Part shown: in pieces, positions 1-15,356 of the stretch | How positions within the stretch are numbered: position 1 is the stretch's first letter | How the letters are laid out: each line of letters begins with the position of its first letter | UHGV virus genome: UHGV-1950618 | Length of the DNA: 15,356 nucleotides | Source: a virus | Direction: 5' to 3' (one strand) | Made by a program: the position numbers and the translations under genes | The notes under the pieces: model-generated | Told to the model about the DNA's origin: nothing | Databases searched by the model: none | What the model saw: the letters and a program-made list of their open reading frames with translations, nothing else

Positions 1-264
1 CGTCCGGTCCCCACGGGTAGGGAGCCAAAAGAAGGTGAGTACGTTGTCTCTTTGCCAGTGCTACCAGCAATGAAGGCTGCACTCCACAACGCGATGATAG
101 AAACCGGCACACGCAAAGCAGAGTTGGCGCGCAAACTCGGAAAAAATGGAACACAGATTGATCGGCTTCTCGACGTCGAACATTCATCGAAAGTTGAAAC
201 TGTCGAGCTGGCACTGCATCAACTGAATAAAAATATCGCCGTATCTGTCACACCAATGCGGTGA
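1..264 (+). CDS. hicB: HicB-family antitoxin, C-terminal portion; the frame is open from nt 1 so the gene starts upstream of the window
   Basis: Frame 1 is open from nt 1 to the TGA at 262-264. The C-terminal sequence ELARKLGKNGTQIDRLLDVEHSSKVETVELALHQLNKNIAVSV closely parallels, from memory, the DNA-binding tail of E. coli HicB (ELARRIGKPKQEITRLFNLHHATKIDAVQLAAKALGKELSLV). The track start at 52 is an internal Met. Confidence 0.75.
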   Translation, partial: RPVPTGREPKEGEYVVSLPVLPAMKAALHNAMIETGTRKAELARKLGKNGTQIDRLLDVEHSSKVETVELALHQLNKNIAVSVTPMR

Positions 265-269
265 CTGCT

Positions 270-290
270 CCCCGCCCTGGCTGGGCGAGG
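270..290 (+). terminator. weak candidate terminator hairpin after hicB
   Basis: Imperfect GC-rich inverted repeat CCCCGCCC-tggct-GGGCGAGG starting 6 nt after the hicB stop, followed by ATTTACGGGGTATTTGTT (only a partial T tract). Confidence 0.3.
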
Positions 291-342
291 ATTTACGGGG
301 TATTTGTTAAAAACGCTCTATTCAAAGAAGAAATACCGAATC

Positions 343-361
343 CCCCGGAGGTTATCCGGGG
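343..361 (-). terminator. candidate intrinsic terminator for the 461-aa minus-strand gene
   Basis: Perfect 7-bp stem CCCCGGA/TCCGGGG with 5-nt loop, 16 nt downstream of the stop at 377-379; on the minus strand it is followed by AUUCGGUAUUUCUUCUUU. Confidence 0.5.
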
Positions 362-376
362 TGTCCGGTCGCCAGG

Positions 377-1762
377 TCAGGTTTCCAGCCCAAAATCGCT
401 TTGTTCTGTTTTGGCTTCGAACATCGTGAAGTTAAGCCCTTTCCCCTCTCCATGTTCCAGTTCAATCTCATTAGAAACAGCGGTCAAAATACTACGTAGA
501 TCGACATCTCCACCGCCGAACATATCGCCCAACGCCTGCTGTTTATGAATCAGTTCGTCGTTGATTTTTTGTGCCATTTTTTTGAATGCAGCCCCCATGC
601 GCTTCGCGCTTCGATTATTTGCCACGATGAATAGCGCCAACGCCTCGGCTTCCGGCGGGCTATCACCGAAGAGTCCGCGCTGGGCTATCACCTCTTCCAC
701 TGCCTGACCGTTGTCTTTGGCTTCACGAACAAGGTTAATCGCGTCCTGGAGTGCTGCTATAGCCTGTTTATCCAGACCGTTCACCTGCTCTATACCATCA
801 ACCAGACCAGTTACAGCATCATGATGTGCATCGCCAGAAATCGACTGCATTTGCGCAAAGTCACTGGCTGCTGTATTAAGCGCGGTCAGGATATTGCGCA
901 TTTCCGGATCCGGTTCTTCCGCCACAAGCCGAACAAGTCGCTCATCCTTATAGGCTTTGGCAAAAATCGCATTCTGAATGCGATCGATAAGCTGTTTCGT
1001 TGGACGTCCATCGGCTGTAAGCAAACCTGCCGTCGCGGTATCGCCTATTTCGTGCAAAAACGCACGAATAAACGCATCATTGGACCGCGCCAGTAGATTT
1101 CCATCATCTGAAGGATTAAATAGCGCCATGACGCTCTCAGTGAGAAATTGCGCATCCGCATACGCTTTCTCACTTGCAGCCATCTCTTGCAGATCGCTGA
1201 TGTTTGAGTCGCGTGCAAATTGAGCACGATCAACGTCAGTGAGGCGCTCGCGAACCAGTACAGGCATCACCATTGCCCTGACGTCTTCGGGATTAAGGCC
1301 AAACTCTTTAGCGTGATCGATAAGATATTGTCGGTAATCTTCAGCCTGTCCTTGTTCATAAGCACGCCAGATTCCCATGCTTCGACCATTACCAGACTCA
1401 ACGACATTATCCGGACCAACAATCGGGGAACCATGACTACTCATACCCGAATCAGTGAGCTGTGCCGGGCGTAAATTGGCGGCGATACGGTTAACCTGGA
1501 GCTTACTTGACAGTCGGGTGCGATCGCGAGGCTGGAGTTCCTCCGGAAATGACGGATTTATACTTCCGTCCAGGTTGTTAGAAATGATGAGCTTTTTGGC
1601 ATCAATAACCTTGAACGCTGTTTTAACTTCGTCGCCTTTGCTGGTGACGACATAGCTGCTACGCCCCAACTTCGTCTCTTGCTTTTCAAGAGATGACACC
1701 ACAGCGATAACCCCCTCAATGTTCGCTGCGGCCAGAAGTGCTGATGTTACGTTTTGAGTCAC
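377..1762 (-). CDS. hypothetical 461-aa protein with a ParB/Srx-like N-terminal motif and a long helical C-terminal region
   Basis: Long ORF with a GTG start preceded by AAAGGTGG (Shine-Dalgarno-like) 6 nt upstream. Residues ~60-135 read INPSFPEELQPRDR ... GSPIVGPDNVVESGNGRSMGIWRA, which matches the ParB N-terminal pattern (QPR box, then a GxxR..A arginine motif). No Walker A motif. The gene has its own terminator and is separated from the upstream operon by a terminator. Confidence 0.6.
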   Translation of the reverse strand: MTQNVTSALLAAANIEGVIAVVSSLEKQETKLGRSSYVVTSKGDEVKTAFKVIDAKKLIISNNLDGSINPSFPEELQPRDRTRLSSKLQVNRIAANLRPAQLTDSGMSSHGSPIVGPDNVVESGNGRSMGIWRAYEQGQAEDYRQYLIDHAKEFGLNPEDVRAMVMPVLVRERLTDVDRAQFARDSNISDLQEMAASEKAYADAQFLTESVMALFNPSDDGNLLARSNDAFIRAFLHEIGDTATAGLLTADGRPTKQLIDRIQNAIFAKAYKDERLVRLVAEEPDPEMRNILTALNTAASDFAQMQSISGDAHHDAVTGLVDGIEQVNGLDKQAIAALQDAINLVREAKDNGQAVEEVIAQRGLFGDSPPEAEALALFIVANNRSAKRMGAAFKKMAQKINDELIHKQQALGDMFGGGDVDLRSILTAVSNEIELEHGEGKGLNFTMFEAKTEQSDFGLET

Positions 1763-1831
1763 AATTAACCACCTTTCTGTAAAAAAGGCAGTGTAAAAAG
1801 TGTGTTATTTCGGTGACTATTTTAAGAAGAA

Positions 1832-1848
1832 AGGGGCATTCTGCCCCT
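1832..1848 (-). terminator. intrinsic terminator closing the accessory operon
   Basis: Perfect 7-bp stem AGGGGCA/TGCCCCT with 3-nt loop, 5 nt after the stop at 1854-1856; on the minus strand followed by UUCUUCUUAAAAU. Confidence 0.6.
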
Positions 1849-1853
1849 CTCTT

Positions 1854-2225
1854 TTACGCTGCATACCCGTTAGCTGAAACCCAGTTTACGGTCTGTTCTT
1901 TGGCCTGGTCGAGTGTCAAAAATTCACCAATATATTGAGATATGCCTCTCAAAGCATCGATGAACTCCATTTGTGATGATTTAGTAAATGCACCACTAAG
2001 GAAGTCAGCAACAATTTTAGGCGTTTCTTGTGCCGCCGGTTGCACTTCCTCTTCTTGCTGTTGTGCTGGATTATTCGATGAACCAAGCCCCAGCTTCATC
2101 ATCACTTCAACTATCCGCACGCCAATAGTGACACGTTGTACCGCAGTCGCGCTTTTTTGCGCTGACATCAGCTCAGACAGTTCTTTGCCTAAGCTAAGGC
2201 GCTCCGTTACTGATATTTTCACCAC
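1854..2225 (-). CDS. 123-aa protein of unknown function, last gene of the accessory operon (DdrA-like by position only)
   Basis: GTGGTGA overlap with the stop of the 650-aa gene (translational coupling); a G-rich Shine-Dalgarno-like AAGGGGG lies just upstream. No recognisable motif; Gln/Glu-rich central linker. Confidence 0.55.
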   Translation of the reverse strand: MVKISVTERLSLGKELSELMSAQKSATAVQRVTIGVRIVEVMMKLGLGSSNNPAQQQEEEVQPAAQETPKIVADFLSGAFTKSSQMEFIDALRGISQYIGEFLTLDQAKEQTVNWVSANGYAA

Positions 2226-4171
2226 ACGCCCCCTTGTTGTATCTCTGCCAGAATGTTGATCAGGTGATCGGCTGCCGCACCAACAAGTGACTCGTTCTCA
2301 TCATATCGACCTGCGTTGATAAGAACATTAGCTGCCTCCTGAATGCGATCAAACTCCGCTCTAATCACCGTCAAATCACGGGACGTAAACTGCAACGGCA
2401 CGGATTTCAGATATTCCAGCGCACTGTCCGCCTCCTGATCAGCCTCACTAACTACTGGCCCATCTGAACCTGTATCAGACTCTTGGGGGGATTCAGGTTC
2501 AGACTCAGGTTCTGGTTCTTGTACTGCTTCCGGTGCCTGATCTAATGTCTGTTCAGCTTCGACTACTTCTGATTGATTCTGAAGCGCGTCATAGATATCC
2601 ATTATAAAAAGGTTCTCCCCATCTCCAAGTGGATAAGCGACGTTAGGAAATGCTTTGCGGAAGAGGATTTTTATCTGCGCCTTAAAGGTTTTCAAGTCGC
2701 TTCTAAACAGATCAACATAGCCATCAATATGGTTCGACATACTGGACGCAACCAATTCGCCTGCAATCTCTTTCAATTCATCGTCACCAGGGAGATATAG
2801 CAACTCGTACTGACTGACTTCTTCGTCTGTCAGTTTGCGGTCATACGTAATGATTCCGTGACGAGCATATTCGTAATACGGATCAGCCTGATCAGGACGG
2901 TCAAGTACAGCTTTATTTCCTTCAGGAACCGCACCAACACCCGCCGGGCGAGATTGGAGCGCATAGCGATATTTACCAACCTCCAGGGGATCAGGATGTG
3001 ATGCTGGTTGTGGCTCCTGTTCAGGCTGCGGCTGATCAGTTGGCTCAGGCTGGCCCGGCAACACATCCACTTTGTATTGATCAGCATTATGTTCACGATA
3101 GGCTTTAAGTAATTTGGTTGCAGCGTCCGCTGAACTCCCACCTTTAACAGCACTGACATCAATACTGAAATTGCCTTCTGGTGCCTCAATCGTGACAAAG
3201 CTATCACTGCCTGACGTGACATACTTAACTACAGCACCATTATCCAGCGTTGTTTGGCCTTCTGTAGCAAGATTATGTTTTATGTGTCGCAGTTGATCAT
3301 TGAAGGCACGCTCTTTAGTTCCTTGGCTCTTAGCTGACAATAAATTATCGCGTTTAGCCTGCAATTCCGCGTTAAGGGCTTTTTGTGCGTCTAATTTATT
3401 CTGCATATCATTGAGTGTTGAGCGTTTCTCTGCCAGCCCCCGCTGTGCGTCTTCAACCTGCTCAATCAGCACAGAACGTTCTTCTGCCAGCTTGTCGGCT
3501 TCATTGAGATACCCCTCAATATCAGCCTTCATTTTGTCCTGGCGCTCCTTTGCTTTTTTGAATTTTGCACTGTTACGCTCAATGAGGTTAGAAAGCGCCT
3601 GACACACCTGGCTCAGAGATACATCACGCCCACCGATTGGCGCAACAACATGCGTAACGTTTCTTTTGTTAAGAAGAAACTGAAACGCAACCAGCTCGTC
3701 ATCCCCTTTAATTCTTGTGCCGTCTGCGGTTGGAGAATGGAAAATTATGCTTGTCGTTTGTCCATCGGTTAGAGGTATTTGTGCTGTTACAACAGGGATA
3801 TTAGCAACCCGGCGCACGCGCCCAATGATTGCCCCACCGATACTATTACGTCCGTCTTCATATTCACCTGCCTCATCCGTACCCGCAGCAATGTCAGTGC
3901 CATTCAGGCCGCGATTAAGCGCCCGGACAAATGCTCGCATTGTTTGCGCTAACCGCAATTTTGTTGTGGTTATGGCTTCGAACATTGCCTCATTGGTAGT
4001 TACCAAAATTTCGTTGCCCATATAGGCCAGCTCGATATCTTCCAGCGTCGCAGGCTCGATAAGTAAATCATCCTCGGTGATATCTTCCGCCACCCAACGA
4101 TTAGGCGTATATCCAGTGAGCGTATCTGCAAAAGTGGACTGGATATTTATTCGAATAGGTTTCTTTATCAT
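2219..4171 (-). CDS. 650-aa coiled-coil protein with two acidic Pro/Glu-rich linkers; candidate virion-packaged antirestriction protein (DarA-like by size, position and paralogy)
   Basis: ATG start in an ATGA overlap with the upstream stop, GGAGG 7 nt upstream. Heptad-like charged region at aa ~200-290; linkers PEPTDQPQPEQEPQPASHPDP (2987-3055) and PEAVQEPEPESEPESPQESDTGSD (2432-2536). Residues ~110-215 are paralogous to the N-terminal half of the 205-aa protein encoded immediately upstream. Confidence 0.5.
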   Translation of the reverse strand: MIKKPIRINIQSTFADTLTGYTPNRWVAEDITEDDLLIEPATLEDIELAYMGNEILVTTNEAMFEAITTTKLRLAQTMRAFVRALNRGLNGTDIAAGTDEAGEYEDGRNSIGGAIIGRVRRVANIPVVTAQIPLTDGQTTSIIFHSPTADGTRIKGDDELVAFQFLLNKRNVTHVVAPIGGRDVSLSQVCQALSNLIERNSAKFKKAKERQDKMKADIEGYLNEADKLAEERSVLIEQVEDAQRGLAEKRSTLNDMQNKLDAQKALNAELQAKRDNLLSAKSQGTKERAFNDQLRHIKHNLATEGQTTLDNGAVVKYVTSGSDSFVTIEAPEGNFSIDVSAVKGGSSADAATKLLKAYREHNADQYKVDVLPGQPEPTDQPQPEQEPQPASHPDPLEVGKYRYALQSRPAGVGAVPEGNKAVLDRPDQADPYYEYARHGIITYDRKLTDEEVSQYELLYLPGDDELKEIAGELVASSMSNHIDGYVDLFRSDLKTFKAQIKILFRKAFPNVAYPLGDGENLFIMDIYDALQNQSEVVEAEQTLDQAPEAVQEPEPESEPESPQESDTGSDGPVVSEADQEADSALEYLKSVPLQFTSRDLTVIRAEFDRIQEAANVLINAGRYDENESLVGAAADHLINILAEIQQGGVW

Positions 4172-4785
4172 GCATCTTCCTCCAGGCGCGCTATTTCTTC
4201 TTTCAATACGCGAGTTTTCGCCAGTTCCTGCGCCATCTCGGTTCTAATGATTTCAGTTTCTCTTGTTGCGCGGTCTGAATTACCTTGCACCTGATTTAAT
4301 TTTTCTTTGGCCCTTTCAATATCCTCGCGGATCGCATCGCGAGATTCCTTTGCCTCTGCTAGTTTCTGCGCATTGGACTTAACGCCTTTTATTTTCTTAT
4401 TCCCATCATCAATATCTTTCGCCGCACGAGCTAACTTACGCGCCAATGATTTCTGAAATGATGATGCGCCTTTATTAAATAAAGCAGCCAGTGATTGCCC
4501 TAAAGCCATCAGCGTTTTAACTGGCTTGAAAGGAACAATTTTTCCGTTCAGTTTTACACCAGAAATATCACCAGTATCATTAACCTGAACGTCCATCGTC
4601 TGCTCATCGATTCCGATAAGGGTAAACGTGCGCGTCATGATCCCGTCTTTCTTCCTGCCATTACTGGCGGGGATCACCCTCGCTATCTTGTAGCCTCCTT
4701 TACCGATTTCTTTGACGAGTTTTGCCAGCCCCTTTTCGTTTAACTCATCATAATTAAGAAGAACATAATTAGACTTATTTGACAT
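4168..4785 (-). CDS. 205-aa protein paralogous to a segment of the 650-aa protein (Hdf-like); start re-assigned to the internal ATG
   Basis: The track starts at a TTG (4809), but an ATG at 4785-4783 is preceded by a perfect AAGGAG 6 nt upstream. GKGGYKIARVIPASNG and SLAALFNKGASSFQKSLARKLARAAKD parallel SIGGAIIGRVRRVANI and VCQALSNLIERNSAKFKKAKERQDKMK in the 650-aa protein. C-terminal coiled coil. Confidence 0.5.
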   Translation of the reverse strand: MSNKSNYVLLNYDELNEKGLAKLVKEIGKGGYKIARVIPASNGRKKDGIMTRTFTLIGIDEQTMDVQVNDTGDISGVKLNGKIVPFKPVKTLMALGQSLAALFNKGASSFQKSLARKLARAAKDIDDGNKKIKGVKSNAQKLAEAKESRDAIREDIERAKEKLNQVQGNSDRATRETEIIRTEMAQELAKTRVLKEEIARLEEDA

Positions 4786-5221
4786 TCCAGTCTCCTTCAC
4801 ACTTTTCAATCATAAACTGACGTTCTATGCAGTCATTGATAGGGAAAATGCGATAAAGCGGATTCAGGCGGCAATTACCGTTAGTCAATGTGACCTTTAG
4901 ATCCCACTTCGCTGGCTCAAGATATTTCGTGTCGATGAGCAAATATTCTTCTCTCTCACCGCGTTTTGACGCGTCAACTGGTCTGGTTTTCCCCGAAATA
5001 ACCACAGATGGATTTTTCAAGTCCTGCAACCAATATTCGATTTGTGCATTGCTTACCCAGCTTCGTTTAACGCGAAGCGACACAGGAAACGCTATAGCAG
5101 ACTCTTTCACTACAGCTTCGCCAATGCTCAAAATATCAACACTCTTGCGACGAAATAAGAAACGGTCAATAACGGCAACAAATGCCATGATAAAAATGAA
5201 ATAATTTCCAAAGTCACCCAT
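4775..5221 (-). CDS. 148-aa protein with one N-terminal transmembrane helix; candidate holin regulator (antiholin/LydB-like by position)
   Basis: TAATG stop/start overlap with the upstream holin-like gene. Hydrophobic segment NYFIFIMAFVAVIDRFLF at aa 6-23 followed by a Cys-containing soluble domain; no lysozyme or coiled-coil spanin signature. Confidence 0.45.
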   Translation of the reverse strand: MGDFGNYFIFIMAFVAVIDRFLFRRKSVDILSIGEAVVKESAIAFPVSLRVKRSWVSNAQIEYWLQDLKNPSVVISGKTRPVDASKRGEREEYLLIDTKYLEPAKWDLKVTLTNGNCRLNPLYRIFPINDCIERQFMIEKCEGDWNVK

Positions 5222-5547
5222 TACTTCTCTCCACCTTTTCCCCCACTCGCTATTACGCTTAAGAGATTCAAGACGTTACTAGCTCTGGACTTCAAGCCCT
5301 GTAAAATTTCACTTCCGTTGTTACTGGCAATCAGAACAACGCAGTAAATGATGCCTTCCGGCCATTCATAGCTATCAGCCACCCAAAACCCCGCAAGCCC
5401 GGCAGTTACCGCAGTAAACAATTCACTCGCGAGGTTGAGCAGTGACGCAGAAATGCGCCCGTCTCTAACTCCGAGAAGGAATACGCCGGTTCCACTCAGC
5501 AGGGATGTTATGACTGCTACAGCCAGATTTTCATAATCTGCAAACAT
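5221..5547 (-). CDS. 108-aa three-TM membrane protein, class I holin-like (LydA-like by position)
   Basis: Three hydrophobic helices (aa ~8-27, 36-57, 65-85) and a charged C-terminal tail ending KGGEK; ATG preceded by GGAGGGG. First gene after a ~460-bp spacer. Confidence 0.5.
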   Translation of the reverse strand: MFADYENLAVAVITSLLSGTGVFLLGVRDGRISASLLNLASELFTAVTAGLAGFWVADSYEWPEGIIYCVVLIASNNGSEILQGLKSRASNVLNLLSVIASGGKGGEK

Positions 5548-5859
5548 ACCCCTCCAGAAATGACGTTTAACGCGGCTTCAACTTATCCAGTTTGTTATTT
5601 CCCGACTAAATGCCATTCACACAAAATGGATGCATATGATGGCCCGGTGGTCCGTAAACCTCGTCACTCAGAGCGTGGAGGATGCCAAATTCGCGTATCA
5701 ACAAAATGGTCCAAACACGGCTTTAAAGAGAAATACGCTTGAATGCGCAAGATGTGAGCTGATTCTTGAGGACAAAATGATGACATGTGAGTCTTCACAA
5801 GCGTCATTCAGTGAATATAATGCCCCCCTCTCAGATACCACTAACTGAGTGTTCATTTT

Positions 5860-5893
5860 GCCCGCCGTCATTGACTGGACGGCGGCTTTTTTG
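5860..5893 (+). terminator. plus-strand intrinsic terminator with no convincing plus-strand gene upstream
   Basis: 8-bp GC stem CCGCCGTC/GACGGCGG (5862-5869 with 5878-5885), 8-nt loop, then C plus TTTTTT (5887-5892). Confidence 0.7.
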
Positions 5894-5942
5894 TACCAAA
5901 GGATTGTATTACTAAAAAAGGTCACAAAAGCACTCACTAATA

Positions 5943-5965
5943 AAGCCCTCAACAAAAGAGGGCTT
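5943..5965 (-). terminator. candidate terminator downstream of the tail-fibre assembly gene
   Basis: 8-bp stem AAGCCCTC/GAGGGCTT with 7-nt loop, 43 nt after the tfa stop; on the minus strand followed by UAUUAGUGAGUGCUUUUGUGACCUUUUUU (interrupted U tract). Confidence 0.5.
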
Positions 5966-6007
5966 GAAATATCAAAAAAGCAGTGCTGATTGGATTGTTA
6001 TGATTGT

Positions 6008-6430
6008 TTATGCAGGCATCTCAGGCCATGAGATATCTGCATCAACAGAAGTGTCAACTCTATTAAGAAGAACTCTATACCTCTTTAACTTTGTCAACAT
6101 TTCTATTTCCTCATCAGTGGCAATATCCATATCAACAGCATCCTGAAGCGTTGATATTTTTATGCTCACATCATTCATAAGACTACTTTTGGTGTTTTCA
6201 GCAATGCTGACTCTATCCTCTAAGCTCATAGGTTGTGGGTCAGATAACATTGGATAACCATCGCCATTTGCAATTATTATTTTCCCATTGCCATACCCTG
6301 ATAACAATTCATCATATAAGTCATCAGGTATATGTACAGCATCGGACGGCCATGAACCGTTTTTATCGTAATCTTCTTTTAGTCTATCGTCGTAGAAACC
6401 ACCAGTATCTTTGCTGTAATACTTTGCCAT
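6008..6430 (-). CDS. tfa: tail fibre assembly chaperone (Tfa / P2 gpG / P1 U family)
   Basis: C-terminus KLKRYRVLLNRVDTSVDADISWPEMPA matches the conserved Tfa C-terminal signature (KYRVLLNRVDTS...WP). Lies directly downstream of the tail fibre gene; AT-rich. Confidence 0.85.
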   Translation of the reverse strand: MAKYYSKDTGGFYDDRLKEDYDKNGSWPSDAVHIPDDLYDELLSGYGNGKIIIANGDGYPMLSDPQPMSLEDRVSIAENTKSSLMNDVSIKISTLQDAVDMDIATDEEIEMLTKLKRYRVLLNRVDTSVDADISWPEMPA

Positions 6431-6461
6431 TTAAAAGCCTTCATTCTAATTAACTATATTT

Positions 6462-9089
6462 TTAATACCCATAAGCAACATACTGTGCATATACTTTATC
6501 AGTAGAGCTACTTTTTACTGTAAAACCAGTGGCTGAGTTGTTGTATGTATAAAGAATTGCATTAACAGCATTCCCGCTATTAGGTGAAATCACAACTACC
6601 GCACACGCCTCAGGAAAAGCAGTCGGAAATTTAACTACGCTTCCTGGAGTAACAGCCGCTATAATCCCCCACTGCATCATCACCTTAGTTGATGTATCCT
6701 TATGCCATCCATGAATGTTGGCATATGCTGTGTTTTTAGCCTGATATTTCGTGTTGAAATTACTATAGTTACCAGGGGTAATCTGACCAGCGGCAGATAA
6801 ATTCCCCATAACCCTTACATGACCATCAGCACGTCCTAATTCTACGCGACCATCACCGCCATCTATCTTTAATGGAGTGTAAACGACATCACCATTAACA
6901 TTTTGCCCAGTGGTTGATATCTGGAAACTATATCCAGTATTAGTTATTAGGAATCCATAGTTATTATTATAAGTTAGGCGTATAGCATTTTGGCTGCTGG
7001 ATATAATTTCACCGGTAACAGTACCACCTGTTGTTGGTAACGCACCAACATGACTTGCCGTTAATGTGATATCTGCAGAACCATCAAACTTAACACCGTT
7101 GATTGTGCGGGCTGTTTGCAGTTTTGTAGCGGTTGCAGCATTACCTGTTGTGTTCTGGTTACCGGCAATGTTCACACCCGGCAGGTTGATATTGGCGCTG
7201 CCATCAAATGCCACCCCGCCGATTGTGCGTGCCGTCTGAAGTTTTGTTGCGGTTGCAGCATTACCGGTTGTGCTCTGATTACCTGTTTTATTAACGCCCG
7301 GCAGGTCGATATTGGCGGTGCCATCAAATGCCACCCCGCCGATCGTTCGGGCCATCTTGAGCTTTGTGGCAGTATCTGCGTTTCCCGTCAAATTACCTGT
7401 AATGCCACCACTAACTGTTACCCCATTACCGATGGACACCAACCCGGTTCTTAAATTTATAGCAAAAGGTCTTAATGGGCCGATGTCACCATTTTCTCCC
7501 TCACCTTCATTTGTCGGGATAAGATGAAGATATTCCTCGGATCTCCTGAAGATAAGGCCAAAGTCCTGGTTAAATATTCGAAGGGCATTTATTGTGCCAA
7601 TTTTTAGCTGCCCCCCCATTGTGTCGCCAGAACGCTGAACTGCGTTACCAGCTTGAGAAGCAATATCCGTTAAGCCAAGATCTTCAGGGGTCAGAGTAAT
7701 ATCTGCCGACCCATCAAATGCCACACCGTTAATCTTTCTGGCTGTTTTTAATTTCGTCGCAGTATCGGCGTTCCCGGTCAGCGTACCAGTGATCCCCGCG
7801 CTGAAAGTCTGGCGTGCACTCCAGGTATTAGCTGTGCTCAACAGGGGGAGCTTTTCTCCGCTGGTTCCGAGTTCTCTTAAACCAAGGTATTGGATAACAG
7901 CCAGTGTGCTTGTTTTAGCAAGAATATCGCGACCGACTGACGTTAAATCAGTCTGGGCTACAGTGTCTGTTCCGGTAAAGTACGGTAATTTATTTGCCCC
8001 CGTCGCCAGGTCAGCGAGCGCGGTTAAGGTTGCGTCGAGAGGCTGCTTACCTGCCAGGGCATTTGTCATTGTAGCCGCAAAGTTCGGGTCATTGCCCAGC
8101 GCCGCAGCAAGCTCATTAAGAGTATCAAGAGCTTCTGGTGATGAGCCGACCAATGCAGAAATAGCGGCACGAACATAAGCGGTTGTTGCAATCTGAGTGT
8201 TGTTCGTACCTTGTGACGCTGTAGGCGCTGTTGGCACCCCTGTAAATGCCGGGCTTAATAACGGTGCTTTAAGAGCTAAAGCAGCATTAATCGTCTGGCT
8301 AAACTGAGGATCATTGTTAATTGCATCTGCAATTTTTTTCAGCGTATCCAACGCTGAAGGAGAACCATCAATAAGGGCGGTTATTGCGGCCTGAACAAAG
8401 GCAGTGTTTGCGATTTGTGTACTGTTTGTACCTTGTTCCGGAGTTGGAGATTTAGGTATACCAATAAACTCCGGGCTATCAACCGGAGCTTTTAGTTTGT
8501 TTAACGTGCTGATAGCAAGAGGTGTTGCGGCTTTATATTCTTCGTCACTATCCAAAGCACTGGAAAACTCAACACCAACAGCACGATTAGCACGATATTC
8601 AGTGCTAATCATATCTGCGGTAACGGCTTGAGCATTGTCAGGCACGATCACGCGGCATAGCTCAATCTGGTTAGATGCTATTTCCTCATCAACGAGAGCA
8701 ATAATTCTCGCTGCGCTAATATCCGATGAGCTATCTACCTGGCTGGTTTTCACTCCATGTTCGTAATTAGCTTCAAGAACGATGATTGTCGTTACACCAG
8801 CTTCTACAGGAACAAGAACATCACTGACTTGCTGCACGGATATCTGACATTTACCCACGTCAATTGAAGCCGCCCCTCTTCCCTCTGTTTTCTCGGATGT
8901 AATACGCACAAACAGACCATCCCCTGGCACCGGTTCAAACCCACAGTACACTCCGGGCAGAACGATATTTTTCATCTTCCTGTTTAGAGCTTCGGTGCTA
9001 TACAGCTCAAAGTATTGCATGTCTGCAATTAGTGGAGCGGAAATGTCCGAAGATAAGGTGACAATATTCTTTACTTTATCTGCGCACAT
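6462..9089 (-). CDS. tail fibre protein (875 aa)
   Basis: Characteristic fibre repeats: two ~75-aa units (PxxSPxFxG.P..P....GTN.TQIA.TA.V.AAI.AL..SP.ALDTL...A.A..NDP.F) and four ~40-aa units (TGNA.TATKL.TAR.I.GV.FDGSA.I.L). ATG start 2 nt after the upstream stop. Followed by tfa. Confidence 0.9.
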   Translation of the reverse strand: MCADKVKNIVTLSSDISAPLIADMQYFELYSTEALNRKMKNIVLPGVYCGFEPVPGDGLFVRITSEKTEGRGAASIDVGKCQISVQQVSDVLVPVEAGVTTIIVLEANYEHGVKTSQVDSSSDISAARIIALVDEEIASNQIELCRVIVPDNAQAVTADMISTEYRANRAVGVEFSSALDSDEEYKAATPLAISTLNKLKAPVDSPEFIGIPKSPTPEQGTNSTQIANTAFVQAAITALIDGSPSALDTLKKIADAINNDPQFSQTINAALALKAPLLSPAFTGVPTAPTASQGTNNTQIATTAYVRAAISALVGSSPEALDTLNELAAALGNDPNFAATMTNALAGKQPLDATLTALADLATGANKLPYFTGTDTVAQTDLTSVGRDILAKTSTLAVIQYLGLRELGTSGEKLPLLSTANTWSARQTFSAGITGTLTGNADTATKLKTARKINGVAFDGSADITLTPEDLGLTDIASQAGNAVQRSGDTMGGQLKIGTINALRIFNQDFGLIFRRSEEYLHLIPTNEGEGENGDIGPLRPFAINLRTGLVSIGNGVTVSGGITGNLTGNADTATKLKMARTIGGVAFDGTANIDLPGVNKTGNQSTTGNAATATKLQTARTIGGVAFDGSANINLPGVNIAGNQNTTGNAATATKLQTARTINGVKFDGSADITLTASHVGALPTTGGTVTGEIISSSQNAIRLTYNNNYGFLITNTGYSFQISTTGQNVNGDVVYTPLKIDGGDGRVELGRADGHVRVMGNLSAAGQITPGNYSNFNTKYQAKNTAYANIHGWHKDTSTKVMMQWGIIAAVTPGSVVKFPTAFPEACAVVVISPNSGNAVNAILYTYNNSATGFTVKSSSTDKVYAQYVAYGY
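7050..7440 (-). repeat. three tandem ~120-nt coding repeats inside the tail fibre gene, plus a fourth dispersed copy at ~7680-7799
   Basis: Near-identical DNA units are visible at ~7081-7200, 7201-7320 and 7321-7440. GVAFDG is encoded at 7320-7337 and again at 7710-7727 (checked by reverse-complement translation). Confidence 0.85.
8040..8495 (-). repeat. two consecutive ~75-aa fibre repeats (coding)
   Basis: aa ~199-272 and 273-350 of the fibre share the same motif order; the corresponding DNA at ~8161-8280 and ~8341-8460 is visibly similar. Confidence 0.7.
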
Positions 9090-9091
9090 AA

Positions 9092-9538
9092 TTATCCCTC
9101 GACCTGTTCAATGGTCATGAGCAAGCTGTATCGCTTACCTTTGAATAAGGTGTCCTGTTGAGTACAAACAACCCCAAAAGCCTGATCCTCTGCATCTACG
9201 AGAACCAGCGTATTGAAATCGTAAGGTGTATCGTCCGGCATCGTTTCTTGTGGAAAAGCGGCATTAATCGTAATGACACCATCGAGGCTGGAAAGAATGA
9301 GATTGGATTCAGCAAAATGCTGTGCATCACTTAACTTGAAGTCGAGCGGAATATCAGAAATAGTCCAGCCACCAGCACTATTTACCGTCACAAGATCGGA
9401 CTTGCACCAATAAGCCTTTGTCATAACAAAACGCTCACCCCTGCCGATTGCAGACTCTGCACGGCGAGAGTAGTAGTAAGAAAGGAGTTGCGCCTTGTAA
9501 ATACTTGAATCGCTTTGGGATTTTAAAGTTTCAGCCAT
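9092..9538 (-). CDS. 148-aa tail protein of unknown function immediately upstream of the fibre (P1 R-like by position only)
   Basis: ATG start; its stop is 2 nt before the fibre start codon (coupled). No recognisable motif. Confidence 0.5.
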   Translation of the reverse strand: MAETLKSQSDSSIYKAQLLSYYYSRRAESAIGRGERFVMTKAYWCKSDLVTVNSAGGWTISDIPLDFKLSDAQHFAESNLILSSLDGVITINAAFPQETMPDDTPYDFNTLVLVDAEDQAFGVVCTQQDTLFKGKRYSLLMTIEQVEG

Positions 9539-9623
9539 ACGAACATAGCCCCTTTAACAAGCAATAAATCGAAGGGCAGTATGTTCAGTTTGTGATTTCC
9601 AGTGGTCTTTTGTTTTGAGAAAT

Positions 9624-9647
9624 GGCCCCACCCAGGTTGGTGGGGCC
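9624..9647 (-). promoter_or_regulatory. strong intercistronic stem-loop inside the tail operon
   Basis: Perfect 9-bp GC-rich stem GGCCCCACC/GGTGGGGCC with 6-nt loop, 8 nt after the stop of the 280-aa gene and 86 nt before the next start. The minus-strand downstream sequence AUUUCUCAAAACAAAAG is only partly U-rich, so a partial terminator or mRNA processing/stability element is more likely than a full terminator. Confidence 0.5.
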
Positions 9648-9654
9648 TGGTTTG

Positions 9655-10497
9655 CTAAGGTGCAAAATTATAATCCAGCGCCCAGGCGTCGAGCGGGAGT
9701 TCATCGAGATGAAGCACTCTTTCCGTCGTCCGGTCTGGCCTTCCTGCGAACTGGATGCCGTCTAATTGAATGATCGTATCGCTAATAGATAGTTCATCGA
9801 CCATCTCTTGCGTCGTGTACACCCCCTCAATAAAGGACACTTCCGCAGATAAGCAATTCAGGATCTCCGCCATTTCCGGCAATGTTGCGCTCAACTGGAA
9901 AGAAACACCATCAAACACGATATGCAATGGCAATAGCGGCGCTATAACCGTATCAAAATCAGCAAGTAGCTTCTGTACAGCAACGTCTCTGTCATCGCTA
10001 TCATAAGCTCGATACAGCTTATTTTGGTTGACGACAACCAGCCCTCTGGATGTCAGGAAAAACTCACCATATTGTGCCTGAGCAGTCGGTATTTCATTTG
10101 CAGTCGCGAAGAATGAACCATAGGGATGTTTTTCTGTATCGACAGGCGCATACAAAGGTTCCCATGAGACGGGGATTGTGCCAAATTCACGCCAGAACGT
10201 TTGCTCTATCGGCCTTACTGTTCCTTTGAAGTGCACCTCATCCAGTCGTTGAGCTAATAGCATTGGCCTGCGTGTTTTGTCCGTTTCTGTGATAACAAAG
10301 AAACGACCATATTCAGCAATGCGAGTGTCCATATCCTCGCTTGCCATTGTGAAAAACGATTTACGGTTGCTTATTCGCGTGAGAATAGGTTCAACCGATT
10401 CATTCCACACGTCCTGAATCGTATCAACAAAGGTGGCCCACAATTTAGAATCCTGTTTAAATTGCGTCAGACGCTCTTTTAGCCAGTTATTCTGCAT
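9655..10497 (-). CDS. 280-aa baseplate/tail protein (gpI-like by position)
   Basis: ATG preceded by GAGGT that overlaps the upstream TAA (coupled); sits between the J-like gene and the fibre-proximal genes, as in W-J-I-H-G modules. Confidence 0.45.
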   Translation of the reverse strand: MQNNWLKERLTQFKQDSKLWATFVDTIQDVWNESVEPILTRISNRKSFFTMASEDMDTRIAEYGRFFVITETDKTRRPMLLAQRLDEVHFKGTVRPIEQTFWREFGTIPVSWEPLYAPVDTEKHPYGSFFATANEIPTAQAQYGEFFLTSRGLVVVNQNKLYRAYDSDDRDVAVQKLLADFDTVIAPLLPLHIVFDGVSFQLSATLPEMAEILNCLSAEVSFIEGVYTTQEMVDELSISDTIIQLDGIQFAGRPDRTTERVLHLDELPLDAWALDYNFAP

Positions 10498-10506
10498 TGT
10501 GACCTC

Positions 10507-11937
10507 TTACGGATAGGTTATGCTGAACGTTGATGATTCCACGTCCAGATAAACAAAATCATTAAAGTACACTGCTTCTTTCATGTTCTGCGTAGCCACG
10601 TCATAAGACAGGAACATATCCAGCGATTCGATTACTCGCCAGATATCTTTTACTTTGACCTGTGCATAACATTGCTGTGAGTCGTCATCACTCTGCAATA
10701 GCTGGTTAAATGACATGGAGTCTTTACCGAAGTTCTCCTCCAGTGCCGCTTTAATTGCAGTTAGCGCGTCATCCACCAGCACACTCTTTTTTACGATACC
10801 GGTAAATTTGATGTTGAACGGCTGTTCATTGGTGGCGACGTATTCGAACTTCTTATTCAGCTCATTAGGGATACTCTCAAGGGCTGATAATATCTCTGTT
10901 TTCAGAGCTTCCTGTGTTACGCCGGGCTTATGCCCACAAAAGAAAATTTTGTTGATATTACGCACATCAAAGCCCGTTATTTTCTCCTGTAGCGCCTCCC
11001 CCCACACGTTAAGCCATGACGTGCCACTGACCACGTTCTGAATGAACTGGCGGTAATCACCGCCCCAAACAACCTGCTCATCGTAGGCCACATAATACTG
11101 CGCCCTGTTTCGGGTTTCCTCGGTAGTTTCCATGCCACCACCGCCAGAAATGATCGAATCGGTTTTTACTTCCAGTGATTCGACATACCCGGAGATGTTC
11201 CCTGCTGGTTCAAGTTTCTGGCCTTCAGCCAGCGTGTAATCACCGAGGCTTGCCATAATGTCAATGCGTACCTGACTCCCTGCCGCTGGCATCATCCCCA
11301 TTGATCCATCACCGAAGCGCACGCCGATCTGTTCTGTCGGCTTATAAACCAACACATAATGTTTACTGTTATCCCTGGACATGCGGAACAGGGGGTTATG
11401 TGTCCATTTTTCCTCGACACCATTAGTTATCACGACAACTTCCAGGCTGGCGACTTCTGCTGTTAACTCACGGGAAAGTAACAGCGTCAAGAATGGTGTT
11501 TCTTGCACCACGTCGAACGTTACGCTGACTGCTTCATGCTGTTTTACTTCTATGCCGGGTACTGTTTCACCAGCAGGGATAACAACACTACTGCTGGTTG
11601 CAATTGGTGTCTGGTCACTTGTCAGTAATTCAGCCCCTCCGGGTAGAGTAATATCCCTGTCGGTTTTGTTGGTGATGGAAACAGTGCCGTATGACGCATC
11701 GACCAAACGACCGACATAGCCACGGTCTTCCGCTGCCGCGAGAATACTTGCTCTACGCGTCGCGGTGGAAATGAATCCTTCTGTAAGTGCACGGCTTGCA
11801 AATGTACGCGCAATATAAACAATCTGCGCGCCCAAAACGGACTGCATTTGAATAAACTGGCTGTTTACAAATCGCGCCCACCAGGGGTTTTCGTTCAGCT
11901 TGGCATTAAACTTGTCCAGTAATTCGGTAATACTCAC
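10507..11937 (-). CDS. 476-aa baseplate J-like protein (gpJ / T4 gp6 family, by synteny)
   Basis: GTG start in a GTGA overlap with the stop of the gpW-like gene, GGAG 7 nt upstream. Position immediately after a gpW/gp25-like gene. No motif verified by eye. Confidence 0.5.
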   Translation of the reverse strand: MSITELLDKFNAKLNENPWWARFVNSQFIQMQSVLGAQIVYIARTFASRALTEGFISTATRRASILAAAEDRGYVGRLVDASYGTVSITNKTDRDITLPGGAELLTSDQTPIATSSSVVIPAGETVPGIEVKQHEAVSVTFDVVQETPFLTLLLSRELTAEVASLEVVVITNGVEEKWTHNPLFRMSRDNSKHYVLVYKPTEQIGVRFGDGSMGMMPAAGSQVRIDIMASLGDYTLAEGQKLEPAGNISGYVESLEVKTDSIISGGGGMETTEETRNRAQYYVAYDEQVVWGGDYRQFIQNVVSGTSWLNVWGEALQEKITGFDVRNINKIFFCGHKPGVTQEALKTEILSALESIPNELNKKFEYVATNEQPFNIKFTGIVKKSVLVDDALTAIKAALEENFGKDSMSFNQLLQSDDDSQQCYAQVKVKDIWRVIESLDMFLSYDVATQNMKEAVYFNDFVYLDVESSTFSITYP

Positions 11938-12308
11938 GCTGTATCTCCGCTATCTTTCTGCATAACAACATTCACGGTGCCTCCTTTTGCCTGGAAGCTA
12001 ATTAGTAACTGGTCTTCAGAGACAGTCGCGCAGCGGATCGCCTGGAGTCCAAGCCCTGGTAAGTCCTGCTGTAGCTTCGTCATCATTCGCGCTTCAATCG
12101 CCACTTCAACAATGTGTGACGTATCAGAACCGAAGGGTTCGTGTTTGAACTCCTCCATCGGATTCCCCCATGACGGCAATCCGTAAACGCTGCCATTTGG
12201 TGTCCGTAGCCATTCATCGAGTCGGGCTATCCAGGCGTTTGTGTCGCCTTCAGCGATCACCACCCCGCTCTCGTTTGTCTGAAGGCGGGCATCAATCTCA
12301 TAAAGCAT
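11934..12308 (-). CDS. baseplate wedge protein, GPW/gp25 family (124 aa)
   Basis: Residues 33-50 WLRTPNGSVYGLPSWGNP parallel, from memory, the P2 gpW core ILRTPVGSRVMRRDYGSL (shared LRTP.GS and spaced Gly). The start is 5 nt after the tape-measure stop, with GGAGG upstream. Confidence 0.6.
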   Translation of the reverse strand: MLYEIDARLQTNESGVVIAEGDTNAWIARLDEWLRTPNGSVYGLPSWGNPMEEFKHEPFGSDTSHIVEVAIEARMMTKLQQDLPGLGLQAIRCATVSEDQLLISFQAKGGTVNVVMQKDSGDTA

Positions 12309-12313
12309 CGGTC

Positions 12314-15300
12314 TTAATCCTCCAGTAATTTGTCAAGAGATGGGTCATTGATAGTCGTGCTGGCACGCTGACGAGGTTGTGGTTGTGATGTGTTCACAAC
12401 TTTGTCCTGATCGCCTTTTCGGTTGTCTTTGCTTACGCCAAGAATCTCTTTGAGAACGGAATAAACGTTCTCCAGTGCTTTCAACATAGCCGGATCGTTA
12501 TTTGCGGTATCTGTTGTTAGCATCTGCCTTATTCCGCTTCGTGCGAGGTCCGTGACGATTGGTAGCTGCGGAGGCATTGCAAGGAACGGTTCTTTAGCAG
12601 CCACGCCCGAAGCAAACAGGCTTTGATTGATTGCGCCAGTTGTGTCCCTGATCGTATCCGCCGTTTTCTGTATGCCACCATTCAGCCAACCGCCAACACT
12701 CCTTGTTAACGGACTAATAGCGCGAGCAACATCGGTATTCTGTCCAGAGGACTGCAATACAAAGTCATTTAACATTCCGGTGCTATCAATACCGCCCACA
12801 AGTCGCGAGAGGTTATCTCCAACGGCGGGGAGGACGGCGGAGCCTACCTGGTTAAGCCCTGACACAGTTGAATCAAATAGCGAGCCAAAGAAGCCCCTGT
12901 CCTCACCTTCAACCACCTTGTAGCCGTTGTCGTACATCTGCACACCCGCCGGTGTCGATGTGGCACGCTTCTCGCTGATGGTTGCCGGACTCTCCGGAAG
13001 CAGGCCAATGGTTTCTGTATCGCGGTTAACGTTGCGCTTTTGCTGTATAGCCGTAGTGATATCGGCGATCTGTTCCGCCTTCTGGAAACTAAAGTTTTTG
13101 CCCGTTGCTCTGGATATTTTTTCAACAAGAAACTTATCCAATTGCTTGGCTTTTGCTGCTAACGAGGACATCTCTTCCGGAGAACTGACAGGGCCGAGAT
13201 TTAGCCCCATATTGGGATCTCCCCCAACTATCCCGGCGATGACGCCCCCAACACCGTCTGCACTCATTAACCGCTCCGTCAATCCGGCTGCGGCGGAAGA
13301 ATTGCCACTAGCTTTCGCGTGGCTGATCGCCTGGGCATTTTCCTGTTGAGCTGCCTTCGGTTTTTTAGCTGCCTGTGCGTGTTGAACCACGTCAGTAGGG
13401 CTAGGCATTACAGCCTGGGCTACGCTTGACGCAGGAATAGCAGAAGATGAGCCGTTGGCGTATTTGACTTTGCTACCGACACTATATTGGGAGTTGCGAG
13501 CGATTAGAGGACCGCCCTTTTCCTTCTGGATTTTATTAATGTGTTCCAGCGTTTCATCATTGAATTGCCCTTCCCAACGCCCAGTTTTAGCGTTGAATGA
13601 ACCAAGAGCTGTTTTGATGAAATTGTTGTTAACCGCCGGGTTACCCCCCTCCTTCGTCGCAATGGCGCGAACAAGGTGCGTCATAACTTCAGGGTTGCTA
13701 ACGTCTATTTTATCGTTGGGGGATACCCCGAGATATTTGCTGACGTTTTCAATGTACTGATTGGTGTTGTTCTCTGTTGGTGGTGCCCATTTTGAAATGA
13801 TGCTGGATACTGTTTGCAGCTTCTGATACCCGGCGGCAGCACTTGTACCGTTGTAATAACTCGATACCTGGTTTGCCAATGCCCGAATCCCTTCTTCGGG
13901 CGTATTAAACCGCGCAAAACGCTGTTCGCCTTTCGCGTTCGGCGCTTCCAGTACCGCCCCCTCCTGATTTGCAAAAACCAGGTTCCCCAGGTTGTTATTC
14001 CGGTAATTCCTGTTCTTGGCGTTGCTTCCGCCTATATTCAGATCAGCCGTTATTGTATTTTTTTCAGGCGCTTTAAATTCGTCTGGCGATTTGTAGCCGT
14101 GTTCACCCACGCCATCCTCACCTCTGCGCCCGCCCTGTAGCTGTCGGGCCAGATCATTAATTGCGGCTACCGTTTGCTTGGTGCCATCTTCAACGGCTTT
14201 CTTAACCTGCGCAGTGCCTTCGCTGCTTGATGAGAACGATTCTTTTAGGCTGCTGAATGCGTTCTTCGACGCGTCGATAGAACTATTTATGCCGCGAGCG
14301 ATATTGCTGGTATCAAGACTCTGAAGTTTTTGTCCGACACCTTCAAAGCCTAGCGCGGACATCCCCTCGCCAATGAGGTTAGCCGCTCCCGTCACCAGAC
14401 CGCCCATATCCAGGACGTTAGCAGCGGCGTAGGCGCTCTTTTGCTGTGTTGTAACGTCCTGCCCTTCCTTCAGGTTATAAGTCGCCCTCTGCGCTTCTGT
14501 GTCGCTGTAGCCGTCTACGGCATCATAACCAACCATAGCCACCTGGCCGATGACTGGAATCGCCCTGAATCCGGCCCTTGCGGCAACACCTCCGGCAGCT
14601 TTGAGAGCCACTTTTCCAGCTTCTTTTTTCGCGATGGTTTCACCAGTGGCAACGGCAACCTTACCCGCCTCTTTCCTGGTAAGGCTTTCCCCAGCGAAAG
14701 TTGCCGCTTTACCAGCGTCTTTCCCTGCCGCTCCACCAGTCACCGTTTTGGCTACACTTTCTTCAGTGACCTTACCTGCTCTGGTTTTAACTGAAGATTT
14801 ATCACCCGATGATTTTGGTGAGGTACTACCCTCGTTCCCACCAGCATTTTTTGTCCGATTTTTTTCCTCGCCCGCACTGTTGTTTTTGCCTGGCTGATTT
14901 TTTTTCCCCTCTTTGCCTTCCTGACTCCTGCCCGTCTCAGTAGGTTTGCTGGTGTTTTTTCCCTTCTTGCCCTTGTTTTCTTTACTGTCTCCAGTGCGGC
15001 CCGTGTTGCCACCACGTGCACTGCTACGACCGCGTGTAGGGGATATTTTGGTACGTAATCCGCCACCGCCGAGGAGGTCGCTCAGTTTTAGCCCACTCTC
15101 CTGCGACTTTCGTAGTTTCCGGATCTCTTCGGATACAGTTTCCAGCTCATCAATTATCTGGCTGTCGTTGCGTTGAAGAACTTTCGTTTGTTCTTCGATC
15201 GCACGTACAGATTTTTCTTTAACGGCTTCAGTAAATGCCTTTGCTGAACCGGGCGCGTTATCTGGAGTCTTCCTTTCATTGTCAGGTGCCGGGTAAGTAA

Positions 15301-15356
15301 TGGCGGGGGGGTTTTTGGCCCCCCGCGGCGCCCCCCCCCCGCCCTTTGCCCTCTCT
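12314..15356 (-). CDS. tail tape-measure-like large virion protein, partial (N-terminus off-window; possibly P1 Sit-like)
   Basis: I checked every in-frame triplet from 14744 to 15356 and found no stop, so the 809-aa track ORF (GTG at 14743) is an internal start artefact; at least 1013 codons lie in the window. It has Gly/Ala-rich segments, a Lys/Gly/Glu-rich low-complexity region, a coiled-coil-like stretch, and directly precedes the baseplate genes. Confidence 0.65.
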   Translation of the reverse strand, partial: ERAKGGGGAPRGAKNPPAITYPAPDNERKTPDNAPGSAKAFTEAVKEKSVRAIEEQTKVLQRNDSQIIDELETVSEEIRKLRKSQESGLKLSDLLGGGGLRTKISPTRGRSSARGGNTGRTGDSKENKGKKGKNTSKPTETGRSQEGKEGKKNQPGKNNSAGEEKNRTKNAGGNEGSTSPKSSGDKSSVKTRAGKVTEESVAKTVTGGAAGKDAGKAATFAGESLTRKEAGKVAVATGETIAKKEAGKVALKAAGGVAARAGFRAIPVIGQVAMVGYDAVDGYSDTEAQRATYNLKEGQDVTTQQKSAYAAANVLDMGGLVTGAANLIGEGMSALGFEGVGQKLQSLDTSNIARGINSSIDASKNAFSSLKESFSSSSEGTAQVKKAVEDGTKQTVAAINDLARQLQGGRRGEDGVGEHGYKSPDEFKAPEKNTITADLNIGGSNAKNRNYRNNNLGNLVFANQEGAVLEAPNAKGEQRFARFNTPEEGIRALANQVSSYYNGTSAAAGYQKLQTVSSIISKWAPPTENNTNQYIENVSKYLGVSPNDKIDVSNPEVMTHLVRAIATKEGGNPAVNNNFIKTALGSFNAKTGRWEGQFNDETLEHINKIQKEKGGPLIARNSQYSVGSKVKYANGSSSAIPASSVAQAVMPSPTDVVQHAQAAKKPKAAQQENAQAISHAKASGNSSAAAGLTERLMSADGVGGVIAGIVGGDPNMGLNLGPVSSPEEMSSLAAKAKQLDKFLVEKISRATGKNFSFQKAEQIADITTAIQQKRNVNRDTETIGLLPESPATISEKRATSTPAGVQMYDNGYKVVEGEDRGFFGSLFDSTVSGLNQVGSAVLPAVGDNLSRLVGGIDSTGMLNDFVLQSSGQNTDVARAISPLTRSVGGWLNGGIQKTADTIRDTTGAINQSLFASGVAAKEPFLAMPPQLPIVTDLARSGIRQMLTTDTANNDPAMLKALENVYSVLKEILGVSKDNRKGDQDKVVNTSQPQPRQRASTTINDPSLDKLLED
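15301..15356. other. homopolymer-rich window edge (G7, T5, C6, C10 runs), likely a sequencing or assembly end artefact
   Basis: tggcgggggggtttttggccccccgcggcgccccccccccgccc is atypical for the surrounding coding sequence and sits at the extreme end of the window. Confidence 0.4.

What the first reader, a model, noticed from the sequence alone, without database searches (positions are those of the whole stretch)
1854..5547. Five-gene overlapping accessory operon downstream of the tail fibre: candidate holin/antiholin plus virion-packaged antirestriction (P1 Lyd/Dar-like) cassette
Seen in sequence: five minus-strand genes (108 aa with 3 TM helices; 148 aa with one N-terminal TM; 205 aa; 650 aa; 123 aa) joined by overlapping or abutting stop/start codons (TAATG, an 11-nt overlap, ATGA, GTGGTGA), preceded by a ~460-bp spacer and closed by a terminator at 1832-1848. 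There is no endolysin or spanin, so this is not a normal lysis cassette. The 205-aa protein is a paralog of part of the 650-aa protein. From memory, phage P1 carries a late operon of the same order (lydA holin, lydB antiholin, hdf = homolog of DarA fragment, darA, ddrA) encoding head-internal proteins that protect injected DNA from type I restriction, placed next to the tail-fibre region. The match here is by architecture only. If homology is not confirmed, this is an uncharacterised membrane-associated system in a phage accessory slot.
Basis: partly seen in the sequence, partly recalled or inferred. Interest (0 to 1): 0.8.

Follow-up and report, generated by a model that had tools for sequence, protein, structure and literature searches.

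The report
P1-type Dar antirestriction and holin operon

Summary
Five minus-strand genes sit at the stated coordinates, with exactly the stated overlapping junctions, a 460-bp upstream spacer and a hairpin straight after the last stop codon.

- All five proteins match P1 LydA, LydB, Hdf, DarA and DdrA at 34-41% identity, and phage D6 at 65-94%.
- DarA and Hdf match the solved P1 chains 9ukm_I and 9ukm_H.
- DarA passes NCBI's DarA equivalog model.

The window is a D6-like phage-plasmid, 99.5% identical to public E. coli plasmids. D6's GenBank record already labels these genes by their P1 names, so the system is already known.

What I add:
1. ddrB, a short form with only the ParB-like half, follows the hairpin.
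2. The operon has a candidate late promoter, AAATMACAMACT + 3 nt + -10 hexamer. It differs from P1's box and marks 10 late operons in D6.
3. ddrB has its own copy of that promoter. In an E. marmotae plasmid, ddrB is swapped out at the hairpin.
4. The spacer holds a relic of the cin invertase gene, left when the invertible tail-fibre segment was lost. cixR survives in gene S.
5. LydA shows two clear hydrophobic segments, not a firm three.

Function is inferred from P1 and was not tested.

The parts
5580..5600 (-). Candidate late promoter of the lydA-ddrA operon: box AAATAACAAACT (5589-5600), 3 nt, then -10 hexamer TAAGTT (5580-5585). About 32 nt upstream of the lydA ATG.
   Evidence: The same box, spacing and -10 hexamer lie upstream of 10 late operons in D6, against about 2 box hits expected by chance. 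Conserved upstream of lydA in five related replicons. No transcript data.
5221..5547 (-). lydA, holin (108 aa)
   Evidence: PHROG 1527 holin, E = 1e-38. 41% identical to P1 LydA and 94% to D6 LydA. Pfam Phage_holin_3_3 scores 20.5 bits, below its cut-off of 28.4. Two clear hydrophobic segments plus a short third.
4775..5221 (-). lydB, LydA antagonist/antiholin (148 aa). Its start overlaps the lydA stop (TAATG).
   Evidence: Pfam PF16084 LydB, 86.9 bits against a cut-off of 28. PHROG 1898, E = 4e-68. 34% identical to P1 LydB. N-terminal hydrophobic segment at aa 5-23.
4168..4785 (-). hdf (205 aa), a paralogue of the DarA N-terminal domain followed by a C-terminal helical region. 11-nt overlap with lydB.
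   Evidence: Pfam DarA_N, 65 bits. PHROG 1620 Hdf-like, E = 3e-72. PDB 9ukm_H (P1 Hdf), E = 3e-25. hhalign against the DarA alignment: 88% probability, E = 3e-6.
2219..4171 (-). darA (650 aa), internal head protein. ATGA overlap with hdf.
   Evidence: Pfam DarA_N 136 bits and DarA_C 69 bits. NCBIfam NF052326 equivalog, 1084 bits against a cut-off of 350. PDB 9ukm_I, E = 3e-124 over aa 35-649. 78% identical to D6 DarA and 40% to P1 DarA.
1854..2225 (-). ddrA (123 aa, or 122 aa from the GTG at 2222). GTGGTGA overlap with darA.
   Evidence: PHROG 1855 DdrA-like, E = 1e-44. 36% identical to P1 DdrA and 65% to D6 DdrA. No Pfam or NCBIfam model matches.
1827..1853 (-). Terminator-like hairpin closing the five-gene unit. 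GC-rich core 1832-1848, followed on the minus strand by TTCTTCTT.
   Evidence: Conserved in D6, Salmonella and E. coli relatives. Homology with the E. marmotae plasmid breaks at 1827, at its edge. Termination itself was not tested.
1790..1810 (-). Second candidate late promoter, for ddrB: box AAATAACACACT (1799-1810), 3 nt, then -10 hexamer TACACT (1790-1795).
   Evidence: Conserved at the same place in D6, CP092511 and AP027414. P1 has only a 12-nt ddrA-ddrB gap and no promoter annotated there.
377..1762 (-). ddrB, short form (461 aa). Only the N-terminal ParB-like half of P1 DdrB (995 aa).
   Evidence: Pfam ddrB-ParB, 137.7 bits. 64% identical to P1 DdrB aa 2-442 and 90% to D6 DdrB (454 aa). 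Replaced, together with its promoter, in the E. marmotae plasmid.
5689..5780 (+). Relic of the cin DNA invertase gene (about codons 6-34). Not part of the operon, but it explains the long spacer.
   Evidence: 80-83% nucleotide identity to the 5' end of cin in D6, P1 and SJ46. 24 aa are 71% identical to Cin aa 11-34. PHROG 8275 DNA invertase, E = 2e-9.
5862..5885 (+). Strong plus-strand terminator in the spacer (8-bp stem, 7 GC pairs, then CTTTTTTGT), between the cin relic and the tail-fibre assembly gene.
   Evidence: Sequence read.

Best explanation
The region is the D6-lineage version of the phage P1 darA operon, a late-expressed unit with two jobs.

Lysis timing. LydA is a holin that permeabilises the inner membrane at the end of the lytic cycle. 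LydB delays it. The endolysin is encoded elsewhere in the genome, as in P1.

Head assembly and antirestriction. By analogy with P1, Hdf and DarA enter the procapsid early as pairs bound to the inner capsid surface at penton-hexon junctions. There they help set head size and recruit the other Dar proteins. In P1, DarA loses its N-terminus to the prohead protease. DdrA, DdrB, DarB and Ulx are then loaded. The proteins leave the head with the DNA and protect it in cis from type I restriction enzymes. In P1, the DarA/DdrA branch acts against EcoA-type enzymes and the DarB/Ulx/DdrB branch against EcoB and EcoK.

What is shown here: homology of every gene, gene order, translationally coupled junctions, a conserved promoter-like motif shared with other late operons of the lineage, a conserved hairpin after ddrA, and a second copy of the motif in front of ddrB.

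What is inferred: late Lpa-type activation, termination at the hairpin, virion packaging, and antirestriction activity.
For: Homology.
- families and BLASTP; solved P1 DarA and Hdf chains.
- P1 shows the same gene order next to cin and the tail-fibre genes.
- D6 has the same operon annotated by P1 names, and has darB, ulx and lpa elsewhere.
- A plasmid 99.5% identical to the window carries a 2278-aa SNF2-type gene, the same length as D6 darB, followed by a 435-nt gene, the same length as D6 ulx.

Regulation.
- The box AAATMACAMACT occurs 3 times in the window, all on the minus strand and all upstream of operon starts.
- It occurs 10 times in D6 against about 2 expected. All copies are intergenic, correctly oriented and 34-146 nt upstream of lysozyme, prt, ddrB, lydA, R, pmgB, 23, upfC, 7 and mat.
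- All 13 sites have a -10-like hexamer with A at position 2 and T at position 6, exactly 3 nt downstream.
- The hairpin is conserved, and it marks the recombination break in the E. marmotae plasmid.

Mechanism in P1: PMC12810830, PMC9024508 and PMC9025707.
Against: - No experiment exists for this element or, as far as I could find, for D6 Dar proteins.
- Identity to the P1 proteins is only 34-41%, so target specificity may differ.
- DdrB lacks the C-terminal 545 aa of P1 DdrB.
- P1's own late-promoter box is absent from the window, so late control rests on a motif I derived here.
- Pfam's LydA holin model scores below its gathering cut-off.
- darB and ulx lie outside the window and could only be checked in relatives.
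Confidence: 0.88

Rival explanations
1. As in P1, the unit is really a six-gene operon, lydA to ddrB. The hairpin at 1827-1853 is only a partial terminator or an RNA-stability element, and the motif in front of ddrB is not an independent promoter.
For: In P1, ddrB follows ddrA after 12 nt with no annotated promoter. The hairpin's U-tract is interrupted (TTCTTCTT). The plain terminator scan listed it only for the plus strand.
Against: The ddrB-proximal site has the full box, spacing and -10 hexamer with zero mismatches to the consensus. It is conserved in four lineages whose flanking intergenic sequence has diverged. One plasmid replaces ddrB plus this motif with a breakpoint at the hairpin and keeps the five genes at 98% identity.
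Confidence: 0.25
2. In this lineage, Hdf and DarA act mainly or only as capsid-size and scaffold accessory proteins, and the antirestriction role of P1 Dar is not conserved.
For: P1 DarA and Hdf have a documented structural role: deleting either cuts normal heads from about 80% to about 15% (PMC12810830). Identity to P1 is only about 40%. DdrB is truncated.
Against: The lineage retains the full set of Dar partners, namely DdrA, DdrB, DarB and Ulx. In P1 these have no known role other than antirestriction (PMC9024508). The DarA C-terminal domain (Pfam DarA_C) is conserved.
Confidence: 0.1
3. One reading: an uncharacterised membrane-associated accessory system unrelated to P1 Dar.
For: None after testing. 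DdrA has no Pfam or NCBIfam model, and public plasmid records label most of these genes 'hypothetical protein'.
Against: Every gene has a significant, full-length match to its P1 counterpart in the same order.
Confidence: 0.01

Closest known systems
Phage P1 darA operon (LPdar-lydA-lydB-hdf-darA-ddrA-ddrB), NC_005856
   Same: Same six gene families in the same order, with overlapping junctions, next to the cin and tail-fibre region. DarA and Hdf align with the solved P1 chains 9ukm_I and 9ukm_H. The endolysin is unlinked, as in P1 (PMC9025707).
   Different: - Identity is only 34-41%, except DdrB at 64%.
- DdrB is 461 aa against 995 aa.
- A 91-nt gap with a hairpin and a promoter-like site separates ddrA from ddrB, against 12 nt in P1.
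- The late-promoter box differs: AAATMACAMACT + 3 nt here, AACAAGTGACTT + 4 nt in P1.
- There is no lydC, and cin is reduced to a relic.
Phage D6 orf30-orf25 (lydA, lydB, hdf, darA, ddrA, ddrB homologues), NC_050154 / MF356679
   Same: - Same lineage: 82% nucleotide identity over about 3 kb, and protein identities of 94, 94, 80, 78, 65 and 90%.
- Same short DdrB, and the same hairpin plus second promoter motif.
- Already annotated as 'similar to P1 gene ...'.
   Different: - D6 keeps an intact cin and an invertible S'/U' segment between the tail fibre and lydA. The window has lost them.
- The DarA C-terminus and DdrA are the most diverged parts.
- The slot after ddrB holds different cargo: a DUF4145 gene in D6, HicAB-like genes here.
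Phage T4 internal protein IPI* and other head-packaged anti-restriction proteins
   Same: Same strategy: proteins packaged in the head and ejected with the DNA to counter host restriction (cited as a parallel in PMC12810830).
   Different: No sequence relationship was seen in any search here. According to the literature, as I recall it, T4 IPI* targets a type IV enzyme, whereas Dar targets type I enzymes and also affects head size.
SaPI1 CpmA/CpmB capsid-size redirection of phage 80alpha
   Same: Accessory internal proteins that alter capsid size. The comparison is drawn by the authors of PMC12810830.
   Different: No homology. Cpm proteins are removed on maturation, whereas DarA-Hdf stay in the mature head.

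Membership tests
P1 Dar (defence against restriction) system / darA operon | DarA homologue with DarA_N and DarA_C domains | tested here: met
   Pfam 136 and 69 bits. NCBIfam equivalog 1084 bits against a cut-off of 350. PDB 9ukm_I, E = 3e-124.
P1 Dar (defence against restriction) system / darA operon | Hdf: a small paralogue of the DarA N-terminal domain, encoded just upstream of darA | tested here: met
   Pfam DarA_N, 65 bits. PDB 9ukm_H, E = 3e-25. hhalign against DarA, E = 3e-6.
P1 Dar (defence against restriction) system / darA operon | DdrA homologue immediately downstream of darA | tested here: met
   PHROG 1855, E = 1e-44. 36% identical to P1 DdrA, E = 1e-24.
P1 Dar (defence against restriction) system / darA operon | Full-length DdrB (about 995 aa: ParB-like N-terminal half plus the C-terminal half annotated as a possible metallopeptidase) | tested here: not met
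   Only the N-terminal 450 aa are present: 64% identical to P1 DdrB aa 2-442, in a 461-aa protein. D6 has the same short form. One relative lacks ddrB altogether.
P1 Dar (defence against restriction) system / darA operon | Gene order lydA-lydB-hdf-darA-ddrA(-ddrB) beside the cin and tail-fibre region | tested here: met
   Window ORFs compared with the P1 annotation and the D6 annotation.
P1 Dar (defence against restriction) system / darA operon | P1-type late promoter (-22 box AAGTNACTT, 4 nt, then -10 hexamer) upstream of lydA | tested here: not met
   There is no P1-type box in the window. A different box with fixed spacing to a -10 hexamer occupies that position and marks late operons across D6.
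P1 Dar (defence against restriction) system / darA operon | DarB and Ulx encoded in the same genome | tested here: inconclusive
   They are not in the window. They are present in D6. Genes of the same sizes, in the same order, are present in a plasmid 99.5% identical to the window.
P1 Dar (defence against restriction) system / darA operon | Proteins packaged in the head, DarA processed by the prohead protease, ejected with the DNA, cis-protection against type I restriction | not testable with these tools
   Known for P1 only (PMC12810830; PMC9024508).
LydA holin (holin superfamily III, Pfam PF16083) | Sequence membership | tested here: inconclusive
   Pfam scores 20.5 bits, below its cut-off of 28.4. 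However, PHROG 1527 holin gives E = 1e-38, and the protein is 41% identical to P1 LydA, E = 2e-23.
LydA holin (holin superfamily III, Pfam PF16083) | Small membrane protein with at least two TM segments and a charged C-terminus | tested here: met
   Hydrophobic segments at aa 8-27 and 39-57, plus a short one at aa 65-79. The C-terminus reads GGKGGEK. This is hydropathy only, not a dedicated TM predictor.
LydB antiholin (Pfam PF16084) | Sequence membership and position directly after lydA | tested here: met
   86.9 bits against a cut-off of 28. TAATG junction with lydA.
Cin/Gin-type invertible host-range segment | Intact invertase gene and a pair of inverted cix sites | tested here: not met
   Only a relic of about 90 bp of cin remains. 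cixR is perfect at 7875-7894, but no second cix site was found with up to 5 mismatches; the only other hit is the same site read on the opposite strand.

The most novel reading that the evidence does not exclude
In the D6 lineage, the Dar cassette is organised differently from P1.
- It uses a late-promoter box unlike P1's, AAATMACAMACT placed 3 nt before the -10 hexamer. This implies an Lpa homologue with changed DNA specificity.
- It is split by a terminator into a fixed five-gene core (lydA-ddrA) and a separately transcribed, exchangeable ddrB module.
- That ddrB encodes only the ParB-like half of DdrB, and in some plasmids other cargo replaces it.

This would make DdrB an optional, swappable modulator of the Dar system rather than a core part. 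I could not read the D6 genome paper (Gilcrease and Casjens 2018), so some of this may already be described there.
Probability: 0.5. Interest if true: 0.3.

Novelty: already known. Interest (0 to 1): 0.12.

Why it matters
It matters little as a discovery. The Dar system and the LydA/LydB pair are well studied in P1. Their D6 homologues are already annotated, and NCBI has an equivalog model for DarA.

The practical value is in annotation. Public records of near-identical E. coli plasmids still call most of these genes 'hypothetical protein' or 'head protein'. D6-like phage-plasmids are common in E. coli, Salmonella and Shigella: 120 plasmid records match this region.

The side results could help anyone engineering or inducing D6-like phage-plasmids, or studying which Dar components are core and which are optional. 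These are the lineage-specific late-promoter motif, the separate and replaceable short ddrB module, and the frozen tail-fibre segment.

Tried and rejected
1. I first read AAGTTGAAG at 5576-5584 as a degenerate P1 -22 box. I rejected this once the shared block upstream of lydA, R and ddrB showed that TAAGTT is the -10 hexamer of a different promoter type.
2. A strict P1-type late-promoter pattern has no match in the window.
3. Rfam at gathering thresholds finds nothing in the whole window.
4. The 85-aa minus-strand ORF in the spacer (5698-5955) was tested as a possible lydC-like holin. It has no PHROG hit and no BLASTP similarity to P1 LydC. It also runs through two hairpins, so I treat it as spurious.
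5. I suspected a frameshift in the sit-like ORF at the right end. The reading frame is simply open to the window edge.
6. DdrB has no match among solved structures.
7. The D6 genome paper (PMC5800970) is not held, and a literature search for D6 late promoters found nothing relevant. I therefore cannot say whether the motif has been published.
8. A second hairpin covering the ddrB ribosome-binding site (1768-1792) is not conserved in D6, so I did not build on it.
9. Structure prediction and the large protein-database searches were not used, because sequence matches to solved P1 structures already settle identity.

Full report
**Observation.** The window has five consecutive minus-strand ORFs at the reported coordinates.
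- lydA 5221-5547, 108 aa.
- lydB 4775-5221, 148 aa.
- hdf 4168-4785, 205 aa from the ATG.
- darA 2219-4171, 650 aa.
- ddrA 1854-2225, 123 aa.

Each start is preceded by a Shine-Dalgarno-like motif. The upstream gap 5548-6007 is 460 bp. The hairpin with core 1832-1848 extends to a 12-bp stem at 1827-1853 that begins right after the ddrA stop codon. The 98-nt ddrA-ddrB intergenic stretch containing it folds at -28.9 kcal/mol, z = -3.9 against shuffles.

Three small corrections apply.
- Hydropathy supports two clear hydrophobic segments in the 108-aa protein plus a short third, not a firm three. P1 LydA is described with two predicted helices (PMC9025707).
- ddrA may start one codon later, at 2222, as PGAP calls it.
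- The paralogy between the 205-aa and 650-aa proteins is distant. BLASTP gives E = 0.02. It is nevertheless supported by Pfam DarA_N hits in both proteins and by profile-profile comparison, 88% probability and E = 3e-6.

**Identity.**
- BLASTP against proteins translated from the P1 reference record gives 41%, 34%, 40%, 40% (over 632 aa, E = 7e-144) and 36% identity respectively.
- Pfam LydB, DarA_N and DarA_C score above their curated cut-offs.
- PHROGs assigns holin, lysis determining protein, Hdf-like antirestriction, the DarA family and DdrA-like.
- NCBIfam's equivalog model 'antirestriction phage head protein DarA' scores 1084 bits against a cut-off of 350.
- The 650-aa and 205-aa proteins match the solved P1 DarA and Hdf chains (9ukm_I, E = 3e-124; 9ukm_H, E = 3e-25).

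**Source element.** The window belongs to the D6 branch of P1-like phage-plasmids.
- It is 82% identical at the nucleotide level to phage D6 over about 3 kb.
- It is 99.5% identical over 6.5 kb to E. coli plasmids of about 90 kb. In all, 120 plasmid records from Escherichia, Salmonella and Shigella match.
- The D6 RefSeq record already labels the corresponding genes 'similar to P1 gene lydA / lydB / hdf / darA / ddrA / ddrB'.
- D6 carries darB, ulx and lpa elsewhere.
- The near-identical plasmid has a 2278-aa SNF2-type gene followed by a 435-nt gene, the same lengths as D6 darB and ulx.

The system is therefore already known. Only the annotation of many plasmid copies lags behind.

**The sixth gene.** Downstream of the hairpin lies a 461-aa ORF (377-1762) with the Pfam ddrB-ParB domain.
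- It is 64% identical to the first 442 residues of P1 DdrB (995 aa) and 90% identical to D6's 454-aa DdrB.
- The D6 lineage therefore has a short DdrB that lacks the C-terminal half.
- It is notably better conserved with P1 than the other Dar proteins.

**Regulation.** P1's late-promoter box is absent from the window.
- Instead, one block recurs three times on the minus strand, each time in front of an operon start. The sites are upstream of lydA (5589-5600), of the R/S/U tail-fibre operon (9587-9598), and of ddrB (1799-1810), the last just after the hairpin.
- The full 23-nt pattern has no match in any of 200 shuffles.
- In the complete D6 genome, the 12-nt box with at most one mismatch occurs 10 times against about 2 expected. 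Every copy is intergenic, correctly oriented and 34-146 nt upstream of the first gene of a morphogenesis or lysis operon: lysozyme, prt, ddrB, lydA, R, pmgB, 23, upfC, 7 and mat.
- All 13 sites have a hexamer with A at position 2 and T at position 6 exactly 3 nt downstream.
- P1's seven annotated late promoters share a different box and spacing, AACAAGTGACTT + 4 nt + TAnnAT.

I infer that this is the late promoter of the D6 lineage, presumably served by its Lpa homologue. I also infer that ddrB is a separate late transcription unit. No transcript data exist.

**Support for the five-gene boundary.** The hairpin and the ddrB-proximal motif are conserved in D6, in a Salmonella plasmid and in a second E. 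coli lineage, although the surrounding intergenic sequence has diverged. In E. marmotae plasmid NZ_CP099353.1, homology to the window (98% identity) runs from 5775 to 1827, the edge of the hairpin, and resumes at 446. The ddrB promoter and nearly all of ddrB are replaced there by a DUF3944 gene and a helix-turn-helix gene on the other strand.

**The spacer.** It is not featureless.
- Window 5689-5780 is 80-83% identical to the 5' end of cin/gin invertase genes. The 72-aa plus-strand ORF there matches only Cin residues 11-34.
- Gene S retains a perfect D6-type cixR site at 7875-7894, but no second cix site, no S'/U' genes and no intact cin exist.
- The invertible host-range segment has therefore been deleted, and the spacer is what remains: the lydA promoter region, the cin relic, a strong plus-strand terminator (5862-5885) and a hairpin after the tail-fibre assembly gene.
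- There is no lydC-like gene.

**Mechanism, inferred from P1.**
- LydA and LydB are a holin and its antagonist. They cooperate with an unlinked endolysin (PMC9025707). That explains why the cassette has no endolysin or spanin.
- In P1, 55 DarA-Hdf pairs bind the inner capsid surface at penton-hexon junctions and contact DNA. DarA loses about 70 N-terminal residues to the prohead protease. The pairs are absent from heads that have ejected their DNA (PMC12810830).
- Deleting either protein shifts assembly toward small heads and excludes the other Dar proteins. Those are loaded in order and leave with the DNA to protect it from type I restriction (roles tabulated in PMC9024508).
- The window's proteins align with the structured regions of P1 DarA and Hdf, so the same mechanism is the most likely one. 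It remains untested for this lineage.

**Verdict.** The novelty class is 'already known', and interest is low. The modest new points are listed below. I could not check them against the D6 genome paper, which is not held.
- The lineage-specific late-promoter motif.
- The split of the cassette into a core operon and a replaceable short-ddrB unit.
- The cin relic and frozen tail-fibre segment.

Noticed in passing
window 7875-7894 (cixR) and 5689-5780 (cin relic): Tail-fibre gene S keeps a perfect D6-type cixR recombination site. Its partner cixL, the alternative S'/U' genes and all but about 90 bp of cin are gone. The invertible host-range segment is frozen in one orientation. In P1 the retained cin piece coincides with the annotated inversion enhancer.
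   Followed up: partly
window 9577-9599 (minus strand); D6 genome (L004/L005), 10 sites: The motif AAATMACAMACT + 3 nt + YAnnnT also precedes the R/S/U tail-fibre operon in the window and marks 10 late operons in D6. It differs from P1's late-promoter box and looks like the late promoter of the D6 lineage.
   Followed up: yes
window 5794-5821 and 5862-5885 (plus strand): A near-consensus sigma-70 promoter-like site (TTCACA, 16 nt, TATAAT; 11 of 12 matches) points toward a strong plus-strand terminator about 40 nt downstream. This would give a transcript of roughly 60-70 nt in the spacer. There is no Rfam match.
   Followed up: no
window 1-264 (plus strand); L003 12236-12880; L010 5318-8413; D6 25273-26207: The slot between ddrB and the portal gene carries different cargo in each relative. 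The window lineage has HicB-like and HicA genes. D6 has a DUF4145 gene plus an unknown gene. Salmonella and one E. coli plasmid have nothing there. An E. marmotae plasmid has DUF3944, a helix-turn-helix gene and a transposase, which also displace ddrB.
   Followed up: partly
window 1768-1792 (minus strand): A second predicted 11-bp hairpin pairs the ddrB Shine-Dalgarno region with upstream sequence that includes part of the candidate -10 hexamer. It could form only in read-through transcripts. It is not conserved in D6.
   Followed up: partly
window 377-5547 compared with D6 and P1: Divergence is uneven. Against D6, LydA and LydB are 94% identical, Hdf 80%, DarA 78%, DdrA 65% and DdrB 90%. Against P1, DdrB is 64% identical while the other five are 34-41%. 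This suggests mosaic exchange or faster evolution of the DarA C-terminus and DdrA.
   Followed up: no
window 6462-9089 compared with L003 2530-6039: Tail-fibre gene S is 875 aa in the window but 1169 aa in a plasmid that is 99.5% identical across the adjacent 6.5 kb. The window protein has repeated GNADTATKL...FDGSA units and a Gp53-like C-terminal domain, and its tail-fibre assembly protein is only about 31% identical to D6 U.
   Followed up: no

Follow-up and report, generated by a model that had tools for sequence, protein, structure and literature searches.

A darA-hdf gene pair in a D6-lineage, P1-related plasmid prophage and the modular layout of its DarA protein

A gene for a 650-aa protein, found in a 15,356-nucleotide stretch of viral DNA (UHGV virus genome UHGV-1950618; hereafter the window), raises the question of what is encoded by a reading frame that combines a coiled coil, two acidic linkers and a segment seemingly duplicated in the upstream 205-aa gene. 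A preliminary description took the product for a virion protein, either modular or proteolytically processed. The gene (2219-4171, minus strand, ATG start) matches the NCBIfam equivalog model of the DarA internal head/anti-restriction protein (NF052326, anti_RE_DarA) with 1083.7 bits, the curated cutoff being 350, and over residues 2-649, which align to positions 1-654 of the 654-position profile, and a UniRef protein 100% identical to it (P0001) bears the name DarA. In phmmer, residues 35-649 aligned to P1 DarA from the cryo-EM structure (PDB 9UKM_I) with an E value of 3.3e-124; a Foldseek search with the full model returned 9ukm_I (E 8.8e-20, 303 columns) and 9vz0_I as its sole matches. Together with the curated family, the Pfam domains DarA_N (PF18788) and, further along, DarA_C (PF18789) identify a known phage head protein, and the region that had looked conserved but had been left without a name, YRYALQSRPAG...YYEYARHG, is DarA_C. 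In P1-type phages, DarA resides inside the head (PMC12810830; PMC9024508), in agreement with the virion protein first suggested.

The surroundings of the gene tell the same story, as darA sits in the lydA-lydB-hdf-darA-ddrA-ddrB late operon of P1-type phage-plasmids, here entirely on the minus strand. The operon is headed by a holin/antiholin pair, lydA (5221-5547; PHROG holin and lysis families) and lydB (4775-5221; Pfam LydB, E 1.5e-24, and PHROG lysis families), and continues with hdf (4168-4785), a 205-aa frame with an ATG start and a GGAG Shine-Dalgarno sequence, for which the RefSeq annotation gives the same 618-nt CDS. The stop codon of hdf overlaps the darA start (ATGA), and the darA stop is in turn overlapped by the GTG start of ddrA (1854-2225; PHROG 1855, 'DdrA-like anti-restriction protein', E 1.4e-44). 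The last gene is a short ddrB of 461 aa (377-1762; Pfam ddrB-ParB, E 2.7e-40), which holds the ParB-like N-terminal part only and shares 64% identity with P1 DdrB (995 aa) over residues 2-442 of the latter. Plasmids of E. coli that measure 89.7-92.8 kb match the window at 99.5-99.6% identity, and the element is an E. coli plasmid prophage of ~90 kb that belongs to the D6 lineage and is related to P1. The curated equivalog model, the kept gene order and homology over the full length to the P1 proteins DarA and Hdf, both solved in situ, establish the 650-aa and 205-aa genes by homology as darA and hdf. The gene pair is thus already known, from a curated and named family and from a common E. coli phage-plasmid. 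Taken as a whole, the locus is with very high probability the hdf/darA pair of a D6-lineage, P1-related plasmid prophage, with P1-type roles and further parts that we infer below. Upstream of lydA, AAGTTGAAG...TTAAAC (~5565-5584, minus strand) is a weak match to the P1 late promoter AAGTTACTT...TACCAT, and we do not claim a P1-type promoter there. Rfam models found no RNA family in the entire window. On the plus strand, three open reading frames lie within darA (2573-2800, 3300-3602 and 3717-4025); they run antisense to a conserved gene and we take them as chance occurrences.

The resemblance between DarA and the upstream protein had been noticed by eye and read as paralogy. The 205-aa protein matches PHROG 1620 ('Hdf-like antirestriction', E 3e-72) and, in phmmer, P1 Hdf (9ukm_H, E 1.9e-25), and Hdf is known to have a DarA_N domain (PMC5512222); in the window protein, Pfam places DarA_N at residues 19-114 of the 213-aa reading from a TTG start (E 7e-18, 65 bits against a cutoff of 27). 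Direct comparison of DarA with Hdf gave a marginal result, as BLASTP aligned the helix segment only and with an E value of 0.019, which is what would be expected if the two proteins had a coiled-coil composition in common and not an ancestor. Profile methods speak against this explanation. The globular DarA_N profile scores 136 bits in DarA and 65 bits in Hdf against its cutoff of 27, hhalign, run on small family alignments, matches DarA 112-261 to Hdf 30-178 (E 1e-5, probability 82%), covering the beta-rich part besides the helix, and published work on P1 regards Hdf as homologous to DarA (PMC5512222; PMC12810830). The hhalign register is that of the original alignment by eye (GGAIIGRV with GGYKIARV) and continues into the helix. 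We therefore consider resemblance by composition extremely improbable, and the homology searches confirm the hdf product as a paralogue of the N-terminal part of DarA.

The modular layout proposed earlier holds as well, DarA consisting of DarA_N, a long helix, a penton-binding-type domain, a DarA_C unit and a C-terminal bundle, with two disordered linkers. Following a predicted N-terminal propeptide (residues 1-65, 3977-4171), the alpha+beta DarA_N domain spans residues 66-185 (3617-3976; Pfam match at 62-201, E 7.7e-40); the segment has a pI of 9.5 and is the best conserved of the protein, with a mean identity of 72%. In P1, this domain binds hexons and faces the DNA (PMC12810830). The supposed coiled coil is predicted by AlphaFold2 as a single alpha-helix of 96 residues (186-281, 3329-3616), and the corresponding P1 helix domain forms a parallel pair with the helix of Hdf on the inside of the capsid (PMC12810830). 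Residues 282-372 (3056-3328) form a predicted alpha/beta domain, the equivalent of the P1 penton-binding domain: they align with modelled P1 DarA residues up to 382, and AlphaFold2 places secondary-structure elements at 294-366 with a pLDDT of about 80. The DarA_C beta core and a helical bundle make up one unit of ~130-150 aa (residues 396-543, 2543-2986; Pfam match at 399-461, E 4.3e-19), whose core is modelled with confidence and for which the PDB contains no structural relative; Y403, R408, P409 and R437 in the core are invariant. The C-terminal three-helix bundle (SEADQEAD..., residues 576-650, 2222-2446) is predicted with helices at 576-594, 600-619 and 623-647 and pLDDT of 80-89, and its length is steady in the family (65-69 aa). 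The C-terminal half of the protein, 373-650, has a net charge of about -35, and Pfam recognized no enzymatic effector or peptidase domain in the window DarA.

Both acidic linkers reported at the outset (2987-3055 and 2432-2536) are predicted to be disordered by AlphaFold2. The second was reported with boundaries that correspond to residues 546-580; we place it at 544-575. Linker 1 (residues 373-395, 2987-3055, GQPEPTDQPQPEQEPQPASHPDP) is rich in Pro, Glu and Gln: 35% of the residues are Pro and 78% are E, D, Q or P, with no K or R, and pLDDT is below 50 at 375-394. It lies where the ordered density of P1 DarA stops (residue 382) and so marks a clean border between the capsid-anchored and the tethered part of the protein. 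Linker 2 (residues 544-575, 2447-2542), a Pro/Glu stretch with a net charge of -10 and pLDDT below 50 at 543-574, contains a 6-nt unit repeated imperfectly about four times (caggttcagactcaggttctggttct, 2494-2519). The short-period repetitiveness ascribed to the linker DNA is thus present in a weak form, and Tandem Repeats Finder reported no array over 2200-4850 even at score 30.

Slippage at such repeats had been suggested as a source of length variation. Among the 112 family representatives in which lengths were measurable, DarA ranges from 623 to 927 aa and all of the variation falls within the two linkers, the gap equivalent to linker 1 covering 14-277 aa and that equivalent to linker 2 covering 23-257 aa (53 aa in the window DarA). 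Comparison with relatives, on which the case for slippage is built, revealed copy-number changes of 6-nt units, such as two or four copies of CACAAC and one or two of GGAGCC. Most of the family length variation comes, however, from whole inserted modules, of which we found at least seven types in 50 of the 112 representatives; a Pfam scan of eight such modules gave nothing at E <= 0.05. A double frameshift was considered for the non-acidic linker 1 of one relative (L017) and ruled out, since in the DNA alignment the segment is seen to have been replaced. The linkers are the least conserved part of DarA (17-26% mean identity) and, from these comparisons, appear to accept both repeat-unit indels and the insertion of whole modules. 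As the sole length-changing sites, they suggest a place for adding cargo to P1-type transducing particles by engineering.

Proteolytic processing, the other property first proposed, probably does take place, but at the N terminus and not at the acidic linkers. In P1, the prohead protease trims DarA (PMC12810830; PMC9024508), taking ~69 residues off the N terminus: the cryo-EM map shows nothing of residues 1-69, and cleavage of a ~9-kDa fragment is reported (PMC12810830), while N-terminal sequencing gave no clear signal (PMC9024508). In the window DarA, residues 1-71 have pLDDT below 50, and across 54 sequences the residue equivalent to E65 never varies and A66 is kept in 90% or more. The site can be likened to that of the P1 major capsid protein, which is cut at KAMLE/SVAAEM (the slash marking the cut), and P1 DarA reads DLLE68-A69-I70. 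A prohead protease cut after E65 (AMFE/AITT), removing ~65 N-terminal residues, is therefore likely, and hydrophobic-x-E/A, at E65 in the window DarA and E68 in P1, is a candidate DarA site of this protease. A different reading makes the linkers themselves the protease sites, so that DarA would be a small polyprotein from which cleavage yields three separate parts. Such processing, by an embedded metallopeptidase, has been proposed for large polyvalent proteins, and P1 DdrB has a domain of this kind (PMC5512222). The predicted disorder and exposure of the linkers would suit this, yet the processing reported for P1 DarA removes just ~9 kDa and density is absent at the N terminus, the window DdrB is without the C-terminal peptidase half, and the linkers, the part of DarA with the lowest identity, show no conserved hydrophobic-x-Glu motif of the kind present at E39 and E65. 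We regard cleavage at the linkers as very unlikely and retain the N-terminal cut.

What the pair does in the virion can be proposed by transfer from P1, where DarA-Hdf lines the inner capsid, binds DNA, sets head size, loads the Dar proteins and exits with the DNA (PMC12810830; bioRxiv 10.1101/2025.11.26.689930). By this analogy, DarA and Hdf would be packaged early into the prohead, and the prohead protease would remove the N-terminal ~65 residues of DarA at MFE65/A66. Their long helices would pair in parallel, and the pairs, 55 per head if as in P1, would sit against the inside of the capsid where pentons and hexons meet, with the basic DarA_N domains touching the packaged DNA. The pair would favour large heads, be needed to load DdrA, DdrB, DarB and Ulx, and exit the head with the DNA, which may then be shielded from some type I restriction systems (EcoA/StySA in P1). 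Linker 1 would serve as a hinge, with the N-terminal module (66-372) anchored to the capsid on one side and, on the other, a strongly acidic C-terminal half (373-650) on a flexible tether; the latter half is disordered in the P1 maps (PMC12810830). This half, the DarA_C core and the three-helix bundle joined by linker 2, is most likely a docking or effector part. As DarA and Hdf are each only ~40% identical to their P1 counterparts (BLASTP), features such as copy number and specificity for restriction systems need not be as in P1, and the Dar set is not identical to that of P1 because the window DdrB is without the C-terminal half of P1 DdrB.

DarA might have no direct activity against restriction. 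It could be a capsid-size determinant and an internal scaffold or loading platform and nothing more, protection coming from the proteins that it loads. In P1 without DarA or Hdf, large heads drop from ~80% to ~15% and all other Dar proteins are excluded (PMC12810830; PMC12707154), so that the restriction phenotypes are confounded by the shift in head size and the loss of the other Dar proteins; the ordered part of DarA is, moreover, a capsid- and DNA-binding strut. On the other hand, the DarA-Hdf pairs exit the head together with the DNA, and DarA_N and DarA_C recur beside effector domains (ART, PBECR nucleases and InPase, among others) in polyvalent proteins (PMC5512222), suggesting an early role after injection. 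We find the purely structural account rather unlikely. A further, tentative possibility, less likely than not, is that DarA acts as a capsid-anchored delivery chassis, in which 66-372 is fixed to the shell and Hdf, the linkers are insertion points for swapped, unrelated cargo modules, and the DarA_C unit is perhaps the real effector or docking site after injection. That unit (~130 aa) is invariant in the family and also found solo and inside giant polyvalent proteins. The pattern overlaps the published polyvalent-protein concept, and we found no description of it specifically for DarA of P1-like phages.

Among known systems, P1 is one of the closest counterparts. P1 DarA (YP_006494; PDB 9UKM and 9VZ0, chain I) is encoded in the same operon position, within the same lydA-lydB-hdf-darA-ddrA-ddrB order, and has the same domains in the same order over its full length: propeptide, DarA_N, long helix, penton-binding domain, linker, DarA_C with helical bundle, linker and C-terminal bundle. 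The proteins measure 639 and 650 aa in P1 and the window, respectively; linker 2 is ~20 residues longer in the latter (a gap of 53 versus 30 aa), and identity falls to 17% in the propeptide and 28% in the helix. Hdf, of 203 aa in P1 and 205 aa in the window, has in both a DarA_N-type N-domain followed by a C-terminal helix, which in P1 (PDB 9UKM, chain H) pairs with the DarA helix. D6 is a closer relative: its DarA and Hdf (YP_009914704 and YP_009914705) are 78-80% identical to the window proteins, and D6 and D6-like plasmid prophages have the identical order, lydA-lydB-hdf-darA-ddrA-short ddrB. The window represents a sub-lineage ~79% identical to D6 in DNA; its linker 2 has eight more residues (QESDTGSD), and it is without the cin gene and the invertible tail-fibre segment that D6 has beside lydA. 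DarA_N and DarA_C are also modules of the phage polyvalent proteins, virion-delivered multidomain proteins (Iyer et al. 2017, PMC5512222). DarA relatives resemble these in having extra modules between low-complexity linkers, and the window DarA, with 650 aa, no recognizable enzymatic effector and no peptidase, would be a minimal member. A more distant parallel is offered by the T4 internal proteins IPI-IPIII, which reside inside the head, accompany the DNA on injection and carry at the N terminus a capsid-targeting sequence that the prohead protease cuts off after Glu. To our knowledge, they have no sequence or fold relationship with DarA and, unlike them, DarA would by analogy with P1 be anchored to the capsid shell and control head size.

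The 650-aa protein encoded at 2219–4171 (minus strand, ATG start) is, judged from its sequence, DarA, and by the same measure the 205-aa product of the gene upstream is Hdf, both known head proteins of P1/D6-type phages. Over its whole length, the former fits the NCBIfam equivalog model NF052326 ("antirestriction phage head protein DarA"; score 1083.7 bits, threshold 350), and it matched the P1 DarA chain of the cryo-EM structure (PDB 9ukm_I) with an E-value of 3e-124; in UniRef, a 100% identical protein is already named DarA and the 90% cluster has 341 members. Hdf matched PHROG 1620 (E 3e-72) and the P1 Hdf chain 9ukm_H (E 2e-25), and in every sequence-level comparison the two proteins fell within the DarA and Hdf families. 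The DNA of the window is ~79% identical to phage D6 and 99.5–99.6% identical to non-mobilizable Escherichia coli plasmids of 89.7–92.8 kb, which identifies its source as a plasmid prophage of the D6 lineage, related to P1. Nearly all genes of the window lie on the minus strand. The open reading frame of hdf spans 4168–4809, its biologically sensible start being the ATG at 4785 with GGAG before it; this start gives the 205-aa protein already seen in the preliminary description and equals the 618-nt RefSeq CDS on a plasmid 99.5% identical to the window. The hdf stop and the darA start overlap as ATGA and the darA stop is likewise overlapped by the start codon (GTG) of the following gene, the genes thus forming a tightly coupled operon.

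All elements of the preliminary description were found in this region. It had proposed that the 205-aa protein is paralogous to a segment of the 650-aa protein: while their pairwise alignment with BLASTP was unconvincing (E 0.019), profile searches established the relationship, as Pfam DarA_N was found in both (136 bits in DarA and 65 bits in Hdf, cutoff 27) and hhalign paired DarA residues 112–261 with Hdf residues 30–178 in the register proposed (E 1e-5). The window DarA maps onto the plan of P1 DarA, with a propeptide predicted to be removed (residues 1–65), DarA_N (66–185, pI 9.5), a long helix whose P1 counterpart pairs with the Hdf helix (186–281), a penton-binding-like domain (282–372), and a tethered C-terminal half with a net charge of about −35 (373–650). 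In the AlphaFold2 model, for which 54 family sequences were used, the coiled coil described earlier is a single long helix, 186–281, and pLDDT is below 50 at residues 1–71, 375–394, and 543–574. Of the two acidic Pro/Glu linkers, linker 1 (residues 373–395; 2987–3055) reads GQPEPTDQPQPEQEPQPASHPDP, with 35% proline and zero basic residues, and lies where the ordered density of P1 DarA stops; linker 2, originally placed at 2432–2536 (residues 546–580), covers residues 544–575 by composition and disorder and has a net charge of −10. Conservation along DarA is highest in the DarA_N and DarA_C segments and lowest in the linkers.

In P1, cryo-EM places 55 DarA–Hdf pairs at the penton–hexon junctions on the inside of the capsid shell, the long helices of the two proteins pairing in parallel, the DarA N-domain sitting on the hexon and its third domain on the penton, and the N-domains of both turning a basic surface towards the DNA; DarA residues 1–69 are absent, which fits the Pro protease having cut off ~9 kDa, residues 383–639 are disordered, and the pairs are absent from heads after DNA ejection (PMC12810830; bioRxiv 10.1101/2025.11.26.689930). 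P1 without DarA or without Hdf makes mostly small heads, and DdrA, DdrB, DarB, and Ulx are excluded (PMC12810830). Transferred by homology, the DarA–Hdf pair of the window would act through the same steps.

The P1 capsid protein is cut at KAMLE/SVAAEM according to Edman data (PMC9024508). In P1 DarA, DLLE68-A69 directly precedes the first modelled residue, I70, and the candidate site in the window DarA is AMFE65/AITT, where E65 does not vary among 54 diverse homologues and A66 hardly varies; the same homologues share a second invariant N-terminal glutamate, E39, in LLIE/P. Both glutamates (3977–4057, minus strand) stand in hydrophobic-x-E contexts, resembling the measured cut MLE/S in the P1 capsid protein gp23 (L024). 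The resemblance of the sequences suggests a common Pro protease motif for the DarA N-terminus and the capsid protein. The prohead protease may thus recognize hydrophobic-x-Glu/Ala or Ser, and a cut at E65 would leave a mature window DarA of ~64 kDa. Given this candidate site, the proteolytic processing suspected earlier is probably N-terminal and not at the linkers.

The linker DNA had also been described as repetitive and liable to slippage. The string quoted is present at 2494–2519 but amounts to only some four 6-nt units, imperfectly repeated; Tandem Repeats Finder reported nothing in the region. Among 112 full-length family representatives measured (623–927 aa; one more had no anchor-block match), the conserved blocks were constant in size, the N-terminal module ending at 361–382, the DarA_C/helical block spanning 133–135 aa and the C-terminal bundle 65–69 aa, whereas the gap at linker 1 ranged over 14–277 aa and that at linker 2 over 23–257 aa. 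Small differences reflect the copy number of 6-nt units, (CACAAC)2 versus (CACAAC)4 or GGAGCC once versus twice, and support the slippage idea. Large differences, seen in 50 of the 112, come from modules inserted into the linkers; these belong to at least seven unrelated types, some stand in tandem, and no type is known to Pfam. The modules are 70–250 aa long, lie in linker 1 or linker 2, and have Pro/Glu repeats on both sides; the DarA homologues bearing them include P0037, P0040, P0043, P0047, P0048, P0062, P0083, and P0087, from Pantoea, Rosenbergiella, Tatumella, Citrobacter-like and other plasmid prophages. The window DarA has the minimal architecture, its sub-lineage having eight additional residues in linker 2. 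In a D6-like relative (L017, IMGVR_UViG_2778261667_000005), darA carries the non-acidic QDLNRYQNNSQATQNVSKYRHALYQSSLED in place of acidic linker 1; this segment includes KYRHAL, a partial copy of the DarA_C start, and is a replacement, a frameshift having been rejected.

The conserved motif left unnamed in the preliminary description is Pfam DarA_C. The model of residues 396–545 (pLDDT 91.8, pTM 0.82) shows a helical bundle with a small beta core packed against it, and an exhaustive HMMER search with the core found 231 cluster representatives (E ≤ 1e-3). Many of these are solo proteins of 130–150 aa that span the whole unit; others are 700–3,869 aa long and also bear ART-PolyVal, PBECR nuclease, InPase, MuF_C, RadC, or LPD domains, the long multidomain proteins being those that Iyer et al. 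2017 (PMC5512222) described as polyvalent proteins. The unit around DarA_C (2543–2986, minus strand) is ~130 aa, about twice the 70-position Pfam model, and occurs, as in P0126, P0136, P0148, and P0178, either stand-alone in small proteins or within polyvalent proteins, the longest of 3,869 aa. The DarA/Hdf finding is already known and of low specialist interest; only the linker and insertion pattern and the unassigned DarA_C fold offer a mildly new angle.

Elsewhere in the window, the interval from lydA to the U-like tail-fibre assembly gene contains, unlike in P1 and D6, neither a cin invertase nor an invertible alternative tail-fibre segment. In their place lies a 460-bp spacer (5548–6007), unannotated in RefSeq, with a strong sigma-70-like site (5794–5821, 11/12 matches) and a strong terminator-like hairpin (5862–5885) on the plus strand; Pfam gave no match to its 72-aa plus-strand ORF (5630–5848), and GC falls to 0.38–0.39 around it in a profile over 5500–7000. 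Tail-fibre gene S (6462–9089, minus strand) is mosaic, only 7693–8435 matching P1/P7-type S genes (~82% DNA identity), and its C-terminal part matches Gp53-like_C and T4 gp34 trimerisation models. On a 99.5% identical plasmid, the portal gene and ddrB are separated by a HicA toxin gene and, downstream of it, a 432-nt gene that presumably encodes a HicB-type antitoxin; the pair is a toxin–antitoxin insertion within the virion gene block, and the window starts inside the 432-nt gene (1–264, plus strand). DdrB (377–1762, minus strand; 461 aa) corresponds to the first 442 residues of P1 DdrB, which has 995 aa (64% identity); the C-terminal half, where P1 has the predicted metallopeptidase, is missing. 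The D6 ddrB is likewise short, annotated as a 1365-nt CDS. Profile searches identified the neighbours of darA as lydA, lydB, ddrA, and the gene of a ddrB-ParB protein, then tail-fibre, baseplate, and tape-measure genes. This order is the one annotated in P1 and D6. The window DarA shares ~40% protein identity with P1 DarA and 78–80% with D6-type DarA.

Follow-up and report, generated by a model that had tools for sequence, protein, structure and literature searches.

The adjacent 108-aa and 148-aa genes described here very probably encode LydA and LydB, the holin and antiholin of a D6-like, P1-family Escherichia plasmid prophage, and would constitute the first two genes of a late dar operon, lydA-lydB-hdf-darA-ddrA. 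We found the pair in a 15,356-nt stretch of viral DNA (UHGV-1950618; hereafter, the window), in which both genes occupy the minus strand at exactly the positions given in a first-pass annotation (5221-5547 for the 108-aa gene and 4775-5221 for the 148-aa gene). That annotation had proposed a holin detached from its lysin and physically linked to antirestriction genes, a reading that is borne out by homology and synteny with P1 lydA/lydB and hdf-darA-ddrA. The arrangement itself is already known, as it is the documented organization of P1, P7 and D6; what the earlier reading had missed was this precedent and the identity of LydB as the antiholin.

Comparison with sequenced replicons placed the window in a recognizable lineage. 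Over its full length it is 98.7% identical to the E. coli plasmid pMUB-MIN14-1 (NZ_CP069647.1, 89.7 kb), itself a D6-like phage-plasmid, and its lydA-hdf stretch shares ~85% nucleotide identity with phage D6. By these alignments, the source element is a D6-like, P1-family phage-plasmid. The phage genes form a minus-strand block in the window, listed here with the smaller features discussed below.

12314-14743, minus strand: Sit-like "tail injection transglycosylase" (PHROG 7182)
Between that transglycosylase and the R-like gene, minus strand: baseplate genes
9092-9538, minus strand: R-like gene
6462-9089, minus strand: tail fiber, 875 aa
6008-6430, minus strand: Caudo_TAP tail-fiber assembly gene
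5548-6007: spacer of 460 nt between the Caudo_TAP gene and lydA
5689-5776, plus strand: decayed 5' remnant of a cin DNA invertase gene, Cin residues 11-34 (PHROG 8275, tblastn, blastn)
5551-5555, minus strand: strong Shine-Dalgarno GGAGG of lydA, read from the sequence
5221-5547, minus strand: lydA, 108-aa LydA-family holin (PHROG 1527, BLASTP to P1 LydA, D6 orf30)
4775-5221, minus strand: lydB, 148-aa LydB-family holin antagonist (PF16084, PHROG 1898, homology to P1 and D6)
4168-4785, minus strand: hdf homolog, Hdf-like antirestriction/head protein (PHROG 1620, E=3e-72, matching from residue 9; Pfam DarA_N; D6 and P1 annotation)
2219-4171, minus strand: darA homolog, defense against restriction and internal head protein (Pfam DarA_N, E=8e-40, and DarA_C, E=4e-19; PHROG 1926; D6 and P1 annotation)
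1854-2225, minus strand: ddrA homolog (PHROG 1855 "DdrA-like anti-restriction protein", E=1.4e-44)
1824-1847, minus strand: GC-rich hairpin GGGGCA-GAA-TGCCCC, then TTTCTTCTT, directly 3' of ddrA, read from the sequence
377-1762, minus strand: short ddrB-like gene, 461 aa, with the ParB-like N-terminal domain only (Pfam PF18763 ddrB-ParB, E=2.7e-40; D6 orf25 is annotated "similar to P1 ddrB")

The order lydA, lydB, hdf, darA, ddrA, ddrB is identical to that annotated in P1 and D6, with lydA directly upstream of lydB as gene 1 of the dar operon. The junction sequence indicates that hdf likely starts at the ATG at 4785; the mechanical ORF opens at TTG 4809. The hairpin at 1824-1847 would supply a terminator-like end to a lydA-ddrA transcription unit. 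Beyond the close relatives, the succession of tail fiber, TAP, lydA-like gene, lydB, hdf, darA and ddrB is kept in Xenorhabdus plasmids and in ~90-kb metagenomic contigs, the latter encoding LydB proteins of only 47-48% identity. A HicAB toxin-antitoxin pair lies nearby.

The assignment of the 108-aa protein follows from family and pairwise matches. It aligned with PHROG 1527 "holin" over residues 2-107 (E=1.3e-38), with P1 LydA at 41% identity over 99 aa in BLASTP (E=4e-25), and with the D6 orf30 product, annotated "holin", at 94% identity. A search against holin families had been proposed as the check on the holin reading, and it returned the PHROG and P1 LydA matches and no homology to a non-holin membrane family. 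The match to Pfam PF16083 (Phage_holin_3_3) reached 20.5 bits (E=5e-4), below the gathering score of 28.4 of this narrow model, and it is the PHROG and pairwise matches that carry the LydA assignment. For the 148-aa protein, Pfam PF16084 "LydA-holin antagonist" was matched at 86.9 bits (gathering score 28), PHROG 1898 at E=4e-68, P1 LydB at 34% identity (E=2e-30) and D6 orf29 "holin antagonist" at 93.9% identity. Both PHROG families belong to the lysis category. No NCBIfam model matched LydA or LydB, and a PDB sequence search gave no significant relative of either protein (best E=0.05, to Ras, a chance match). Identity to the experimentally tested P1 proteins is only 34-41%.

The genes also carry the marks of coding sequences under constraint. 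Measured against phage D6, dN/dS is 0.22 for lydA and 0.076 for lydB, indicating purifying selection on both. Their junction is a TAATG stop/start overlap, and lydB in turn shares 11 nt with hdf as read from its probable ATG. On sequence evidence of this kind, lydA and lydB are real genes.

We then considered how each protein might sit in the membrane. LydA has the features of its family, being a small protein with at least two transmembrane (TM) segments and a basic C-terminal region. Kyte-Doolittle analysis placed two TM-length segments at ~7-27 and 34-57, the second containing an invariant E42; a third apolar block extends over only ~11 residues (65-75) and is followed by invariant N76-N77. 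Across five diverse family members the net charge was -2 at the N-terminus, +1 to +3 in loop 1, -3 to 0 in loop 2 and +1 to +3 in the tail, a pattern that fits an N-out/C-in layout with three TM segments. The protein had been described as a classic class I holin with three TM segments and a charged tail. The charge pattern fits that description, but the class I label is not established: apart from the short third block and a weakly basic tail (net +2 across 33 residues), the AlphaFold model (pLDDT 56) is of too low quality to decide topology, and two TM helices are predicted for P1 LydA (PMC9025707). A dual-start motif is absent from LydA: its first residues, MFADYEN, include neither a second Met nor a Lys-Met.

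LydB had been called a single-pass membrane protein, which it may be. The structure model predicts an N-terminal hydrophobic helix (residues 4-23) followed by an Ig/FnIII-like beta-sandwich (residues 28-147). Throughout the LydB family (26 members) an apolar run of 13-18 residues precedes an invariant D19-R20 and a +2/+3 charge cluster; only 17 of the 26, however, reach the usual 19-residue hydrophobicity threshold. Membrane anchoring through this borderline helix is plausible. We treat the anchor as a hypothesis because P1 LydB is described as lacking a predicted TM domain (PMC9025707); the positive-inside rule, if applied, would place the beta-sandwich in the cytoplasm.

The distance between the holin gene and its muralytic partner is the atypical feature of this locus. 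Domain, PHROG and lipobox checks of the window returned no lysis endolysin and no credible lipobox- or Rz1-like ORF, as the first-pass annotation had stated. The sole muralytic domain in the window sits within the Sit-like transglycosylase (12314-14743), which is a virion entry enzyme and not a lysis enzyme. The lydA locus is not a contiguous holin-endolysin-spanin cassette, and the holin and endolysin genes are likewise far apart in P1 (9,972 nt), in D6 (11,396 nt, the partner candidate being orf16, "putative peptidoglycan hydrolase") and in the sibling plasmid pMUB-MIN14-1 (11,268 nt). The sibling-plasmid candidate, encoded at 65657-66142 of NZ_CP069647.1, is a 161-aa protein with a CHAP domain (E=1e-7) and a TIGR02594 match of 142.7 bits against a cut-off of 70.55; among PHROG families it matches phrog_1259, "baseplate hub subunit and tail lysozyme", best, and we treat it here as the putative lysis endolysin.

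The separation has precedents. In P1, the placement of lyz ~10 kb from lydA is already published, with the spanin genes in a further operon (Bednarek et al. 2022, PMC9025707), and the annotated genome shows lyz behind its own late promoter and lydA behind LPdar. For D6-like prophages, a published account mentions both a "P1-related lysis module" and a peptidoglycan hydrolase separate from it (PMC6799933). The separation of holin from endolysin, and the linkage of the holin to antirestriction genes, are ancestral traits of the family rather than a rearrangement within the window.

The nature of the endolysin bears on what kind of holin LydA would be. P1 uses a signal-arrest-release (SAR) endolysin together with the pinholin LydD, and LydA here is small with two clear TM segments, a typical pinholin layout; LydA of this lineage might then be a pinholin-type depolarizer that makes small holes while another protein releases the endolysin. 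We consider this very unlikely. In P1 itself the pinholin is LydD, whereas LydA and LydC act like canonical holins (PMC9025707). No lydC or lydD homolog was seen in the window, the sibling replicon being examined through its annotation. Furthermore, the candidate CHAP endolysin has a hydrophilic N-terminus without a hydrophobic SAR segment, so large holes would be needed and LydA would have to serve as a true hole-forming holin.

A repeated sequence upstream of the late genes suggested how distant lysis genes might be coordinated. The three copies in the window are as follows.

5588-5601, minus strand: candidate late-promoter upstream box GAAATAACAAACTG, upstream of lydA
9586-9599, minus strand: box copy upstream of the R-like gene
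1798-1811, minus strand: second box copy GAAATAACACACTT, upstream of the ddrB-like gene

The 14-nt pattern GAAATMACAMACTK that describes them is found three times in the window, compared with 0.06 occurrences expected from shuffles, and all three copies are sense-oriented and lie ~40-55 nt upstream of minus-strand genes. The lydA copy is centered at about -22 from the inferred start, and a -10-like hexamer, TAAGTT (5580-5585), follows 2 nt on. The same box stands ahead of mat, R, lydA, ddrB and prt in both D6 and pMUB-MIN14-1; most copies have an NANNNT hexamer 2 nt downstream, placing the box near -22. From this architecture, which parallels the -22 box and -10 element of the annotated P1 LPdar, we infer a predicted late-promoter function.

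The P1-type -22 box, AAGTnACTT with TANNNT, had no promoter-context match in the window. An AAGTT upstream of lydA was considered as a half-site of the P1 box and fits better as a segment of the -10-like TAAGTT. Ahead of the CHAP gene, both D6 and pMUB-MIN14-1 carry a degenerate box with the hexamer CATAGT; the box has three mismatches, a level reached in ~6.6% of random 200-nt windows. This degenerate copy hints that holin and endolysin, though far apart, could share late control.

These observations also bear on the alternative raised in the first-pass annotation, that the two genes form a superinfection-exclusion or abortive-infection module acting at the membrane, beside the antirestriction genes. 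Holin-like proteins can serve as abortive-infection effectors elsewhere, and small membrane-associated proteins adjoining anti-defense genes, with HicAB close by, would suit such a module. Against it, neither LydA nor LydB matched a PADLOC family at E<=0.01, both PHROG families are lysis families, and the P1 orthologs have lysis phenotypes. The late-promoter-like box is common to structural operons and is not a lysogen-expressed promoter, and the gene order with virion genes is kept across genera. The alternative found no support in our searches, and we give it almost no weight.

The function of LydB can be approached through P1, where genetic evidence exists. Lyz, LydA and LydB cooperate in lysis when expressed from plasmids, and lysis comes too early in lydB amber mutants but later when lydB is added to a plasmid carrying lyz and lydA (PMC9025707, in which work on P1 LydA/LydB is cited as Schmidt et al. 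1996 and Iida et al. 1998). It is scarcely credible that LydB acts chiefly in head morphogenesis or in packaging of antirestriction proteins, like Hdf and DarA, with only a secondary effect on lysis: lydB is co-transcribed with hdf and overlaps it, dar operon genes affect head morphogenesis (judging by titles cited in PMC9025707), and a beta-sandwich is a generic binding module, but LydB directly opposed LydA-dependent lysis in the P1 amber and plasmid experiments, and all the relatives examined (P1, D6, Xenorhabdus and metagenomic) have lydB beside lydA and coupled to it.

The spacer upstream of lydA retains a trace of its history. A 72-aa ORF of the cin remnant matched PHROG 8275 "DNA invertase" (E=2e-9), and the remnant shows 71% identity over 24 aa to D6 and P1 Cin in tblastn and 80-82% identity over 84-87 nt in blastn. 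The remnant does not belong to the lysis pair and marks a spacer that has lost cin, lydC and the invertible C segment. No lydC homolog was found in the spacer (5548-6007; tblastn E>=0.1), and the spacer ORFs of 85 aa and 60 aa had no family matches.

Taken as the LydA-LydB holin and antiholin, the pair would work as follows. Late in infection, an Lpa-type activator would turn on the late promoter ~40 nt upstream of lydA, as the promoter-like box implies. The TAATG overlap couples translation of the two genes, such that both proteins are made together. By homology to P1, in which these steps have been demonstrated experimentally, LydA would build up in the inner membrane until a critical level is reached, and then form lethal holes that collapse the membrane potential and let the endolysin reach the wall, and LydB would delay this triggering. 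LydB might act at the membrane through its N-terminal helix in an N-out/C-in orientation, in which the cytoplasmic Ig-like beta-sandwich could bind LydA. The muralytic partner would be the 161-aa CHAP/TIGR02594 hydrolase encoded ~11 kb away in the sibling plasmid and D6.

A broader evolutionary scenario is possible, and we offer it tentatively. In the D6 lineage, LydA and LydB may have been re-partnered with a soluble CHAP endolysin in place of the SAR lysozyme and pinholin, with loci 11 kb apart synchronized by the lineage-specific box GAAATMACAMACTK and its NANNNT hexamer. LydB would then be a membrane-tethered antiholin with an Ig-like beta-sandwich, a type undescribed among characterized antiholins.

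The practical value of the analysis lies in annotation, as genes listed by RefSeq as "hypothetical protein" on the 98.7%-identical plasmid can now be named lydA and lydB. The D6-type promoter box, the non-SAR CHAP partner and the beta-sandwich model of LydB could aid studies of lysis timing in P1-like phages. As a discovery it carries little weight, since it rediscovers the documented, atypical lysis-gene organization of P1-family phage-plasmids.

Among known systems, lambda S105/S107 follows the same logic, in which a small inner-membrane holin is delayed by an antagonist, and the charges of LydA are compatible with the N-out/C-in, 3-TM arrangement. Pfam and PHROG searches detected no sequence homology of lambda S to LydA or LydB. 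Unlike lambda S, LydA has no dual start, its antagonist is a separate and unrelated 148-aa protein, and the gene does not belong to a holin-endolysin-spanin cassette.

The P1 (and P7) LydA and LydB proteins, encoded in the late dar operon (AF234172), are 41% and 34% identical to the proteins described here. Sizes are nearly the same (108 and 148 aa here, 109 and 147 aa in P1), and the stop/start overlap is retained. In P1, too, the pair lies beside the tail-fiber operon, with hdf-darA-ddrA-ddrB downstream and the endolysin gene ~10 kb off. The two elements differ in the region between lydA and the tail-fiber genes, which holds lydC, cin and the invertible C segment in P1 but, of these, only the cin remnant here. 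They differ also in the endolysin, a SAR lysozyme with the adjacent pinholin LydD in P1 and a CHAP-type hydrolase without SAR in the lineage studied here; in the late-promoter box, AAGTnACTT in P1 and GAAATMACAMACTK here; and in the ddrB-like gene, which is half the length of P1 ddrB.

D6 (MF356679) is also not identical in this region, as it retains an intact cin invertase and an invertible tail-fiber segment upstream of lydA, and its similarity to the window stops ~55 nt upstream of that gene. From there on, D6 orf30/orf29 share 94% aa identity with the pair described here, and the two elements have in common the operon, the gene overlaps, the promoter box and the distance to the endolysin candidate.

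Three copies of the 14-nt box GAAATMACAMACTK are present in the window, against 0.06 expected, and the genes downstream of them are lydA, an R-like tail-fibre operon gene and a ddrB-like gene:

5588-5601, 9586-9599 and 1798-1811, all minus strand: 14-nt box, the motif shared by the three sites
377-1762, minus strand: ddrB-like gene, 461 aa, with a ParB-like ddrB domain

A NANNNT hexamer follows the box at a distance of 2-3 nt. In phage D6 and in plasmid pMUB-MIN14-1 the box is additionally found upstream of mat, prt and orf57 (upfC-like). We conclude that it is probably the late-promoter (Lpa) box of the D6 lineage, unlike that of P1, where the late box is AAGTnACTT. The ddrB-like gene has a promoter box of its own, and a terminator-like hairpin (1824-1847) lies between it and ddrA; therefore, the dar region of the window may comprise two transcription units. 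The ddrB-like product is also shorter than P1 DdrB (461 versus 995 aa).

All that is left of the invertase gene cin in the spacer between the tail-fibre assembly gene and lydA (5548-6007) is a decayed 5’ fragment, which lies there together with other elements:

5689-5776, plus strand: decayed cin fragment, corresponding to Cin residues 11-34
5794-5821: sigma-70-like promoter, 11/12 matches
5862-5885, plus strand: strong terminator

At this site P1 and D6 instead carry an intact cin and an invertible C segment with alternative S’/U’ genes, and P1 has lydC there as well. The lineage of the window has one fixed tail fibre; the same holds for the relatives from Xenorhabdus and from metagenomes (loci L009 and L011).

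Two further genes bear on the virion, the first of them incomplete:

12314-14743, minus strand: Sit-like protein, open reading frame running past the window end; PHROG 7182, ‘tail injection transglycosylase’
6462-9089, minus strand: tail fibre, 875 aa, with several internal motif repeats

The sole muralytic domain of the window lies in the Sit-like protein, residues 241-372 of which match a PHROG annotated as endolysin; searching Pfam with this protein gave no match at E<=0.01. The motif repeated within the tail fibre reads GN(A/Q)(D/S)T(A/T)(T/G)...TA(R/T)(K/T)I(N/G)GV(A/K)FDG(S/T)A(D/N)I. The distal part of the fibre differs from that of D6, and plasmid matches are interrupted near 7100-7700, which points to a mosaic region that would determine host range.

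On the 98.7%-identical sibling plasmid, RefSeq records lydB as a 107-aa ‘hypothetical protein’ (L003, a stretch of that plasmid, 7888-8211), and hdf and darA as a single 855-aa ‘head protein’ (L003 5209-7776). These annotations suggest that the plasmid differs from the window by indels, by frameshifts or in its start sites. Clusters of 107-aa truncated LydB are also present in the protein database (P0015, P0026).

The remaining comparisons concern genes flanking the dar region or lying elsewhere in the lineage:

52-264, plus strand: C-terminal part of a HicB-like antitoxin open reading frame, PHROG 497
NZ_CP069647.1 65657-66142 (sibling-plasmid stretch L007, 20657-21142): candidate endolysin, a 161-aa CHAP/TIGR02594 protein; D6 counterpart orf16

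In the sibling plasmid a HicA toxin gene stands immediately upstream of the antitoxin. This toxin-antitoxin pair occupies the interval from ddrB to the portal region, which in D6 contains the unrelated hypothetical genes orf23 and orf24. The D6-lineage candidate endolysin has no N-terminal hydrophobic segment; P1 uses the SAR lysozyme Lyz and the pinholin LydD in its stead, and the Xenorhabdus relatives carry a CHAP-domain gene just ~3 kb downstream of lydB, directly past the dar genes (L009 9570-10073).

Follow-up and report, generated by a model that had tools for sequence, protein, structure and literature searches.

The closest described systems to the locus reported here are the cin/C-segment switches of the phage-plasmids P1 and D6, in whose annotations the interval from lydA to U contains cin, cixL, S' and U'. 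In both, cin is located on the opposite strand to lydA and starts ~100 bp away from it; cixL, S'v and U' follow, and then come the convergent genes U and S. In D6-like plasmids, the region of tail-fibre inversion is known to vary more than any other part (PMC6799933). The P1-like plasmids pSvP1, pTZ20_1P and pJIE250-3 are published cases of truncated cin genes and of C segments that are lost or incomplete; they have P1/P7-type backbones with largely IS-mediated changes, and in them a remnant invertase ORF that retains its N-terminal part is accompanied by an incomplete C segment and by a host range presumed to be fixed (PMC6906374).

Here we describe a spacer of 460 bp (positions 5548–6007) in a 15,356-nt stretch of viral DNA from the genome UHGV-1950618. 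We refer to the whole stretch as the window, and positions throughout this text are those of the window unless another sequence is named. Homology to annotated relatives identifies the window as part of a D6-like (P1-family) E. coli phage-plasmid. We consider it highly likely that the spacer is the composite scar of a lost DNA invertase and of alternative tail-fibre genes in a P1/D6-type phage-plasmid, left by ordinary genome decay, and that the terminator within it formerly ended the lost cassette. The locus resembles the P1 and D6 switches in its position between lydA and S-U, in its homologous cin 5' sequence, and in a cixR site within S that is identical to that of D6; unlike those switches, it keeps one cix site, one Sv-U cassette and no invertase, an arrangement in which inversion would be impossible. 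With pSvP1, pTZ20_1P and pJIE250-3 it shares the three traits named above, and it differs from them in its D6-type backbone, in a spacer in which no IS was found, and in a deletion variant that has spread to at least 15 sequenced E. coli plasmids. The system itself is known, and the locus is its relic in a lineage for which it had not been annotated. The features of the locus are collected in Table 1.

Table 1 Features of the spacer and its surroundings, with the evidence for each
Feature	Position	Strand	Evidence
lydA-type holin gene, 108 aa	5221–5547	-	ORF; weak Pfam Phage_holin_3_3 (LydA) match; D6 orf30 homologue
Weak sigma-70-like site, ATGACT-16-CATAAT, 9/12	5510–5537	+	Promoter scan; inside the first lydA codons
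Candidate late promoter: AAATAACAAACTG (5600–5588), GA, -10-like TAAGTT (5585–5580)	5580–5600	-	~33 nt upstream of the lydA ATG
cin (serine DNA invertase) pseudogene relic, homologue of codons 1–36	5636–5780	+	Alignments, BLASTP
Deletion junction (5780/5781), cin relic to U' 3' end	5778–5783		BLAST and base-level sequence context
Last 10 nt of the deleted U', including stop TGA (5788–5790)	5781–5790	+	Aligns with L005 5007–5016; likewise with L011 (stop 264–266) and L017
Near-consensus sigma-70 promoter-like site, TTCACA-16-TATAAT, 11/12	5794–5821	+	Between U' stop and terminator
Small hairpin CTCAG-N10-CTGAG	5830–5849	+	Fold; kept in all haplotypes
'Orphan' intrinsic terminator, formerly of the S'v-U' cassette	5860–5893	+	Consensus scan, RNAfold, position in intact relatives
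Hairpin AAGCCCTC-N7-GAGGGCTT then UAUUAGUG	5943–5965	-	Fold; 42 nt past the tfa stop
U-type tail-fibre assembly gene (tfa), 140 aa	6008–6430	-	Pfam Caudo_TAP, E = 1.6e-34; 'tail fiber assembly protein' in the annotation of relatives
Orphan cixR crossover site, TCCAATACCTTGGTTTAAGA	7875–7894	-	Identical to annotated D6 cixR; inside S (6462–9089), at the constant/variable boundary

Results and discussion

The spacer and its gene neighbours

All long ORFs of the window are on the minus strand, and the spacer separates two of them, lydA and tfa. The preliminary description of this DNA had placed a non-coding gap of ~460 bp here, and the ORF limits at 5547 and 6008 bear this out. The lydA gene is 91.6% identical at the nucleotide level to D6 orf30 (annotated as 'holin, similar to P1 lydA') and is the first gene of a lydA-lydB-hdf-darA operon, the 'accessory operon' of that description; homologues of lydB, hdf, darA, ddrA and ddrB are found downstream of it. 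On the other side of the spacer, the tail-fibre gene S and an R-like gene lie upstream of tfa. The nearest database records are non-mobilizable E. coli plasmids of 89–95 kb. A PLSDB search with 5400–6150 as the query returned 106 plasmids, most of which match over the lydA end only, with 90–95% identity. RefSeq/PGAP annotates no plus-strand gene in the spacer in any of 15 plasmids.

A decayed cin gene beside lydA

The first half of the spacer contains the 5' part of an invertase gene on the plus strand. By BLASTP, residues 26–50 of a 72-aa ORF (5630–5848) are identical at 19 of 25 positions (76%) to residues 11–35 of Cin-type invertases. At the DNA level, 5689–5780 matches the 5' ends of recombinase genes in hundreds of plasmids with 80–89% identity, and from 5548 to ~5610 the window is identical to NZ_AP027414 (L002), a close relative that has an intact cin. 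The window sequence differs from a working cin as follows: First, the Shine-Dalgarno sequence has changed from AAGGGGAGG to AAAATGGAT. Second, codons 2–5 have been swapped for an unrelated stretch of ~50 nt (net +38). Third, one extra base just past the RVST codons shifts the frame by +1 and separates RVST, which is read in the frame of ORF 5560–5742, from the downstream cin frame, leaving the catalytic motif Y/I-R-V-S-T-x-x-Q out of frame. At last, the homology to cin ends at 5780, after codon 36. In P1 the inversion enhancer comprises cin nt 19–90, and the relic covers the homologous stretch.

A full resolvase domain followed by a C-terminal HTH_7 domain, which together define an invertase of this type, is encoded by neither of the small plus-strand ORFs of the spacer. 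The 72-aa and 60-aa plus-strand ORFs match neither Pfam Resolvase nor HTH_7, whereas the complete invertase of the relative L005 (see below) gives both; Pfam alone returned no family for these two ORFs, and the similarity to Cin was seen by pairwise protein comparison. The preliminary description had set the small plus-strand ORFs aside as lacking recognisable features: they are indeed not live genes, but the Cin-like residues of the 72-aa ORF had been missed. It had also rightly considered the spacer too short for an invertase gene and had suspected cin/cix remnants, which are now found as the cin 5' relic in the spacer and one orphan cix site in S. The weak sigma-70-like site inside the first lydA codons (Table 1) could, speculatively, be the surviving cin promoter.

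The ~50-nt replacement is located at 5639–5688 (plus strand) and is present in deletion-type loci only, that is, in loci with the junction described below. It has no match in D6, in P1, in the intact relatives or in the other sequences fetched.

Relatives with an intact U'

We found three relatives in which U' is intact, namely the plasmid NZ_CP159120 (L005), an IMG/VR contig that starts inside U' (L011), and a metagenome contig that is 98% identical to L005 3911–5700 (L017). The gene order in NZ_CP159120 is lydA, a partial cin (1118–1258), a full invertase gene on the minus strand (1471–2052), a cix-like site (2120–2139), an S'v-type ORF, U', a spacer, U and S. The invertase contains Resolvase and HTH_7 domains and is 61% identical to D6 Cin. 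U' is a 188-aa Caudo_TAP gene on the plus strand (4450–5016), and the 220-bp spacer after it leads to the convergent U gene (5237–5659). The cix-like site at 2120–2139 and cixR in S (7479–7498) are in inverted orientation.

U, the inter-tfa spacer, both terminators within it and cixR are 86–98% identical between the window and these relatives, and NZ_CP159120 also has a cin relic beside lydA; unlike the window, the relatives keep the minus-strand second invertase, a second cix site, S'v and U'. Read as a record of gene order, the arrangement in NZ_CP159120 shows that replacement of the whole switch module would have preceded its loss in the window lineage. NZ_CP159120 is evidently not the direct ancestor of this lineage, because its cin relic, which comprises ~56 codons, has neither the 50-nt replacement nor the frameshift seen in the window, and because its spacer is 86% identical to that of the window. 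Within L005 1118–2139, the cin relic and the second, complete invertase gene are on opposite strands, with the invertase gene beside the cix site in a Mu/p15B-like and not a P1-like orientation.

A deletion junction shared by a plasmid group

Comparison with NZ_CP159120 by BLAST splits the window within the spacer: 5400–5775 aligns with L005 880–1218, and 5774–6500 aligns with L005 5000–5729, where the aligned stretch begins 16 nt ahead of the stop codon of the 188-aa Caudo_TAP gene. Read base by base, the window continues from ...GAGGACAAAATGA, which is cin, directly into TGACATGTGAGTC..., which begins with the last 10 nt of U'. Similar 10-mers, GAGGACAAAA in cin and GAAGACAAAA in U', are located 3–4 nt to the left of both breakpoints. 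Since comparison with both parents revealed no exact microhomology at the join, the junction is likely the product of illegitimate recombination.

The junction is identical in all nine deletion-type loci that were read base by base (the window, L001, L004, L010 and L012–L016). A 101-nt probe across it matched 15 of 5426 complete E. coli genomes with 95–100% identity, every match being on a plasmid of 89–95.5 kb; these plasmids came from humans, dogs, chicken, a wild bird, a monkey and wastewater. Despite the identical junction, the deletion-type spacers fall into two haplotypes that are ~86% identical. Because one and the same junction occurs in the nine loci and is shared by 15 of the 5426 genomes, the data point to a single deletion event, followed by spread and recombination. 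The right half of the spacer (5775–6010) was found in 16 plasmids among the 5426 complete E. coli genomes, one of them being NZ_CP159120, and had no match in E. coli complete genomes outside these plasmids, in 50,697 phage records or in one-genome-per-species contigs; its matches in IMG/VR and metagenomes belong to the same lineage. A D6-like E. coli phage-plasmid group that numbers at least 15 sequenced plasmids, with human, pet, poultry, wildlife and wastewater sources, would thus have lost its phase-variable tail fibres by one deletion, and the 5780/5781 junction offers a sequence marker for recognising the deletion-type group.

A tail-fibre switch predicted to be locked

An invertible segment of this kind has two crossover sites in inverted orientation and two convergent Sv-U cassettes. 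A search of the window for cix-like sites at ≤3 mismatches returned cixR in S and no other (0 expected by chance), whereas NZ_CP159120 has two, and the minus-strand S-U and 10 nt of U' are what is left of the two cassettes. Since neither a partner cix site nor an invertase accompanies cixR, the tail fibre is predicted to be locked in one receptor specificity. An invertase supplied in trans, for example by a co-resident prophage, would find one cix site on the window stretch.

The length of S varies among close relatives, from 875 aa in the window (6462–9089, minus strand) to 1000 aa in L005 (5691–8693), 1169 aa in L001 (7063–10572) and 1423 aa in L011 (939–5210). BLAST revealed many internally repeated segments in the variable part of S, a pattern that suggests expansion and contraction of repeat modules.

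Two face-to-face terminators

The inter-tfa spacer that remains after the junction (~220 bp) contains two terminators face to face. On the plus strand, the consensus scan found CCGCCGTC-ATTGACTG-GACGGCGG then CTTTTTTG at 5862–5885, with eight base pairs, seven of them G-C; the stem pairs 5862–5869 with 5878–5885 across an 8-nt loop and is followed by a T6 run (5887–5892). This site ranks first of the five scan sites in 3 kb, where shuffles lead to an expectation of 2.2 ± 1.6. RNAfold extends the stem to 5860–5886 with one bulge (-16.1 kcal/mol), and the 70-nt context of the terminator has a fold z of -2.9 against shuffles. Read on the minus strand, the hairpin runs into GCAAAAUGAAC, and the scan reports the site on the plus strand only. 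The terminator is one-directional, because the minus strand has no U tract after the hairpin; the G+C-rich stem-loop and U tract that make up an intrinsic terminator are found together on the plus strand and not on the minus strand.

In the window, no intact plus-strand gene precedes the terminator, which is located 72 nt past the relic U' stop, and in L005, L011 and L017 its homologue lies ~70 nt after the stop of the intact U'. The homologue in these relatives has a perfect 10-bp stem and a run of T6–T7 (T7 in L005), with -23.3 kcal/mol. The hairpin is kept in all 12 loci, and the 50 nt that follow it are only ~67% identical between haplotypes. On this positional evidence, the terminator is one that used to end the lost S'v-U' cassette, and its former owner is U' and not cin. 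A strong plus-strand terminator without a live plus-strand gene upstream had been noted in the preliminary description, with a relic of a lost gene among the options offered; the scan, RNAfold and the RefSeq annotation of the 15 plasmids support the former, and the presence of both the cin 5' relic and the U' 3' end in the spacer decides in favour of the latter. The hairpin presumably still terminates transcription today. The sole present role that we propose for it would be to stop stray plus-strand transcripts, for which the surviving cin promoter region and the sigma-70-like site 5794–5821 are possible origins, before they run antisense into tfa and S.

The second hairpin, on the minus strand (5965–5943), has a free energy of -13.7 kcal/mol and a context z of -3.5 and is invariant in all 12 loci. 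It failed the T-run rule of the scan, its U tract being weak, and is probably the terminator of the S-U tail-fibre operon. P1 has one shared hairpin in a 28-bp gap between U' and U, in contrast to the 220-bp gap with two separate face-to-face hairpins of the window lineage. Because the two cix sites enclose the U'/U spacer completely, the spacer flips together with the segment, and from this geometry each hairpin would be expected to end one version of the operon, the plus-strand hairpin Sc-S'v-U' and the minus-strand hairpin Sc-Sv-U.

A proposed two-step origin of the scar

The spacer would be explained by two events, the order of which is set by parsimony. First, the resident cin would have been truncated as a different cassette replaced it; the incoming cassette would have consisted of an opposite-strand invertase, a cix site, S'v, U', the 220-bp spacer, U and Sv, a state that appears to survive in NZ_CP159120. 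Second, one deletion of ~3.8 kb would have fused the cin relic, at codon 36, with the final 10 nt of U', at the cost of the working invertase gene, of cixL and S'v, and of almost the entire U'. The leftovers in the spacer would be the lydA late promoter, what remains of the 5' part of cin in decayed form, the stop codon of U', and the former U'/U spacer, in which two terminators face each other. Of these, the plus-strand terminator would have ended the S'v-U' cassette and, after inversion, the whole tail-fibre operon, while the minus-strand hairpin 5965–5943 would end the S-U cassette, which is now permanently expressed in this model. The scar reading accounts for an unannotated gap of 460 bp and cautions against calling the 72-codon ORF a gene; knowledge of invertible segments or terminators is unchanged by it.

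Alternative readings of the spacer

The relic model leaves the sigma-70-like site between the U' stop and the terminator without explanation. This site is the best promoter-like match in 3 kb, and its hexamers are unchanged in 11 of the 12 loci (L011 has TTCAAA), while the 9 nt past the -10 hexamer vary. It is conceivable, though in our judgement improbable, that the promoter-like site, the hairpin at 5830–5849, a U-rich linker and the terminator form an sRNA gene of ~65 nt, of the 3'-UTR type with its own promoter, which was originally nested behind U' and has been kept for its own function. Hfq-type sRNAs that derive from 3'-UTRs and have their own promoter include MicL and DapZ. The candidate unit in the window resembles such sRNAs in its layout, in which a stop codon is closely followed by a promoter, and then come a short hairpin, a U-rich linker and a terminator that also serves the gene upstream; it differs from them in showing no covariation and in having no Rfam family. 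The predicted RNA, with its 5' hairpin, A/U-rich linker and intrinsic terminator, includes the segment with the fold z of -2.9 given above, and the promoter-hairpin-terminator unit came through the deletion intact. If the unit were such a gene, an RNA of ~65 nt would be made constitutively from the plasmid prophage, and the unit would for this reason have outlasted the switch.

Four observations stand against the sRNA gene. When 5400–6200 was scanned against Rfam (E ≤ 10), no family came close to its threshold over the terminator unit, the best plus-strand matches having 15 bits against gathering scores of 50. None of the 15 predicted pairs of the hairpins shows a compensatory change over 7 haplotypes; the hairpin at 5830–5849 has one change, from U-A to U-G. 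The loci compared are close relatives in two main haplotypes, so that conservation carries little weight. Furthermore, the putative element has been found in one small plasmid group only. The antisense or small RNA that the preliminary description had mentioned as another option therefore has the architecture in its favour, with neither an Rfam family nor compensatory changes to go with it. The same scan returned a sub-threshold match to IS009 inside tfa (6045–6200, minus strand; 31 bits against a gathering score of 117), which probably reflects tfa homology in the seed sequences of that family and not an RNA gene.

It is very unlikely that the plus-strand hairpin is a bidirectional terminator or insulator serving the minus-strand tail-fibre operon by blocking read-through from tfa into lydA. 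The hairpin does sit between two minus-strand operons, and a back-up would be useful given the weak U tract of the tfa-proximal hairpin 5965–5943; however, the minus-strand sequence after it (GCAAAAUGAAC) holds no U tract, the scan calls it on the plus strand only, and its position in the intact relatives is already accounted for by U'. The earlier suggestion of insulation against convergent read-through fails for want of the same U tract. Hardly credible at all is a live small gene (a moron) that owns the terminator in the form of the 72-codon ORF, which has an ATG start, is uninterrupted, stops 12 nt short of the hairpin and is conserved among deletion-type loci, but which is a chimera of the 50-nt insert, cin codons read first out of frame and then in frame, and read-through of the U' 3' flank, has a mutated cin Shine-Dalgarno sequence ahead of it, belongs to no Pfam family, is annotated by RefSeq/PGAP in none of the 15 plasmids, and misses the catalytic RVST motif in its frame.

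A candidate D6-type late promoter upstream of lydA

The late promoter of the lydA operon had been expected within the spacer, and a candidate is found there at 5600–5580. The 13-mer AAATNACAAACTG has two exact copies in the window, both on the minus strand just upstream of the start of an operon, one before lydA and the other before the R-like gene. The latter copy (9598–9586) is followed after 2 nt by CATACT (to 9578), and a third, degenerate copy with TACACT (1810–1790, minus strand) precedes the ddrB-like gene. In D6 (L008/L009), the motif occurs six times at ≤1 mismatch against ~0.9 expected, and five of the six copies precede lydA, R, prt, upfC and mat on the coding strand (31531, 38135, 25241, 56918 and 72120, all on the minus strand), each with a -10-like hexamer after 2 nt. 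The general form of the motif is AAATNACA(A/C)ACT(G/T), 2 nt and a -10-like hexamer. We define the D6-type late-promoter-like motif in the present analysis as AAATNACAAACTG, 2 nt and a -10-like hexamer, located on the coding strand 30–150 nt ahead of a late operon; so defined, it is present at 5600–5580 before lydA and at 9598–9578 before the R-like gene.

The annotated late promoters of P1, LPdar (AAGTTACTT-N4-TACCAT) and LPs (AAGTTACTT-N4-TACAAT), have a different form, from which we read the P1-type, Lpa-dependent promoter as a 9-bp inverted repeat AAGTTACTT centred near -22, 4 nt, and a -10 hexamer TAnnAT. A search for the P1 motif, as the preliminary description had suggested, came out negative for the region upstream of lydA, where AAGTTACTT-N4-TAnnAT is absent; the sole match in the window at ≤2 mismatches is inside S, and such matches are expected by chance. 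Judging from these motif comparisons, the late promoter of lydA is probably the D6-type motif at 5600–5580 and not a sigma-70 or P1-type site, and we infer that it would depend on an Lpa homologue. The motif may be the late-promoter signature of D6-type phages, and as a candidate distinct from that of P1 it could aid operon annotation in the family.

D6 also has one perfect P1-type site (71096–71114, plus strand). In the window, a hairpin (GGGGCAGAATGCCCC then TTTCTTCTT; 1820–1850, minus strand) separates the ddrA-like from the ddrB-like gene, and the third late-promoter-like motif follows it directly; the two together suggest a terminator-promoter pair that splits the dar operon.

Follow-up and report, generated by a model that had tools for sequence, protein, structure and literature searches.

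In the C segment of P1 and D6, two sets of fibre tip and chaperone genes, Sv-U and Sv'-U', lie between the crossover sites cixR and cixL, and inversion by Cin alternates the two sets. Fibre ends are said, in work of Haggard-Ljungquist in 1992 and of Sandmeier in 1994, to be exchanged horizontally among P2, Mu, P1 and lambda. Among D6-like plasmid prophages, genomes that are otherwise alike differ most in the fibre region (PMC6799933). Here we describe the tail fibre locus in a 15,356-nucleotide stretch (the window) of virus genome UHGV-1950618, which probably carries a foreign two-gene specificity module within a fibre segment that lost its switch.

The locus shares the gene order of the P1/D6 C segment, its tip and chaperone genes are distal to cixR, and cixR occupies the same place in S as in D6; however, there is no cixL, Sv'/U', functional cin, or lydC as found in P1, and the tip and Tfa are unrelated in DNA sequence to those of P1 and D6 (the Tfa is 31% identical to D6 U). 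As in Mu S-U (PDB 5YVQ), the Tfa has a two-part layout, with aa 70-139 aligning to the C-terminal domain of Mu U, and the tip aligns to Mu S over aa ~688-755 and in an (I/V)PGNYxNF motif. This similarity is nevertheless remote (E ~1e-7), the C-terminal knob is gp53-like_C/R1-pyocin-like rather than Mu-like, and no inversion of the G-segment type is present in the window. The gpH-gpG pairs of P2 have the same plan of conserved anchor, repeats, and swappable tip plus chaperone, and the tip finds its nearest relative at the end of a P2-type gpH carried by a Salmonella prophage; yet identities are only 41-46%, the anchor in the window is a P1-type Sc, and GC in the Salmonella copy is host-like (0.50-0.53). 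Plasmid pYU39_89 belongs to the same phage-plasmid family but retains cin and both S/U sets (PMC6799933), which the lineage described here appears to have lost.

The element and its gene order

Every gene of the window is encoded on the minus strand. The element is an E. coli phage-plasmid like D6 and P1, and its genes run sit-pmgA-bplA-16-R-S-U-[gap]-lydA-lydB-hdf-darA; the LydA, LydB, DarA and Hdf families and those of bplA, 16 and R are all recognised, in the synteny of tail, lysis and dar genes seen in P1/D6-like (Punavirus-like) elements. At the DNA level the window is 72-82% identical to D6 and P1 and 98.6% identical to plasmid pMUB-MIN14-1 (replicon cluster 1704). The flanking morphogenesis and lysis genes are all intact; a frameshift in sit, suspected from the list of open reading frames, was rejected, the frame running without a stop as far as the window extends. 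In the sister plasmid pMUB-MIN14-1, lydB is frameshifted, and so is the hdf/darA junction. Features of the locus are listed in Table 1.

Table 1. Features of the tail fibre locus, with positions in the window.
Feature	Position	Strand	Remarks
S tail-fibre gene	6462-9089	-	875 aa, intact ORF
Sc, constant part of S (aa 1 to ~398)	7895-9089	-	Baseplate-proximal anchor, conserved in D6/P1-like phage-plasmids; GC 0.455-0.485
Orphan cixR crossover site	7875-7894	-	TCCAATACCTTGGTTTAAGA; Sc/Sv boundary inside S; identical to annotated D6 cixR
Segment homologous to inner inverted repeat of D6/P1 C segment	7697-7874	-	No inverted partner in window
Tandem 120-nt (40-aa) fibre repeats	7067-7406	-	ATKLQTARTIxGVxFDGSAxI...; directly upstream of tip
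Low-GC distal tip of S (aa ~694-875)	6465-7009	-	Mu-S-like distal domain and gp53-like C-terminal knob; presumed receptor-binding domain
tfa (equivalent of P1 gene U)	6008-6430	-	Predicted tail-fibre assembly chaperone; 140 aa, intact ORF
Spacer, part of cassette	5776-6007		232 nt, GC 0.405; hairpin, terminator and last ~17 nt of deleted U'
Hairpin and T-run after tfa	~5944-5964	-	Read from sequence
Convergent terminator (U' side)	5862-5885	+	Within spacer
Dead 5' remnant of D6-type cin invertase gene	~5689-5775	+	~87 nt, degenerate, no start codon
lydA holin	5221-5547	-	phrog_1527; first gene beyond cassette

Base composition of the fibre tip and tfa

The GC content of the window is 0.476. 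Codons 1-690 of S have a GC content of 0.477 (GC3 0.404), rising to 0.510 in the repeat stretch (aa 561-690), whereas aa 691-875 (6465-7019) have 0.400 (GC3 0.297) and tfa has 0.378-0.381 (GC3 0.319). A maximum-likelihood change point, scanned along 9089 to 5776, falls at position 7009, inside S, with GC 0.478 upstream and 0.386 downstream (LLR 13.4; the highest of 500 permutations reached 7.7), and the low GC persists through tfa down to ~5776. The tip and tfa constitute the lowest-GC kilobase of the window: 6008-7019 (1012 nt) has GC 0.383 (z = -3.7), with all other non-overlapping windows of this size at 0.424 or above. GC3 is 100/325 (0.31) in the cassette compared with 1962/4241 (0.46) in all other genes (Fisher p = 4.6e-8).

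These values bear out a sequence-only reading that had described the 3' end of the fibre gene and tfa as AT-rich relative to the genes upstream, and with GC that is not uniform along the fibre gene, they also support its interpretation as an exchanged cassette. The extent that it gave, ~500 nt of the fibre gene plus tfa, is correct in including all of tfa but too short at both ends, as the low GC takes in ~545 nt of S and continues past the tfa stop through 5776-6007.

An expected GC for each gene was derived from its amino-acid composition combined with the codon usage of the window itself. The expectations are 0.456 for the tip and 0.446 for tfa, and the observed values lie 0.056-0.065 lower in these two coding regions only, all other genes in the window being within +/-0.026 of expectation. 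Synonymous sites account for about two thirds of the drop and amino-acid composition for about one third; its size, ~9 points, is clear, not extreme. The lowish GC of lydB and hdf downstream (0.42-0.435) is explained by their amino acids.

Homology breakpoints within S

The DNA encoding Sc is 72-75% identical to D6 and 98% identical to the sister plasmids NZ_CP159120.1 and pEC361_3. The N-terminal part and repeats of S match D6 (~73-75% at the DNA level), P1 (82%), and many P1/D6-like plasmids, and these matches end either at ~7723-7695 or at ~7075-7060. Homology to P1-like plasmid DNA (84%) stops at ~7075, close to the end of the last 120-nt repeat, and the fibres of D6, RL465, IncY CP063718 and NZ_CP159120.1 S' cease to match S at aa 683-695 (~7040-7005). 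The breakpoints in composition and homology therefore coincide, with GC changing where D6/P1-type homology ends, just past the last repeat.

The repeats are reported by TRF with a period of 120 and 2.1 copies, and form direct-repeat families D1 and D2. Their copy number varies between relatives (S has 875 aa in the window, compared with 1169 aa in NZ_LR890273.1 and 1049 aa in P0045), and they are a likely substrate for recombination. Plasmid pEC361_3 has 98.7% identical DNA upstream to position 8154, followed by a wholly different distal fibre and tfa, and the same type of anchor also carries other tips in D6 (with a different Sv and U), pEc1079_2 and RL465. Backbone homology to D6 and pEc1079_2 restarts at 5602, near lydA.

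Relatives of the tip and its chaperone

The end of the fibre (aa 803-875) matches gp53-like_C (PF21882) with 39.3 bits (cutoff 24.9). In the PDB the tip sequence matches the Mu fibre S (5YVQ_A) and the R1 pyocin fibre (6CXB), and the motif NTA..GW.KD.STG..QWG...FP.AFP..C is common to the R1 pyocin structure and the relatives of the tip. A single-sequence AlphaFold2 model of the tip has a pLDDT of 35.4, too low to use.

Tfa matches Caudo_TAP (PF02413) over aa 11-140 with 119.3 bits (cutoff 22.1) and phrog_188 with E = 3e-47. Its gene starts 31 nt past the S stop, and in the Citrobacter, LUAb1 and Salmonella relatives, too, tfa directly follows the fibre gene. The C-terminal half (aa ~70-140) finds matches widely at ~60% identity, including Mu TfaU (5YVQ_B, aa 70-139 only), whereas full-length relatives do not exceed 52% and are the only ones to match the N-terminal half. 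As outlined in PMC9608196, the model of North et al. 2019 pairs a variable, fibre-binding N-terminal half with a conserved C-terminal half; the modular layout read from the Tfa sequence here agrees with it. Within tfa, an Rfam match to IS009 scores far short of the gathering threshold, lies on conserved C-terminal coding sequence, and was not taken as an RNA gene.

A word-indexed protein search with the tip returned only fragments of its own lineage, and relatives are visible only by exhaustive HMMER search. The nearest tip outside the lineage is that of a Salmonella P2-like prophage fibre (44-46% identity; 1.84 billion representatives searched), and no relatives of the tip above 46% or of Tfa above 52% were found outside this small plasmid lineage in ~1.8-5.8 billion proteins. 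Distant relatives of the tip and Tfa are found side by side in prophages of P2-like, Mu-like, and other myovirus types. In Salmonella, the P2-like gpH with the related tip adjoins a full-length Tfa of 41% identity; a Citrobacter Mu-like prophage has a tip of 38% with a full-length Tfa of 50% directly downstream; and the myovirus-type prophage LUAb1 has a gp53-like_C fibre followed by a full-length Tfa of 52%. Relatives of the tip sit on at least five types of N-terminal anchor. The suggestion that tip and chaperone travel together, in mosaicism of the P2/Mu type, is supported. The accompanying expectation that the two parts of the fibre have separate relatives is borne out beyond the immediate lineage (D6 and P1 for the N-terminal part; the Salmonella P2-like tip, and LUAb1 and Citrobacter for Tfa) but not at close range, where both have the same neighbours.

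The nearest tip and Tfa relatives with known hosts are in genomes of 50-55% GC, and low-GC relatives (the LUAb1 locus, at 41% GC, and the APSE phages) are matches to Tfa only, at 45-52%. Comparison of the tip and tfa DNA (5950-7010) with 50,697 phage records by blastn in distant mode gave no match, so that no donor can be named, and acquisition is therefore deduced only from composition and mosaic structure.

Distribution among sister plasmids

Close copies of the tip and tfa are present in only 16 sister plasmids, among 5,426 complete E. coli genomes, and 15 of these 16 have the same junction as the window. NZ_CP159120.1 has the same tip and tfa and still carries U'-S'-invertase; its invertase (recombinase) gene is oriented opposite to D6 cin and adjoins an older cin stub, so this plasmid is itself rearranged. 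Of the 17 E. coli plasmids with this type of Sc, 16 have the tip, and with Sc and tip sharing neighbours in this way, the exchange is not recent and there is no sign of its being ongoing. The dN/dS of the tip compared with sister plasmids is 0.37, from few substitutions, and that of Sc is ~0.1; at a value below 1 from so few changes we make no claim of positive selection on the tip. Between lineage members dN/dS is 0.25-0.49, which indicates purifying selection.

Remnants of an inversion switch

The cixR in S is an orphan, as no second cix with up to three mismatches is found in the window (0 expected by chance). Positions 7895-7697 match, in inverted orientation, the cixL-proximal start of S' in D6 (82%) and in NZ_CP159120.1 (89%), and no inverted repeats are found in 5500-9100. 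The 460 nt between tfa and lydA contain no ORFs of an Sv'-U' set on the opposite strand and no Resolvase-family ORF. The spacer is collinear with NZ_CP159120.1 as far as position 5774, which is 17 nt inside the U' of that plasmid. Beyond it, the cin stub is 80.5% identical in DNA to the 5' region of D6 cin, with 17 of 24 residues identical to D6 Cin aa 11-34; its start-codon region is deleted and its 3' part is truncated relative to D6 and NZ_CP159120.1. An 85-aa ORF at 5698-5955 and small plus-strand ORFs in the spacer were rejected as genes and taken as non-coding, because searches of Pfam and PHROG gave nothing for them and they lie across the cin stub and terminators.

With no cixL, no Sv'/U', and only a stub of cin, no switching is possible, and the cassette is, as judged from sequence, the distal half of a former Cin-invertible C segment that is now locked on one tip. 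The earlier view of an exchanged module is supported, although it had overlooked this setting.

Proposed origin of the module

We propose that the region from ~7009-7066 down to ~5776 represents a two-gene specificity module, the tip of fibre S with its cognate chaperone Tfa (U), that would differ from the rest of the element in ancestry as it does in composition. Most probably, a phage of lower G+C supplied it, through recombination within or adjacent to the conserved 40-aa fibre repeats. Homology with Mu S/U suggests that Tfa would bind the matching tip through its variable N-terminal half and drive trimerisation through the conserved C-terminal one, and for this reason tip and chaperone would have to travel together. 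A deletion of ~3.8 kb would then have removed U', S' and the invertase, leaving the orphan cixR and the cin stub with the fibre locked on a single tip. The tip may set the surface receptor for adsorption, probably LPS, and with Tfa may determine host range.

A different account of the low GC is that it is intrinsic, reflecting either beta-structure rich in N, K, I, Y, S and T or weak codon selection, in a module that was always in the lineage. Amino acids alone lower the expectation by about a third of the drop, Sc type and tip are inherited together in the 16 of 17 plasmids, and the tfa genes and fibre ends of pEC361_3, NZ_CP159120.1 (U' and the S' end) and D6 (U and U') have GC of 0.40-0.44, below the genome average, so AT-richness could in part be a general property of such genes. 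Nonetheless we consider this account unlikely, as the synonymous two thirds is unmatched by other genes in the window and the sharp change point coincides with the end of D6/P1-type fibre homology. The tip/Tfa family is not intrinsically AT-rich, because GC is 0.50-0.53 in the homologous pairs of Salmonella and Citrobacter prophages (observed minus expected ~0) and 0.45-0.485 in the D6 and pEc1079_2 tips.

It is also quite unlikely that the short arrangement S-U-lydA is ancestral, with NZ_CP159120.1 having gained U'-S'-invertase later and the cassette never having been part of an invertible segment here. The prevalence of the short form (15 of 16 plasmids), a junction without long repeats, and the rearranged state of NZ_CP159120.1 would fit such an order of events, but the window retains an intact cixR and inner-repeat homology inside S, together with ~17 nt of the 3' end of U' and the convergent U' terminator; moreover, its cin stub is shorter than the cin sequence present in NZ_CP159120.1 (itself a stub) and in D6 and is a subset of the longer one, for which further deletion is the simplest account. 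Some D6-like plasmids are defective (PMC6799933) and pMUB-MIN14-1 has its frameshifts, and the tip could accordingly be a decaying, non-functional remnant in particles no longer infective, with low GC arising from relaxed selection and AT-biased mutation. This is highly improbable given that S and tfa are intact with their conserved C-terminal motifs kept, dN/dS points to purifying selection, and the flanking morphogenesis and lysis genes are intact.

A module of foreign composition, as here, is an ordinary kind of phage mosaicism and conceptually nothing new, since earlier work had described both mosaic fibre ends and the divergent inversion regions of D6-like plasmids. Modules of fibre tip and chaperone decide which bacteria phages and transducing phage-plasmids enter, and a rare divergent tip could serve as a part for host-range engineering of P1-type vectors; the lineage also documents a P1/D6-like element that gave up fibre switching.

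It is conceivable, but very unlikely, that the orphan cixR acts as a docking site at which invertases supplied in trans recombine it with cix sites on other replicons, through which the locked phage-plasmid would capture foreign sets of tip and chaperone, such as this low-GC set, which would come from a phage infecting enterobacteria of lower GC. Sources of such an invertase could be the Cin of a co-resident P1, the Pin of e14, or the invertase of a plasmid like NZ_CP159120.1.

Identity and gene order of the element

The minus strand encodes all of the relevant genes, whose open reading frames match P1/D6 late genes. From high to low coordinates the order is sit, pmgA, bplA, 16, R, S, tfa, a 460-nt gap, lydA, lydB, hdf and darA. 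The annotated order is the same in the P1 and D6 maps, except that between U (the P1 equivalent of tfa) and lydA these have U′, Sv′, cixL and cin (P1 also lydC), which the window lacks. The full window shares 98.6% identity with pMUB-MIN14-1 (NZ_CP069647.1), an E. coli plasmid of replicon cluster 1704, and its backbone genes are 72–82% identical to those of D6 and P1; these identities mark it as a D6/P1-like phage-plasmid.

Features of the window, with base composition and identity between the window and pMUB-MIN14-1
Feature	Coordinates	Strand	GC	GC3	Identity	Remark
Whole window			0.476			
Flanking genes					99.1–99.7%	
bplA	10507–11937	-				matches P1/D6 late gene
Gene 16	9655–10497	-				matches P1/D6 late gene
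R	9092–9538	-				matches P1/D6 late gene
S, tail fibre, 875 aa	6462–9089	-				matches P1/D6 late gene
Sc, constant N-terminal part of S					96.8%	
S aa 1–690			0.477	0.404		
cixR	7875–7894	-				inside S
Inner-repeat homology	7697–7874					beside cixR
Dispersed repeat copy	7699–7796					copy of the S 120-nt repeat
Tandem repeats of S	7067–7406					120 nt (40 aa)
S repeat stretch, aa 561–690			0.510			
Repeat region					89.7%	most divergent stretch
S aa 691–875	6465–7019		0.400	0.297		
Tip					96.9%	
tfa, tail-fibre assembly protein, 140 aa	6008–6430	-	0.378	0.319	99.1%	
Rfam IS009 (RF02111) match	6045–6222	-				within tfa
Spacer, 232 nt	5776–6007		0.405			past tfa stop
Promoter-like sequence plus terminator	5794–5895	+				
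Intrinsic terminator	5862–5885					followed by T-run
cin stub, 87 nt	~5689–5775	+				adjoins lydA
lydA	5221–5547	-				

Composition and homology breakpoints

The sequence-only reading had claimed that the AT-rich 3′ end of the fibre gene, together with tfa, is likely an exchanged host-range cassette. The AT-richness is real. A single change-point scan from 9089 down to 5776 places a switch at 7009, with GC of 0.478 upstream and 0.386 downstream (log-likelihood ratio 13.4, against a permutation maximum of 7.7; n=500), and the GC of 6008–7019 is 0.383, compared with a minimum of 0.424 among non-overlapping windows of equal size. GC3 is 0.308 in the cassette (the fibre tip plus tfa) and 0.463 in the remaining coding sequence (Fisher p = 4.6e-8). 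When the amino acids of each gene were re-coded with window-average codon usage, the expected GC was 0.456 for the tip and 0.446 for tfa, versus 0.400 and 0.381 observed. All other genes fall within ±0.026 of expectation, including lydB and hdf, whose lowish GC is thus explained by amino-acid composition. About one third of the GC drop of the cassette reflects amino-acid content and about two thirds synonymous codon choice, and low GC extends past the tfa stop and across the spacer.

The DNA match to D6 ends at window 7723 and that to P1 at ~7723–7693, and many P1-like plasmids match at 84% as far as ~7075–7060. Protein matches end at aa 683–695 (window ~7040–7005) for the fibres of D6, RL465 and an IncY P1-like plasmid and for S′ of the sister plasmid NZ_CP159120.1. 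The tandem repeats of S lie directly upstream of the tip, the last ending at 7067, and the homology breakpoint, repeat end and GC change point are all within ~60 nt of one another. Repeat copy number varies among sister plasmids, in which S is 875, 1049 or 1169 aa, and a dispersed repeat copy is also present.

Relatives of the tip and its chaperone

Sc has close and distant relatives across P1/D6-like elements. Plasmid pEC361_3 is 98.7% identical from sit to window 8154, beyond which it has a wholly different distal fibre, two additional ORFs and unrelated tfa genes. The tip plus tfa DNA has no match among 50,697 phage records. Only four plasmids in PLSDB have it, as do 16 of the 5426 complete E. 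coli genomes, every one on a ~90 kb plasmid. An exhaustive HMMER search of 1.84 billion representative proteins with the tip returned a single protein at E ≤ 1e-30, the lineage's own long fibre. The next-best match (46% identity) is the P2-type gpH encoded by a prophage in a Salmonella chromosome, and a Tfa 41% identical to that of the window is encoded directly downstream of it. Tfa has its closest relatives in Enterobacteriaceae bacterium LUAb1 (52%) and in a Citrobacter koseri Mu-like prophage (50%); both are encoded directly after a fibre with a gp53-like_C end, and the Citrobacter tip is 38% identical across the last 125 aa. Tfa proteins of APSE phages are 45% identical. Tip relatives have at least five distinct N-terminal anchor types, and the occurrence of paired tip and Tfa relatives on various anchors indicates that tip and chaperone travel as a pair, on backbones of P1-like, P2-like, Mu-like and other myovirus types.

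All relatives found for the pair on other backbones are distant, and the Sc type is linked to the tip at close range, with the tip in 16 of the 17 E. coli plasmids that have this Sc type. The exchange is real, but it either is old or drew on a source that has not been sampled; no donor of tip plus tfa can be named. The GC of the homologous Salmonella and Citrobacter pairs is 0.50–0.53, so AT-richness is not intrinsic to the family, and the window copy probably came from a source of lower GC. Composition, coincident breakpoints and discordant relatives thus support an exchanged tip-plus-chaperone specificity cassette, as had been proposed. It is a divergent case of a well-known type of phage mosaicism, the only addition being a P1-type invertible segment reduced to one locked tip with an orphan cixR.

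Against gp53-like_C the tip scores above threshold. In sequence it also matches the distal part of Mu fibre S (5YVQ_A) and the knob of the R1 pyocin fibre (6CXB); AlphaFold, run on the single sequence, gave an unusable model (pLDDT 35). The receptor of P1, Mu and R pyocins is LPS, and by homology the tip probably binds LPS as its receptor; on the same footing we infer a role in host range. Tfa matches PF02413 with 119 bits. Only its C-terminal half (aa ~70–140), which aligns to Mu TfaU (5YVQ_B), is widely conserved; the N-terminal half is common to full-length relatives only. This two-part conservation fits the published modular model (PMC9608196, summarising North et al. 2019), in which binding to the fibre tip falls to the N-terminal domain and trimerisation is driven by the conserved helices of the C-terminal part. 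An Rfam IS009 match in the conserved half of tfa spans the full model length but is sub-threshold (35.6 bits, E = 3.6e-6, where the gathering score is 117), and is most likely conserved tfa coding sequence rather than an RNA gene.

Probable loss of the invertible segment

In P1 and D6, all sequence distal to cixR is part of the Cin-invertible C segment. The window cixR is intact and identical to that of D6, with inner-repeat homology kept beside it, but no second cix was found in the window and no inverted repeat in 5500–9100, and the alternative S′/U′, cixL and an invertase are absent from the window. What is left of cin is a D6-type 5′ stub with 17 of 24 aa identical to Cin aa 11–34, its start-codon region deleted and its 3′ part truncated. 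The P1/D6 Cin inversion system is lost, the stub being dead and cixR an orphan.

NZ_CP159120.1 shares both tfa (99% identity) and the tip (91.5%). These are followed by U′ and by an S′ that ends in a gp37_C/pyocin-knob, and then by an intact serine recombinase and a cin stub longer than that of the window. Relative to it, the window lacks 3.78 kb (NZ_CP159120.1 locus coordinates 6314–10094), with the junction at window 5774/5775, ~17 nt within the U′ 3′ end; 15 of the 16 E. coli plasmids with the tip share this junction. The simplest reading is that a deletion locked the fibre on its present tip. A gain of the segment by NZ_CP159120.1 is the less likely alternative, given that the longer stub contains all of the window cin stub and that part of U′ persists in the window. 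The NZ_CP159120.1 recombinase (9261–9842 of its locus) is oriented opposite to D6 cin and lies beside the stub of an older D6-type cin (10055–10195), which suggests that the original block of that plasmid was once exchanged for a complete invertible fibre block of foreign origin, invertase included.

An intact switch is also missing from CP063718, RL465 and pEc1079_2, so fibre switching seems to have been lost, or to have decayed, repeatedly in P1/D6-like phage-plasmids. CP063718.1, NZ_LT906557.1 and NZ_CP081308.1 (P1-like IncY and D6-like) have no cin and no complete alternative fibre set in the stretch from the fibre genes to lydA; one of them has an S of 1554 aa.

Divergence within the lineage

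The fastest-changing gene between the window and pMUB-MIN14-1 is S, which agrees with the report that D6-like plasmids diverge most in the fibre inversion region (PMC6799933). The tip dN/dS is 0.37, and there is therefore no evidence of positive selection on the tip. In pMUB-MIN14-1, the closest relative, single-base indels fall within lydB and where hdf meets darA (window equivalents 4994 and 4184); as a consequence lydB is truncated and a fused 'head protein' of 856 aa is annotated. The window copies of lydB, hdf and darA are intact.

The spacer has a near-consensus sigma-70-like promoter (TTCACA-16-TATAAT, 11/12), also present in NZ_CP159120.1, and a strong intrinsic terminator ~40 nt after it; the ~70-nt product has a folding z of −2.85. 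This could be a small transcript, or the old U′ terminator beside a chance promoter.

Follow-up and report, generated by a model that had tools for sequence, protein, structure and literature searches.

Introduction

The Sit protein of phage P1 (YP_006507.1, 1140 aa) is a virion component that has been detected by LC-MS/MS and is regarded as the tape-measure protein of the tail (PMC9024508; also PMC12810830). The assignment was based on size and helicity together with proteomics (PMC9024508), and Sit could not be resolved in P1 cryo-EM maps (PMC12810830). Its SLT domain, at approximately residues 750-900, has been proposed to confer the muralytic activity associated with the tail (PMC9024508; also PMC12810830), and hydrolases embedded in tape-measure proteins are cited in the first of these studies (PMC9024508). 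A second muralytic fold is known from ORF39 of Hafnia phage Enc34 (PDB 7Q47; PHA02564, 'structural protein P5'), a lysis-cassette protein of 26 kDa whose C-terminal membrane domain consists of two helices. Its catalytic-site residues have been named as Trp79, Tyr95 and Glu131, and the domain was muralytic experimentally on E. coli, P. aeruginosa and Hafnia, with glucosaminidase specificity inferred by analogy to GH73 (PMC8943055). Wall-degrading tape measures, the role of P1 Sit and the Enc34 fold are already established, and nothing in the analysis below overturns them. It concerns a sit-like gene at the end of a 15,356-nucleotide stretch of virus genome UHGV-1950618, referred to as the window.

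The open frame and the end of the window

Translation of the minus strand from position 15355 to 12314 gave an open frame of 1013 codons with no internal stop, closed by a TAA at 12314-12316, the remaining two minus-strand frames in 12314-15355 being riddled with stops. A plus-strand reading of 12314-15356 was rejected, as stops occur throughout; the gene lies on the minus strand. An earlier note on this DNA had described a protein longer than its ORF call, in a frame running to the edge of the window, and neither a stop nor a frameshift was present in that frame. All five claims of that note hold, the strand, which it did not state, being a refinement. The following features were assigned, with residues numbered within the in-window protein.

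12314..15355, minus strand: 3′ 3042 nt of a sit-like tape-measure gene, as predicted from the open frame, PHROG 7182, D6 Sit and plasmid matches
15308..15356, minus strand: probable contig-end miscalls with G/C homopolymer runs (megablast stop, alignment, raw sequence)
15062..15307, minus strand: conserved segment, residues 17-98 (…EEQTKVLQRNDSQIIDELETVSEEIRKLRKS…), predicted to form one long helix
14771..15061, minus strand: basic low-complexity tract, residues 99-195 (composition, entropy, charge-hydropathy)
14741..14743, minus strand: GTG, Val205, the apparently spurious 'start' of an 809-aa ORF (sole start-like codon; homology extends upstream)
14570..14770, minus strand: Ala/Gly/Lys-rich segment with reiterated KEAGKVA, residues 196-262 (read from the translation)
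14192..14644, minus strand: conserved Sit core, residues 238-388 (BLASTP, 47% identity, E=1e-33, to P1 Sit 376-523)
13616..14023, minus strand: predicted Enc34-type (PHA02564) peptidoglycan-hydrolase domain, residues 445-580 (PDB 7q47, phrog_873)
13982-14002, minus strand: N-terminal RNNNLGN motif of the lysin domain
13787-13789, 13754-13756 and 13649-13651, minus strand: predicted catalytic-site codons W523, Y534 and E569, respectively (codons verified)
13481..13615, minus strand: conserved post-lysin extension, residues 581-625 (helix, β-hairpin and helix in the model)
12317..12559, minus strand: C-terminal block, residues 933-1013 (BLASTP, 30% identity, E=6e-4, to P1 Sit 1056-1134)

The program-made ORF list contained an 809-aa ORF at 12314..14743, called there because no in-frame start-like codon precedes the GTG within the window; the GTG is indeed the sole in-frame ATG, GTG or TTG among the first 210 in-window codons. 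Homology nevertheless continues upstream of it, the PHROG 7182 alignment beginning at residue 14 and that with D6 Sit at residue 19. Near-identical E. coli plasmids of ~90 kb (phage-plasmids; 99.4-99.6% DNA identity over the gene) carry an intact 1255-aa ORF, and ~242 N-terminal residues therefore lie outside the window. To judge from these alignments, the 809-aa call is a mechanical artefact and the GTG is not a real initiation codon. The converse, in which the 809-aa ORF is the real gene and the long frame a pseudogene or an artefact of assembly, is hardly credible. It could draw on the ORF list, which gives 809 aa only, and on the visible corruption at the extreme end of the window, but the 204 codons preceding the GTG are free of stops and align to both D6 Sit and PHROG 7182, seven complete plasmids hold the same sequence inside the intact 1255-aa ORF, and the corruption is confined to the last ~47 nt and involves no indel.

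In that terminal stretch, residues 1-16 (nt 15308-15355) read ERAKGGGGAPRGAKNP, where the reference reads ...IDNGNDKAAGAPVVAKA. In each of the seven near-identical plasmids the megablast match ended at query position 2996 (window 15309). Base-for-base alignment of the window end with the normal coding sequence of NZ_CP085065 revealed no indels and many substitutions to G, and the raw sequence, on inspection, was rich in G/C homopolymers. By these comparisons the window ends in ~47 nt of contig-end miscalls, and residues 1-16 are unreliable.

Relatives and gene order

The in-window protein matched PHROG 7182, 'tail injection transglycosylase', at E=0 over profile positions 249-1228 and, by tblastn, D6 Sit at 64% aa identity over residues 19-1013. 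D6 Sit (YP_009914717.1, 1260 aa), likewise named 'tail injection transglycosylase', is an orthologue that shares the pmgB-sit-pmgA-bplA position and the architecture, and further orthologues are CDSs named 'transglycosylase' in E. coli/Salmonella phage-plasmids of ~90 kb (e.g. WP_164930535.1, NZ_CP085065). Whole-protein identity to the window Sit is 99+% for the NZ_CP085065 type and 59-64% for D6, and the Enc34-type domain is 96-100% identical between the window Sit and these orthologues. A megablast search of the phage collection with the gene gave no match, relatives being obtained solely via tblastn and the plasmid collection. Matches by tblastn also included P1-family sit genes, within the Sit core, and BLASTP located two blocks shared with P1 Sit, the core and the C-terminal block listed above. 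Downstream of sit, the order pmgA-bplA-16-R-S is the same in the window, P1 and D6, the window genes matching PHROGs for PmgA-like (1896), baseplate BplA (1369), gp16 (2015) and R (2032) proteins and tail fibre S; a pmgB-like gene is located upstream of sit in a near-identical plasmid.

On the strength of this homology and gene order, the frame is read as the C-terminal 1013 residues of the Sit tape-measure protein of a D6/P1-like E. coli phage-plasmid, a myovirus carried as a plasmid prophage, in agreement with the earlier reading of a large, tape-measure-like virion protein, which the PHROG 7182, D6 Sit and P1 Sit matches support. The tape-measure role would be inherited from the arguments made for P1, namely length, helicity and gene position. 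A single-sequence AF2 model of the whole fragment contained many helices, but with a mean pLDDT of 39.9 and a pTM of 0.22 it conveys a rough secondary-structure pattern only.

The predicted lysin domain

The segment at ~13619-14026 had been noted as looking folded and distinct from tape-measure helix, and this was confirmed. Residues 445-576 matched phrog_873 in a PHROG profile search, and phmmer against PDB sequences matched 7q47_A at E=3e-17 (query 20-148 vs chain 5-137). With the domain model as query, Foldseek returned 7q47 as its only significant match; the AF2 core (pLDDT 83-96) is all-helical and resembles the alpha-lobe of lysozyme. The check for a peptidoglycan-hydrolase domain was thus positive, for an Enc34-type (PHA02564) domain, and domain searches did not return generic tape-measure repeats only. 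Pfam and NCBIfam searches of the protein gave no meaningful match, the Enc34-type family being absent from both libraries.

In the alignment with 7q47, W523 (SKWAPP), Y534 (NQYIEN) and E569 (ATKEGG) fall on the RWAPP, TAY and RHENG motifs of Enc34 and correspond to its Trp79, Tyr95 and Glu131, respectively; the N-terminal motif RNNNPGN appears as RNNNLGN, a Pro to Leu change. A word-indexed homologue search with the single domain yielded seven proteins, and an alignment of diverse members was used instead. The resulting profile of eight family members recovered at least 7952 proteins at E<=1e-5, and at E<=1e-3 the family comprised 6962 50%-identity clusters. Among the 150 nearest cluster representatives, the catalytic Glu was present in all, the Tyr in 143, and a W, Y or F at the Trp position in 145. 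The domain is also the best-conserved segment of D6-type proteins (~96%), which as a whole are 59-63% identical. By homology, then, the 'globular insert' of the earlier note is an Enc34-type muralytic domain, with its activity predicted. The folded domain thus stands, but 'insert' describes the situation less well, as the whole ~530-aa segment between the conserved blocks differs from P1 Sit.

Although its catalytic domain is homologous to that of Enc34 ORF39, the window Sit differs from that protein in holding the domain internally, within a tail protein of >1200 aa, and in having no membrane domain. No fusogenic or transmembrane segment was found in the in-window protein, no 19-residue window exceeding 1.3 on the Kyte-Doolittle scale (maximum KD19 1.29). 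Unlike in ORF39, the domain is followed by an extra conserved C-terminal extension of ~45 residues, which AF2 with an alignment modelled at pLDDT 70-86 (model residues 140-180) and which is 76-78% identical to D6-type relatives.

Comparison with P1 Sit

Pfam gave no match to the in-window protein at E<1, and so no SLT domain; searched at full length, D6 Sit and the 1255-aa relative likewise gave no SLT match, whereas P1 Sit in the same search returned SLT at 748-867 (91.6 bits, E=3.4e-26). This fits the earlier observation that no E-S...GLMQ lytic-transglycosylase motif is visible. The idea that an SLT domain resides in the missing N-terminus, prompted by the PHROG name, was rejected, since the full-length relatives are without one and that of P1 is not N-terminal. 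Given the lack of an SLT domain in the window protein and its relatives, the 'transglycosylase' name inherited by this Sit homologue is therefore probably a misnomer.

P1 Sit and the window Sit share their gene position and a presumed tape-measure role with a tail-associated muralytic enzyme, together with the homologous central core and C-terminal block. However, P1 Sit carries SLT (GH23) where the window Sit carries the Enc34-type domain, the ~530-aa segment between the shared blocks has no detectable homology in the two proteins, and P1 Sit is without the long basic tract. The lysin domain follows the conserved core after 57 residues in the window protein, and the SLT domain after 225 in P1. 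As far as the alignments go, a long segment has been replaced, and the change is not a clean exchange of one domain for another.

Remaining segments of the protein

The tract at ~14800-15060 had been described as disordered and K/G/E-rich. It is real, basic and of low complexity, but it is G/K/S/T/N-rich and spans 14771-15061. Its composition is 18.6% G, 17.5% K, 13.4% S, 10.3% T, 9.3% N, 8.2% R and 7.2% E, with a net charge of +16 over 97 aa; the count of I/L/M/F/V/W/Y is 0-1 in 40-aa windows beginning at residues 101, 121 and 141, and the tract has an entropy of 3.32 bits vs 3.95 for the whole protein. A charge-hydropathy calculation placed the tract on the disordered side of the boundary, and the AF2 model (low confidence) showed no secondary structure there. 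No DNA tandem repeat was found beneath it. No other part of the protein varies as much in sequence and length (20-27% identity and 21-35 gaps vs other D6-type Sit). Of the 33 Sit-like representatives with 1000 aa or more, 31 have a comparable basic tract upstream of their lysin domain. The window lineage differs from the D6 type in its longer tract (21-35 extra residues) and in diverged N- and C-terminal thirds.

Residues 17-98 are conserved across D6-type Sit and partly in P1, with a helix at model residues 22-70 (single-sequence AF2, low confidence). Residues 196-262, 21-52% identical to D6-type relatives, lead into the conserved core, which also matches PHROGs 2533/21630/24683 and has two Gly-rich stretches of mild hydrophobicity (257-275 and 310-328) and no clear transmembrane helix. 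The C-terminal block is 79-82% identical to D6-type relatives and 48% identical to an Acinetobacter homologue.

Discussion

It is very likely that the gene encodes a D6/P1-like Sit tape measure equipped with an Enc34-type entry lysin, the counterpart of SLT. Sit would be housed in the tail tube and baseplate hub and expelled upon sheath contraction. The Enc34-type domain would then act as a lysozyme-like glycosidase, with Glu569 as the catalytic acid and Tyr534 and Trp523 positioning the glycan, and local cleavage of peptidoglycan would allow the tube and DNA to cross the periplasm. In the D6-type lineage it would thus fill the role that SLT (GH23) has in P1 Sit. The basic tract may be an intrinsically disordered, fast-evolving linker in which it is the positive charge, and not the sequence, that is kept at this position, and it probably contacts the tail-tube lumen or DNA end electrostatically.

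It could also be supposed that the Enc34-like domain has no catalytic activity and serves as a structural or peptidoglycan-binding module, such as a plug or anchor of the baseplate hub, and that another virion protein digests the wall. The Pro to Leu change in the N-terminal motif would suit such a module, as would the Tyr or Phe found at the Trp position in 20 of 33 giant homologues. However, the near-invariance of Glu, Tyr and the aromatic position among the 150 homologues, the conservation of the domain beyond that of any other segment in a protein that otherwise diverges fast, and the enzymatic activity of the homologous free-standing domain (PMC8943055) all argue for a working enzyme. D6 does have a further lysozyme-like gene product, with the annotation 'baseplate hub subunit and tail lysozyme', but this name of D6 orf16 is an automatic label, and the 162-aa protein is encoded away from the tail genes, beside regulatory genes. 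A dead module is accordingly unlikely.

Even an active domain might work mainly late in infection, as an endolysin or lysis helper supplied by unassembled Sit, and not at entry. Most named family members are indeed endolysins adjoining holin and spanin genes (for example VogelGryff, Enc34/Chi-like phages; PMC8943055). The window domain, however, lies ~62% of the way along a >1200-aa tail protein whose gene stands among those of the baseplate, and the analogous SLT domain of P1 Sit is regarded as a tail-associated entry enzyme (PMC9024508). Moreover, lydA/lydB lysis genes are present in the window and D6 has its separate 162-aa lysozyme-like gene, so the Sit domain would not be needed as an endolysin. 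A mainly late action is thus very improbable, and an entry lysin remains the preferred reading.

Enc34-type domains were also found in other ejected or virion proteins. The ejectosome protein Gp29 of a Kayfunavirus (T7-like; PDB 9vvp, 1295 aa), whose source phage was identified by tblastn, has one at its N-terminus (E=8e-14), and others occur in PBR31 internal protein B and in proteins at the tape-measure position of vB_EcoM-683R1 and PSTCR3. T7 gp16 carries an SLT domain at the position where Gp29 carries its Enc34-type domain, and the same alternation would therefore exist in another phage group. Like Gp29, T5 Pb2 and mycobacteriophage TM4 Tmp, the window Sit would be an ejected virion protein with a wall-degrading module; Gp29, however, is a podovirus core protein whose domain is N-terminal, and not a tape measure, and the catalytic modules of the T5 and TM4 tape measures are unrelated to the Enc34 type. 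Among the papers searched, none linked Enc34-type domains with tape-measure proteins or D6 Sit.

The value of these results lies mainly in annotation, as more than 100 complete PLSDB phage-plasmids, together with phage D6, carry the word 'transglycosylase' inherited from P1 sit. An endolysin in its 2022 description, the Enc34-type fold has its nearest relatives mostly embedded in long virion proteins (123 of the 150 representatives, at a threshold of at least 400 aa), and the tape-measure proteins of closely related phage-plasmids appear to exchange their muralytic module. It is conceivable, if rather doubtful, that the entry-lysin cassettes of D6-type and P1-type phage-plasmids are non-homologous alternatives (a probable GH73-like glucosaminidase vs GH23) that affect which hosts or host states can be infected, and that the basic tract is functional. 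Were this so, cassette choice would be tied to peptidoglycan modification or the stationary phase of the host, and the basic tract, ~300-350 residues upstream, would grip the tube lumen or DNA end and not be a neutral spacer. Among PLSDB plasmids, ~413 contain the P1-type SLT segment at >=80% identity vs ~114 with the D6-type domain.

Identity of the element and extent of the sit reading frame

By its sequence, the window is a D6/P1-like phage-plasmid. Phage D6 matches about 45% of it at 79% nucleotide identity, P1 S matches its tail-fibre segment, and the closest relatives of its sit gene are carried by non-mobilizable plasmids of about 90-94 kb from E. coli and E. marmotae. Genes for PmgA-like, BplA baseplate, gp16, R and S tail-fibre proteins lie 3' of sit on the same strand, the order sit-pmgA-bplA-16-R-S being common to the window, P1 and D6, and homologues of U, lydA (holin), lydB, hdf and darA are found beyond S.

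An earlier note had placed a large virion protein in a continuous frame at 12314-15356. Its coordinates were borne out, but the gene lies on the minus strand and not the plus strand, the plus translation of which is riddled with stops. Translation of 12314-15355(-) gave 1013 sense codons followed by TAA at 12314-12316, and stops close the other two minus-strand frames of the region. The protein is also, as had been proposed, longer than the ORF list indicates (12314..14743, 809 aa), the frame being open to the window edge. The GTG at 14741-14743 (Val205) is the sole in-frame ATG, GTG or TTG in the first 210 in-window codons. As PHROG 7182 aligned from residue 14 and D6 Sit from residue 19, the 204 codons 5' of this GTG are assigned as coding. 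The same sequence lies within a larger ORF in seven complete plasmids (98.9-99.6% DNA identity), which in the near-identical E. coli plasmid NZ_CP085065 encodes 1255 aa; about 242 N-terminal residues are therefore placed beyond the window edge, window residue N445 corresponding to N687 of the full-length protein.

Inspection of the raw sequence showed that the last ~47 nt (15310-15356) are rich in G/C homopolymers and end in …ggcgggggggtttttggccccccgcggcgccccccccccgccctttgccctctct. A plasmid nucleotide search found no match to this segment in any near-identical plasmid, and it aligned base for base with normal coding sequence of NZ_CP085065, with no indels and many substitutions. The pattern suggests miscalled bases at the end of a contig or read, and in-window residues 1-16 are consequently treated as corrupted and to be ignored.

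Homology and synteny both identify the protein as a Sit-type, putative tape-measure protein. It is 64% identical to the D6 'tail injection transglycosylase', and two blocks align with P1 Sit: residues 238-388 with 376-523 (47% identity, E=1e-33) and residues 933-1008 with 1056-1134 (30% identity, E=6e-4). P1 Sit is a virion protein with an assigned tape-measure role, and its lytic-transglycosylase (SLT) domain, at about residues 750-900, is the proposed source of tail-associated muralytic activity (PMC9024508). Sit was not resolved in recent P1 cryo-EM maps (PMC12810830).

Segments of the in-window Sit protein (residues numbered from the window edge)
nt 14771-15061, minus strand: residues 99-195, basic tract
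residues 196-262: A/G/K-rich segment with reiterated KEAGKVA, after the basic tract
after the A/G/K-rich segment: conserved core with two mildly hydrophobic Gly-rich stretches
nt 13616-14023, minus strand: residues 445-580, Enc34-type domain (globular insert)

An Enc34-type putative lysin domain within Sit

Residues 445-580 had no Pfam or NCBIfam match, and the PHROGs matching them carry the labels endolysin, tape-measure protein and head protein. Among PDB entries they matched 7q47, the catalytic domain of the Hafnia phage Enc34 endolysin (E=3e-17), and 9vvp, the N-terminus of the 1295-aa 'Gp29' (E=8e-14). Enc34 ORF39, which defines the PHA02564 family, has an all-helical, lysozyme-alpha-lobe-like fold, was muralytic in experiment on E. 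coli, P. aeruginosa and Hafnia, and is inferred to be a GH73-like N-acetylglucosaminidase with catalytic Glu131 and with Tyr95 and Trp79 in the groove (PMC8943055). In the HMMER alignment these residues correspond to window E569 (ATKEGG), Y534 (NQYIEN) and W523 (SKWAPP). The structure of residues 436-625 was predicted from a 53-sequence alignment, built out of at least 7952 family members recovered by a profile search; mean pLDDT was 75, with a core of 83-96, and the sole significant Foldseek match in the PDB was 7q47 (E=1.6e-7, probability 1.0). Sequence, predicted fold and active-site residues thus all place residues 445-580 in the Enc34-type family. The earlier suspicion of a folded domain at about 13619-14026 proved correct, and the proposed check for a peptidoglycan hydrolase returned the Enc34 match.

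Absence of the SLT domain

The same note had seen no E-S...GLMQ motif in the in-window part. In the Pfam search that located SLT at 748-867 of P1 Sit (E=3.4e-26), none was detected in full-length D6 Sit, nor was one detected by Pfam in the full-length 1255-aa relative, so that truncation by the window was rejected as the reason for the missing motif. As the SLT profile did not match, the protein is not assigned to the SLT/GH23 family, despite its database name.

D6-type Sit has an Enc34-type domain where P1-type Sit has SLT. The exchange is, from these alignments, no precise swap, because the entire ~530 aa that separate the shared blocks show no detectable homology and the core-to-lysin spacing is 57 residues in the window protein, compared with 225 residues to SLT in P1. 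The catalytic-Glu helix (window 13643-13657) reads ATKEGGNP and the P1 SLT Glu-Ser region (Sit 768-775) reads ATESGGNP. This resemblance comes from a non-significant BLAST segment; it may be a vestige of the distant kinship between GH23 and GH73 put forward previously (PMC8943055), or chance.

Earlier work had already established both tape measures that harbour a wall hydrolase (P1 Sit, T5 Pb2, TM4 Tmp; cited in PMC9024508) and the fold of Enc34 (PMC8943055). Our literature search found no paper joining the Enc34-type domain and the tape measure for D6-type Sit. The result is an annotation correction: D6-type Sit, labelled 'transglycosylase', carries an Enc34-type domain and no SLT.

Conservation, contexts and predicted role

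The lysin domain is the best-conserved segment of the protein relative to D6, pSL26_91 and pLD93-1 (95.6-96.3% identity, against 59-63% for whole proteins). An exhaustive HMMER search of 1.84 billion cluster representatives returned 6962 clusters with E<=1e-3. The best 25 (E<=1e-30) were all long proteins with an internal domain, 24 of 1095-1455 aa and one of 688 aa. Of the best 150, 33 were at least 1000 aa, 90 were 400-999 aa and 27 were shorter; the catalytic Glu was present in all 150, the Tyr in 143 and an aromatic at the Trp position in 145. The domain also occurs in podovirus 'internal protein B', in proteins that occupy the tape-measure position of a myovirus and of Providencia phage PSTCR3, at the N-terminus of the Kayfunavirus ejectosome protein Gp29 (9vvp), and as a stand-alone endolysin adjoining holin and spanin genes.

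As the window holds lydA/lydB lysis genes and a distinct gene of D6 encodes a 162-aa lysozyme-like protein, the Sit domain is not required as the endolysin. Most likely, it would digest peptidoglycan locally as the tail penetrates, as proposed for P1 SLT.

The basic tract

Residues 99-195 (G 18.6%, K 17.5%, S 13.4%, T 10.3%, N 9.3%, R 8.2%, E 7.2%) are low in complexity and rich in Lys and Gly, as previously described, but not in Glu. The tract carries a net charge of +16, with 0-1 bulky hydrophobic residues in each of three successive 40-aa windows, and falls well within the disordered side of the charge-hydropathy boundary; it has no secondary structure in a low-confidence AF2 model. No DNA tandem repeat was found beneath it. 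It is the least conserved segment relative to other D6-type Sit proteins (20-27% identity, 21-35 gapped positions) and is almost absent from P1 Sit. A strongly basic stretch nevertheless recurs in much the same place: 33 Sit-like representatives reach 1000 aa or more, and in 31 of these the 80-aa window with the highest basicity and lowest hydrophobicity precedes the lysin domain, commonly at about residues 326-468. The tract is read as a disordered linker that evolves rapidly, keeping its charge and not its sequence. Any electrostatic interaction with the tail-tube lumen or DNA end is speculation. We consider rather improbable a two-part reading in which the alternative lysin cassettes would matter for host range or for infection of cells in certain physiological states, and the basic tract would be a functional electrostatic element. 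The proposed check for fusogenic domains was negative: no window of the protein reaches transmembrane-like hydropathy (maximum KD19 1.29), so that nothing pointed to a fusogenic or membrane segment.

Distribution in plasmids

At >=80% identity, about 114 entries of the plasmid database PLSDB have the D6-type domain and about 413 the P1-type SLT segment; among the D6-type matches listed, the overlapping CDS is always named 'transglycosylase'. Acinetobacter venetianus plasmid CP060164 (95.6 kb) encodes a syntenic 1275-aa Sit-like protein (L010:1775-5602) whose Enc34-type domain is 61% identical; the gene's neighbours on its two sides are pmgB-like, pmgA-like and baseplate genes. D6-type phage-plasmid tail modules therefore also occur outside the Enterobacterales. 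About 800 further plasmids, mostly non-mobilizable, of ~100-120 kb and from Klebsiella, Enterobacter or E. coli, encode a short Enc34-type protein of ~41% identity (H85-H118, e.g. on Klebsiella plasmids of ~110 kb). Annotated 'structural protein P5' or 'membrane protein', it probably serves a different group of phage-plasmids as endolysin.

Tail-fibre region

Only ~460 bp (5548-6007) separate the lydA-like holin gene (5221-5547) from the U-like tail-fibre assembly gene (6008-6430), whereas the equivalent interval of D6 holds the cin invertase, cixL and an invertible S'/U' tail-fibre segment; the invertible C segment is therefore apparently missing from this element. The product of tail-fibre gene S (6462-9089) is 875 aa long in the window, compared with 939 aa for D6 and 1169 aa for the otherwise near-identical NZ_CP085065.
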